A stretch of DNA of 64,000 bases from Mobula hypostoma (taxonomy: Eukaryota): NCBI RefSeq assembly GCF_963921235.1, contig NC_086097.1:56484001-56548000 (forward strand). The letters run 5' to 3'. Below, piece by piece: positions 1-64,000 of the stretch (its first letter is position 1; every line of letters begins with the position of its first letter). The notes beneath the pieces are model-generated. The model searched no databases. It had not been told where the DNA came from and saw only the letters and a program-made list of their open reading frames with translations. Both the position numbers and the translations under genes were made by a program.

Positions 1-817
1 AGTAAATGACAGCCATGTTAATTTCTCCAAAATTACTACATGAAATTAAGGGGCAAATATTGTACTATTCAACCATTATTAAAGAAAGCTCTCAAGTAAC
101 AGAAGCTTTTCTTCATTTAATAATCTTCTCTGGATTTTTACCATTAAATTACTATTCCCACTTCCCCTCATGTTTGGTGAGGCTATATGGGAGAGAATGT
201 ATCAAAAGTGGCTTGATGATCACAAGTCAAAATTTGATGCTCTGCTTTTGAAACATCAGTTTATATGCAGTCATTTTCCTGCATTTAATGCTTTACTGGA
301 ATTAGCAGCAGTCCCAAGGAAAAGGAGCATGATGCTATTTCTGCCTGCTTTTTGCATGATTTCATTCTACAGTCTGTCAAATGGCTTGCTTCCCATTGAT
401 ACAGTGAAAGCTAAAATCACATCATTAGCATGCCGGGGAAAAAAAAAGATCAAATGGATGATGGAAAGCCTTTAGCATCCTCCCAGAGAACGTTCCAGCT
501 CAACCAGTAACTGCCAGATATAGAACAGAAACTAACAAAGCATTTCTCTGTATATTAAACTATAATAGATATCAAGTTAAACAGCACAAAGTAGATGGCA
601 TTCTAAGAAATGTTAGACTATTTAATTGCTCAGATTCCTCTTTTATCTTTGTCAAACAGAAGTTTATTACCGCTGACTTCATTATAGGCAAACACTCTAT
701 AGAGTTGGAATATAACAATTCTACATGTTAGAATTTCAAAAAAAAGCTCATTAATTTTTGAGCTGTCAATTAGAAGTGCTTCTTTACTTTAATACAACAG
801 AGTTATCTACTCATTGG

Positions 818-1841
818 GCAGCACAGCTGAAGCTGACTATACCCCTTCCCCACATGAAACCACCACGGTCGGCTTCACGGCTGAACAGGTGAGAAGACAG
901 CTGAAACGTCTCAACCCAAGCAAGGCTGCAGGACCGGATGGTGTCAGTACCAGGGTGCTCAAAGCCTGCGCCCCTCAGCTATGTGGAGTACTTCGCCATG
1001 TCTTCAACCAGATCCTGAGGCTCCAGAGGGTTCCTGTGCAGTGGAAGACGTCCTGCCTCGTCCCTGTGCCGAAGACGCCGCGCCCCAGCGGCCTCAATGA
1101 CTACAGACCGGTGGCTTTGACCTCCCACATCATGAAGACCCTGGACAAACCTGTTCTGGAGCTGCTCCGGCCTATGGTCAGGCCACACTTAGATCCCCTC
1201 CAGTTCACCTACCAGCCCCGACTAGGAGTTGTGGATGCCATCGTCTACCTGCTGAACCGTGTCTACACCCACCTGGACAAGTCAGCGAGCACTGTGAGGA
1301 TCATGTTTTTTGACTTCTCCAGTGCGTTCAACACCATTTGCCCTGCTCTGCTGGGGGAGAAGCTTACAGCGATGCAGGTGGATGCTTTCCTGGTGCCATG
1401 GATTCTTGATTACCTGACTGGCAGACCACAGTACGTGTGCTTGCAACACTGTGTGTCTGACAGAGTGATCAGCAGCACTGGGGCTCCACAGGGGACTGTC
1501 TTGTCTCCCTTTCTCTTCACCATTTAAACCTCGGACTTCAACTACTGCACAGAGTCTTGTCATCTTCAGAAGTTTTCTGATGACTCTGCCATAGTTGGAT
1601 GCGTCAGCAAGGGAGATGAGGCTGAGTACAGGGCTATGGTAAGAAACTTTGTCACATGGTGTGAGCAGAATTATCTGCAGCTTAATGTGAAAAAGACTAA
1701 GGAGCTGGTGGTAGACCTGAGAAGAGCTAAGGTACCGGTGACTATTTATGGTTTTATTACTATTTATTATTTATGGTGCAACTGTACCGAAAACCAATTT
1801 CCCCCGGGATCAATAAAGTATGACTATGACTATGACTATGA
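818..1841 (+). mobile_element. Rex1/Babar-type non-LTR retrotransposon, 5'-truncated and internally deleted (RT fragment plus 3' end)
   Basis: ORF 814-1527 has RT motifs YRPVALTS, FFDFSSAFNTI and GAPQGTVLSP. After a stop the frame continues KFSDD...LQLNVKKTKELVVD. Near 1740 it jumps to a 3' UTR with AATAAA and a (TATGAC)n tail at 1819-1841. Confidence 0.9.
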
Positions 1842-3529
1842 AAACTCACATTATAATAACTGGGAGCTGCTTCTGGTACAACCTGTGGACTGGAGGCAGC
1901 TCATTCATTTCAGTCCATCCAATCGGGCTCACCAGTTTTGGCAGAGGTGGCCCTCTGTGGTGTGAGGAAGAACAACAGTTTGCAGTAATCTTCAGTATTC
2001 CACTTGGCCTTTTATGAAAACACATTTTATTTAAAACAAAACATATTGGTAGCCAATTTTCAAATAGTGACCAGGAAAGGAAAAGCTGGGTTTAGCTCTG
2101 GCCAGCCTGGTTTCAGGAAGGAATTCTAAAATAGGACATCCGACCTGAGCTTTAATGTCGTGCCCAAATGCCTGACTCAGCGAGCTGCAGAGGATGCCCG
2201 AAAGATGGCTGTAATCGGTATGGCAGTGTGCTGATTTTAATAGTTTTCCCATTTTCTATGGAATACCCCTACGGTTGATCCATTGCATTTAACTACTTTT
2301 TCTTGACTTTTGTGATTTTGGCTGTTGAATGAGATTTCTTGATGATGAAATGAGAAGGGCTATAGTTGTGAAGCTGTTACTGTTATACTGTGTTATTGTA
2401 TTCCCCTTTAAGGCCACTGTGTACAGGTCTGATCATGTCCAGGATCTTGTATGTAGCAGTAAAGAAGCATCCAGGTCAACATTGTGCCCAGCACCAAATT
2501 TGTGTAATCAGTCATAAACTTATGAACTAAAGGCATTGGAGTTTACTATATTTCTTATTTTATCATTACAAATGAACTTCTCAAAGTAAATCTAGGAAAG
2601 TTAACTTGAGAACACAACTTCACCCATGCTGTCAAGTAATAGGTTCAGTGAAAAACATGGTGTTAGAAATTCCATCCAATGATAGTTGGTTATAAAATTT
2701 ATAAAATGCTATACAAAAATTACATTGGTGTCTGATGAAGCAATTTCTCATTATCAATTTCATGATTAATTGGAATTCCTCTTTGAGAATAACATTGACA
2801 TATTATTGTTTTGATGCATTTCTATGGCATCAGCAGCTTCCAGGCGGTTGCTTTTCATAGATAATCCTGATGATCATGCTGACAGGTTAGTGTTGACGCT
2901 ATCAATCCTTTGACATCTAGCAGGAGGAAATGAATATGCAAGTCTGCAGTGCAGTTGGTATTAATTATTTCTCAGGGCATTCAGATGAACAAAGTGCCTC
3001 CCCAATGGAGATTGATTATTAAAACCAGATTTCAGATCAGACCCCAGTTTACCTCTGGAGGGTACTGTAGGAGGAGAGAAGGAGGAGGAGATAAATTGCA
3101 TTTCTGTTAAAATGCATACTCATAAAATTCAGGCTTTGGATCAATACCAGAAGAAAGCAATTAATGGCTAGCTCTTTCAAGCAGCCAGTATGGACATGAG
3201 GTCAGAATGCCAGCTGTGTGTTCTATAATTCTGTGGTTTTATATATATATTCAGGTTATGTGATTATGTCTCTATTATTGCATCCTGGAGAAGCAGTACA
3301 AAATTGTGTCAATAAATTTGATTAAAATTCATAGGGAGTTAGTATCTCAAACCTACCTCATAGTCATATAGATGGTATTTTTATAGATTTTTTAAAACTG
3401 GAAACTTGAGCATGTCTCATTATTATCTATTCAATTCCTTTCATTGTTCCTCAAGAGATGAATCATTCCATTCTGCATACATGGGCCCTGCTTTTTGCAG
3501 ATGGAACTTAGGTACTTAACAAAACAATC

Positions 3530-3830
3530 CCCCAGTCCCCCAGTCTGTATCAGGTCTCTCCAATATAGAGGAGGCTACACCGGGAGAACTGAATACAGTA
3601 GACAACCCCAACAAATTCACATGTGAACTGTTGCCTCTCCTGGAAGGACTATTCTGGGCCCTGAACAGAGATGAGAGAGGAGATAAATGGGCAAGTGTAG
3701 CACTTCTGCCACTTGCAGAGATAAGCGCCAAGAAGAAGATTAGTGGGAAGGAATGAATAGACAAGCAAATCATGGAGGAAGCGATCCCTTCAGAATGTGG
3801 AGAGTAGGGAGGAGGTAAAGACGTGTTACG
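3530..3830 (-). mobile_element. Old Penelope-like element fragment (GIY-YIG region)
   Basis: Decayed similarity to the PLE copies at 31340-31650 and 46390-46540 (GGTCTCTCCAATATAGAGGAGG..., GCGATCCCT). Confidence 0.65.
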
Positions 3831-3884
3831 TGGTCAGCCCAGTTGCTGTTTTGCCTAAACCACACACAAATCAAAAACAACAGA

Positions 3885-4130
3885 GGACTCAATGCTGATC
3901 CTTACAAAACACCAATAATCACAGACCTCCAATCAAAATAACATCCCTCCACCATGACCTTCTGTCTTCTATAGCCAAGCCAATTTTGAATCCAATCTAT
4001 TCACACTCCATGGATCCCATATGCCTTAATCATTTCTGCAAACCAAGTGGGGTATCAAAAGCTTTACTAAATTCCAAATATACAAACAGCTTCTAGTACT
4101 CTACCCTCGTCACTCAATTTCTTCAAAGTT
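3885..4130 (-). mobile_element. CR1 LINE RT fragment, decayed
   Basis: Resembles the other minus-strand CR1 RT copies in the window (AAGCCAATTTTGAATCCAA, GCTTTACTAAATTCCA). Confidence 0.55.
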
Positions 4131-7100
4131 TTTAGACTAGACTTTGCTTTACTGACCCCATATTTTGATACAACAATCAAGTCCTAGTTGTCTGTTCCAC
4201 AAAATATGTGTAGTCACATCCCAGAAATACTCAGGTCAGACGTAAAGAGAAACTGTTAATGTTTCGGGGCTGGGACCTTTAATCAGAATTGGAAAAGACA
4301 GAAAACTAGGTACTTTTCAGTAGTAGCGGAAGTAGGGATGGATGGTTTCATTTTTAAAGGCATACAGTAGAATTCCACAGGTTACTACTTGTAGTAAAAA
4401 TGATACACCCATCAAATGAATCTGTCTAGAATTTCACTACTGAAAGTTAATCAACAGAGGAAGGAGTGTATTAGCATGTTCATAGAACTAAGTTAGTATA
4501 TAAACACATAGAGGATGTTCCATGCGGACATTCACACAACACTGGGAATTTCATATAATCATTATATCCAAAATAACTAATTAAGAAATCAGCCCAATAT
4601 CTGACCACCCGCACGAGATCACAATACATTGTAGTGTCTGATAGCAACATGGAAATTGGCAAACGCAATGCCTGAATTCCTAATAGGTGTTTCTTTGGTG
4701 GGAACTCTTCACTGGGAATGCTAATCATAGAATGAAGCTGTGGCAGAAGAGGTGGGCAAGGCCATGGTGGGGATTTGGAGAAGAATTTTAGAATAAAATT
4801 CAGCAGAGCCACAACTGTCAACAATATGCCCAGTTTTCTCATGGGAACTTAGACTGGGAATATCTCTTTAAGGAGTGAGTTCCAAAGCAAGGTTACACAA
4901 AGAAGATTTCCAACGCAACCAAGATTAAAATACACATATGAGGTCCGTAGTATTAAAGCATAAAGAGCCAATGATTTAAGTACTCCATCATCTTCATTGG
5001 GTTTAAATTCAACACTCACAAAATGACTATGTGCACAAGGAAAAAGAGAAATAGGTACAGGACAATAATTTACACTGTCAAAGGAGGATCATGCCTATTT
5101 GTGGTGGATGGCAATTAAACTGACAGTCTGGCAAATGTGCCATCATTCCATCTCTTCCCCTTGTAAAACTGTTGCGATCATCTTCAGTTTATACCCCAAT
5201 ATCCTCAGGAAATGATTACTCATTTTACCAGCATTGCTAATTTTCATATGAAATTGGAAGCCATCAGGGAAGCACATGTTGACAGGATTATTAATTTGCA
5301 TCTATACGAGTGCTGGCCCTGTCATGATAAAATTTGTGGAGAGAAATCATTTAACAATGATATTTCAGAGGGCTTCTATACACAGAAACCAATTTGGCAA
5401 GTTGTTGGAGAATGACTACACCACACTGATGAGTTATGAATTATGAGTTATGATGAGAGCATTTGCCCATTCCCATGGGGGTTAAGCACTGCTTGCAATA
5501 CAGTATGCATTCCTTCTTCTGTAGGTGCAGTAGATAGTGTGAAATTTATTATTATCGCTTTGATATTTCAGGCTTTTTCCAGGAATTTCATTGGATGCTC
5601 TATTTAAATCTCAACCGAAAAGAAGTGCCTTTCAATATCCTTCAGATGAGAATTTAACATCATTCCTTTTAGAAAAGAAATCAAGCAATGTACTGTATGT
5701 AAAAGACAACTGCTTGGCTAACACCAGCTTCCCAGCTGCTAAGTTAAAAATAAAATCCCTCCATTTTTGTATTTCATGGAACTGTTGGTTAATAGTTGAG
5801 GAGGTGGAAGGGGGCAATGGAAGATGTACCAGCAACTGGAAGAGATCTCAGGAAGGAAATTAGAAAGCTGCTGGTATAACTTTGGGGGAATTGGGAACAA
5901 TAAAAGAGTCGGAGAGAGTGGCAGTAACAGAAAAATGGCTGAGCAGCAAAGGACAGGAATAATGCAGAGCAGAGTCAAGAGGATCATTAACAGATAATGT
6001 AAGAAGACAGGAGACTAAGGAGTCGATTCTTTGCCGATAGAAATACCCTCTGCCATTAACAAATAGGAGGTGCAGTTATCATCCAGCAAACTCTTCTCAA
6101 ACGTTATTTTCAGAAGCTAAAGTGGAGAACAACATGAAACTCAGAACTGAAGGGCCATTTATCCCACAAAAAATTGTCATGTTATGGACAGGAAAGAAAT
6201 CTTGTTTCTCTTGTAATAATTACATAAAGTGTTTTCCTGTTTCAGCTTGCTTCTAACTAGCAGTGGCCACAAATCCCAGTCAACACTCCAGCAGATAGAA
6301 TAACACAATAAGAATATTGTTTTACATCTAACCCAAGAAAAACAACCCGACTGTGGTATCATTAAACTATTTAGGTCATGATGGCACATGGGTGAAGTAA
6401 GAGAACACTATTATTTAATTAACCTGTCTTCAACCAAGGAAATTGGCCAGGAACAATTCTGTTTGTACCTCCTTCTGACCAAAGAGAAGCTATAATTTCC
6501 ATAGAGTTCTTTCTAAATAGACTTACATTTTGAAAGAAAAAAATCAGGTAAAACATTACAACTTAATGGGCTATAAAAACTTAGTGTTTGCAGTCAGCGT
6601 TGTGAATTGGTAACAGGACAGACTATCTGAGGAATGAATGAGGTTGATCATATTTGCAGTTACTGCTACTTTTTTGGTGTTTGTCATTCCCATTAATTCT
6701 GATGACAGATTATCTAATAAGGTCTTCTGGAAGGAAAAAAACAGTCCCCACACAATAGAACTAAATGGCTACAATGACATTTCTGCCAAGAAGCAAATGG
6801 CCAGTAGACCGTGCCTTACCACAGTGAATTTTGGACACTTCCATTATTGTTGCTGTTGTAGCTGCAACAGTTCCATTACTCAATTTTTTTTTTGTTTGTA
6901 CATTCGTAGGTCTGAGCATGGATTTCTCTTGAGAAAGCAACATCTACAAGACAAAACCTTATGCAATTCTACCGACCAGTTCATCCTTTCAGTCTCACAT
7001 TAGAATCGCATTATGCAAATTACAATCCAAATACTTCTTCATTGGCTGTACATCCTTTTTTGATGAACTGCATAAATTTCAACCAACTGGATGTTGCATT

Positions 7101-8306
7101 GTTAGTAGAACTAGACAACAGCGCACACATCAATATATTCGCATATATTCTTGGATTTTTAATTCATATCTTAAACATAAGTGTGAAAAATTAACCATAA
7201 TTTTTCCTTTCAGAAGAGATCATCCAAACTGTAAAATGCATACAGTATATCTATCAATATTTACAATGGCTGAGGCTGGATTAAAAGCCTGAAGTCATTT
7301 CTTGGAAAGATTGACAATCTCTTATTATACTATTTTACATGATTTGTTTATTTCAATAAAGAAAAATTGCTATTAATGTAGTTTTGCATTAAATCTCCAC
7401 CTGTTGCTAACCTACAGAACTTATAGGTAAAGTTATTTCAGAAGAAATATTAATGATTTAAAATGAGTCTTTATAATTGTTTAGGAAATTTCTGAGGGAG
7501 TTGTATCTGATAAAGCAGCCACATCTGCACAATTAGTTCCATTGACTGGTTTCACTGATATTGTGCAGCTATTAGCAAATATTTTAAAAGGTCATATTAA
7601 CTATCTTTATAAAGAAAAAAAATTTCCCTTAAAACTAGCACTTACTATAGAAACAAAAAGGTTTAAACAGTAATGTAGTAAACACAAAAATGATATACGA
7701 TCCTTTCCTGTTCAGGGATATGAAGCAATGAGTGTCAAGGTCCTTTATGATTTAATCTATCAACATTTGATTGTTTTACAGAAGTTTTACAACTAATAGC
7801 AGAAGAAAAGCTGCAAGCACAACAGCCTGGTCCCCCGATGAAATATAGAACACAAACCATAATAAATTTAACTTCCCCCCCCCATCCTGCAAAGAATCAA
7901 TATGCAAGCTGAATAGATCGATTCCACTGAGATCTGTTTTTTAAAGTCTAACTGTAACTTCTTAATCTGACCACTGTAAACATTAAGAACTCTATTTATT
8001 TATTTGTTGTCAGCTGACCATGTACACAACAAGTGCCAAGTCAACAGAGATCAGGAAAATGTTGAAAGCTTTACACCAGAGCAATTAACAGCAATAGGAC
8101 CTGTATACTCTATTACAATGCTTTTTCATTTCTTTGTTGTCATGTGTAATACATCACGAATTAAACATCAATACACCTTTAAATTACCAGTGGTTGGATT
8201 CATTTCCCAAAACACCGACTCAGAGCAGTTCTATATATATTAAATAACTTTGATATCAAAATAGATGTATATGCAAAAGGTGAGATCTAAAATATATTGT
8301 GGCTAC

Positions 8307-8382
8307 CTTCTATTGTTGAAGCTGTTAAAACTGAGGCACTGTAAGCAACTATTGGTGCCACTCTAGCCGAATGCTTCTTCAT
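8307..8382 (-). CDS. SLC35F3: First coding exon of the short SLC35F3-type isoform (solute carrier family 35 member F3, putative thiamine transporter); downstream exons not in window
   Basis: The minus strand reads ATG at 8382, then MKKHSARVAPIVAYSASVLTASTIE plus G, then a GT donor (AAG|GTAGCC, GT at 8306-8305). The first 10 aa, the 25-codon length and the E-G ending match the human SLC35F3 N-terminus MKKHSARVAPLSACNSPVLTLTKVEG as recalled. A at position -3. Too short for the ORF track. Confidence 0.85.
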
Positions 8383-8551
8383 CTTCTGCAGTGATTCCTG
8401 GAGTTATTTGGAGTTACAGTTCCTTATAGCTGCACACATTTCAGACACTGTGCTGGAAACCCAGTGATGAAGCCCAGTCTGCTGTTTGAATGATTGTTTG
8501 GAGGCGAAGCAGCATGCTTTGGATGCTGATGTGCTGTTTCCCTGGGAACCT

Positions 8552-8722
8552 TTTTATAACACGTGAACTGAGACGATCCCTCAAGCCCGAATCTGAACAC
8601 TTCCTGTTCTCTCGTGCTGCTGCTGTGGATGGGTTGGAATCAGAGTAGCGAGATTTGAATAGAGAGGCAGAGCTAATCTCCTCATACATGCGTCAGCCAG
8701 CGCAGTGGTTGTTTTTATAAGG
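8552..8722 (-). promoter_or_regulatory. Candidate internal promoter for the short SLC35F3 isoform
   Basis: Minus-strand TATAAAA at 8558-8552, immediately downstream of E-box CACGTG (8560-8565). Also ETS-like CAGGAAGTG (8606-8598), CRE/AP1-like TGACGCA (8695-8689) and a second TATAAAA (8719-8713). The cluster lies 170-340 nt upstream of the ATG. Motif evidence only. Confidence 0.5.
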
Positions 8723-9829
8723 AAAATAATATGGCAATTACTCTGGAGAAATTGTAATCACATGTGAAGTGGATTCATTTTTGCAAACTGTATGTAAAAA
8801 CTTTTTGTAATATTAAAACAATAGGTAATCAAGAAAGTAGGAAGTTTTCCTTTTTATTGTATTCCAGGTGATCAAGAATTGCTAGAGATTTGAAAGGATA
8901 AAATTAATTATTCTTTTGAATATTTTGAAAATATTCTTTAATTCACAAGACACCAAACACATTATTGGTATTGTTGGATCTTTCTATACAACATTTTACC
9001 TCAACACTGACCTTTAACACTAAGTTCTTTATGGGATTGGATTTGTCACTGTCATTTTTCCAAGCTCTCTTTTATTAAATAATGGCTACTATCAAGTTAA
9101 AGTATATTCCGAAGGAACTTTATATGCCCACAATAAGACACTGAATTTTATACAAATGAAAATTGTATTCCAGCTGGGGTGGGCTTGAGAAATAGGATGT
9201 GGTGGGTCAATCTAGGTGTGCAATTACTTTTCAAACTTTCACTCAACCAACATCTAATACAGTAAAATCAAACACCATTATAATAACTCAGCCGCAGATT
9301 AAGGCTGCCAGTGAGACAGTAATTTTCAACAGTGTGCTATTTTAATTAAATCAATTCATTCCTGTTGTTGATTGAGACTTTTGTATTCTTTGGATCTGGC
9401 ATTATTTCACATTAAAAGTACAAATGCCTTCAAATCCTGCAACTTTTTTTCATCAATTAATGTTGAAGTAAAGTGATTTTACTATGGTAGATTTAGCCCG
9501 GCCGTATTTTAAACTTGTGCTCTAGTTATAAATGGTTTCATTAGGTTAGGCTATTAAAAGATCAACCAAGTTCTCATTGAGTCATTTCATACATGGAGCT
9601 TCTTGGAACGCTGGGAGTATTTTAAGATTTTCTTGCTTCAGCAGAACAATATAATATGATGAGTTTAGACTTTATTAACCTGCAGCAAACTGGATTGCAG
9701 TACAACAGCAGAAAATATAAGAATAATATAGTTAATGCATATAATGACAAGATGACATAGAAAATAGCTCAGTGCTGTATGTATTTAGGAAGAAACTGAT
9801 AAAGCATTTAGAAAGGTTATCAAAAATTT

Positions 9830-10572
9830 CAGGGGGATCTCAAAAAGCTAGATAAATGATCCAAGGATTGGCAAATGACTTTCAATCTGAATGTGTGAAC
9901 TGCTACATTTTGGCAAGTCACACCGGGGTAGGACTTATACAGTGAATGGCTGGGCCCTGGGTGTGTTGTGGGTCAAAGAGACCTAGGGGTTCTAGTACAT
10001 AGTTCACTGAAAGCAGCATTGCACAATGGTGAAAAAGGCATTTGGCATGCTGGCCTCCAGCAGTCACAGCATTGAGTATAGGAGTGGGATGTTATGCTGC
10101 ATTTATACAAATCTTTGATCAGACAGGATTGAGTTTTTGTTGCCCTGTTATAGGAAATTCACCATTAAACTAGAAAGTGTGCAAGAGAGGATGTACGAGG
10201 ATGCTGCAAGACTTTACTCCTTGGAAAATAGGAGATCAAGGGGTGGCCTTGTAGAGATATATAAAACAATGAGGGGCATAGATTGGGTGAACGGATAGTA
10301 TTTTCTCAGGGAAGGTGAACTAAAATCTAGTTTAAGGTGATAGGGAAAAGATTTAAAAGTACCTGAAGGACAACTTCTTCACACACAGAGCAGTGAGTAT
10401 ATGGAATGAGCTGGCTGAAACAACTATAATAACAGCATTTGGATAAGTACATGGACTGAAGGGATATGGGTCAAACATAGGCAAACAAGACTAGGTTGGT
10501 GGGCACCTTGGTTAGTATGGACAAGTTGGGCAATGGGACCTGTTTCCATGCTGTATTCAATGACTCAGTGAC
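9830..10572 (+). mobile_element. CR1 LINE 3' portion, decayed
   Basis: ORF2 C-terminal remnants and a CR1-type 3' UTR (CTGTTTCCATGCTGTA...). Confidence 0.8.
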
Positions 10573-10834
10573 ACGGCACTAAGATTTTAATAGCTCCTGT
10601 TCAGATCAACACCTAGATCACATGTAGGTATATCTAACCAGACGGAAGGGGAATGGAGAGAGCATTCTAAAGACTAATCCAAACTGTTCAGGCTTTCCTC
10701 CTCTGGCAAGGGGAAGAATGTTACCTTAAGCCTTCTAGGGAATGTAGGTAAGCTGCATGAATGCACAAGAACATCCACTTCAGAGCATGAAACAGGAAAG
10801 GAAATTGGTGAGTTTGGGTGCTCTTGGTTGTTAC

Positions 10835-11235
10835 AAGGGATCTAGGTGTGCCTGCATGCAAGTCTTTGGAAATGGATGTAACAAATAACTAGAAAGGCAA
10901 ACGTAACATTACTCCTTATAGACCAAGCCTGTTTTCTCTTGAAGTTAGAGGAATAAGAGATAATCTCATTGAACTTACAAAATTCTTACAGAGCTTGACT
11001 AGATGCAGACTGAAGAATCTGGAATAAAGGGTTTTAGTCTCAGAGGCAGGCTGCTTCGGAAGGAGCTGAGGAGAAGCTTTTACATTCAGGAGTGGTGACC
11101 CTCTGAAACTTTCTACCCCAGAGGCCAGGGGAAGCTCAATCACTGAGTTAATTCAAAACTAACACTGAATTCTGGAATCAAAGGAATCAAGGAAAATTGG
11201 GATAATACAGTAAAGTAACGCTGAGGTAGATGCCC
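10835..11235 (+). mobile_element. Old CR1 LINE 3' fragment
   Basis: Remnants of the ORF2 C-terminus (GAGATAATCTCATTGAACTTACAAAATTC) like other CR1 3' ends in the window. Confidence 0.6.
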
Positions 11236-11418
11236 CGAAATACAGGGCAAGCTTCAGTTGCTTGATATTATCTCCTCTATTATCTCTGATGTTATTGATT
11301 ACTAAGATACTCTCAGATTCAATGCCACGTAGTATGTGCCACGGTGAAAATGTAATTGGCAATTTATAAGGAAAGTCAACACCCAAAGCCCCCAAACTTT
11401 TGCTGAAAAGCCAAATTT

Positions 11419-12645
11419 AGAGTCATAGAACAGTACAGCACAGAAACAAGCCCTTCAGCCCATCTAGTTAATGCCAAACCATTTAAACTACCTACTCCAT
11501 CGACCTGCACCGGGACCATAGCTCTCCATACCCCTACTCCCCAAACTTCTCTTGAACATTGAAATCACGTTTGCATGCTCCACTTGCGCAGACAGCTTGT
11601 TCCACACTCTCGTGACCCTCTGAGTGAAGAACTTTCCCCTCTTGTTCCCTTTGAACTTTTCACCTTTCAGCCTTAACCCATGACCTCCGGTTGTAGTCCC
11701 ATTCAACCTCAGTGAAAAAAAACCTGCCTGCATTTGCCCTATCTATACCCCTCATAAGTTTTGTGTACCTCTATCAAATCTCCCCTCAATCCTCCACATT
11801 CCAAGGAATAAAGTCCTAACCTATTCAATGTGTCCTTATAAATCAGGTCCTCCAGTCCCAAGCAACATCCTTGTAAATTTTCTGGGTACTCTTTTAACCT
11901 TATTTACATCTTTCTTTTAGGTAGGTGACCAAAACTACACACAATACTTCAAATTAGGCTTCACCCATGTCTTATACAATTTCAATATAACATCCCGTTT
12001 CCTGTACTCAGTACTTTGTTTTCTGAAGACCAATGTGCCAAAAGCTTTCTTTAGGACACTATCTACCTGTGATGCCACTTTCAATGTATTCCCAGATTTC
12101 TTTGTTCTACAGCACTCCTCAGTGTCCTACCATTCACTGTGTAAGTCCTACTCTGGTTGGTCCTGCCAAAGTGCAACACCAGACATTTGGCCGCATTAAA
12201 TTCCATTTGCCATTTTTCAGCCCATTTATTCAACTGATATAGATCCCTCTGCAAGCCACCCCCAGTCTTGGCATTGACTGCAAATTTGCTGATCCAGTTA
12301 ACCACATTATCATCCAGATCATTGATACAGATAACAAACAGCAATGGACCCAGCACTAATCCATGTGACACGTCACTAGTCACAGGCCTCCAGTCAGACA
12401 GGCAAGCATCTACTACCACTCTCTGGCTTCTCCCACAAGGCCAATGTCTAATCCAATTCACTACCTCATCTTGAATGCCGAGTGACTGAACCTTCTTGAA
12501 CAACCTCCCATGTAGGACCTCATCAAGTGCCTTACTAAAGTCCATGTACACAACATCCACTGCCTTGCCTTCATCCACATTCCTGGTAACTTCCTCAAAA
12601 AAACTCTATAAGATTTGTTAGACATAATCTACCACACATGAAGCC
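11419..12645 (-). mobile_element. CR1 LINE, 5'-truncated
   Basis: ORF 12081-12578 (VDVVYMDFSKA, LGPLLFVICINDL, KWQMEFNAAKC) and ORF 11488-11733. CR1 tail near 11419. Confidence 0.92.
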
Positions 12646-13305
12646 AAGTTTTGCTACAATTGACTTAGATCTTGGTGACATCCCATCTGCTGTTCAGTCT
12701 ACAGTTTTGCTCTCCTTATACATAGAAGGATATACTTGTGTTAAAGGGACTGCAACAAAGGTCCAGTGGATTGATCCGGAGATGAGAAGGTGCCTATACT
12801 CTCTGTATTAAAAGGAATGAGAGAGAGATTCCATGAAAAGCATGGAATTCTTAGAGACCTTGTTAGGATGGGTGACAAGTACTGTTTACAAAGATGGAAC
12901 GTTTAGAATTTGTGATCATGTTGATGGTTTTGACTTAAATGTAGGAGAATGATAAAAAGGCTTGTAGATAACACAATACTTTTTTGTGTGGTTAACAACA
13001 AAGAATAAAGCTGTGGTAAGTTTCAGGAAGTTTCTGTTGGCAGAAAAGTGGTAAATGGTATTTTGCCTTTATATATTTGGGATTTTATAATGACTTGTAG
13101 TTCAAAGGAAATGAGGAGAAATTAAATCTCCAAAGATAGCAGGGCAGGTAGATAAAATAATCAGAATGCCATACTTTCAGAGCAAAGTAAAACACTATAC
13201 TGTAACTACACAAATGCTGGGTTAACGTGTTCATTTCTGGCCACCACATTAAGCGTTTTTTTTCTCCTTTCACAACAGAATTTTTTGAATCGAGCAGCTT
13301 GCAAG

Positions 13306-14258
13306 AACTTTATACTTTATACTTTATTGTCGTCAAACAATTGATACTAGAATGTACAATCATCACAGCGATATTTGATTCTGTGCTTCGCACTCCCTGG
13401 AGTACAAATCGATAGTACATATTAAAAATTTTAATTATAAATCATAAATAGAAAATAGAAAATGGAAAGTAAGGTAATGCAAAAAAAACTGAGAGGCAGG
13501 TCTGGATATTTGGAGAGTACGGCCCAGATCTGGGTCAGGATCCTTTCAGCAGTCTTATCACAGTTGGAAAGAAGCTGTTCCCAAATCTGGCCATACAAGT
13601 CTTCAAGCTCCTGAACCTTCTCCTGGAGGGAAGAGGGATGAAAAGTGTGTTGGCTGGGTGGGTCATGTCCTTGATTATCCTGGCAGCACTGCTCCGACAG
13701 CGTGTGGTGTAAAGTGAGTCCAAGGGTGGAAGATTGGTTTGTGTGATGTGCTGGGCTGTGTTCATGTCTTCTTCCGGTCTTAGACAGGACAACTTCCATA
13801 CCAGGTTGTGATGCACCCTAGAAGAATGCTTTCTACGGTGCTTCTATAAAAATTAGTGAGGGTTTTAGGGGAAGGCCAAATTTCTTTAGTTTTCTCAGGA
13901 AGTAAAGGCGCTAGTGGGCCTTCTTGGCAGTGGACTCTGCTTGGTTGGACCAAGTCAGGTCATTTGTGATATTGACCCCGAGGAACTTAAAGCTTTTGAC
14001 CTGTTCCACTTGCGCACCACCGATGTAAGTTGGGTCGTGCGGTCGGCTACTCCTTCTGAAGTCAACAACCAATTCCTTCATCTTGCTGACGTTGAGGGAT
14101 AGGTTATTGTCTTCGCACCATGCCACCAGGTTCTTAATTTCCTCTCTGTATTCAAACTCATCATTACCCGAGATAAGGCCTACAATTGTGGTGTCATCAG
14201 CAAACTTATATACAGTATTGAGTTCGATGGAAATTTGGCTACACAATCATGGGTGTAC
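13306..14258 (-). mobile_element. Rex1/Babar-type LINE 3' portion
   Basis: ORF 13911-14246 (YKFADDTT, LSLNVSKMKELVVDF, FKFLGV) and ORF 13535-13816 (HPANTLF...RFGNSFFP). Short tandem tail (TATAAAG)n near 13306-13327. Confidence 0.9.
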
Positions 14259-14995
14259 AGTTGCAAAGTTGCAAACAGTTGATCTGGAGTTTGATCCAGG
14301 TAGAAATCCTTCCCTGAAGGACATTAACCAGATAGATTTTTATGACAACACTGTAGTTTTGTGACTGACAACTTTCAAATTAATAAATAAATTTAGATTT
14401 ATTTTCTAGTGTGATTTCATCATTGGTCATTATCAGTCCACCAACATAACTACAATGTGATGTGAGAGAGAGCTCGCTAGGCTAAAAGAAAATGTCATAG
14501 CGTATGGATAGAGCAACACCTGATAAATTAATGCCAGATTTGAAATAGAGATGGGACCAGGGCATTTCTTAATTAGTAAAGAGGAGTGCTTATTGTTAGT
14601 GGTCCTTGATCTGACTATCAGGCCAGTATCAGGAGCTCAGCATAGGTTGTATAGAAGGTTGATTGGACTGTGTTCTGTTGATCAGATTGGGATGGGGTAG
14701 TTAGTCCAAGAAGCAATTGAACCAGGACTACAAATGGCATAAGCTGTCCTTAGAGAAGCAATCTTCAGGCGGTTTTAACCCTATATTGTTAAGGGCTTCT
14801 CTATCCAAAGAACTCTTAATATAGTGAACAAATATTCACATAACATCAGAACACACACAGCACACCATTTGGTCTCACTTGTCTGCTGGCAGCCAGAAAT
14901 ATTACAAGATCACCTTTACTAAAGATGAAGGCAACACACACAAGATGCTGGAGGAACTCAACAGGACCTGCAGATTTTCTCTAGTTTTTTTTTGT

Positions 14996-15309
14996 TGAAG
15001 ATCAGCTTTCTTTGTCACATGTACACTGAAGCATCAAAACACACAGTGAAATGCTTTGTTTTGTGTCAACCCAAATCAGCGAGCATTATACTGGGTGGCA
15101 GCCCCCCCCAATGTCGCCATACTTCTGGTGCCATGCACACAAGCCCCTAACCCTAACCATACGTGGGAGGTAACAGGAGCACCCAGAGGAAATGCACACA
15201 GTCATGAGGAGAACGTAAAACTCATTCAAGCAGCAGGAATTGAACCCCAACAGGTGGAAGCTTACGCTGCAGAGCGATGCGCTAACCCTTATGCTGCCAT
15301 GCTGCCCCA
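14996..15309 (-). mobile_element. tRNA-derived V-SINE (HE1-like)
   Basis: Minus strand has a tRNA-like head with B box GGGTTCAATTCC, then V-domain-like TTTCCTCTGGGTGCTCC. Similar to the copies at 36900 and 53045. Confidence 0.7.
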
Positions 15310-15899
15310 ACGGGTCACCCCATTGTCTAGTTAATAACCAGAAGTCCTTCCAACTCCATATTTTTGATTAAATTCTATAATGTTATCATAGTGGAAATTC
15401 CTGGCCACAAGGTGTTACTTAGATATTATAAAAATATTTGGACTAAAAAGTCTCTAAATCCAAAGACAGTTACTGAGGTAAGTTCTCCTAAACCAATTAT
15501 TATCACACATTTCTCAGAAGCAAAATCTTATTATGTCTAATGACTGGCGTCCTGTAAATATTTGAATGTGTTACCTGAAGACAATGAATGCTGCAAAGTA
15601 ACAGTACTGCACTGGCAGCCACAATGACAGCACACTCCACTCCACTCCAACTATACGACAGGTCCCTCGCTGTGTGTGTACTCTTCCCAGTCCAGCTCAG
15701 TTAATTGGATTCATAAGCTGAAAGCACTTCAGTTCAACCAACAAGAAGGAAAACAGATCATTCTGCCTTTTGTATGAAGCAAATTGAATTACAGAGCTCT
15801 CAAAACCCTTTGCTGCCCTTCCCAGGTAAAAATATTATGATAATTTCTCAGAGCGTTTTTTAATATTTATTGAAAAAATGATAACTTTCTCTCCTTCAA

Positions 15900-16072
15900 A
15901 GTTTTAGACTGAGACACTTTGTCAGGACTATAAAATGTCCTGATGAAGGGTCTAGGCCTGAAATATTGACGGTTTATTCCCCTCTATAGATGCTGCCTGA
16001 CTTGCTGAGTTCCTTCAGCATTTTGGAGATGTTGTCATGATTTCTAGTAACTGCAGAATCTCCTGTGTTTTA
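15900..16072. mobile_element. Short PLE 3'-end remnant with two decayed, head-to-head hammerhead motifs
   Basis: Inverted ...TGTCAGGAC, then GTCCTGATGAAGGGTCTAGGCCTGAAA and the PLE tail GATGCTGCCTGAC...CAGCATTTT. Confidence 0.7.
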
Positions 16073-18189
16073 TACTCTCTTTTGAAGGTTTAGTATATGA
16101 CTGAAAAGCTACTAATTTTAATAGCTACATCAATTTAAGGATAATTTTCAGACAGAAAAGGAAGATAGTTAAAAGATTAGGAAAGGCTGGAGTTCAAAAT
16201 TCAACAGTCAAGGAACACTGATCACATAGAATTTAAGACCATTGCCTCCTTACAGCACCTCAAACTAGTTTTGAAGAAGGGTTTTGGCCTGAAATGTTGA
16301 CTGTTCAATGCAGATTTCCTCCAGTATTTTGTGTGTGAATACCTCAAACATCAGCTTTCCGTTAAGCTCTGTGTATAACCTCTCTGACGTTAGAATGCAA
16401 ATAATTGTTTCACTAAATGCAACCATGTATTTATATGTATTGTGTTTTTAATTATTGTGTTCTTTATCTTGTGTTTTTTTTTGGTTCTGCTTTGGACTAG
16501 GAGTGACAATTATTTTGTTCTCCTTTACATTTGTATACTGGAAATGACATTAAGCAATGTTGAACCTTGGCACAGAAGAGGTTGTAATTACCAGCTACAT
16601 CACAGCTGAATCCTCTGCTGCTGAAAAGGTGACCCTCACCAATTTGATCCAATGCATTTAAGTGAGCAGGAATAGAGAGTCTGGAGCAGTGAAAAATCTA
16701 AGCCAGCATTACTGACTTCCACTGACTTCACTGGCTTCCCTTCTAATGCACAAAAGACCAAGAACATGGTCTTAAGTCCTCACAACAATGCCGTGACTTT
16801 ACAGTTCTGTTCCTTGTTTTCAAATACCACTGTGACATGACTCTGTCCTTTCTAATCACCTCCTCCAGAGTTTCAGCCCTCAGATATCTGTGTTCCTTTA
16901 CTTTCTTGCTGCTGGCACACACCTGATTGTAAATGTTCACACACTAACACATGTGACATTCAGCGGCCAAGAACACCAGCTTCCAAAATTCCACACTTAA
17001 ACTCATCACCTCTCTTATTCTTTAAAATGTCCCTAAAAAGCCACTGCTGCCCTGCCTGTGTTTTTTGGTCATCAGCTTTAACATCTCATGTAGCCTAGTG
17101 TCAAACTTCCAATTCACAAATCTCATAAGTATTTTAATTTTATATGTTAAAGGTGTTATTTAAATGCTTGTTGTTGCTGTTGACTTTGCCTCTTCCCACG
17201 CAGCAAGAAAGCAGTGGAAAGAGTCAACAGTGCAATGGGGTGCAATTCCAATGGAATCATCTCCTCAGTTTTACTCAATTCAGTTACTGTCCAGCCGTTT
17301 GCCTCCCCTTATCATGAGACATGGCTGCAAGCACTGGCCAATAGGAGAAGTCACTGCATTTGATCCATTTTGACAAAGACAATGCAAGTCAAAAGGAAGG
17401 CACACTCTGACGAAAATCACACCTAGCATCTGGGAAAAAGGTGACGGTTGCAGAAAGCCGATCATCACAGATCTCAAGTATTCCCTGGGAGTTTCTCAGA
17501 GTAATATCATGGTTTAATCAATTCCAGCTAATTGACTGATGACCTTTCCTCTACTACGAGATCAGGAGGACCAACATTGCTGGATAACATTCGCACTGTA
17601 TAAGCACCTGGTTATCATTTCCATCAAGACCCAAGCACTACTCACTTGGCCATAGTTGTGCCTGCAGCATTGATATCCAGTCAGTAACCCAGGGATCAGC
17701 ATTAGCTAGGGGCTGGCTATATCAACAATACAAAAATCAGTCAAAGAAGATCAAAAATCTGCAGGTGCTGCAAAAAAAATCATCAGTGGAAGGGCATTTC
17801 TGACAAAGCCTGAAACATTTTTTATCAACAATATGGTCTCAGGAGCAGGAGAAAGGTAGGATGATCAGTGATAATAGATTCATCTAATTCACCCAAAGTC
17901 TCCGCACTGCAATTTCCAGGAGTATTGGGCTTGTGTATTGTGCAGGTGTAGAGGGGTGTGGCCTATCCAGGAGAGGAAAGTTCCCCTGATTATTACCTCC
18001 ATTCGAGATAAACCCATCCTCCTTTGTTACAGGTACACAGTGGCAGTAGCAAGTAATCAGAAATACCTTGTTGGAACTCAGCAAACCTACTTCTGCAAGG
18101 CCTTCAAGACCTTCCACATCTTCCTTCAAGCAAGTCAGATATCACATAACTCCATTACCTCTCTGTGACAGACTAACATGGTATTGCTG

Positions 18190-18432
18190 CACTGGTATTG
18201 AATCTCAGATGAGATGCTACACTGACGACACCAAATTTTAAAGAGCAAGGGGACATGAACAACCTTTATTGGTTAAGATTTATCTCTCAATCAACATCAC
18301 TAAAACAGATTAACTGGTGATTGTCAGGTTTGTTTGTGAGCGCTTGCTGCTCACAAAGTGGCCATTGCATTTTCTGCTCTACAGCAGTTAAAACAGCTCA
18401 AAGATTTTCACTGACAGTAAAGCGCGTTAAGA
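18190..18432 (+). mobile_element. Ancient DeuSINE-like remnant (SacSINE/AmnSINE type)
   Basis: ATTTATCTCTCAATCAACATCACTAAAACAGATTAACTGG...GCTTGCTG...GTAAAGCGC resembles the Deu domain and tail as recalled. Confidence 0.5.
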
Positions 18433-19254
18433 TTTTTTCTCTCTCCTTGGACACAAATTGCTCTTCCTTCATCATCATAAGATCAAATTTTTGCTTTTTC
18501 TTACCCAGCACTAATGTGGAGGCACATTCACTGTGAGTCCAAGTAGAACAAAATGAAAAGGGATGGGTTATAAAAGTGTTAGCATATCCCAAGGATAAAT
18601 GAGTTACTGCAACTACTCACCAGTGTCAAAATTTTCTTCAAATAATACAGCATGCAAAAAAATGCTGACATTTTCTGTTTAAGATGGTTATTAAAAATTA
18701 AAAATATACCTCAGGTTGTTCTGATTCCAGTGAGTCAACTGGTAATTAAGATACAGCTTAGCGTTTTATAACATTGACGATGAGCTCTGAATGCACCATT
18801 ACCCAGGGACAATGAACGATGAGATGGAAGAGTTCTCGTCCGTATTGTTTAACTGACGTACCTTGAAGCAAGTCACCTTCTGATGTACTTAGAAAAAAAT
18901 GACATCTCTTCACCATTATTTTAGTTCTTGTGGAATGCATGTAGCAAGTGAATTAGAGCAGCTGAAGTGGATGGCATCAGCTATAATGAAGTGCATTGCT
19001 GCATGGTTTTAGTTGAATACAAATATGATGTCTGCACTGGCGCCTCTGCATTTCATCGGATTCGGAGAAGGCGCAATTCTCTCTCTGCTTGTTGATGACA
19101 TCCAAATCTGACATCCAGTATGTACAATATTTTTAATCTTAACTACTGAGAAAATAACTCCTGAGACAGACATTAAAAGGACCAGTTTTATGGTGTAAGC
19201 AGCAGTTGCAGATTTGTATTGGCACTGTATTATTTACTAGTCATTTCTGCTTCA

Positions 19255-20273
19255 AAACCATACAGCCCTCATTGCTGGGGGCAAAGCTCCATTCAATACA
19301 GGTTGGCACTTCCACTGTATCCTGAATAATGAACTACCTGACTGGCAGACCACAGTTTGCGCAGCTTCAGAGCTGTGTGTCAGACATGGCTCTAAGCAGC
19401 ACTGGGGTCCCACAGGGGACTGTATTGGCTCCCTTCCTGTTTACCCTGTATACCTCAGACTTTAGATACAACACTGAGTCATGTCATCTGCAGAAATTCG
19501 CTGATGAATCAGCAATAGTTGGGTGTATAAAGGGAGGACGGGATGATGAATGTAAGGACATGATGGATGACTTTAGCAAATGGTGAAAACTGAATCATCT
19601 GCAGCTCAACATCAGTAAAACAAAGGAAGACTAAGCCTGCATTGCTTCCTGTGACTATTGGTGGTCAGGACATGGCTGTGGTACTTGAGTGGAGCACCAA
19701 CATACAGGCTGTGGACAAGAAGGGCCAGGGTCACCTCTACTTCCTGAGGATACTGAGGTCCTTTGGCTTATGCAGGCCTCTCCTTCACATGTTCTACCAG
19801 TCTGTTGTTGCCAGTACAATCATCTTTGCAGTGGTGTGCTGGGGCAATGGCATCAACATGGGTGATGTCAGCAGGCTCAGTAAACTGATTAGAAAGGCTG
19901 GCTTTGTTTTAGGAGACAAACTGGACACACTAGAGACTGTGGTGGAACAAAGGACCCTACAGAAAATCTCAGCAATTCTGGACAATGTTTCTCACTCTCT
20001 GTATGCCACCTTGGCTGAACAGAGGAGCACTTTTAGTAACAGGCTAAGACAACTGCACTGCTCCAAAGAGCGCTATATAAGATCATTCTTACCCTCAGCC
20101 ATTAGGCTCTATAATGAGTCAACCTATAGCCAGGGAAAGGCTGACCCCACTCTTGTTAGACTGCTTGAGGTAACATATTCTTTATTCTTTCTACTTCTCT
20201 TCTAATATTTATATCTGTGCTCTTGTAATGCTACTGAGACACTGTAATTTCCTTTGGGATATAGCTATCTATC
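19255..20273 (+). mobile_element. Rex1/Babar-type LINE 3' portion
   Basis: ORF 19329-19586 (GVPQGTVLAPFLF, QKFADE) and ORF 19642-20205 (RSFLPSAIRLYN). Same family type as 818-1841. Confidence 0.9.
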
Positions 20274-20384
20274 CTGCAACCATACTTACCGTAGCCTTTG
20301 GTTGAAACACCCAATTTCTCAGCTCAGTCTGATGACAGCCTCATCATTACAAAATGATTGTAGTTTTATGATATGTGCAAGTTT

Positions 20385-20852
20385 CTGGCAAGCGGAACTT
20401 CCCAGTGACCAAATATTTTAATTTTGATTCCCATTCCGACATGTCAGTCTATGGCCTCATCTTGTGACAAGATAAGGCCACTCTCATGGCTGAGGAGCAA
20501 CACTTTATCTGGGTAGTCTCCAACCTGATAGCATGAGTATCAATTACTCCTTCTGGTAAAAAAATATTTTCCCTCCCCCTTCCTTCTCTTTCTCCTATGG
20601 TCCACTCTCCTCTCCTATCAGATTCCTTCTCTCTAGCCCTTTAGCTTTCCAACCCAGCTGGTTCGCCTATCACTTTCTAGATACCCTCATTCCCCTCCCC
20701 ACATGTTTTTATTCTGTCCTGAAGGAGGGTCTAGGCCCAAAACGTCAACTGTTTATCCATTTCCAGGGATGCTGCCTGACCTGCTGAGTTTCTCCAGCAC
20801 TTTGTGTTTGTTGCTTTGGACTTCCAGCATCTGCAGGCTTTCTTGCGTTTAT
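20385..20852 (+). mobile_element. Penelope-like element 3' fragment, decayed
   Basis: End of the GIY-YIG coding region, pyrimidine-rich 3' UTR, degenerate hammerhead near 20716-20751 and the PLE tail. Confidence 0.8.
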
Positions 20853-20904
20853 GATTTACTGTGTGGATCCCATTTAACAGATGTTCATCCAGGATCAAAT
20901 TCTA

Positions 20905-21444
20905 CACCAGTAGCCACTTTATCAGGTGCCTCCTATACCTAATAAAGTGGCCACTGAGTGTATGTTTGGGTCTTCTGCTGCTGCAGCCCATCCACTTCAA
21001 GGTTCAACAGGTTGTGTGCTGAGAGATGCTCCTCTGCATACCATTATTGTAATATTGGTTATCTGAGTTACTGTCTGTCAGCCATTCTCTCACCTCTCTC
21101 ATTAATAAGGCATATTCACCCATTGTACTCCAATTCACTGCATGTTTTGTTTTTTTGCTTTTTGCACCGTTCTCTGTAGAGCTGTAAAGTTTCTAGATGT
21201 CCCAGGAGATCAGCAGTTTCTGAGATATTCAAACCGCCCTGTATGTCTGCAACAATCTTTCCACAGCCAGTCACTTAGATCATATTTCTTCCCCGTTCTG
21301 ATGTTTGGTCTGAACAGCAATTGAACCTCTTTCTTATGACTGCATGCCTTTATGCATTGAGTTGCTGACACATGACTGGCTGATTAGATATTTGCATTAA
21401 TGAGCCGGTGTGCAGATGTACCTAATAAATTGGCCACTGATCGT
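20905..21444. mobile_element. Non-autonomous Tc1/mariner-type DNA element; right TIR interrupted by the Gypsy insertion
   Basis: Left end TA-CACCAGTAGCCACTTTATCAGGT. Inverted copies ACCTAATAAAGTGGCCACTGAGTG-TA at about 20937-20962 and 21420-21440. The last TIR bases (AGTGTA) reappear at 26381-26386. Confidence 0.75.
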
Positions 21445-21661
21445 TGTTGTGCTTGTTCTTAATAAAGACAAACTTAGCGTGGGTAAAACTAACATATATT
21501 TATTTACGGTAATTGGCTTCAGCTCCACATGAGCACCTGCGACTAGCTCATGGCTTCAGCTTGACCCAAGAGCATGCAACCAACTCACCGACATCACTTC
21601 CGGTTCCAGCTGAACCGCCCTCATTGCACAATTTTTTATTATGTACACACATAATGACACA
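21445..21661 (-). repeat. 3' LTR of the Gypsy element
   Basis: Direct repeat of 26154-26380 (TTGTTCTTAATAAAGACAAA, GGGTAAAACTAAC, CATGGCTTCAGCT). Abuts the PPT. Confidence 0.88.
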
Positions 21662-24600
21662 TCTTCCCCCTTTAAAAATCAAACACAATACTATGTCCTC
21701 ATAAACCTGCACGAAACAATAATTCTTTCCAACAAAAATATTTATGTTAATCAATGGTAATGAGCAAATACAGTCCCCCTTATTTGCTCATCAGCTGTCA
21801 ATCAGACTCTGAGGTGGTTTGATGATAATTTTTAGTCTGCTATTTGTCTCCACAGATCTATTGCTTTCACTTGCTGTGTTAATATTAGTGTCTTTCTGAG
21901 AACTCGGAACAATCTGCTGACCCCTTTGGTGTACTGACAGGTGAAGTGTCACAGCTATGGCTTGAAGCTGGTGGTCATAGATCTTTCTCAGTAGTGTTCC
22001 TCGCTCTGTCTGGATCTGGTAGGAACATGGAACAGCTTCCTTTTGCACATATCCTGCATAGACCATGTGTCGAAATCATGATCTCAGATTTGCACTTGAT
22101 CTCTAGGTTTCAAGACTGGTAGGCTTTTCACACCCTTGTTATGATTATTATTTCTATTTATCTTTCCCTTTCTCTTTAGCCAATTTGACCTTGACTGTCC
22201 CTTTAGGTGTCAAAGGGTTTTCGTGTACTGGAAGGTTAGTGTGTATGTGTCGACCCACCAGCATTTGGGCTACTGAAAGGCCATTCTGCAGTGACCACTT
22301 CTGTAGATCATCAGACTTTTGTGGAAGACCTCTTGTCCATCTTGCGCCTTCTTCATGAGACCTTTTATTACCTTGAACAAACTCTCTGCTAGGCCATTAG
22401 ATTTTGGGTGATATGGGCTTGAAGTTATATGTCAAAATCCCCAATAATTAGCAAAGGGCTCAAATTCACAGCTCAAAAATTGTGGACCATTGTCTGATAC
22501 CATTTCACATGGAACTCCGTGACTCACAAACAGCTTTCAGGAAGGTGATAACTGCTTTGCTGGATGTTGATTGCAGTGTTGCATCCTCCAGGTAATTAGA
22601 AAAGTAGTCTGTTACAATAGTGCAACTCTTCCCATTACAATCAAACAAATCCACTCCAGCTTTGAAGTACGACCTGCCTGTTACGGGGTGTGGTGTAAGC
22701 GGTTCTGCTTGCTGCTTTGGTCTGTAGGTAAGACATACTTCACATGAAGCAGTGGTCTGGCTGATGTCCTGGTTCATTTGTGGCCAGTCCATCACTTCAG
22801 AAGTTCTTCACTTACATTTTCCCTCACTAAGATGCCCTTCATGTATCTTCTGGAGCATTTCCTTGCATAGCGACACTGGAATCACAAAACTGTTCCCTTT
22901 GAAGATCATATCTCCTGCAGAGTTCAGCTCTGCATACCCAATAATCCCAAATACCCATTGGACAGTCAATCTTAGTTGCCAGCCATCCTTTCTGTATCTC
23001 TCTTTCAGTACCTTCATTGTTTCATCTCTCCCTGCTGCTGTCCTGATCTCCTCTGTGCTATCAGGAGGTACTAGAAGGGAGGTGACAATCATGTCAGCTT
23101 AGACCTGTATATCTATATTAATCTCATGGTCACTCTTTTCTTTCTTGTCGATGCTCAAGACAACACATCAGCAGCAAACCTATTTTCCCGGAGTGTAGGT
23201 CATCTTCACATCATATTTCTACAACCTTATCAACGTGCACTGTATCCTCATGGGACAGTCATTCAGTGGTTTGGACAAAATTGAGACCAGTGGTTTATGG
23301 TCTGACTCCACTTCAAATGCTTGTCCATAGATGTACTGATGGAACTTTCACATGCATATGTGCTGGCAAGATGCTCTTTTTCTATCTGTGTATAGTTTCT
23401 TTCCACACATGTTAAAGCTCGATGCATAGGCCAGATATTGCCATGTGTCATCATGCTGCTGCAGTAGTACTGCACCAAGGCTATGCTGGGGTGCATCAGC
23501 CAAGACCCTAGGGCACCTTTCTGGATCATAAAACTTCAGCAGGGGCTCAGCCGGTAGGATTCTTTTCAGCCACTGGAAACACTCTTCTTACTCATGAGAC
23601 TAAATCCATTCATTTCACTGCTCAAGGAGTGAACTAAGTGATGAACTTAGCCAGGTAAATCACCATCCCAGGAAATATCTCACCTCCTCTTTGTTTTGAG
23701 GCCTCTCCATGTTCTCAATGGCTGATGTCCTTCTTGGGTCAGGCTTCACTCCCTCTTCTGATATGACATCTCCTATGAAAGTTAGTGTCTTAACACCAAA
23801 CTTACGTTCCTCTTTATTTAATTTCAAATGGACATTCCATCTCACATCTTGCACCTGCCTCAGTTGGGCATCATTTTCTTCTTTGGTGGACCCCCAGGCA
23901 ATGATGCCATCCATCATGGTCTCAACACCAGGTATGCCCTCAGTGATCATGTGGATGGTTTTATGATGGACTTCGGGTGTAGACAGGATCCCATATGGTA
24001 ACCGAAGAAAATGATATCTTCCCTCCGGTGTGTTAAAAGTACAGTCACGAACTTGCCTCATTGAGATTCATCTGCCAAAACCTAGACGACACATTGAGTT
24101 TGCTAAACCACTTGACACCTGCAAACCGGGACTTGATCTCCTCCCATGTTGGCAATTTAAAATGCTCTCTCTTGATGGCTTTATTGAGATCTCTTGGGTC
24201 TAGATATATCCGCAATGCTCCATTTTTCTTTTGCACAATGACTAATGAGCTCACCCAATCTGTTGGTTCTTCAGTTTTCTGCATGACATGTATCTGTTCC
24301 ATGTGTGCTAGGTCTTGTTTATGCTTGTCTCTAAGTGCAAACAGAACTGTCCTGCATATGTGGATAACAGGAGCTACATTCTCATCTACATGAATTTTGT
24401 GTACACCTGGCAAGTATTCAGGCCCTTCAAAGACATCGGCATACTCTTCCATAAGTGAAATGTGGTCATCTTTGGCCTTTGAAGCCACTATGAAAACTCT
24501 CTTCACCAGGTTGAGCTTTTCACATTCACTCAGACCTAATATTGGCTGGACTTGAAGGTCATATGCAGCCCCCATTTAATGGAACATTCTCTCCAGTATA

Positions 24601-24811
24601 GTCTGTCACGTTTAATTTCACTGGGTAAATCTTGCTCTTAACTTTGAGTCTTGTAATCATCCATAGATAACAGATTTACCTGTGCTCCAGTATCAAGCTT
24701 GAATGGAATTACTGTCTCATCCATAGTTATTGGAACAATCTATTCTGTTTTATCAGCACTAGCCGTCTACAAAAACTTCCTCTATTTCCTCAGCAACAAC
24801 ATTCACCTTTA

Positions 24812-25101
24812 CAACAGGAATTCTGCAGATGCTGGAAATTCAAGCAACACACATCAAAGTTGCTGGTGAATGCAGCAGGCCAGGCAGCATCTCTAGGAAG
24901 AGATACAGTCGACGTTTCGGGCCGAGACCCTTCGTCAGGACTAACTGAAAGAAGAGATAGTAAGAGATTTGAAAGTGGGAGGGGGTGGGGGAGATCCAAA
25001 ATGATAGGAGAAGACAGGAGGGGGAGGGATGGAGCCAAGAGCTGGACAGGTAATTGGCAAAAGGGATATGAGAGGATCATGGGCAGGAGGCCCAGGGAGA
25101 A
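24812..25101 (-). mobile_element. Young 5'-truncated PLE 3' end nested in the Gypsy element
   Basis: Closely matches 45731-46020. Flanked by 9-bp TSD TCACCTTTA (24803-24811 and 25102-25110). Confidence 0.9.
24907..24942 (-). ncRNA. Minimal type I hammerhead ribozyme motif (PLE-associated)
   Basis: Minus strand AGUC-CUGACGA-A-GGG-UCUCGG-CCC-GAAA-CG-UC-GACU: stem I, intact core, stem II, loopless palindromic stem III and a GUC cleavage triplet. Confidence 0.75.
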
Positions 25102-25258
25102 TCACCTTTATTTTGGTGGCCCCAGCATTGCAGCATTTTGAAAAATGACTCCCCTTCTGACAATTATTGCAGGACTTTCCATAAGCAGGACAAGTCTTTA
25201 GGATGTGCCTACCTCCATTTTTGCTGCATTTGCAGTTTGAGCCTACCTCTTTACTATG

Positions 25259-25386
25259 TTAAACACAAAATACTCTGCAGATGCTGGGGTCAAAGCAACA
25301 CTCACAACACCCTGGAGGAACTCAGCAGGTCAGGCGGCATCCGTGGAAATGATGAGTCGATGGCTCTGGCGCTAAACATCGGCTCA
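25259..25386 (-). mobile_element. PLE 3' tail insertion nested in Gypsy gag
   Basis: Matches the 55350-55444 tail. 11-bp TSD TCTTTACTATG (25248-25258 and 25387-25397). Confidence 0.85.
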
Positions 25387-26153
25387 TCTTTACTATGCTG
25401 TTGCTTTGGGAAACATCTTGTGTTTGGCCCTGCGCAGCTCCCCAGCTTGTGATTGTGTGGTCTCTGCTGCCCTACACATAACCACAGCCTTTTCCAGCAT
25501 TAAATCTTTTTCGCAGAGAAATCTTTCTTGGGGTTCATTATTGGAAGCTCCGCAAGCTACTTTGTCTCCAGCTAGTGAGTATCTCAAAATCTCCAAACTC
25601 ACAGGACTTATTCAGTGTGTGAAGCTCAGCTAAATATTGGTCAAAACTAACACCTTGTTTCTGGTGACAGGAAAAGAACTTATATCTTTCAAATATGATG
25701 TTTTTACTTGGGACAAAATACTCCTCAAATGTTGTCATCAGAATGTCCAATGTAAAAGTTGTCTCATCAACCTGACAGCTTTTATAGATGCCAAAAACAA
25801 CTTTCTTAATTAACTGTAGAAGGATAAACACTTTCAACTTTTCATCTGCCCCCTCCCCCATTCTATTCGCTGCTAAATATACTATATATTGAATCACTCT
25901 TTGAAGCGTTTCCAGTTATCAGTTAGATTGCCAGTAAACTGCATTGGTGCAGGAGGACTTAGCTTATCCTCGGCAGAATTTTCAGGCTCTCACCTAAATC
26001 ACTCAGTGAATTCGGTGAACAATGGCTGCTTCAAGACACTAAGTGCTCCCTGTCCGGCAATTTCTCTCCGTCAGAGCCTAGCGCCTCTTTCTGAGTCGCT
26101 CGCAGTATTCATTTACGCTCCGTGCTTAGACCTCACGCCAACTGTTGACATCA

Positions 26154-26380
26154 TGTTATGTTTGTTCTTAATAAAGACAAATTCAGCATGGGTAAAACTA
26201 ACACATATTTATTTACAGCAATGCTTCAAACGAGTGCATGCAACCAGTGCATGCTCATGGCTTCAGCTCGACCCAAGCAGATGCAACCAGCTCACCAACA
26301 TCACTTCGAGTTCCAGGTGAACCGCCAGCATTGCACACTGGGAACTGAAGTTCTTTATTATTTATACACATAATAACTCA
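26154..26380 (-). repeat. 5' LTR of the Gypsy element
   Basis: Direct repeat of 21445-21661. Followed on the minus strand by a decayed PBS resembling TGGTGTCAGAAG. Confidence 0.88.
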
Positions 26381-27051
26381 AGTGTATTTCAGAGGATTAC
26401 TATCCATTGTAAATCTGTAAAGTGAAAAGTTTCCAGCACTTTATTTCCCCAAATGAATCACATCTCCACCAATTATTGGAATAGCTAGTTTGACATTCTT
26501 TCAACGATGGGAGACCTAACAGGTATGATGAAAAGATCTGAATACACAATGGCTTCTCATTGTCCTTCAAGAAAAAGAACCTCATCATAACCTTGAAAGA
26601 TCTAAAGGAGATATTCAATTGAGAAACACTGAATGACAACCCTAGAGCCTAACAAAAAGTATTGACTGCCATGCAAAATCACCTGACACCAACTGCAAAA
26701 ATGTTTGAGAATTGCTCTTTTCAATTATTTTTCTGGCAGACACTTGTGCTTCGCACATGTACTTCTGAACACTTTCTACCTTCTACTCCAGATTGTCATT
26801 TCATGGATAAGAACTAATATGTACTTTTGTTACAACAGACAGGGAGGCTATATATAATTGATGGAATTGACTTGCAGTTATGAGATACCTCAATGTTTTT
26901 CAATTAGCCACACAATACTTAGCTTTATTTTTCATTAGAATCAGTAAATATTTTCCTGGATTTGATACAAGTTACATTTTTAAGATGGAATATACCTGCA
27001 GGATATGTACTTTTACATTAGTCTCAGCAATTGTAAGGTAGTAAGATGTAC

Positions 27052-27145
27052 AAACAAGAAAAAAAATCTGTGGATGCTGGAAATCCAAGCAACACACACA
27101 AAATGCTGGAGGAACTCAGCAGGTCAGGCAGCATCTATGGAAAGA
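27052..27145 (-). mobile_element. PLE 3' tail fragment
   Basis: GATGCTGGAAATCCAAGCAACACACACAAAATGCTGGAGGAACTCAGCAGGTCAGGCAGCATCTATGG, shared with the other PLE ends. Confidence 0.85.
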
Positions 27146-29487
27146 TTTGCAAAGATACATATATGCATGAGTCATTTATTGTAACATAAATTTATTTAAC
27201 AAAATTCTTGCTTTACAGAAATGAAGAAAAGTATCCAATCAGAAGACTAACAATGCCTCACTTGATGCTAATTGCTAATTACTGAAACTAAAAAGTCTTA
27301 ATCTTCTTATAAATTAATTGCAATGATTCATAAAAGTTGTTTCTCTTTATGTTTCATCTTGTTTTGGAACAGATTATTTAGTCAGAAGTGCTAAGACATT
27401 TACAGTTGAAAATTAATTAAATTACTGGAAGAATAATCCAAAGGCTAATGCTCTGATGACAAGTTTAATTTCTAACATGCCAAATAAGCAACTTAAATTT
27501 CCAGCGAACGGGTGTATACAAAAAAATTGGAGGTGGATGGTGTGGTTAGGAAGTTAAATAAACTAGTTACATGTGTTCTTTTACTTCTCCCTGCTTTGTT
27601 ATATACATAGCCTTGTTTAAGTTCAGTGTAACAAAGCTTTCACACAGACCTATTGTATAACATCGCAGATTCCCTGTCACCATCATTGGGCAATGTCCTA
27701 CTTCAATGCCAGGAGAGACCAGAGATGACAACAATGCACTCTACTGTCGGAGAAAGTGACGCTGTAAATCATTACGCTGACTGCTTCTCTCAGAAGGTTT
27801 CAAAAGATCATGTCAAACATTGATATGCAAATGAGATGCTAATCTAGTATAGAATCTTTTCATGATCCTTACCCCACCCCCCCAAAATAACCTCTTATAA
27901 ATTGTCCCTAAATCAACCTCTCCTCCATGGACTTTGTCTCTACTCTTCACTGAGTCAGTAGAGCAGCCAGCACAATTAAAGATCCCACCCACTTGGAACA
28001 TTATCTCTTAGAGTTATAGAGAAGTACAGCACAGAAACAGGCCCTTTGGCCCAACTAGTCAAGACCAAAAGCATTTAAACTGTCTACTCCCATCGATCTG
28101 CACCAGGGCCATAGCCCTCCATATCCCTACTCTCCATGTACCTACCCAAACTTCTCTTAACTGTTGAAATCGAGAGCGCATGCACCACTTGTGCTGGCAG
28201 CTCATTCCACACTCTCACAACCCTCTGAGTGAAGAAGCAACCCCTCATGCTCCCCTTAAACTTTTCATCTTTTACCTTAACCTATGACCTTTGGTTGTAA
28301 TCCCACCCACTCTCAGTGGAAAAAGCCTGCCTGCATTTACCCTATCTATACCCCTCATAATTTTGTATACCCCTATCAAATCTCTTCTCAATCTTCTACA
28401 TTCCAAGAAATAAAGTCCTAACTTATTCAGTGTTTCATTATAACTTCGGCCTTCCAGTTCTGGCAACATCTTTGTAAATTTTCTCTGTACTCTTTCAACC
28501 ATGTTTACATCTTTCCTGTAGGTAGGTGACCAAAACTGCACACAATACTCCAAATTAGGCCTCACCAACACCTTATACAATTTCAACATAACATTCCATC
28601 TCCTGCATTCAATTCTTTGATTTATGAAGGCCAATGTGTCAAAAGCTTTCTATATGACCCAATCTACCTGTGATGCCACTTTCTCAACAAATTATGAACC
28701 TGCAATCCCAAATCCCTCTGTTCTACTACATTCTTCAGTGCCCTATCGCTCATTGTGTAAGACCTACCCTGGTTGGTCCTACCAAAGTACAAGACCTTGC
28801 ACTTGTCTGCATTAAATTCCATCTGCCATTTTCCAGCACATTTTCCAGTTGATGCTGATCCCTCTGCAAGCCATGACAGCCTTCCTCACTGTCCTCTACA
28901 CCCCCAATCTTAGTTACATCCACAAATCAGCTGATCCAGTTAACCACATTACCATCCAGAACCTTGATCTAGATGCTAAACAATGAAGGGGCCAGCACCA
29001 ATTTTTGTGGCACATCACTAGTCAAAGGCCTCGAGTCAAAGAAGCAACACTCTACCACCACTCTCTGTCTTCTCCCACAAAGCCAATGTCTAATCCGATT
29101 TACTAGCTCATCCTGAATGCCAAGCAACTGAACCATCTTGACCAGCCTCCCACGTGGACCCTTGTCAACTGCCTTACTAAAGGCCATGTAAGAAGTATCA
29201 ACTGTCTTGCCTACATCTACCTTCCTGGTAATTTCCTCAAACTCTACAAGATTGGTTAGACATGACCTACCATGCATGAAGTCATGCTGACTATCCTTAA
29301 TCAGTCCATGTCTATCCAAATACTTATATATCCAGTCCCTTAGAGCACCTTTCAATAACTTTCCTACTACTGATGTCAGATTGACCAGCCTATGATTTCC
29401 TGGTTTATGTTTAGAGACTTCTTTAAATAGCGGCACAACACTGGCTATCCTCCAACCCTCTGGTACCTCTCCTGTCAGTAAGGGTGT

Positions 29488-29738
29488 GGCACAGTGGCAT
29501 CAGCGCCAGACTTCGGAGCAAAGGCTCCCGAGTTCGAATCCCAGTCGGGCCACCCCCCGAGCACACTTTCCATCCGTGCCGGGTTGAGCGTCGAGCTAGC
29601 CACTCAGCCTTGTAAAAAACAAGGGTCGAGTCAGGAACGTTAATATCGTGACCCGGTTAATCCAAAAGGAGACCAATCCTGACACTACGCGCCAGACAAG
29701 AATGGTTGACTGTCTGCTGCAACACGCTATGAAGGACG
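29488..29738 (+). mobile_element. Young tRNA-derived SINE, family not recognised
   Basis: A-box-like TGGCACAGTGG and B box GAGTTCGAATCCC. 8-bp TSD AAGGGTGT (29480-29487 and 29739-29746). Many intact CpGs. Confidence 0.8.
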
Positions 29739-30136
29739 AAGGGTGTTTTAAATATCTCTCCTAAGGACCTGGCAATCTCTGCACTTGCCTCCTATAGGGT
29801 CTGAGGGAACATTTTATCTGGCTCTGGAGATTTATCCACCCTGATTTGCCTCAGGGCAGCAAACACCTCCTCCTCTGTAACCTGAAGTTGATGCTGCTTT
29901 GCCTAAAGACTCTGTATCCTTCTCCTGAGTAAATACAGATACAAAGAATCTATTTAAGATCTCCCCATTTGTTTTGGCTCCACACATGGATTGCCATCCT
30001 GATCTTCCAGGGGACCCATTTTGTCCCTTGCAATCCTTTTGCTCTTATCATATCTGTAGAATCCACCTTCACCTTGTCTGCTAGAGCAACTTCATGCCTT
30101 CTTTTAGCCTTCCTGATTTCTTTCTGAAGTGTTCTC

Positions 30137-30452
30137 AGAATCAGAATCAGCTTTATTATCACCGGCATGTGTTGTGAAATTTGTTATCTTAGCAGCAACA
30201 GTTCAATGCAATACATAATACAGAAGAAAAAATAAATAAATAAATTACAGTATACGTATATCAAATAGACTTAAAATTGTGCAAAAAAAACAGAAATAAT
30301 ATAGATTTAAAAAGTGAGGTAGTATCCAAGGGTTCAATGTCCATTTAGGAATTGGATGGCAGAGGGGAAGAAACTGTTCCTGAATTGCTGAGTGTGTGCC
30401 TTCAGGCCTCTGTACCTCCTACCTGATGGTAACAGTGAGAAAAGGGCATGTA
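30137..30452 (-). mobile_element. Rex1-type LINE 3' end nested in CR1
   Basis: (ATTCTG)n tail and AATAAA on the minus strand. Coding end of the ...NSFFP type. Confidence 0.75.
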
Positions 30453-30706
30453 TTTGCATTTCTCTTGCATTTCTTGTACTCCATTAGCACCTCAGTTGTT
30501 CCTACTTGCCTATACCTGCTATGCATCTCCTTTTTTCTCTTAACCAGGGCCTCAATATCTCTTGAAAACCAAGTTTCCCTACACTTCCCCACCTTCTCTA
30601 TCCTTTTCCACATTGATCCCTGCTCCCCCCACCCCCACACTTTTTCATTCTCTCCCACTTCCTTCATAATAGATGGCAGAGACAAGGGCAGTCATTAATT
30701 GTGTGT

Positions 30707-31798
30707 TTAAAAACACAAACACGAGGAAATCTGCAGATGCTGGAAATTCAAGCAACACACACACAAAATGCTGGTGAAATGCAGCAGGCCAGGCAGCATC
30801 TCTAGGAAGAGGTACAGTTGACGTTTCGGGCTGAGACCCTTCGTCAGGACTAACTGAAAGTGGGAGGGGGAGGGGGAGATCCAAAATGATAGGAGAAGAC
30901 AGGAGGGGCAGGGATGGAGCCAAGAACTGGACAGGTGATTGGCAAAAAGATACAAGGCTGGACAAGGAAGAGGATCATGGGACAGGAGACCCAGGGAGAA
31001 AGAAATGGGGAGGGGAGCATCAGAGCATACAGTGAGAGCAACAGAGGGAGAAAAAAGAGAAAAAGAAAGGGGGGAATCAATCAATAAATAATGGATGGGG
31101 TAAGAAGGGGAGGAGGGACATTAGCGGAAGTTAGAGAAGTCGATGTTCATGCCATCAGGTTGGAGGCTACCCAGACGGAATATAAGGTGTTGTTCCTCCA
31201 ACCTGAGTGTGGCTTCATCTTTACAGTAGAGGAGGCCGTGGATAGACATGTCAGAATGGGAATGGGATGTGGAATTAAAATGTGTGGCCACTGGGAGATC
31301 CTGCTTTCTCTGGCGGACAGAGCGTAGATGTTCAGCAAAGCGGTCTCCCAGTCTGCGCCAGGTCTCGCCAATATATAAAAGGCCACATCGGGAGCACTGG
31401 ACGCAGTATATCACCCCAGCCGACTCACAGGTGAAGTGTTGCCTCACCTGGAAGGACTGTCTGGGGCCCTGAATGGTGGTGAGGGAGGAAGTGTAAGGGC
31501 ATGTGTAGCACTTGTTCCACTTACAGGGATAAGTGCCGGGAGGGAGATTGGTGGGGAGCGATGGGGGGGACGAATGGACAAGGGAGTCGCATAGGGAGCG
31601 ATCCCTGCAGAAAGCAGAAAGAGGGGGGAGGGAAAGATGTGTTTGGTGGTGGGATCCTGTTGGAGGTGGCGGAAGTTACAGAGAATTATATGTTGGATCC
31701 GGAGGCTGGTGGGGTGGTACATGAGGACAAGGGGCACCCTATCCCTCGTGGGGTGGCGGGAGGATGGGGTGAGAGCAGATGTGCGTGAAATGGGAGAG
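30707..31798 (-). mobile_element. Penelope-like element (Neptune-like), 5'-truncated
   Basis: ORF 31121-31447 is a GIY-YIG endonuclease (VIYCVQCSRCGLLYIGET...RFAEH...RLEEQHLIFRLG). Hammerhead motif at 30816-30851. 9-bp TSD ATTGTGTGT (30698-30706 and 31799-31807). Confidence 0.92.
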
Positions 31799-33769
31799 AT
31801 TGTGTGTAATTTGCGTCCAAACAACAGATTGCCATTTGTAGCCTTTGTTCATACATTGACAAATTTCTGAGCCTTTTTAAAATGGTAATTAATGAAGACA
31901 GTTTCTCTTTGATATTCTGCTTTTAATCTTCCACCAAGCACAATGTCAGCCTACTTCTAACAAGATGTAATTTACTTCCACTTGAATTATCTATCAATGA
32001 AAGAGAATATATTCCTGCCCACACCTCCTGCAGGAAGACATTTGATTCACACCTGGATCAATGCATACAGAGACATTAAATAAAACTGACAAATGCTGTA
32101 CGATGTCAAGTGGTGTCACCCAAGCAGCCTTATCATGGATGACATCCTACAATTTCTGTTTGAAGTTTGATTACAGAATATCAAAGCATGCTCATTACTA
32201 TGACCTGAACGGCTTTAGAAATGAAAAAAGTTTCTTCAACTTTGAAGTATTTTAAGTGTACTTAAAGTAATATTTCCAGCTATTATAACCACTTAACTTC
32301 TGTCACGTTCCGTTTCTTTGTAATGAGGAAAAATATTTGTCTTTCTAAGAAGTTAAAGAAATAAAATACTGAATGTTTTTCAGATACTCTACCAATAGAT
32401 TGATGAATTCCTTGAGTGGTGCAGCCGTAAGTAATTAATTGCAGTATAATCCAGGTTCAGGGTTCATAGTTTGTTCCTAATGAACTTCTCTCAGTTGTGA
32501 TGGGATCATTGATTTCATTTTTTTTAAATCAGCTTGACATCAGACTGACATTCCATGATGGATCAATCATCTGTGCTCTACTGTTGGAATGTTTAGGTGG
32601 GAATCCAGCAAGGATAAACTCAGGCTCAATCTGATTTCCCAAATACTAAATGGTCTCCTAACACTGTGGAATAGTCCTACACCTAACATATTATAAAAGC
32701 TGCAGTGGACACCTATCATAAAGCATTATAATAATTTCTAGTGTGGAGGGGGAACTGAAAAGGGTTTGTGAGGTCAATCATAATGCCTGCACTGCATTAC
32801 TGAGGATATCTGAGTTTGCTGGACTGCACAGACACGAGGAGCTGACACAGTTCTTTTCAGACGCAGCAGGTCTTCCTTTGTATTTGTTTCTGTTTAACCC
32901 ATCAGGAATTGTCACACCTCGCATCTCACTAGAACATAACAAACTGAAGCAGGAACAGCCCATTCAACCCTACAGAACTGCTAAACCTTGCAATAAAACC
33001 ACGGCTGATCTTTTAGCTCAGCCCTTGATTCCCTTAAATCTACAAATCTGAATAATCTCAGGAACCGAATCTCCTTAAACCTCTTGGGCAGAGAATTTCA
33101 AAGATTCATTTGCTTCTGACATTCCTCATTTCTGTCCTGAATTGCAAAAATGACCTCCCGTTCTCAACACCCCAGCCAAAGGAGCTATCACCATTGCATC
33201 AAGTACAGAATATATTTTCTGGTGAGATCATCGTTCAGGGTTAACAATTCCTGACAATCTAGGCCCCATCTGCTTAATCCCCCGTCGCATGACAAATGGC
33301 CAATACCAGGAATCACTCTGGTGACACCTCACCCTCTCACATATGTATACTTACTTCAGGTGAGACAACAGACCCGCGCATAATACTCTCCACAGTTCCG
33401 TATAGTTGCAGCAAGCCGACTGAAATCCTCTTACACTAAAGATTTCTCCTCCTAACTGCTTGCAGAAAGTGAATTTTAACATTTAATAATTGGTGTGCAC
33501 GGACATCCTATTGGCCAAAGCCTCCCACCCACCACCAAACAACCACTTTACTCCAACTTTCTGCACTCTGCCATTAAACAGCAAATTACCTTAATCACAT
33601 GCATTCCAATGTAATTTAATCATTTCTTGTGCACATCGTTAAAGATCTTCTGAAAACACAGATGCACTGTGTCCATTGGTTCCTCTTTACATATTCTGCT
33701 AATTACACCCTCAAAAAACCCTAAACAGATTTGCTAAAGAGAAAAGCCTTAGCTCACTCAACTATGCAG

Positions 33770-34230
33770 GAATGAAAGGCTTATCAAATGACAAGGGATT
33801 GGTGGCTCTAGGCCTTTACTCGCTGGTGTTTAGAAGGATAGGGAGGTTCTCATTGAATCCTATCAAATGTTAAAAGGACTCGATAGAGTGGATGTGGAAA
33901 GAATGTTTCCTCTGGTGGGAGAGACTCGGACCAGAAGGTCCAGCCTCAAAATAGACGGATGTTCATTTAGAATGGAGATGAGGCGGAATTTCTTTAGCCA
34001 AAGGGTGGGGAATTTGTGGAATTTGGTGCCACAGCTGGCTATGGAGGCTGGGTCATTGGGTGTATTTAAGGTGGAGGTTGATATGATCTTGATTAGTCAG
34101 GGCTTGAAAGGTTATGGGAAGAAGGCAGGAGAGTAGGGTTAAGTGGGAAATGGATTGGCCATAATGAAATGATGGAGCAGACTCAATGGGCTGAACGACC
34201 TACTTCTGCACCTATATTTTATGGCCTTAA
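33770..34230 (+). mobile_element. CR1 LINE 3' end
   Basis: ORF 33867-34136 (GLDRVDVERMFP, RRNFFSQRV) followed by the CR1 3' UTR. Confidence 0.88.
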
Positions 34231-34882
34231 GACATGCTCTTTAGTCTAGACAGCATCCTGGTTAGTCTCCTCTGCAACCTCTGTAAAACTTCCACATCCT
34301 TCCAAAATGGGGTGACTAGAACTGAACACAGTACTCCCGGCGTGTTCTAACCAGAGTTTTATAGAGTTGCAACATTACCTCACGGTAACTTCACTATTTC
34401 TAGGATGCCAGGAGATTCCTGTACCTTCCGTGAAGACAGTCATAAAGAAGGTGTTTTACTGCCAATGCTTTATTCTATTATTTAATGTCTTTTGTATCTG
34501 TTCATGAGGGACCTCACATCAACTTTAGCTAAATGTTTCCTTTGTTCATATCCATATTAAAGGCTCTAACGATGTTTTTACATTTCTCACTAGATTACTC
34601 TCACATTCTACTTTCCCTTTCCCTTGTTCCTCCTTTACAGAATTCTGAAGTGTTTCCAGTTATCTGGCTTGTTGTTTTTGAATTCAGATTAAATTAGAAT
34701 ACTTCCAGATTTTAGACAAAATTCTACCATATTAAAATCAAGTTAGTTTCTCTCAACAAAGTGTCCTCAATCATGCATCTACAATTCTACATCCAATTCT
34801 TAGATTTCCACCTTTACAATTTTAACAAGCTATTTTAGTCAGTCAAGTATGTGTCAAAAATCTTTGCATTCACCTGATAATT

Positions 34883-35092
34883 CATAGAAACATAGAAACA
34901 AAGAAAACCTACAGCACAATACAGGCCCTTCAGCCCACAAAGCTGTGCTGAACATGTCCTTACCTTAGAACTACCTAGGCTTACCCATTGCCCTCTATTT
35001 TTCTAAGCTCCATGTATCCATCCAGGAGTCTCTTAAAAGACCCTCTCGTTTCCACCTCCACCACCGCCACCGGCAGCCCATTCCATGCACTA
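34883..35092 (-). mobile_element. CR1 LINE 3' tail
   Basis: CATAGAAACATAGAAAC...CAGCACAATACAGGCCCTTCAGCCCAC, the reverse complement of a CR1 terminus. Confidence 0.8.
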
Positions 35093-35883
35093 AAACCTGT
35101 CTACTGTCTCACTGTTTGTAAGGACACAATGATTCCAAAAGCCTTGAGAACCTCTTTCAGTGTCCCACTGGTAGGCCAGATTGCTCTCTGCTTTGGCAAC
35201 CAAACAGATACAATAGCATCTTCATTTTGATTACTTCTCTTTATTAGCCATTGCCATATTGATGTAGAGAGAAAAAAATCCTGTCATTTTTCCAATCATT
35301 TGGAAATCTGTTTACCCGAAAAGCCAGTCGCTGAGGGAAATTGTTCTACTCCATCATGCACTCTTTTCCCTGATAGAGATCTGTGTCTCTCAATAGCAAG
35401 TTTGTGTTTCAAGTAAAATCCCACAAACCTGATTAACATTTGGTGACTACATGTTGTGTTTACTGCCATGCCACAGGAAATCATTTGGTCAATCAGATCC
35501 ATGGCAGGGCAACCACATCAATCTCGTTCCATCTCCCCCTATTTCCCTGTGGCCTCCAACTTACCCACCTAACGACACCACTTCGATTCTTTAGTCCCTT
35601 AACTGCAATAAGGAGTAAATTACAGTGGCCAGTTAACCTACCAACTTGACTATGGAACAGATCAAATTGTCACCATCTCACCCAGTATTAGGTGAATCAC
35701 TAGCCAAATCCTGACATCTATCCACTACAGTCCTCTCCGGTTCCAGGCCTTTACTTCAAGATCAGCTCTACAGCCAGCAGTCATCTTGAATTGAGCTCCT
35801 CAAGTCACAACACATTAAACCATTCTACTATAATTATCTAGCTCAACCATTTCGGTGTACTAAATTTCTGGGCTGTTGCTTCT

Positions 35884-36375
35884 CAGCTGAGAAGATCATC
35901 GCAGTCTCTCTTCCCACCATTAGAGACATTTACACCACACGCTGCATCCGTAAAGCAAACAGCATTATGAAGGACCCCACGCACCCCTCATACAAACTCT
36001 TCTCCCTCCTGCCATCTGGCAAAAGGCACCAAAGCATTCGGGTTCTCACGACCAGACTATGTAACAGTTTCTTCCCCCAAGTCATCAGACTCCTCAATAC
36101 CCTGAGCCTGGACTGACACCAACCTACTGCCCTCTACTGTGCTTATTGTCTTGTTTATTATTTATTGTAATGCCTGCACTGTTTTGTGCACTTTATGTAG
36201 TCCTGGGTATGTCTGTGAGTCTAATGTAGTTTTGTGTTATTTTACGTAGTTCGGTGTAGTTTTTGTATTGTTCATGTAGCATCAGGGTCCTAAAAAACGT
36301 TGTCTCGTTTTTACTGTGTACTGTACCAGCAGTTATGGTCAAAGTGACAATAAAAAGTGACTTGACTTGACTTGA
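35884..36375 (+). mobile_element. Rex1/Babar-type LINE 3' end
   Basis: Encodes DPTHPSYKLFSLLPSG...NSFFPQVIRLLN. AATAAA and a (TGACT)n tail. Confidence 0.85.
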
Positions 36376-36899
36376 TATTGCCAGATGCTTGATGTCATTA
36401 TAGAAAGGGCAAGTAACTTGCTGCAATATTGTATCCTGTTACTAGTTCACTGAGAAGGCAAAGTTTTTCTCAGTTCTCTATTCACTGGAATCAAGAGCAC
36501 ATTCTAAAGAGTTTATGTCCTGCCTCTCTACAAGCTCCCGGCGAGCGAAGGAGATTCCCAGCTAATGAATCCAGCCACTGCTAGTCCTGTTGCTCTGCTT
36601 CCTAACACCAATTCAGTGCAGAATGTTAAAGGGCGCAGATGACAGGTGCAACAGAGGCTACAGGAGCTGCAATTCCAATCCTGAGGAGAGGATGCACCCA
36701 GTGGAGATCTGCCATCACCAGAATTCCATATAGTTTCTGCTTTACTAACAAGTAGCTAGCAGCAGTGCGAGAAATTGTTCTCTTCCCTAGTCGTTATTAC
36801 AATTATTTGGGGTGGGTGAAGACTGCGGCTCTGTGAAGCCTTCCAAAATTCGAGAAGGGCAATGAGTACAAGGGCACCTTACATTCATGTAAATGAATC

Positions 36900-37235
36900 G
36901 GGTGGCCTGGTAGCATAGCAGTTAGTGTTACAGCACCAGTTGTAAGACCAGGGTTCAGTTCCCTCCGCCATCTGTAAAGAATTCACACTTTCACCCCGTG
37001 ACCATGTATGGGTTTCCTCCGAGTGCTCTGGTTTCCTCCCACATTCAAAGACGTACGGGTACGGGTTAGTAAACTGTGGGCATGTCAGGTTGGTGCCGAA
37101 AGCAATGTGACACCTATGGGCTGTCTCCGGCACATCTCAGACTGTGTTGGTCATTGGCGCAAATGATGCACTTCTCTGTGCAGTTCAATCTTCCGATGTA
37201 CATGTGTGTGGCAAACGAGGCCACCTTGTAATCTT
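36900..37235 (+). mobile_element. tRNA-derived V-SINE
   Basis: GGGTTCAGTTCCC B box and V domain GGGTTTCCTCCGAGTGCTCTGGTTTCCTCCCAC. Confidence 0.78.
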
Positions 37236-37254
37236 TATCTCAATAACAGTATTC

Positions 37255-37910
37255 TAAACAAAGTCAGTGAACCTGTGGCACGAATCAGTACAAAGGTGTA
37301 TGATTTAGTGGCCATTGTGAACATGAGGCTGTAGAGTGGAGATGATTGGGAACTAAATACCCAAGGTAATAGGTAATAGGGAAGGATAAGCAGGAAGATA
37401 AGGGAGATGGGGAACCACTCCCATGAATGAAATCTGGATGATAGTGAGAGATGTAAGATCCAAAGAGCAGAATGTTGAGTCATGGATTTGAGATAAATTA
37501 TTAGTATGGACAGAGGGCTGGTTAAAAAATCGAAGGCAGTGAGTTGGGATAAATGGAGGTTTCAGTGGTGAGCAGAATGCCGCAGAGGTTGGTGCCGGCT
37601 CACACCGTTCATGATATACAGTAACGACTTGGAAGGAAGGACTGGGCGTAGTGTATCTAACTTTGCTGAGGACACTCTCAGAAAGTAGTGAATCTGTAAA
37701 ATTCTCTACCCAGGACCAGTATAGGCCACCTGATTAAATATATTTAAGACACAGTTAGATCATTTTTTGCATCATAGGGGGATTAAGGGATATGGAAAAA
37801 AGGCAGGAAGGTGAGCAAGTCTATGGCCTGGTCAGCCATGATCTTATTGAATGGTAGAACAGACTCAATGGGCCAAATGGCCCACTCCTGCTCCAATTTC
37901 TTATGTTCTT
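37255..37910 (+). mobile_element. CR1 LINE, decayed and internally deleted
   Basis: RT remnants and CR1 3' UTR (AATGGCCCACTCCTGCTCC...TCTTATG). Confidence 0.7.
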
Positions 37911-38597
37911 TTGAATTCTGAAGTATCACTACTGATTGCTGAAGATCTGTGGCATTGCTAATTTGAGGCAAGTTTTAATAACAACTTTAGTTTCCAATGC
38001 AAGGATTTGCCACGAGATAACCCCAATTTTCTTCTCTGCCCAGTGATGGACAGACTTCAAGCACAATTTACATTCAGAGAAAATTGAGTTTTTGCAATTG
38101 ATTTCACATTAATAAACACACCAGCATATGGATCTTCTAACAAAACTAGCCATATCCTCAATAGTTCTTTATAGCTTCCACTGATTGCATCATTTGTGAG
38201 TCCTATTTTTTCCTCACACACTGGCATTAACAGAGAATTTTTAAAAGCTCTTGAACATAATTTACTAAAAATATACACAGTACAGCAGTATATGTACTGA
38301 TTCTTGGGGAGTACTTTCAGCCTTTTAAATTTAATTTATTCAGGGAAAGGATTCAATATTGAATAAATAATTGTTTTGCGATAATGTAGCAGTCTACTGA
38401 AATTTGGTCAACCTTAATATACAACAAAAACTGGTAAAATTTTTTTTACAAAAATAACACCTGATTACACTGATTCATGGCAGATTTTATGTTCCATGAT
38501 ACAAAGATGAGTTTGAGCAAAACAAAATGTGGTGTAAATTCACTTTTTTTGCTGTAATTTTGGCGTAATTTGCCTCCATATCATCCACATAAAACCA

Positions 38598-38876
38598 AAA
38601 GACCATAAGACAGACCATAAGACATAGGAGCAAAATTAGGCCAGTCAGCCCGTTGAGTCTCCTCCGTTCGATCATGGCTGATTTAAGTTTCTTCTTAAAC
38701 CCATTCTCCTGCCTTCTTCCGTAACCTTTAACATTCTTAATAACCAAGAACCTAAAAACCTCTGCTCTAGATATACCCAGTAACTTGGCCTCTACAGCCA
38801 TCTGCTGCAATGAATTCCACAGATTCACCTCCCTCTGGCTAAAGAAACTCCCCCTCTTCTCTGGTCTAAAGGGACC
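38598..38876 (-). mobile_element. CR1 LINE 3' end
   Basis: Repeated AGACCATAAG tail. ORF 38487-38879 begins with FFSQREVNLWNSL. Confidence 0.85.
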
Positions 38877-40231
38877 CAAAACAGAAACTGAAAGCTAAAT
38901 TGTTTTACTCCTGAGGAAGACAGAAAGTCATGCATGGTGGATGATGGCCACAGTGCCTGTAACTTACTTGCCTCTACCTTGCGTTCAAAAATAATTGCTC
39001 AGAGTAGATTTACATAAAAGGAGAAATTTTGTGAAGTTCTACCAAAAATCCAGGTAAGGTTGGTGGCATAACATTTTACTTAGTATAGATAGCAGTGTAA
39101 TATTGAGAAAGGGACACAGTGGGAGTTTAGGAGACTGAGCAATAGCTTGAGGCTGTGATTACTGGGCGGGTGGGAGTTTGGTGTGAAAAGTGGCAGCAAT
39201 CTAATCTCTAAATTCGAGCAAGGGGAAACAACTGAGTGGGAATGGGCCAGAGAGTGTAGGAAAATTCAGCAGAGTTAGAAACAGAGCTCAAAGCAGCCAC
39301 CAGCAGGGAGTTTGGCGAACTAGCAGCATGTGGCAGACCCAGCAAAACTAAACATTTAAAGTAAAAACATGAAAAAAAATCTCCTAAACTGTAAAAGCCA
39401 TACAACTGTTCAAAATTAGTAAACTTGGTGGAGTGACCTCTGCAGTTAGTAGATAATTGCGCAATCATACTCTGACAAAGGGCCTATAATCTTATAAATT
39501 AGCCCTTTGATTCTTTTCACAGATGTTGCCTAACCTGCTGGCTATTTCCAGCATTTTCTGTATTGACTTCTGATTTCCAGGAACTGTAATTTTTGTTTTA
39601 TTTTTAATTGAATCAGTCATCTTGGGGAGGTAACCAGGGTAATAGAGATGAGCGGCAATGCACTAGCATGAAGCAGCACTGGGAGAGCGACCTAAAGGAA
39701 TGCACACACATCTTTTCATCACGGAGGAAGAAAGGCCATTTAGCTCATCTGGCTTGCAGAACAGCAATGCCACTTGTTCCAATTCTCACCATATTTCCCC
39801 ATGCTGCTGTGCACACGCCCTCAACTCCCCTTTGATTATTTTGCCATCAGCCTACACTAAAGGACAATTTGACCACCAGCCAATTAACTTATCAGCAAAT
39901 ATCTGGGATGTGGAAGAAAACCAAAGGACCGAGGGGAATCCCACACTGCCGAGATCAGCACAATTGCAGAATGCAAGACAAGCACTGTATTTCGGTGCAT
40001 GTGACAATATTAAACCAGTTCCAATTCGAATTCCTCTTCCACTGTCTCAGAGGGACGTCTGCATAGATAACATCCAAGGTCAGGATTTAACCAAGGTACC
40101 CTGAGTTGTGAGGATGCAACATTAATTGCTGTGCCATATGATGACTATTAAATGAGAACAGAAACCCCGCTGGAAATATTCATCCCACTAACAGCATCCG
40201 AATAGAGAGCAACAAAGCTGTTGCTTTATGT

Positions 40232-41239
40232 CAACACACACAAAATGCTGGAGGAACTCAACAGGTCAGGCAGCTTCTCTGGAAAAAAGTACAGTCGACG
40301 TTTCGTGCCGAGACCCTTCGGCAGGACTGGAGAAAAAAAGATGAGGAGTAGATATAAAAGGTGGGGAGGGGGGGATAGAAACACAAGGTGATAGGTGAAA
40401 ATGGGAGGGGGAGGAATGATGTAAAGAGCTGGGAAGTTGATTGGTGAAAGAGATACCAGACTGGAGAAGGGGAATCTGATAGGAGAGGGCAGAACGCCAT
40501 AGGAGAAAGAAAAGTGGGAGGAGCACCAGAGGGAGGCGATAGGAAGGCAAGGAGATAAGGTGAGAGAGGGAAAAGGGGATGGGAAACAGTGAAAGAGGGA
40601 GGGGGGGCCATTACCGGAAGTTAGAGAAGTCAATGTTCATGCCATCAGGTTGGAGGCTACCCAGACGGAATATAAGGTGTTGTTCCTCCAACCTGAGAGT
40701 GGCCTCATCGTGACAGTAGAAGAGGCCATGGATTGACAATTCAGAATGGGAATGGGAAGTGGAATTAAAATGGGTGGCCACAGGGAGATCTTGCTTCTTC
40801 TGACGGACAAAGCATAAGTGCTCAGCAAATCAGTCTCCTAATCTACGTCGGGTCTCACCAATCTTAAGGAGGCCACTCCGGGAGCACCGGACAGAGTATA
40901 TAAATAACCCCAACAGGCTCACGGGTGAAGTGTCACGTCACCTGGAAAGACTGTTTGGGGCCCTGAATGGTAGTGAGGGAGGAGGTGTAGGGACAGGCAC
41001 TTGTTCCGTTTGTAAGGAGGGAGATTAGTGGGAGGGACAAATGGACAAGGGAGTTGCGCAGGGAGCAATCCTTGCGGCAGAAGTTCTGGAGAATTACTGC
41101 TGGATGTGGGAGCTGGTGGGGTGGTAGGTGAGGCCAAGAGGATCAGTGGGGAGGGATGAGTGAACCAGGGACTCTCTCAGCTGCCTGGGCTTTTGTGTGT
41201 GTTGCTTGGATTTCCAGCATCTGCAGACTTTCTCTTGTT
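40232..41239 (-). mobile_element. Penelope-like element with a short inverted 3' tail at its 5' junction
   Basis: GIY-YIG region and 3' UTR on minus (40232 to about 41160), then a plus-strand tail (about 41180-41239). TSD TGTTGCTT(T/C)ATGT at 40219-40231 and 41240-41252. Confidence 0.88.
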
Positions 41240-43014
41240 TGTTGCTTCATGTTATCAGCTTTTCATCAGACTTTTGTTATTTCATAGAAAAATAAATAGG
41301 CAGACAAAAAAAAACACCAAAACCCCATACTCTAAAGAGGCAAGATCTCCAACAGAACATGTGCAACTGGTCAAGCAGCTTTTGTAGAGAGAAACGGGAC
41401 AAAACTAGGAAGAGTTAGAGATGATAAACAGGTTTCAAAAATGGGGTGTGGTGGAGAGAGATTTGTAAGAAAGAGCCAGAGAAGAATGGAAGGCAGTGGA
41501 AATGAAATGACAGGCGTTGTTAAGGTGCACGGTGTAAATGTAGAGTAATTATTTGAAATTACCACAGAAATGCAGAGGAATGCTGAAAATATGAAGCAAA
41601 GCTGCTGGAAGTGCTCATTAACTGAAAATGTTGAACTCAATGTCAAGTTTATTCTGAAGGTGATACATTGAACTTCATTGCAGGAGGCCAGGAGCAGATG
41701 CCTGAGGGTGGGAGTGAGACAGTGAATTAAGGTGACAGGAAAATCGGTTATATTCCAAATGGCATTATTTAGTTCTGTAGCAATGTGAAGCAAATCAATA
41801 AATGTGTTACAGGATGCTGGTGATTTTCCAGTCAAACCTTCAGTATGATCCCTCACCAAGATCACCAGTTGAATGACAGCAGTTTTATTCCGTTAAATGC
41901 AGAATGTAACCAGTCAATTTGTAGAATCTCACCTACCAATATTAAATTGTATATTGAAATTTCAGTAATAGTATGTCATTTCAGCAAATCAGCCCGAACC
42001 CAAACCCATTACATGACAAATCACACAGTTTCCTTTACAAAAGTGCAGGCTAAATGCTGGTACTGCAGTTCTCTTTGAAAGGCCCCTCATAAATACTTAT
42101 AATGTCAGTACTGCCACCTAATGTCTGTGATAAATTATTGCCAAGTCAACAATAATTTATCACAGACGTGCAGGAAACTTGATTCGCTATTGTCATTTTC
42201 ATTGCTTAACATTCTAACCACGTCCAGAGGGGTCCAGCCAGTGACTAAGCTCAGCCCAGTCAAAGTCGGCATCATCCACTTGTTACAATGGGAACCTGCC
42301 CTTCATATTCCCATAACACCTGTCAGACTTATGCCCAGATGATGAGGTCACCAGTCAGGGGCTTGGAAATTAAAGAACATCCCCCTAGATTCACTTGATT
42401 TTGGGAGCGATCACTCAGGGATATCTTGGAAGGACAGATACAGTGACCATTGCTGGATCACATCCCTCCATCCTAGGAAACAGAGAAAACAAAATTTTAT
42501 TGCATGTTTGTTTGCCATTGCAGCTTATCATTCATTCTTCTGTCTGACTGGCAAGTTTTTACCTATTTTGTCACAGTTAGAAACTTACTAGTAATGGCTT
42601 CTTTCTTTCTAATTCCACCCTCAGCCTTACCACTGGTATACCTGGGAATCTACCCCTGCAGCTTCATATACTATACGTCATCCTTATGCTACTCCTCAGA
42701 AACCTCACCTAATTACACAACATCTACTTCCCCATGTAAATGTACAGCATATGGTTCACCTTAACGTAACCTATCATCACTCTTTCTACCCCTCTCAAAT
42801 TGTCAGACTTTCTCGGACACTGTATCAGATGAACAAGACTGACTTAACTGATTTCCATCCTGTCTCAAATTCTTTTCTCAGCCAATTCGCTCCATTCCTA
42901 AGTTTTGCATCTTTTTGAAATACAACCTGACACTTCCCAATTTCAGTCAAATTTGGTACCTCAATAACATGAAACACTCTCACAGTTAAAAGCTTCTTCA
43001 ATAACAGTTAAAAG

Positions 43015-43697
43015 TGCAAGGGGGTTTCGATTTTTATGTTACTGCAGAGGCAAATTAAAATGGCGTCTTTGTTATGTTAATCTGGGGAATGCAGCTTTGT
43101 TGCGTTAAACGCTGAGAAAGTTTGCGCTAGCAGCGTGTTTTGGTTTAGAGGGTGATAAGAAATACGTTATTAACCAATTGGGATAGTTGTTATGGTTTTG
43201 GTGTATTTGAAGATACCGTATGTGCGGGGTTTTGGGGCAGAAGGCGGGAGAGCGAGACAGAGGATGGACGAGGTGCTGTGAGTCCGCTAACGGGGTCGGA
43301 CCCCGAGCGGGACGTTCGGCGAGGAGACGGAGACGGACTCGTGTGGAGCGTCTGGTCGACCACCGTTGTTGGTCCCAGGCGGCCGGTCGAGGTGGTCCGA
43401 GGGGTCGCAGGGTGAAGAAGAAGGTCCTTGAGCTCCAACGGTTTTTGTGCACAAAGAGATTGAACTTTGATAAGTGTGGCGCCTTTTATATTTTATTCTC
43501 TTTTAATTATATAGTTCCAGTAATATCTATAAACTGTAAATCATTTAATTGCATCTGGTGTATTGTCTGTTATTTGGGCGGGGTGGGGTACCTCACACAG
43601 CATCCACACAAACAAATTACCCAGTTTGCCGGGGCCGAGGCTGTTTCCCTAGACGACAGCGAGCCGAGCGACCCTGAGGGTGGCCAGGGAGGCTACA
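43015..43697. mobile_element. Solo LTR (683 bp), CpG-rich
   Basis: Begins TG (TGCAAGGGGG) and ends CA (GGCTACA). 4-bp TSD AAAG (43011-43014 and 43698-43701). Splits a host repeat unit GTTAAAAG|CTTCTTCAA. Confidence 0.8.
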
Positions 43698-44159
43698 AAA
43701 GCTTCTTCAAATTTGTTACCTCAATAACATGAAACACTCTCCCAGTTAAAAGCTTCTTTCATGCCTTAGTTACCACTAGACGCTACTATTTCAATGTACT
43801 TCTGGCTGAATTCCCTGATACTACTCTGTATCAGATCATCTAAACCCTAACTGTCCATGTCCTAAATTGCATAAACTTCCATTTGTCCTTCAGCTGTGCT
43901 TTCTGGCCTCAGATTAAACAATGCATCAACTTTAAGATTTTCACCCTTGCTCCAAAATGCCTGTGAGGCCCTCCTTTGAGTAATCTTCTCACTGTTCACT
44001 CCAATCCTGACTGCCTGCCAATATCCTCGTGGCCTCAGCTCACACATTCACCGAACCTGTACCTTGCCCAGCTACATTACGTATTCTTCCTTTCTCATGC
44101 CTCCACCCATGACCACCAATCACTTTTATTATATCCATTCCCTAGACCCCCAATGCCAG

Positions 44160-44992
44160 GCAAAATCTTCAAATGCCGTTTACACAGCAAATTTGCCAAT
44201 GACACTACTGTTGCTGGCAAAATCTCAGCCTGTGATAAAGAGGCGCACAGGAGCGAGGTAGTTTAGCTGATTGAATGGTGTTGCTACAACAACCTTGCAT
44301 TCAATGTCAACAAGACCAAGAAGTTGATTGTGGACTTCAGGAAATGAAAGTCAGGAGAACACACATAAGTCCTCATTTAGGAGTCAAGAGCAGAAAGGGT
44401 GAGCAGTTTCATGTTCCTGGGTGTCGACTCCTCAGAGGATCTATCCTCAGTCCAACATATTGATGCAATCATGAAGAAGGCATGCCAGTATCTATCAGGA
44501 GTTTAAGGAGATTTGGTATGCCACCAAAGACTCAAGCCAAATTCTGCAGATAAACTGTGGAGAACATTCTGAAAAGTTGTTTCATCACCTGATAAGGAGG
44601 CTCCAAAGCACAGGATCGAAAAAAGTTGCAGAGGGTTGTAGGCTCAACCAGCTCCATCACGGGCACCAGCCTCCCCAGCATCGAGAGCATCTTCAAAAAC
44701 AGACGCTTCATAGAAGGTGACCCTCACTATCCAGGACATGCCCTCTTCTCACTACCACCATCAGAAAGGCGGTACAGAAGCCCGAAGATGCACACCCAAC
44801 ATCTCACACCTTTATCCCCTCTGATTTCTGAATGGTCTCTACATCCTCTCACTTTGCTCTCTTTTTGCACTATGTATTCAGTTTTTCTATTTCTTAGAAC
44901 TTAGAGCAATATTTTTTATACATTGCACTGTGCAGCTGCTGCAAAACAACACATTTCATGACATATGCCAGTGATAACAAACCTGATTCTGA
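44160..44992 (+). mobile_element. Rex1/Babar-type LINE 3' portion, decayed
   Basis: KFANDTTV, NVNKTKKLIVDF and DPHYPGHALFSLPPS. Tail AAACCTGATTCTGA. Confidence 0.85.
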
Positions 44993-45157
44993 ATTTGTTC
45001 ACTACACACACCTCCCTCACAGATTTGCAGCCAACTGATTTCCTTGGCCAGCTCCGAATAGTTTCTGTCTGCAGGGTCTGGTCTTTCAAACGCGTCCCCT
45101 GGCACCGCTAACGTGACAGAGGTTCACAGCCAGGGAAATAGGAGCATCACAAATCTA

Positions 45158-45715
45158 TTGGAATTGGAATTGATTTGTTATGGTCATATGTATCAACATA
45201 GAGTGAAAATCTTGTCTTGCATTCTGTTCATACCGACCAAATAATTATGCACTTCACTGAGGTAGTAGAAGGTACAACAATAACAATACAGGATAAAGTT
45301 TAACAGCTACATAGGAAGTAGACACTAAGTTGTAAGGCCATAAAGAGTTAGACTGTGAGGTCAAGAGTCTTCTCATCATGCAAAGGAAACCTTATAACAG
45401 TGGCACAGAAGATGTCCTTGAGCCTGGTGGTATTTGCTTTCAGACTTTTCTATCTTTTTCCTAAAGGGGGAGGGGAGAAGAGAGCACATCTGGGGTGGAT
45501 GGGGTCTTTGATTTACTGGCTGCTTTACTGAGGCAACAGAAAGTATTTTGGGAGGCCAGCTTCCATTATGTACTGAGCTGTGGCCATAACTCTGCAGTTT
45601 CTTGCAGGCAGAGCAGTTGCTATACCACGCTATGATGCATCCTGATAGGATGCATTCAATGGTGCATCAATAAAAATTGGTCAGGGTCAAAGGGGACATA
45701 GAGAGGAGCTAATGA
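45158..45715 (-). mobile_element. Old Rex1/L2-type LINE 3' fragment
   Basis: (AATTCC)n-type tail near 45158 and decayed similarity to the Rex1 copy at 13500-13870. Confidence 0.6.
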
Positions 45716-45826
45716 ACAGTATAACTTCAAACAACAGGAATTCTGCAGATGCTGGAAATTCAAGCAACATACATCAAAGTTGCTGGTGAACGCAGCAGGC
45801 CAAGCAGCATCTATAGGAAGAGGCGC

Positions 45827-45862
45827 AGTCGACGTTTCAGGCCGAGACCCTTCGTCAGGACT
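45827..45862 (-). ncRNA. Minimal hammerhead ribozyme motif
   Basis: AGUC-CUGACGA-AGGGUCUCGGCCU-GAAA-CGUC-GACU on the minus strand. Confidence 0.68.
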
Positions 45863-47358
45863 AACTGAAGGAAGAGTGAGTAAGGGATTTGAAAGCTGGA
45901 GGGGGAGGGGGAGATGCAAAATGATAGGAGAAGACAGGAGGGGGAGGGATAGAGCCGAGAGCTGGACAGGTGATAGGCAAAAGGGGATACGAGAGGATCA
46001 TGGGACAGGAGGTCCGGGAAGAAAGACAAGGAGGGGGGGGTGACCCAGAGGATGGGCAAGAGGTATATTCAGAGGGACAGGGGGAGAAAAAGGAGAGTGA
46101 GAGAAAGAATGTGTGCATAAAAATGAGTAACATATGGGGTACGAGGGGGAAGTGGGGCCTTAGCGGAAGTTAGACAAGTCGATGTTCATGCCATCAGGTT
46201 GGAGGCTACCCAGATGGAATATAAGGTGTTGTTCCTCCAACCTGAGTGTGGCTTCATCTTTACAGTAGAGGAGGCCGTGAATAGACATGTCAGAATGGGA
46301 ATGGGATGTGGAATTAAAATGTGTGGCCACTGGGAGATCCTGCTTTCTCTGGCGGACAGAGCGTAGATGTTCAGCAAAGCGGTCTCCCAGTCTGCGTCGG
46401 GTCTCACCAATATATAAAAGGCCACATCGGGAGCACCGGACGCAGTATATCACCCCAGTCAACTCACAGGTGAAGTGATGCCTCACCTGGAAGGACTGTT
46501 TGGGGCCCTGAATGGTGGTAAGGGAGGAAGTGTAAGGGCCCTCCCCCCCCCTCTGCATTCCGCAGGGATCGCTCCCTACACAATTCCCTTGTCCATTCGT
46601 CCCCCCCATCCCTCCCATCCCTCCCCACTGATCTCCCTCCTGGAACTTATCCGTGTAAGCGGAACAAGTGCTACACATGCCCTTACACTTCCTCCCTTAC
46701 CACCATTCAGGGCCCCAAACAGTCCTTCCAGGTGAGGCATCACTTCACCTGTGAGTTGACTGGGGTGGTGATATACTGCGTCCGGTGCTCCCGATGTGGC
46801 CTTCTATATATTGGCGAGACCCGACGCAGACTGGGAGACCGCTTTGCTGAACACCTACGCTCTGTCCGCGAGAGAAAGCAGGATCTCCCAGTGGCCACAC
46901 ATTTTAATTCCACATCCCATTCCCATTCTGACATGTCTATCCACGGCCTCCTCTACTGTAAAGATGAAGCCACACTCAGGTTGGAGGAACAACACCTTAT
47001 GTTCCGTCTGGGTAGCCTCCAACCTGATGGCATGAACATCGACTTCTCTAACTTCCGCTAAGGCCCCACCTCCCCCTCGTACCCCATCTGTTACTCATTT
47101 TTATGCACACATTCTTTCTCTCACTCTCCTTTTTCTCCCCCTGTCCCTCTGAATATACCTCTTGCCCATCCTCTGGGTCACCCCCCCCTCCTTGTCTTTC
47201 TTCCCGGACCTCCTGTCCCATGATCCTCTCGTATCCCCTTTTGCCTATCACCTGTCCAGCTCTCGGCTCTATCCCTCCCCCTCCTGTCTTCTCCTATCAT
47301 TTTGCATCTCCCCCTCCCCCTCCAGCTTTCAAATCCCTTACTCACTCTTCCTTCAGTT

Positions 47359-47394
47359 AGTCCTGACGAAGGGTCTCAGCCTGAAACGTCGACT
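47359..47394 (+). ncRNA. Minimal hammerhead ribozyme motif
   Basis: AGUC-CUGACGA-AGGGUCUCAGCCU-GAAA-CGUC-GACU. Confidence 0.65.
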
Positions 47395-47619
47395 GCGCCT
47401 CTTCCTATAGATGCTGCTTGGCCTGCTGCGTTCACCAGCAACTTTGATGTATGTTGCTTAGTATAACTTCAACACAGTTCTCCACTGCTACAGAGGTTCA
47501 AGCCCAACAAATTTAGCCTTGCTACTTACTGCTAGAGGATAGTGCTGCTCACCAAATGCTGAGTGACAACTTGGAAACAACAAGGAGATTGGGAGAAGTG
47601 GTGAAAAGCGAAAATGTCA

Positions 47620-47960
47620 GAACATCCCAAATCACTTCAGGGACAGTGAATTATTTTTAAAAATTATGTCACTGTTTCAATGTCAGAAAAGTGGCATTCA
47701 CTTTGCAATCAACAAGATCCCACATTTCTACAATAGCAATAAACAGGGACCAGAGATACTACTACTACCCCATCAACTCAGGCCTAGAGATACCGTGTTT
47801 TAACGTGCGATTTAGGGGTCCACATCCCTGTCCTTCGAGCAACTCTCCATTTATTGCTTCATCTCAAAGACAGCATGTCCCATAGTGCAACACTCCCCAG
47901 CACTGCACCGCAGCACCAGCCCTTGATTTCTGTCCTCAATTCTTTTAGTTGGAATTGATC
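47620..47960 (-). mobile_element. Ancient DeuSINE-like remnant (second related copy at about 50915-51177)
   Basis: AAGATCCCACA...TCATCTCAAAGACAGCA...AGTGCAACACTCCCCAGCACTGCAC resembles the reverse complement of DeuSINE as recalled. Confidence 0.55.
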
Positions 47961-48664
47961 TGAAAGGAGCTGGTTTCATAAAATTTAATGTCACTTTAAC
48001 CTTTATGGCAAATGAGAACTATTGCCGTCTTGAAAATGATTACAAATCAGCCTGCAGCAGATGGCACAGCTCGGTGCCTGTTGCTGTGCGGAGAAACAGG
48101 AGAGTGTCTTTCACAGCCAGATAGACACAGTGACGTGTTTTAATCTGGACCTTTGGAGCAGTGACTCTTCCATTCAGCCAGCAGGTTACCAGCTTCCAGC
48201 TGCTACCTCCACCTGCTCATTTGAATTCAACGATTCACTCGACCACTAACCAAAGTCAACCTGTTGTAAAGATGTGTCTGGAGGCTGGCGAATGATATAT
48301 GACGCAATTTGACCCCTACAATGCAAGCCAGTATGTATCCCCCATTTGAATTATTTCAAGTCTTTCCTAATATAAATCTTTCAGCGTCACTCTCCATTCC
48401 CTTCTCCCTTATATTCTTGTCCAATCTGCCTTTAAATGCTCCAATTTTATTTGCTTCAACTATTCCGGGTGGAATCAATTCCACATTCTCACCACCTTCT
48501 GAGCAAAGATGTCCCTTCAGAATTCCAACTGGATTTCTTACGGACTGCCTTCTTATGATTCTCTCCAGTTATATTCATCTGTACATTCTGTATTTCTCTT
48601 TATATCCACTGTATCAAAATCATTCAGAATTTTAAAAACCTTTATCCGATGCTTTTTCAAGGGA

Positions 48665-50615
48665 CAAACATGAGAAAATCTGCAGGTGCTGGAAATCCAA
48701 AGCAGCACACACAAAATGCTGGAGGAACTCAGCAGATCAGGCAGCATCTATGGAAAAGAATAAACAGTCGATGTTTTGGGCCATGACCCTTCATCAGGAC
48801 TGGAAAGGAAGGGGAGAAGTCAGGATAAGAAGGTGGGGGCGATGAGGAAGAAGTACAAGGTGGCAGGTAATAGGTGAAACCAGGAGAGGAGGAGGGGGTG
48901 AAGTGAAGAGCTGGGAAGTTGATTGGTGAAAGAGATAAAGGACTATAGTAGGGGGAATCAGGTAAGAGAAGACAGCAGACCATGGAAGAACGGGAAGTCA
49001 GAGGAGCACCAGAAGGAGTTGGTGGGCAGGTAAGGAGATAAGGTGAGAGAGGGAAACAAGAATGGGAAATGGTGAAGGAAAGGAGGAGGGGGGTGGCAAT
49101 TACCCGAAGTTCAAGAAATCGATGTTTATGCCATCAAGTTGGAGGGTACCCAGACAGAATATAAGGTGTTGCTCCTCCAACCTGAGTGTGGCCTCATCCT
49201 GGCAGTACAGGAGGCCATGGACTAACATGTCGAAATGGGAATGGGAAGTAGAATTGAAACAGGTGGCCACTGGGAAATCCCGCTTCTTGTAGCGGATGGA
49301 GTGAAGGTGCTCAACAAAGCAATCTCCCAAAACTTTGCCTCCAACTTCCACCCTGCCCTCAAAATTACTTGGTCAATTTCTGACATCTCTCTCACCTTTC
49401 TTGAACTTTCTATCTCCATCTCCTGAGACAGTCAACCTACTCATAATTTTTATGAACCCATTGACTCCTTTCCTCAGCTCCCCTGTTTCTGCCACATCTA
49501 CTCTCAGGTTGAGGTTTTCAACTGAGATGTCCTCCTTCTTCAAAAAAAGGGACTTCCCTTCCTCCACCAACAATGCTGCCCTCACCCGCATCTCTTCCAT
49601 TTCATGCACAGCCGCCCTCACCCCATCCTCCCGCTGCCATACCAGGTTCCTCTTGTCCTCACTTACCACCCCACAAGCATCCAGCACATAATTCTCAGTA
49701 ACGTCCGCCACCTCCAACGGGATCCCACAGCCAAGCACATTGTTCCCAGAGCCCCCTCATTTTCCATAGTGATCGCCCCCTATGAGACTCCCTTGCTCAC
49801 GTGTCCCTCCCCACTGATATCCTTCTTGGCACTTATCCTTGCAAGCAGAACAAGTGCCACACCTCCTCCTTCACAACCATTCAGGGCCCCAAACAGTCCT
49901 TCTAGGTTAGGCACCACTTCACCTGCGAGTCTGTCGTGGTCATCTACTATACAGTATCCGGTGCTCCCGATGTGGCCTCCTGTATTTCGGTGAGACCTGA
50001 TGTAGATTGGGAGACTGCTTTGTTGTGCACCATTGCTCTGTCCTCTGCAAAAAGCGGGATTTCCTGGTGGCTACCCATTTCAGTTTTACTTCCCATTCCC
50101 ACTCTGACATGTCAGTCCATTGCTGCGGAAAGGCCACACTCAGGCTGAAGGAGCAGCAACTTATATTCTGTCTGGGTAGCCTTCAACCTGAGGGCATGAA
50201 TATCGATTTCTCAATCTTCCGGTAATTGTCCCCCCCACCTTCACCATTCCCCATTCTCGTTTCCCTCACTCAGCTTCTCTTCTTACCTGCCCATTACTTT
50301 CCTCCGATAATCCTCCCCCTTCCCTTTCTTCCAAAGTCTGCTGTCCTCTCCTACCAGATTCCCCTTTCTCCAGCCCTTTATCTCTTTCACCAATCAACAT
50401 CCCAGATATTCACTTCACCCCTCGCCCTCTCCCGGTTTCACTTATCACCTACCACCTTGTACTTCTTCTTCCCATCCCCCAACCTTCTTATTCTGAATTT
50501 TCCCCCTCCCTTTCACGTCCTGATGAAGGGTCTCGGCCAGAAAAACCGACTGTTTACTCCTTTCCATAGATGCTGCCTGACCTGCTGAGTTCCTCCAGCA
50601 TTTTGTGTGTGCTGC
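48665..50615. mobile_element. Older head-to-head Penelope-like insertion
   Basis: Minus arm to about 49325 (ORF 49100-49351, RLEEQHLIFCLG). Plus arm about 49330-50615 (RT C-terminus, GIY-YIG, ORF 50007-50225). Degenerate hammerheads near 48767-48801 and 50517-50551. Confidence 0.88.
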
Positions 50616-51176
50616 TTTCTCAAGTGAAGTCTGTTCACTCTCACCTGAAATGTATACCCCTGGATTTCTGATACCAAGTGCAGGAGTGAAAGTTCAACAT
50701 GCCATTCTGCTGCTGTAGAGATTCTACCCAACAAACGTCGCCATGGTCCTTACCACAGGAGGGAACTGCGGCTCATCAGATGCTGGGCGTTACACAAGCA
50801 ACCTGACCAGCTGAAAACAATCGGGAGGAGTGGGAGGGTGGGGGAGACAGAGCTCCAATTTGTGAGAATCATCTGCTTAAAAAAAAAATCATTCTTACAC
50901 TTCTGTCCCTTTTAGAACATCGCAGATCACTATAGGTCAACTGAAGTACTTTTAAGTGTTGTCACTGTTTTAGTGGCATCCACTTAGCAATCAACAAGAT
51001 CCCACATTCCCACAACAGCAATTATGAGCCTAGAGATTTAATGATGTGATTTAAGGGCAACATCTGTGTGCTTCAAGCAAACTCTGAGTCTCAGTTTATT
51101 ACCTCATCCGAATGACAGCACTTCCCACAGTGCAACACAGCCCAGCTCTGCACTGCAGCATCAGCCCTGATTTTGT

Positions 51177-52880
51177 CATAGAGTCATGAGTCATACAGCA
51201 ATAGAGTAGGGATACAGAACCTTTGGCCCAACAGATCCATGCCAACCATGGTGCCCACCCATCTGGTGCCAATTTCCTGCATTCTGCCTTTATTCCTCTA
51301 AGCCCTGCCCCTGCATGTACCTATCCAACAGCTTCTTAAATAATACTACTGTACCTGCCTCAGCAAATTGTTCTGGTAGCTCGTTCCATATACTCATCAC
51401 CCTCTGCATGAAAAACTTGTCTCTCAAGTCCCTTTTAAGTCTTTCACCTCTCACCCTAAACCTATGCCCCTAGATTCCCCCTCCCTAGGGAAAAGACCCT
51501 CATAGTAAGTCCTCCAAATGATCACCCCTCCTTCTCCAACATCCTGAATAAAGAGCGAGCCTGGCCAGTGTCTTCTTGTAACTCAGCCCTCTAGTCCTGG
51601 CGACATCCTTGTAAATCTTTTCTACACCCTTTCCAGTTTAACTGTGTATTTCCTATAGCAGGAACTAAAACTATGCACAGTACTCCAGGTGTGACCTCAC
51701 TGATGATTGCAATATAACATTCAAGCTCCTTTACTCGGTATTCTGACCGATGAAGTGTTCTGAATGCCTTTCCCACCACACTATCTACCTGTAATGCTGC
51801 TTTCAATGAACTATGCTCTCTACTCCTAGATCCCCCTGCTCCACTACACTCCCTGCCACCATTTATAGTACAAGTCCTACGCTGGTTTGACTTTCCAAAA
51901 TGTATTACTCACACTCATCTGTATTGAGATCTACTTGCCAGTCCTCGACCCATTATCCTAACTGATCAAGGTCCCCCTGTTATCTACGGTAACCTTCTTC
52001 ACTGACAACACCCCCCCTAATTTCATATCATCTGCAAACTGACTGATCAAGTCTTGTGCATTTGCATCCAAATTATTTATGTAAATAACTAAAGCCCCTA
52101 CAGCACACCAATAGCTACCGGCTTCGATTCTGAGAAACAACCTCCAATCACCACCCTCTGCTTCCTACTTCCAAGTCAATTTTGAATCCCCCAAACTAGC
52201 TCTCTCTGGATTCCATGGGACCTAATCTTCCAAACCAACCTACCATGCCGGACTTTGTTGAAGGCCTTGCTCAGATTGGAACAGACAACATCCACTACTC
52301 TTCCCTCATATACCTTTTATGGTATCTCTTCAAACAACTCTGAAAGGTTCAATGACTTCACTTTCAAGGACTCTACAACTTAAGTTCTCCATATTATTTA
52401 TTTATTAATTTATTCTTTTTTTGTGTATTTGCATATTGGTTGTTTGTCAGTCTTTATGTGTCGTTTTTCATTGACTCTTATTATTTCACCTGCAAGAAAG
52501 TGGGTATCAGAGATGGTGACATATATGTACTTTTATAATAAATTTACTTTGAACTTTGAAGCATGACTGTCCACACACAAAGCTACACTCACTCCTCCAA
52601 ATAAGACTCTGTCTATCCAAATGATGGTAGATCCTGTTTGTCAGAATTCCCTCTAGTCACTTCTCCACCACTGATGTCAGGCTGAATTCCCTGAATTATC
52701 CTTGCTATATTTCCTGAACAAAAGAACATCCTGGTCTTTGGGAACTTCATCTGTGCCTAAGGATGAAGCAAAATTTACCCAACAGCCTCCATAATTTCTC
52801 TTCTAGACTCCCACAAAGTCCAAGAGTGCATCTGGTTAGGCCCAAGGGATTTATCCACCTTCATGCACAGTAGGGTCAGA
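51177..52880 (-). mobile_element. CR1 LINE, decayed, with a nested Rex1 3' tail (about 52345-52560, +)
   Basis: ORF 51958-52140 (IYINNLD, SQFADDMKL) and ORF 52775-53023 (VDKSLGPNQMH). CR1 tail near 51177. Confidence 0.85.
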
Positions 52881-53044
52881 CCCTGACGATTAATGGGCTG
52901 CTTTCGGAGTGAAATTGATCTGAAAGGGGTCAGTTTCCTTAAACAGACACTGTAACCTTGAGCACAACTGGGAACTGTTCTGCTCCTGAGCATAATTTCT
53001 GTTGACCCGTATGTCCAGAGCAATTGGCAAGTTCAACCAATTTC

Positions 53045-53342
53045 ACTACGGTAGCGTTGGGGTAAGTGTGACGCTATTACAGCTCGGGCATCGGAATTTG
53101 GAATTTAATTCCAGCATCCTCTGTAAGAAAGTTTGTACATTCTTCCCGGGAGCGAGTAGGTTTCCTTTGGGTGCTCTGGTTGCCTCCCGCAGTCCAAAGA
53201 TGTATCGGTTAGTAGGCTAATTGGTCATTGTAGGTTGTCCCGTGATTATGCTAGTGTTGAATAGGTTGGTTTCTGGGCAGTGCAGCTCATTTGGGCTGGA
53301 ACAGCCAGTTCCGAGATATATCTCTAAATAATATAATAAAAA
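53045..53342 (+). mobile_element. V-SINE (HE1-like) with CR1-type tail
   Basis: tRNA-like head, V domain GTTTCCTTTGGGTGCTCTGGTTGCCTCCCGCAGTCCAAAGA, tail ending TATCTCTAAATAA. Confidence 0.78.
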
Positions 53343-54586
53343 TCCTATACAATGGGTATCTGCAGTAGCAGATTGGATAGTTAAGTAGGATACAGAGCCA
53401 CTTCAGTACACCTAGAATTCAGGCACCTCTCATGCCCATCCAAGAAAATCCCGGAATTAATGAAGAAAATTATTAGATATTCCAATGCAAGCCTTACATT
53501 TTCAACAAAATGGGTTGACTGGCATTTTTTTACCTATCGCCACTTACGATGTTTTGAAAAATGGATACTTGAGTGTGGCAGATTTGCAAAAGAGAACCAC
53601 AGCACTCTCAGTGTCATTTGATCCAAGGATTAATACATGATTAACTTAAGTTCCCTACGTTTCATTTCTGTCCTTCTGGAAATAAAGTCTAGTGCTTGGT
53701 TTACATTCTTATGGTTATCCGTGGCATAAGTTTTAGTGCTCAGTGTACTTATACCCCAAGATCCCTTTGTCCCTCTACCCACCTAGACTTGCACCTTCTC
53801 CTTTTTCCACCCACATAAACAGATGACCTCATCTTTATCTAAATTGAAATTCATTTGCCAATTATTTGCTCCTTATGCATGTCTCTCTGTAATTTGTTGC
53901 AGTTCTCCTCAGTGCTGATTATTCCATTCAATTTGGCATCGTAAAAAAATTAGAAACTATGTCTTTGATTTTGGAACCTAAATCATTAACGTACATTGTG
54001 ATTAGCAGTGGTTCTTGCATTGATCCTCACGGAGCGTGACCATGCACATTCTTCCTCTACACATGTGACCTTTTGCCGATTAACAACCTATTCTGCAATT
54101 TGTCTCCTGGCTCTGTATTCCCTGACATTCATTAATCTACAATAGACTAGCCTACTGATGTGCTTTTGAAAAGTACATACAAATCAGATACATTACTGTT
54201 GTCTACTCACCCTCTGTTATACCTTCAAAAAATCAATGTCTAGTTCAGCAAGATTTAGTTATACAGTAATTGTCATCTTGTCTAATCTCTCCTTTAGTAG
54301 AAATTCCATTAGTTTCCTGTCACCAATGTTTGATTGTCTGACCTTGTTGAAAATATTCAATCTCATTCTTACATATAACTGTCTCGGTTCCTATGAGTGA
54401 TACCTTTGGTATTTATACCTTTTCTAACAAACAACTAAATAGATGCCTCTGTCATTGCTTAGGTTCTTTTGAAATGAGTGGATGCATTGCACCTGGGCCA
54501 GAAGTCTAATCTTCTGAATGTGATTAGCTTTTAGCCCCATTTTCTATTTGAAATACATACATTTCATTATTTACCTTATCATCAAA

Positions 54587-54628
54587 ATTGCTGGTGAACG
54601 CAGCAGGCTAGGCAGCATCTATAGGAAG
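54587..54628 (-). mobile_element. 42-bp PLE tail fragment between 21-bp direct repeats
   Basis: TTGCTGGTGAACGCAGCAGGCTAGGCAGCATCTATAGGAAG matches 45780-45820. ATTATTTACCTTATCATCAAA occurs at 54566-54586 and 54629-54649. Confidence 0.85.
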
Positions 54629-54985
54629 ATTATTTACCTTATCATCAAATGTCATATTTGAATAATGAAATAATATAATACTTTATTCTTTTTTTCTTCA
54701 CCCTCTTGTGGCATTGTCCTGCCTACCACTCAACAGCCCCATTAGTTTTCCAAAACACCAATTTTTTATTGTTTTACTATTTTGTCTTATATTTCTTGCT
54801 TATTAAATATCACTGTTCCTCTTTGTCTTCTTTTTTTATATTTGTTCCTAAGTCCTTCTGCATTCTCACTTACTATGTTCCTTTCTGCTATCCAAATATA
54901 TAATCTATGCCTCTTTTTATCCTCAGCTGTTCCCTAATATTCATTCAGAAAATCTCCTTAATGTTTCGCCTGTCCTTTTCCTTTA

Positions 54986-55444
54986 GCTCACCACACGCTG
55001 GAGGAACTCAGCAGGTCGGGCAGCATCCGTGGAAATGATCAGTCAATGTTTCGGGCAGCAACCCTTCATCAGGACTGAAGAGGGAAGGGGCAGAGGCCCT
55101 ATAAAGAAGGTGGGGGGAGGGTGGGAAGGGGAAGGCTGGTAGGTTCCAGGTGAAAAACCAGTAAGGGGAAAGATAAAGGAGTGGGGGAGGGGAAGCAGAC
55201 AGGTGATAGGCTTTTATCTTTCCCCTTACTGGTTTTTCACCTGGAACCTACCAGCCTTCTCCTTCCCACCATCCCCCCACCTTCTTTATAGGGCCTCTGC
55301 CCCTTCCCTCTTCAGTCCTGATGAAGGGTTCCGGCCCGAAACGTTGACTGATCTTTTCCACAGATGCTGCCCGACCTGCTGAGTTCCTCCAGCGTGTAGT
55401 GCGTGTTGCTTTGACCCCAGCATCTGCAGAGTATTTTGTGTTTA
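54986..55444. mobile_element. Short palindromic PLE insertion (two inverted 3' ends)
   Basis: About 54990-55177 is the reverse complement of about 55214-55402. TSD CTTTTCCTTTA at 54975-54985 and 55445-55455. Confidence 0.9.
55313..55350 (+). ncRNA. Minimal type I hammerhead ribozyme motif
   Basis: CAGUC-CUGAUGA-A-GGGU-UCCG-GCCC-GAAA-CG-UU-GACUG: 5-bp stem I, full core, 4-bp stem II and a GUU triplet. Confidence 0.75.
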
Positions 55445-56334
55445 CTTTTCCTTTAACTGTAGTACATTTTCCTGCACTCTGCTAAGTACAGTTTTAAAAA
55501 CTTTCTGTTTTTTTATATCTGCTTAGCTAGGTAGAGATGACAAGCAGGATAGTTGAATGCTCCTCATGTGGGATGTGGGAAGGCAGGGAGACCTCCAGTG
55601 TCCCTGACCTCTACAGCTGCGGGAAGTGCATCCAGCTGCAGCTTCTAACAATCCACAATAAAGAGCTGGAGCTGGAACTGGATGAACACCGGATCATTTG
55701 AGAGGCTGAGGAGGTGATAGATAGGACATAGAGAGAGGTAGTTACACCCAAAGTGCAGGACACAGGAAACTAGGTGACAGTCAGAAAGGGGAAAGAGCTT
55801 AAGGAGCCAGTGCAGAGTACCCCTTGGCCATCCCCCTTAACAACAGGCGCATCACATTGGATACTGTTGTGGGGAGGGTGACCTAACAGAGGAAAGTCAC
55901 AGTGGTCGGGTCTCTGGCACTGAGTCTGCCTCTGTGACTCAGCCGGGAAAGGGGAAGAAGAGGTGTACTGTGGCGATAGGGGAATCTTTAGTTAAGGGAA
56001 TGGACAGGAGGTTCTGTGGGCAAGAACGAGATTTCCAGATGGTATGTTGCCTCCGGATGTCAGGGTCCAGGATATCTTGGATAGCGTTCTCAGCATTCCT
56101 AAGCAGGATGGTGAACAGTCTGAAGTCGTGGTCCATGTCGGTACCAATGTCATGGGTAGACAAGTGACGAGGTTCTGCAAAGGGAGTTCAGGGAGTTAGA
56201 TGCTAAGCTAAAGGGCAGAACTTCCAGCATTGTGCTCTCAGGATTACTACACGTGCCACATGCTAGTGAGGCTAGAACTAGGAACTTTACAGAGTTTAAT
56301 ACATGGCTAAGGAGTTGGTGTAGGAGGGAGAGTA

Positions 56335-57009
56335 CAGTCGGCCCTCCGTATCCGCAGGTTCCGCATCCGCGGATTCAACCAGCCACGGATCAAAAGTATT
56401 CGAAATAAAATTCCAGAAAGTTCCAAAATGCAAAACTTGAGTTTGCCGCACACCAAGCACTACGCTGAATCCACGTGAATGACGTGATGTGCAGGCATAC
56501 CCTGCTGTAGCCTCCCACCATTTCACAGATCCTCAGTCTCTCTCCAGCACTCGTTGTTTGAGCATTGTTCACCTCGCATCTCGTTCGTTCACTACTTGTG
56601 TTGTGAGCAAGAGGAAGGAGCTTAAGGCTAGTAAGGGATGGCTGGCTAGCTATGTAAAGCGCCACAGCCTCAAGAACTTAAAGATCACGGGAGGATCAGT
56701 ATCGGCTGATGCCGAGGCAGCATCAGCGTTCCCAAAAGAGCTACGGTGGTTGCGTCTGTACTGAACATGTACAGACTTTTTTTCTTGTCATTATTCCCTA
56801 AACAATACAGTCTAACAACTATTTACATAGCATTTACAGTGTATTAGGTATTATAAGTAATCTAGAGATGATTTAACGTATACGAGAGGATGTGCGTAGG
56901 TTCCATGCAAATACTATGCCATTTTATATAAGGGACTTGAGCATCCACGGATTTTGGTATCCGCAGGGGGTCCTGGAACTAATCCCCCGCGGATACCGAG
57001 GGACGACTG
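56335..57009 (+). mobile_element. Non-autonomous Tigger (pogo/TcMar) DNA transposon with MER2-like ends and a transposase fragment
   Basis: TA TSD (56333-56334 and 57010-57011). TIRs CAGTCGGCCCTCCGTATCCGC / CAGTCGTCCCTCGGTATCCGC. ORF 56489-56764 contains ELKASKGWLASYVKRHSL...SADAEAASAF, typical of the Tigger/CENP-B HTH region. Confidence 0.92.
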
Positions 57010-57994
57010 TATAAGATTTTTGGATCATTGGTCTCTCTTCCAGGAAAGGCGAACGGAACTAAAGAGAAGGTTATTGGGAAACTGAAATGTCTGAAGGTAG
57101 GTAAGTTATCTGGACCAGTTGGTATATACCTCAAAAGTCTGAAAGAGGTGTCTGAAGAGATCGTTGGAGGCATTAGTAACGACCTTTTAAGAATCACTAG
57201 ATTCTGGAATGGTTGCGAAAGACTGGAAAATTGCAAATGTCATTCCAATCTTCAAGAACGGAGCAATGCAAAAAAAAAGGAAACTGTAGGCCAGTTAATC
57301 TTACATTAGTGGTCGAGAAGATGCTGGCGTTGATTATTAAGGACAAGATCTCAAGGTATTTGGAGACACATGATAAAATAGGTCGTAGTCAGCATAGTTC
57401 CCTCAAGGCAAAATCTTGCCTGGCAAATCAAGAAGTAACAAGCAGGATAGACAAAGGAGAATCAACTGATGTTGTGCACTTGGATTTTCAGAAGGTCTTT
57501 GACAAGGTGTCACACATGAAGCTGCTTAACAAGTTACAGGAAAGATGTAGCATGGATAAAGCAATGGCTGATTGGCAGGAGGCAAAGAGTGAGAAAAAGG
57601 GGGCCTTTTCTGGCTGGCTGCTAGTGGTGTTCCATAAGGGTCTGTGTTGGGACCAATTTTCCTTATCTTATATGTCAATGATTTGGATGATGGAATTGAT
57701 GGCTTTGTTGCAAGGTTTGCAGACAACATGAAGATAAGTGGAGGTGCAAGAAGCTTTGAGGAAGTAGAGAGGCTACAGAAGGGCTTGGACAGATTAGGAG
57801 AATGGCCAAAGAAATGGCAGATGGAATACAGTGTCGGGAAGTATATGGACATATACTTTGGTAGAAGAAATGAAAGGATTGACTATTTTCTAAATGGACA
57901 AAAAATACAAAAAACTGAGACACAAAGGGACTTGGGAGTCCTTGTATTTGCAGGCTGAGTCTATGGTGAGGAAGGCAAATGCATTGTCAGCTTT

Positions 57995-58963
57995 CAGGTT
58001 AGCAGGTGTTAAGAGTGGGCTCCCTCACCTCTGTCCCTCTGACCCTCAACACAGGTGCCCCTCAGGCCCGCTCCTTTACTCTCAGTATACCCATGACTGT
58101 GTTGCCACCCACAGCTCCAATCTGCTAATTAAATTTGCTGACAACTCTAAACTGATTGGCCTAATCTCAAATAATAATGAGGCAGCCTAGAGAAAGGAAG
58201 TCATCACCCTGACACAGTGGTGCCAAGAAAACAACCTCTCCCCCAACGTCACAAAAGCAAAGGACCTGGTTGTGGACTACAGGAGGAATGGAGACAGACT
58301 AACCTCTATAGATATCAATGGGTCTGGGATTGAGAGGATGAACAGCTTTCAGTTCCTTGGCATAAACATCACCGAGGATCTCACGTGGTCTGTACATACT
58401 GGCTAAGTGGTGAAAAAGACACAACAGCACCTCTTTCACCTCAGACAGCTGAAGAAGTATGGTATGGTCCCCCAAAATTCTAAGAACTTTCTATAGGGGC
58501 ACCATTGAGAGCATCCTGACTGGCCGCATCACTCCTCCCTTAATCGCAGGGCTCTGCAGAGAGTGGTGCAGACAGCCCAGCGCATCTGTAGATGTGAACT
58601 TCCCACTATTCTGGACATTTACAGAGATAGGTGCATAAAAGGGGCCCGTAGACCCGAGTCACCCCAACCACAAATTGTTCCAGCTGCTGCCATTTGGGAA
58701 ATGGTACCGCAGCATAAAAGCCAGGACCAACAGGCTCCAGGACAGCTTCTTCCACCAGGCCATCAGACCACTTAATTCATACTGATGTTACTGTATTGCT
58801 ATGTTATATTGACTATCCCATTGTACATAATATTTATTACAAATTACTGTAATTGCACATTGCACATTTGAATGGAGATGTAATATAAAGATTTTTACTC
58901 CTCATGTATTTGAAGGATGTAAGTAATAAAGTCAATTCAATTCAATTTAATTCAATTCAATTC
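57995..58963 (+). mobile_element. Rex1/Babar-type LINE 3' portion nested in CR1
   Basis: LLYSQYTHDCV...IKFADNS. AATAAA and an (AATTC)n tail at 58930-58963. Confidence 0.88.
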
Positions 58964-61904
58964 ATTTCAAGAGGACTAGAATATAAAAGTAAGGATATAA
59001 TGTTGAAACTTTATAAAGCACTGGTGAGGCCTCACTTGGACTATTTTGAGCAGTTTTGGGCCCCTTATCTTGGAAGGGGTGTGCTGAAACTGGAGAGGAT
59101 GCAAAGGATTTTCACGAAAATGATTCCAGGACTGAATGGTTGTCATATGAAGAGCATTTGATGGCTCTGGGTCGATTCACTGGATTTAAAAAGAATGAGG
59201 GGTGACCTCATTGAAACCTATTGAATGGTGAAAGGCCTTGATAGAGTGTATGTGGAGAGGATGTTTCCTATGGTGGGAGAGTCAAAGACCAGAGGACACA
59301 GCCTCAAGATAGAGGGGCATCATTTTAGAATGGAGATGAGGAGGAATTTCATCAGCCAGATGGTGGTGAATCGTGGAATTCTTTGCCACAGGCAGCTGAG
59401 GAGGCCATGCCTTTATGCTTATTTGAAGGCAGAGATTCATAGATTATTGATTGGTCAGGGTATGAAGAGATATGGGGAGGAGGCAGGAGATTGGGGCTGA
59501 AAGGAAAATTGAATCAACCATGATGAAATGGTGGAGTGGACTCGATGGGCTGAATGGCCTAATTCTACTCTTATATCTTATGGTCTTATGGTCATTCCAC
59601 ACAGTTATTTAGCCATATCAGTGCTCATTTCATATTCCAAAATTCTGTTCTCAAAGTTTCAATCTCAATTTTTATCTAATCTGTTATTCTCAACATAATT
59701 ACACACTTCTCCATCATAGTCATAAAGTATAGTCACTATTACCTGATCCTTCCCTGTTATTTACTCTTCTTGTGTGCCCTGGTTCATTTTCCTGTGCAAA
59801 ATCCAGCCATAGGTCTTCTCACAGATGTCTTACATATTATGCTAGGAAGTTGTCCTCTCTGCCATCTAGATACTACATTCTCTTATACCCTTATACCTGT
59901 TCACTCCAACTGATACCATGGCTTTAGAAATCCCCAACAATTACTAATCTATGATGTTAGTCAATTCTCTAATTTGGCTGCATACTTCTTTCTAAATTAA
60001 ATGGTCTGTAGTCTACACCATTAATTGTAATTGATTCTTTTATCTTTATCCATTTGGGTTCACAATATATCACCTTTTATCCTTAATAAAAACCCTTCTG
60101 CATCTTCAGTCTCGCAGTATGTTGAACCCTGCGGTGTTTAAGTTGCAATCTAGATTTTCCAGCAGCCATCTCTCAGTAAGCACATTGCTGCATAGATAGC
60201 TTAGCTCACCTTTAATTGTGTTTTCTCTCGTTTAATTTAACCACCTTATAGGGCTCCTGTACTGTTTGTTGCCTTGCTGTCAAAGACTCCTTTACATTTA
60301 GAACCTAATCCCCAAAACTCTTCCTGTAACCTCCTCCGTGTTCCCACCTAAATCACTTGTTACAACATGGACAACAACAAATGGATCAATCACTTGCCAA
60401 GAACTTCTCCAACTGTTGTGAGATACTCCTAATCCTGACACTGAGTAGGCATTGCACCCTTCAGGACCAGGTGAAGATTATTAATTATATGTTTCATTAT
60501 ACTTTGAAACATCACCATAAAAAAGAAGCAGGTACCTGATGTAATTACCACCATCATACCCTCCATCCCCTTCCCCACAGTACTGAACCAGCCAACCTTC
60601 CATCCTCTGATTAATACGTATAAGAGCTGTTGAGGAATTGAGACTTATTATTGGCCAATGAGTTCCGCAACAACACATTCTGAGAATTTAATCAGTGTGC
60701 CTAACTGCAACACAGGCACAAAAACTTCCCAGTTATTCTTATATCGTGTGTTGCAATCAGCAGAACTTGGGCTTCAGAACCTGATACATTTTGAGCATTA
60801 GTTATATTAATTATCTATATCAAAGTACTGCAAATATCCATTATCCTCAGGGTCCTAACCTAAAATGTCAACTGTTTCCCTCTATTGATGCTGCCTGACC
60901 TGTGCTTTTTGTGTTAAACCTTTAAATTCAGTAATTTGTATGTACAATTGAGATTATGACAGTTTAATAACAGAACTCTCAGTTCCTGATTGATTTATTA
61001 AACATCATTTGCTAATAACTAGTCTATCATTTCTGTGTAAGCATTACACAGTAAAAAAAAACACAGTAAGTTATCTAATTTGCAAAGTAAACTTAGGCCA
61101 GCAGGTGGCTTCCCACTTCTGTACAATAAAAAAAGTCTTTGATCCTTCTGTGTTCACTTTTAAAAACAATAATTTGTTTCCCAAGAGAATTTTGCAGGTA
61201 GCAAATTAATTTACATAGTTTTGTAATAAAATGGCTACCATAGACCATGACTGAAAATAAATGAAAAGGGCATAACCCATGTTCAGGCTGGATAGTATTA
61301 TGCTCCAGAAACTGATAAAACTATTCCCATTCTAGAAAGGAAATCAAGCTCATATCCCTTAGGAAAATCAGACAAATGTAGTAAATGTTTATACATTGGC
61401 CACTCTTAATGAATTCAATGTTGATTGACTTTAAGAGGTTCCGTCTTTGGGAAATAAATGGAACTGGCTATTTTAATATTTGATTACCCTTGTGCTCTAC
61501 TCTTCTGAAGTATCTTTAAACTTGATCAAGTTATGTTAGAGACTTTAAACATACTGTATTAAATTCAGCTTCTATTATCAGTATAGTACAACTAGACCAA
61601 AGACCAACAGAAACAGGACCTGCTTGCCAATTGTTAGGATGGAAAAATCTATATGACACTTTACTCAGAGTCAAACAGATACAATTGTGAGAAAAATTGC
61701 TAATCCTTTCTCTTATGACTTCTTTCACACTTACTGAAATTCTCCAGGAATTTCTTACCTATTCTAAGTATTTAAAATCTCTCCTCTCCCCATAAGACCT
61801 TTCTTCTCTATCCTATCTATAAGACAACTTTCAATCTTCTCTTCATAACTTTTCTACTCCCATAATTACAAAGCAATTCAAAAGTTTAGTAAAATGTAAT
61901 AAAG

Positions 61905-62427
61905 GAAAAAGTCTACAAAAGGTGGTGCATGTAGCCCAGTACCTCACAGACAAAACCTTCTATCTACATCACTGAGAACTGCCACAAGAAAGAAGCATCC
62001 ATCACCAAAGACGCCCACCATCTAGACCATGCCCTCCTCACGACTACCTTCAGGTAGGAGGTACAGGAACCTCAGGTCCCACACCACCAGTTTCAGGAAC
62101 AGTTATTACCCATCAACCATCAAGCTCCTAAGCCAGCATAGATAACTTCAGTTAGCTTTAACACTGAACTGTTTCCACATCCTATGAACTCCCTTTCAAG
62201 GACTCTACAGCTTAATTCATGTCCTCAATATTATTTATATATTTTTTTCATTATTTGCATAATACATCCTCTTTTACATGTTGGATGTTGCCAGTCTTTT
62301 TTATGTAGAGTTTTTCATGAATACCATTGCATTTCTTTATTTTCCTGTAAGTGCCTGCAAGAAAATTAACCTCAAGGTAGAATATGGTGACATTAATCTA
62401 GTTTGATCACAAATTTACTTTGACTTT
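61905..62427 (+). mobile_element. Rex1-type LINE 3' end
   Basis: FRNSYYPSTIKLL-type coding end. 3' UTR like 52345-52560, ending AAATTTACTTTGACTTTG. Confidence 0.75.
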
Positions 62428-62796
62428 GTGTAATAAATAAATTGGTTTAATAAAAAGATGCAAAATATGTTAAAGAATGTAATAAATAATGTTAACAGAA
62501 GCAGAAATTATACTGCAATGCCAACCATCTAATTTTCAATCTTTTAATTTACAAGTGCCATCCTCAGAATGCCGAGGTTCTTGAATATAGGTGAGCTGAG
62601 GCTTTAGCTGTAGAAATCAGTCACTCTGAGTTTGCAAGAACATATTTGAGGGTGAGAGAGGAAAGCCTCAGAGAGTTTTCAAAAAGTGGCCTAAGGTATC
62701 TAACCTTATCTGTTTCTAGAGATTGCTCAGCTGGGAAGGAGAAGAAGGAGTTAAGAGTTTGTTCGAAGGTGACAATGACAAATTAGTTTTGTGTCT

Positions 62797-63005
62797 GGAG
62801 GAACTTGGCAAGCCAAGCAGCATCTATGGAAAAGAGTAAAGAGTCAACATTTCAAGCCGAGACCTTTCATCAGTCCTGAAGAAGGGCCTCAGCCCGAAAT
62901 GTCGACTGTTTACTCTTTTCAATAGATGCTGTCTGACCTGCTGAGTTCCTCCAGCATTTTGTACATGTTGCTTTGGATTTCCAGCATCTGCAGATTTTCT
63001 CATGT
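62797..63005. mobile_element. Miniature palindromic PLE remnant (two tails fused at their hammerhead motifs)
   Basis: Minus-strand tail 62797-62873 joined at CAG to plus-strand CAGTCCTGAAGAAGGGCCTCAGCCCGAAATGTCGACTG and its tail. Confidence 0.8.
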
Positions 63006-63689
63006 TAATTTTCTGTCTGGTTGGAGTAGGTTCAATTAGAAGCCTTTTTATGTGGGTATGTGACATCAATAACAAGTTTCTATAATGCATAACCTGCAGC
63101 TGTTGTGTTCTGGAGCATTAATTCTGTCTCTTTCTCAGTACAGATCATTGCTTTCTTTCCCTACAGATTCATAAAATAAGACTGTTCTGATGCTCCAAGA
63201 CATTTCGCTGAATGGGACTGATGTGATGCTTCAAAACATTTCCCTGAATGAAGCCTATCCTCCTTCATATTCACTGCCGCTGTCAAGGGGAAGGCGAAGA
63301 TTGAATACAGGTGCAATACTATCAGATACAGAGAGACATGTGAATTGGGTGTTGAATGTCAAGACATTAAGCATGAGTGAACTCAACAACCAGATACATG
63401 ACCTGATAATCATTTGGCTTTTTCTCACCCTCAGTGTGTCCTTCTGATAAATTCTGCCAATCCTAACTCCCAACTAAGTTCAACAGTCCATCACAGTGTT
63501 CTCAAGAGTACGCGGAAGAGGTCAAGACCAGGGCCCAGACACACTAGTGATGTGTGATTAAATGCACTAGTTGCACAGTTAACAGTTTAACTTCCTAGCT
63601 GTTAGTTCATGACAAATATCAAGTGCATTCCAACTGTTGAATATGGTGAGTCACCTCTTCTCAGTCTAGCTATTAAAATTAATTATCTC

Positions 63690-64000
63690 TTAGCAAAGAA
63701 AGAGGTGGCTGAAGAGATGCTGGAGGCATTAGTATTGATCTTTCAAGAATCACTAGGTTCTGAATGGTTCTAGAAGACTGGAAAATTGCAAATGTCACTC
63801 CACTCTTCAAGAGGGAGAGAGGCCAGAAGAAAGGAAGCTGTAGGCTAGTTAGTCTGACCTCAGTAGTTGGGAAGATGTTGGAGTCGATTATTAAGGATGT
63901 GGTGTGCGGGTACTTGGAGGCACATGATAAAATAGGCCGTAGTCAGCATAGTTCTCGCAAGGGAAAAACTTGCCTGATAAATCTGTTGGAATTCTTTGAA
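63690..64000 (+). mobile_element. CR1 LINE RT fragment, cut by the window end
   Basis: EDWKIANVTPLFK, LVSLTSVVGKMLESII, GKTCLINLLEFFE. Confidence 0.88.

Follow-up and report, generated by a model that had tools for sequence, protein, structure and literature searches.

The 675-bp element at 56335-57009 of the 64-kb window (the whole stretch of Mobula hypostoma DNA that was analysed, 64,000 nucleotides) is a non-autonomous derivative of a ~2.4-kb pogo/Tigger transposon that has undergone two internal deletions. Judged from sequence comparison, the family of this twice-deleted copy probably entered both a ray host and the placental ancestor horizontally, and would have left in mammals the repeats that we take to be MER2/MER2B. 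A more far-reaching proposal holds that two intact proteins described below, P0001 and P0004, represent the transposase of the autonomous MER2/MER2B parent, since lost from mammals, and that a single Tigger entered rays and the ancestor of placentals at roughly the same date and gave rise to thousands of repeats in the human genome, a link so far undescribed. We regard the case for and against this fuller proposal as evenly balanced.

Anatomy of the element and its insertion site

The element is present as one copy in the window. It lies on the forward strand within an interrupted LINE, with the following features.

55530..56332, + strand: interrupted LINE, left part, ORF1 region (frame runs on across the insertion; no Pfam family in three ORFs)
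56333..56334: TA target site, left copy (sequence; LINE frame regained with one TA removed)
56335..56358, + strand: 5' terminal inverted repeat (TIR), 24 bp (21 of 24 bases match the 3' TIR)
56335..56499, + strand: 5' non-coding end common to mammal-type short forms (11 of 149 two-ended matches; coverage map)
56500..56605, + strand: remaining 5' untranslated region (UTR) of the parent (loose ends in four of four runs; essentially missing from the 149 matches)
56605..56609, + strand: deletion joint 1 (~414 bp gone: 24 bases of UTR plus codons 1-130)
56606..56743, + strand: transposase fragment, codons 131-176 (42/46 against P0004; tblastn; Pfam E = 0.01)
56742..56743, + strand: deletion joint 2 (at least ~1.3 kb gone, from codon 177 to the end of the ORF)
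56743..57009, + strand: 3' non-coding end common to the mammal-type repeat (464 proteins; column majorities)
56986..57009, - strand: 3' TIR, 24 bp (pairs with the 5' TIR)
57010..57011: TA target site, right copy (sequence; LINE frame check)
57012..57955, + strand: interrupted LINE, right part, decayed reverse transcriptase (RVT_1, E = 3e-7 and 0.004)

When the element and one TA were removed, a single open frame extended over the site, and when both TAs were kept a stop codon followed immediately; the element is thus a true insertion with target duplication. Continuity of the flanking LINE, which the initial annotation had named as a check, was established by this frame. We take the LINE to be of the CR1 type. 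Its right part has a related copy at 63698-63983 (82%), and its ORF1 piece had no homologue among 49 candidates. The CpG observed/expected ratio is 0.87 in the element against 0.27–0.29 in the flanks and 0.27 in the window. The TA-flanked 675-bp unit with imperfect TIRs, the many intact CpGs and the internal Tigger helix-turn-helix fragment (about 56610-56745) described in the initial annotation were all recovered, the fragment being placed at 56606-56743.

Of 184 window ORFs of at least 75 aa, 81 were scanned, with matches only to reverse transcriptase, GIY-YIG, integrase and LINE tails; no host gene was found in these 81. The window is a field of retroelements. Long inverted repeats lie at 55000-55390 (178 bp at 96%) and 45762-47459 (781 bp at 98%), in a family with GIY-YIG ORFs that is found also at 30716-31800, 40232-41077 and 48664-50618 and likely consists of Penelope-like elements. 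A second LINE type follows the interrupted LINE at 57985-58640 and occurs also at 19326-20202; its related copy at 19594-20202 has a Pfam ALKBH8_N match, and that model seems to pick up LINE tails.

The parent transposon and its transposase

Three proteins among 84 candidates were recovered with 56609-56743 as query: P0001, a Mobula gene model and a whipworm fragment. P0001 is an intact 607-aa transposase on a 2416-bp contig with the Pfam domains CENP-B_N, HTH_Tnp_Tc5 and DDE_1. P0004, from the same cluster, is also intact (611 aa, 96% identity to P0001), and both have the catalytic triad D194-D308-D341 with a spacing of 32 (DD32D), within the DD29-36D range given for Tigger (PMC7386202). These domains and this spacing, the TA duplication and the 24-bp TIRs (~20 bp in pogo/Tigger, range 8–33; PMC9219625) are pogo/Tigger traits. 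The window fragment, which agrees with P0004 at 42 of 46 codons (tblastn E = 3e-23), belongs to the same family; in contrast to P0001 and P0004, the window copy is without a start codon, codons 1-130 and the entire catalytic domain. The fragment spans the last part of the HTH_Tnp_Tc5 DNA-binding domain and a linker, and Pfam reported HTH_Tnp_Tc5 alone, at an E of 0.01 that is under the model cut-off.

To place the fragment in its parent, the region 56460-56749 was compared with four sequencing runs (X1, X4, X6 and X7), which gave 879, 189, 322 and 141 related pieces, respectively. The internal part had a high copy number in all four runs, summed depths not being taken as copy numbers. Part of the element was carried by 19 of the 22 runs among those listed (9 studies; eight organism labels plus animal skin metagenomes), of which runs with a small share were not counted as evidence of host range. 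Loose ends behind 56597-56609 entered the first codons of a P0001-type transposase in all four runs, and loose ends before 56605 consisted of the codons just upstream of codon 131. At joint 2, past which the compared region reached only 7 bases, loose ends behind 56742 carried on in the transposase (X1, X4 and X7), and the 3' segment of protein P0156 matched from ~56737-56743. From the loose ends at both joints, the element consists, in order, of the 5' end with UTR, a gap of ~414 bp, 46 codons, a second gap of at least 1.3 kb and the 3' end, both gaps being deletions. The parent UTR that it contains stops ~24 bases short of the transposase start codon, and joint 1 appears, from the loose ends, to lie at a short imperfect microhomology. 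The summed parts come to 2386–2398 bp plus any unseen 3' part, near the length of the P0001 contig; we place the full-length parent at ~2.4 kb, and its ends are deduced in the same manner.

Joint 1 was bridged, with at least 31 letters on each side, by other copies (X1 records 2-4 and X7 records 25-26) that are ~10% divergent from the window copy. Its presence in other, divergent copies indicates that this deletion form itself was amplified. No bridging of joint 1 was found among the 8 pieces listed for X4 or X6, where the loose ends show another joint. In these two runs a different deletion form was observed, with the first transposase codons joined to about codon 125, as were variant letters at 56499, 56652 and 56680 that are nearly lacking in X1 and X7. 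The X4/X6 variants suggest that distinct subfamilies occur in different hosts. At 11 or more of the 290 sites compared, 6 of them at CpG, most of the X1 depth was unlike the window copy. The X1 majority letters gave the P0004 residue at all four codons at which the window copy differs; with one new difference, which is also found in Mobula, the agreement with P0004 rose to 45/46.

The initial annotation had assigned an extra ~340 bp of the element to the autonomous parent of MER2. Derivation from a parent was upheld, a parent with an intact transposase having been found, but the extent was not, as 56403 to ~56499 is kept in some mammal-type forms (see below). The part absent from those forms would be about 56500-56740.

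The closest named relatives are Mobula GTF2IRD2-like gene models, which are 86–89% identical to P0004 residues 1-190. Six such models were noted in two assemblies (P0002 and P0005-P0009). In the three that were inspected (P0002, P0005 and P0006), the N-terminal ~190 residues comprise the whole Tigger DNA-binding part and are followed by GTF2I repeats and a hAT-like tail; this Tigger-GTF2IRD2 fusion reflects either capture of an exon or an error in the gene models. A quick tree of 54 rows, built by a short search with no bootstrap and no MER2-side sequence (50 of 120 listed homologues together with P0001, P0004 and two pieces from Mobula), placed the P0001/P0004 family as sister to a skink group (73–75% identity), then to whipworm elements, and placed the elephant, dugong, opossum and lizard proteins in another clade. 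On this quick tree the placement of the P0001/P0004 family appears to depart from host phylogeny, and none of the relatives in it is near enough to be the donor. The afrotherian proteins P0016 and P0027, which differ from P0001/P0004 in that they form a separate clade and reach only 61–63% protein identity, are presumably Tigger7-like; among the matches listed, no mammalian transposase exceeded this level (elephant and dugong). Members of the skink group (P0010 from Tiliqua scincoides, P0011 and P0012) have lost two catalytic aspartates and kept a full ORF, and two of them carry a long acidic repeat ahead of the transposase. The skink relative is likely a domesticated gene.

Other searches for the family were negative. 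Patterns of the 3'-end DNA gave nothing in the genome contigs or viral contigs searched; an exact 20-base match in a bacterial bin did not extend and was dismissed as chance. The element had no blastn match in plasmids and phages and no match in Rfam. A metagenome scan with P0001 returned 77 loci, which were all distantly related and showed no DNA similarity to the element, and the best ESM Atlas score (0.81) was uninformative.

Translated copies of a mammal-type repeat

Because gene callers translate repeats, the stop-free non-coding 3' frame 56877-57008 was searched as a proxy for mammalian copies. It matched 464 predicted proteins at E up to 0.001. The best 150 of the 464 were fetched and, after a 1404-aa repetitive protein (P0129) was left out, 149 were analysed; these rows were picked by likeness to the window and by open frames, which raises their identity to the window, and the protein proxy is blind to synonymous sites. 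Public collections thus contain hundreds of spurious predicted proteins that are translations of this non-coding repeat, and such translations are usable as a proxy for repeat distribution. One of the 20 matches looked up had a name, P0210 (KAL0616128.1), a gene model of the titi monkey Plecturocebus cupreus, and 3 of 118 flanks matched the flank of this model (E = 6e-16 to 1e-8). The flanks of the monkey model and of like matches are presumably Alu translations; Pfam at E up to 0.01 found nothing in 15 matched proteins.

The 149 matches covered 56336 to ~56499 and ~56737-57009, and 56510-56734 was covered by none of them. Although the matches were chosen on the 3' end alone, 11 of the 149 carried both ends in one short frame, and their 5' match exceeded all of 100 shuffles. 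The estimated length of these two-ended forms was 162–350 bp (312–350 bp in 7 of the 11), and mammal-type short forms departed from the 5' end at varying points between ~56402 and ~56499 in the coverage map. Scores of four matches to the middle segment were equalled by 3–4 of 100 shuffles each, which among 149 is chance.

Among 65 codons with at least 10 rows, the majority of the matches equalled the window in 54, 4 differed by CpG decay and 7 otherwise. With CpG decay set aside, the window and the majority of the 149 differ at 7 or more of 195 bases, counted at residue-changing sites; of these 7, one is imposed by a stop codon that the window carries, and another falls in an edge column with 10 rows. 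Changes at roughly three quarters of sites can be seen by this route, from which we estimate ~95% identity between the single, decayed window copy and the ancestor of the matches. Over 138 rows, median identity was 64.7% from match to window, 57.1% from match to match and 70.6% from match to the matches' own majority, with no match reaching 85% identity to the window. Simulated DNA divergence of 18.5% corresponded to a median of 64.6%, an exact fit that should not be over-read. Eight matches with Alu-like flanks gave the same picture (30/36 codons). The MER2-like ends described in the initial annotation are therefore seen, by translated-frame proxy, as matches of both ends to a decayed primate-type repeat, and its proposal that the same transposon invaded both lineages is supported.

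The mammal-type repeat is presumably MER2, which it matches in size, the comparison having been made by translated frames rather than with a DNA consensus. MER2 and MER2B are listed in PMC5753468 and belong to the non-autonomous, Mariner/Tigger-type elements found in placentals. They are 345 and 336 bp long, and human MER2 copies have a median divergence of 18.5% from consensus (supplement of PMC1914374). MER2 is annotated in human, chimpanzee, rhesus, cow, rat and mouse (medians 18.5–28%), was active near the split of placental orders, and accounts for ~8,400 fragments in the human genome (PMC1914374). By proxy, the ends of the window element match a primate-type repeat of such size at a divergence fitting 18.5%. 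In contrast to MER2/MER2B, the window element is 675 bp long, retains more 5' UTR and 46 transposase codons, has other joints and mostly intact CpGs, and stands in a non-mammalian context. Its length and these codons mark it as a sister derivative rather than a copy of MER2 itself.

Probable horizontal transfer, alternatives and significance

In the mechanism that we propose, the parent transposase would bind the TIRs, excise the element and paste it into TA sites; gap repair interrupted at short microhomologies would yield deletion forms, which would then be moved in trans by the parent enzyme. Binding of TIRs, excision, insertion at TA and mobilisation of deleted copies in trans are described for pogo/Tigger transposases (PMC1914374). 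Deletion forms particular to each host lineage imply that each likely harboured an active complete element rather than a miniature alone; on the mammal side this would follow from the several distinct short forms. The near-identical non-coding ends favour transfer over descent. An intact enzyme of the family survives and was likely lost by mammals. The mutation rate of sharks is 7e-10 per base per generation (PMC10587355), and with such slow mutation a decay of a few percent in rays is compatible with a similar age, while giving no date.

Similar events and similar pairs of parent and derivative are on record. SPIN, a hAT transposon of few lineages, likewise has near-identical non-coding ends in distant vertebrates and lineage-specific deletion derivatives; in contrast, the window element is a Tigger, would go back to the early radiation of placental mammals and involves the human lineage. 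Horizontally transferred mammalian DNA transposons such as SPIN are cited in PMC3525145. Tigger7 with MER44A-D shows the same pattern of a parent with deletion derivatives (PMC5753468; PMC1914374), and the presumably Tigger7-like proteins P0016 and P0027 fall in an adjacent clade of the quick tree. In the accessible parts of PMC5753468, MER2 and MER2B are placed under Mariner/Tc1, and a parent is named for MER44 and none for MER2 or MER2B. Tigger transfer between eutherians and two sharks has already been claimed (PMC9219625), with the same transposon group and the same pair of host classes as here. However, the five chondrichthyan elements in that study have other TIR motifs, neither 12-base TIR motif of the window element occurs in the portion of its supplement available, and its mammal-shark distances of 0.65–0.70 (four rows) denote transfers far older or weaker than that of the window element. 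No description of a mammal-ray MER2/Tigger link was found among the literature listings searched, and Repbase, Dfam or subscription journals may hold one; the link is absent from the accessible parts of PMC9004415, PMC6887750, PMC8277862 and PMC3525145, and the main text of PMC7070016, as far as available, has no word for sharks or cartilaginous fish.

An unlikely alternative is that separate donors gave rays and mammals two closely related sister families, or that the mammal repeat is a Tigger miniature other than MER2. In that case the mammalian copies would have been mobilised by another enzyme, to which the P0004 type is closely related; transfer would still be involved, and the claim to a parent would be weaker. 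This reading draws on three core codons that differ consistently between window and matches (56901, 56904 and 56979), on the existence of subfamilies, as seen from the X4 and X6 letters at 56652 and 56680, and on the derivation of the MER2 name from a match in size. However, the differences private to the window copy in the 290 internal bases, by reference to the X1 majority, are about as many as those separating it from the matched-protein majority, so that the two family ancestors could be nearly identical, and a single parent accommodates both ends and several joint positions.

Shared ends through vertical descent with slow change are very improbable, because an estimated 95% identity in A+T-rich non-coding ends would require near stasis over the ~350 million earlier years. 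The slow mutation of sharks, the occurrence of the element under at least eight organism labels among the runs listed, and the pre-amniote Tigger fossils known in human (five listed in PMC9004415) would all be in keeping with descent, but slow rays do not slow mammals, in which MER2 copies have decayed by 18.5% (human) to 28% (rodents) after a burst around the time when the placental orders separated (PMC1914374). Outside rays, moreover, no named transposase among the matches listed comes closer than those of skink, elephant and dugong given above. Mammalian contamination or an assembly artefact, suggested by primate-like ends and a single copy in the window, can be given hardly any weight: the LINE frame is split exactly at the duplicated TA, the element keeps CpGs that are decayed in the matches, ~240 bp of it is matched by none of the 149 proteins beyond chance, and the internal part is abundant in all the runs examined, with none of 138 matches reaching 85% identity to the window.

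Horizontal entry of one Tigger family into rays and placental mammals, the reading we prefer, would be a further case of horizontal movement of a DNA transposon, a kind of event already known, and its mechanism of cut-and-paste with deletion derivatives is itself ordinary. Mammals or birds are involved in 24 of at least 975 vertebrate transfer events (PMC7070016), so that transfers involving mammals are rare in surveys. What it adds is a candidate for the intact parent of a repeat family present on the human lineage. If true, a near-identical family in cartilaginous fish would mean that the MER2 wave came from outside; a family for which PMC1914374 and PMC5753468, in their accessible parts, name no parent would gain one with an intact enzyme; and rays and mammals would share a common starting sequence from which their neutral rates could be compared.
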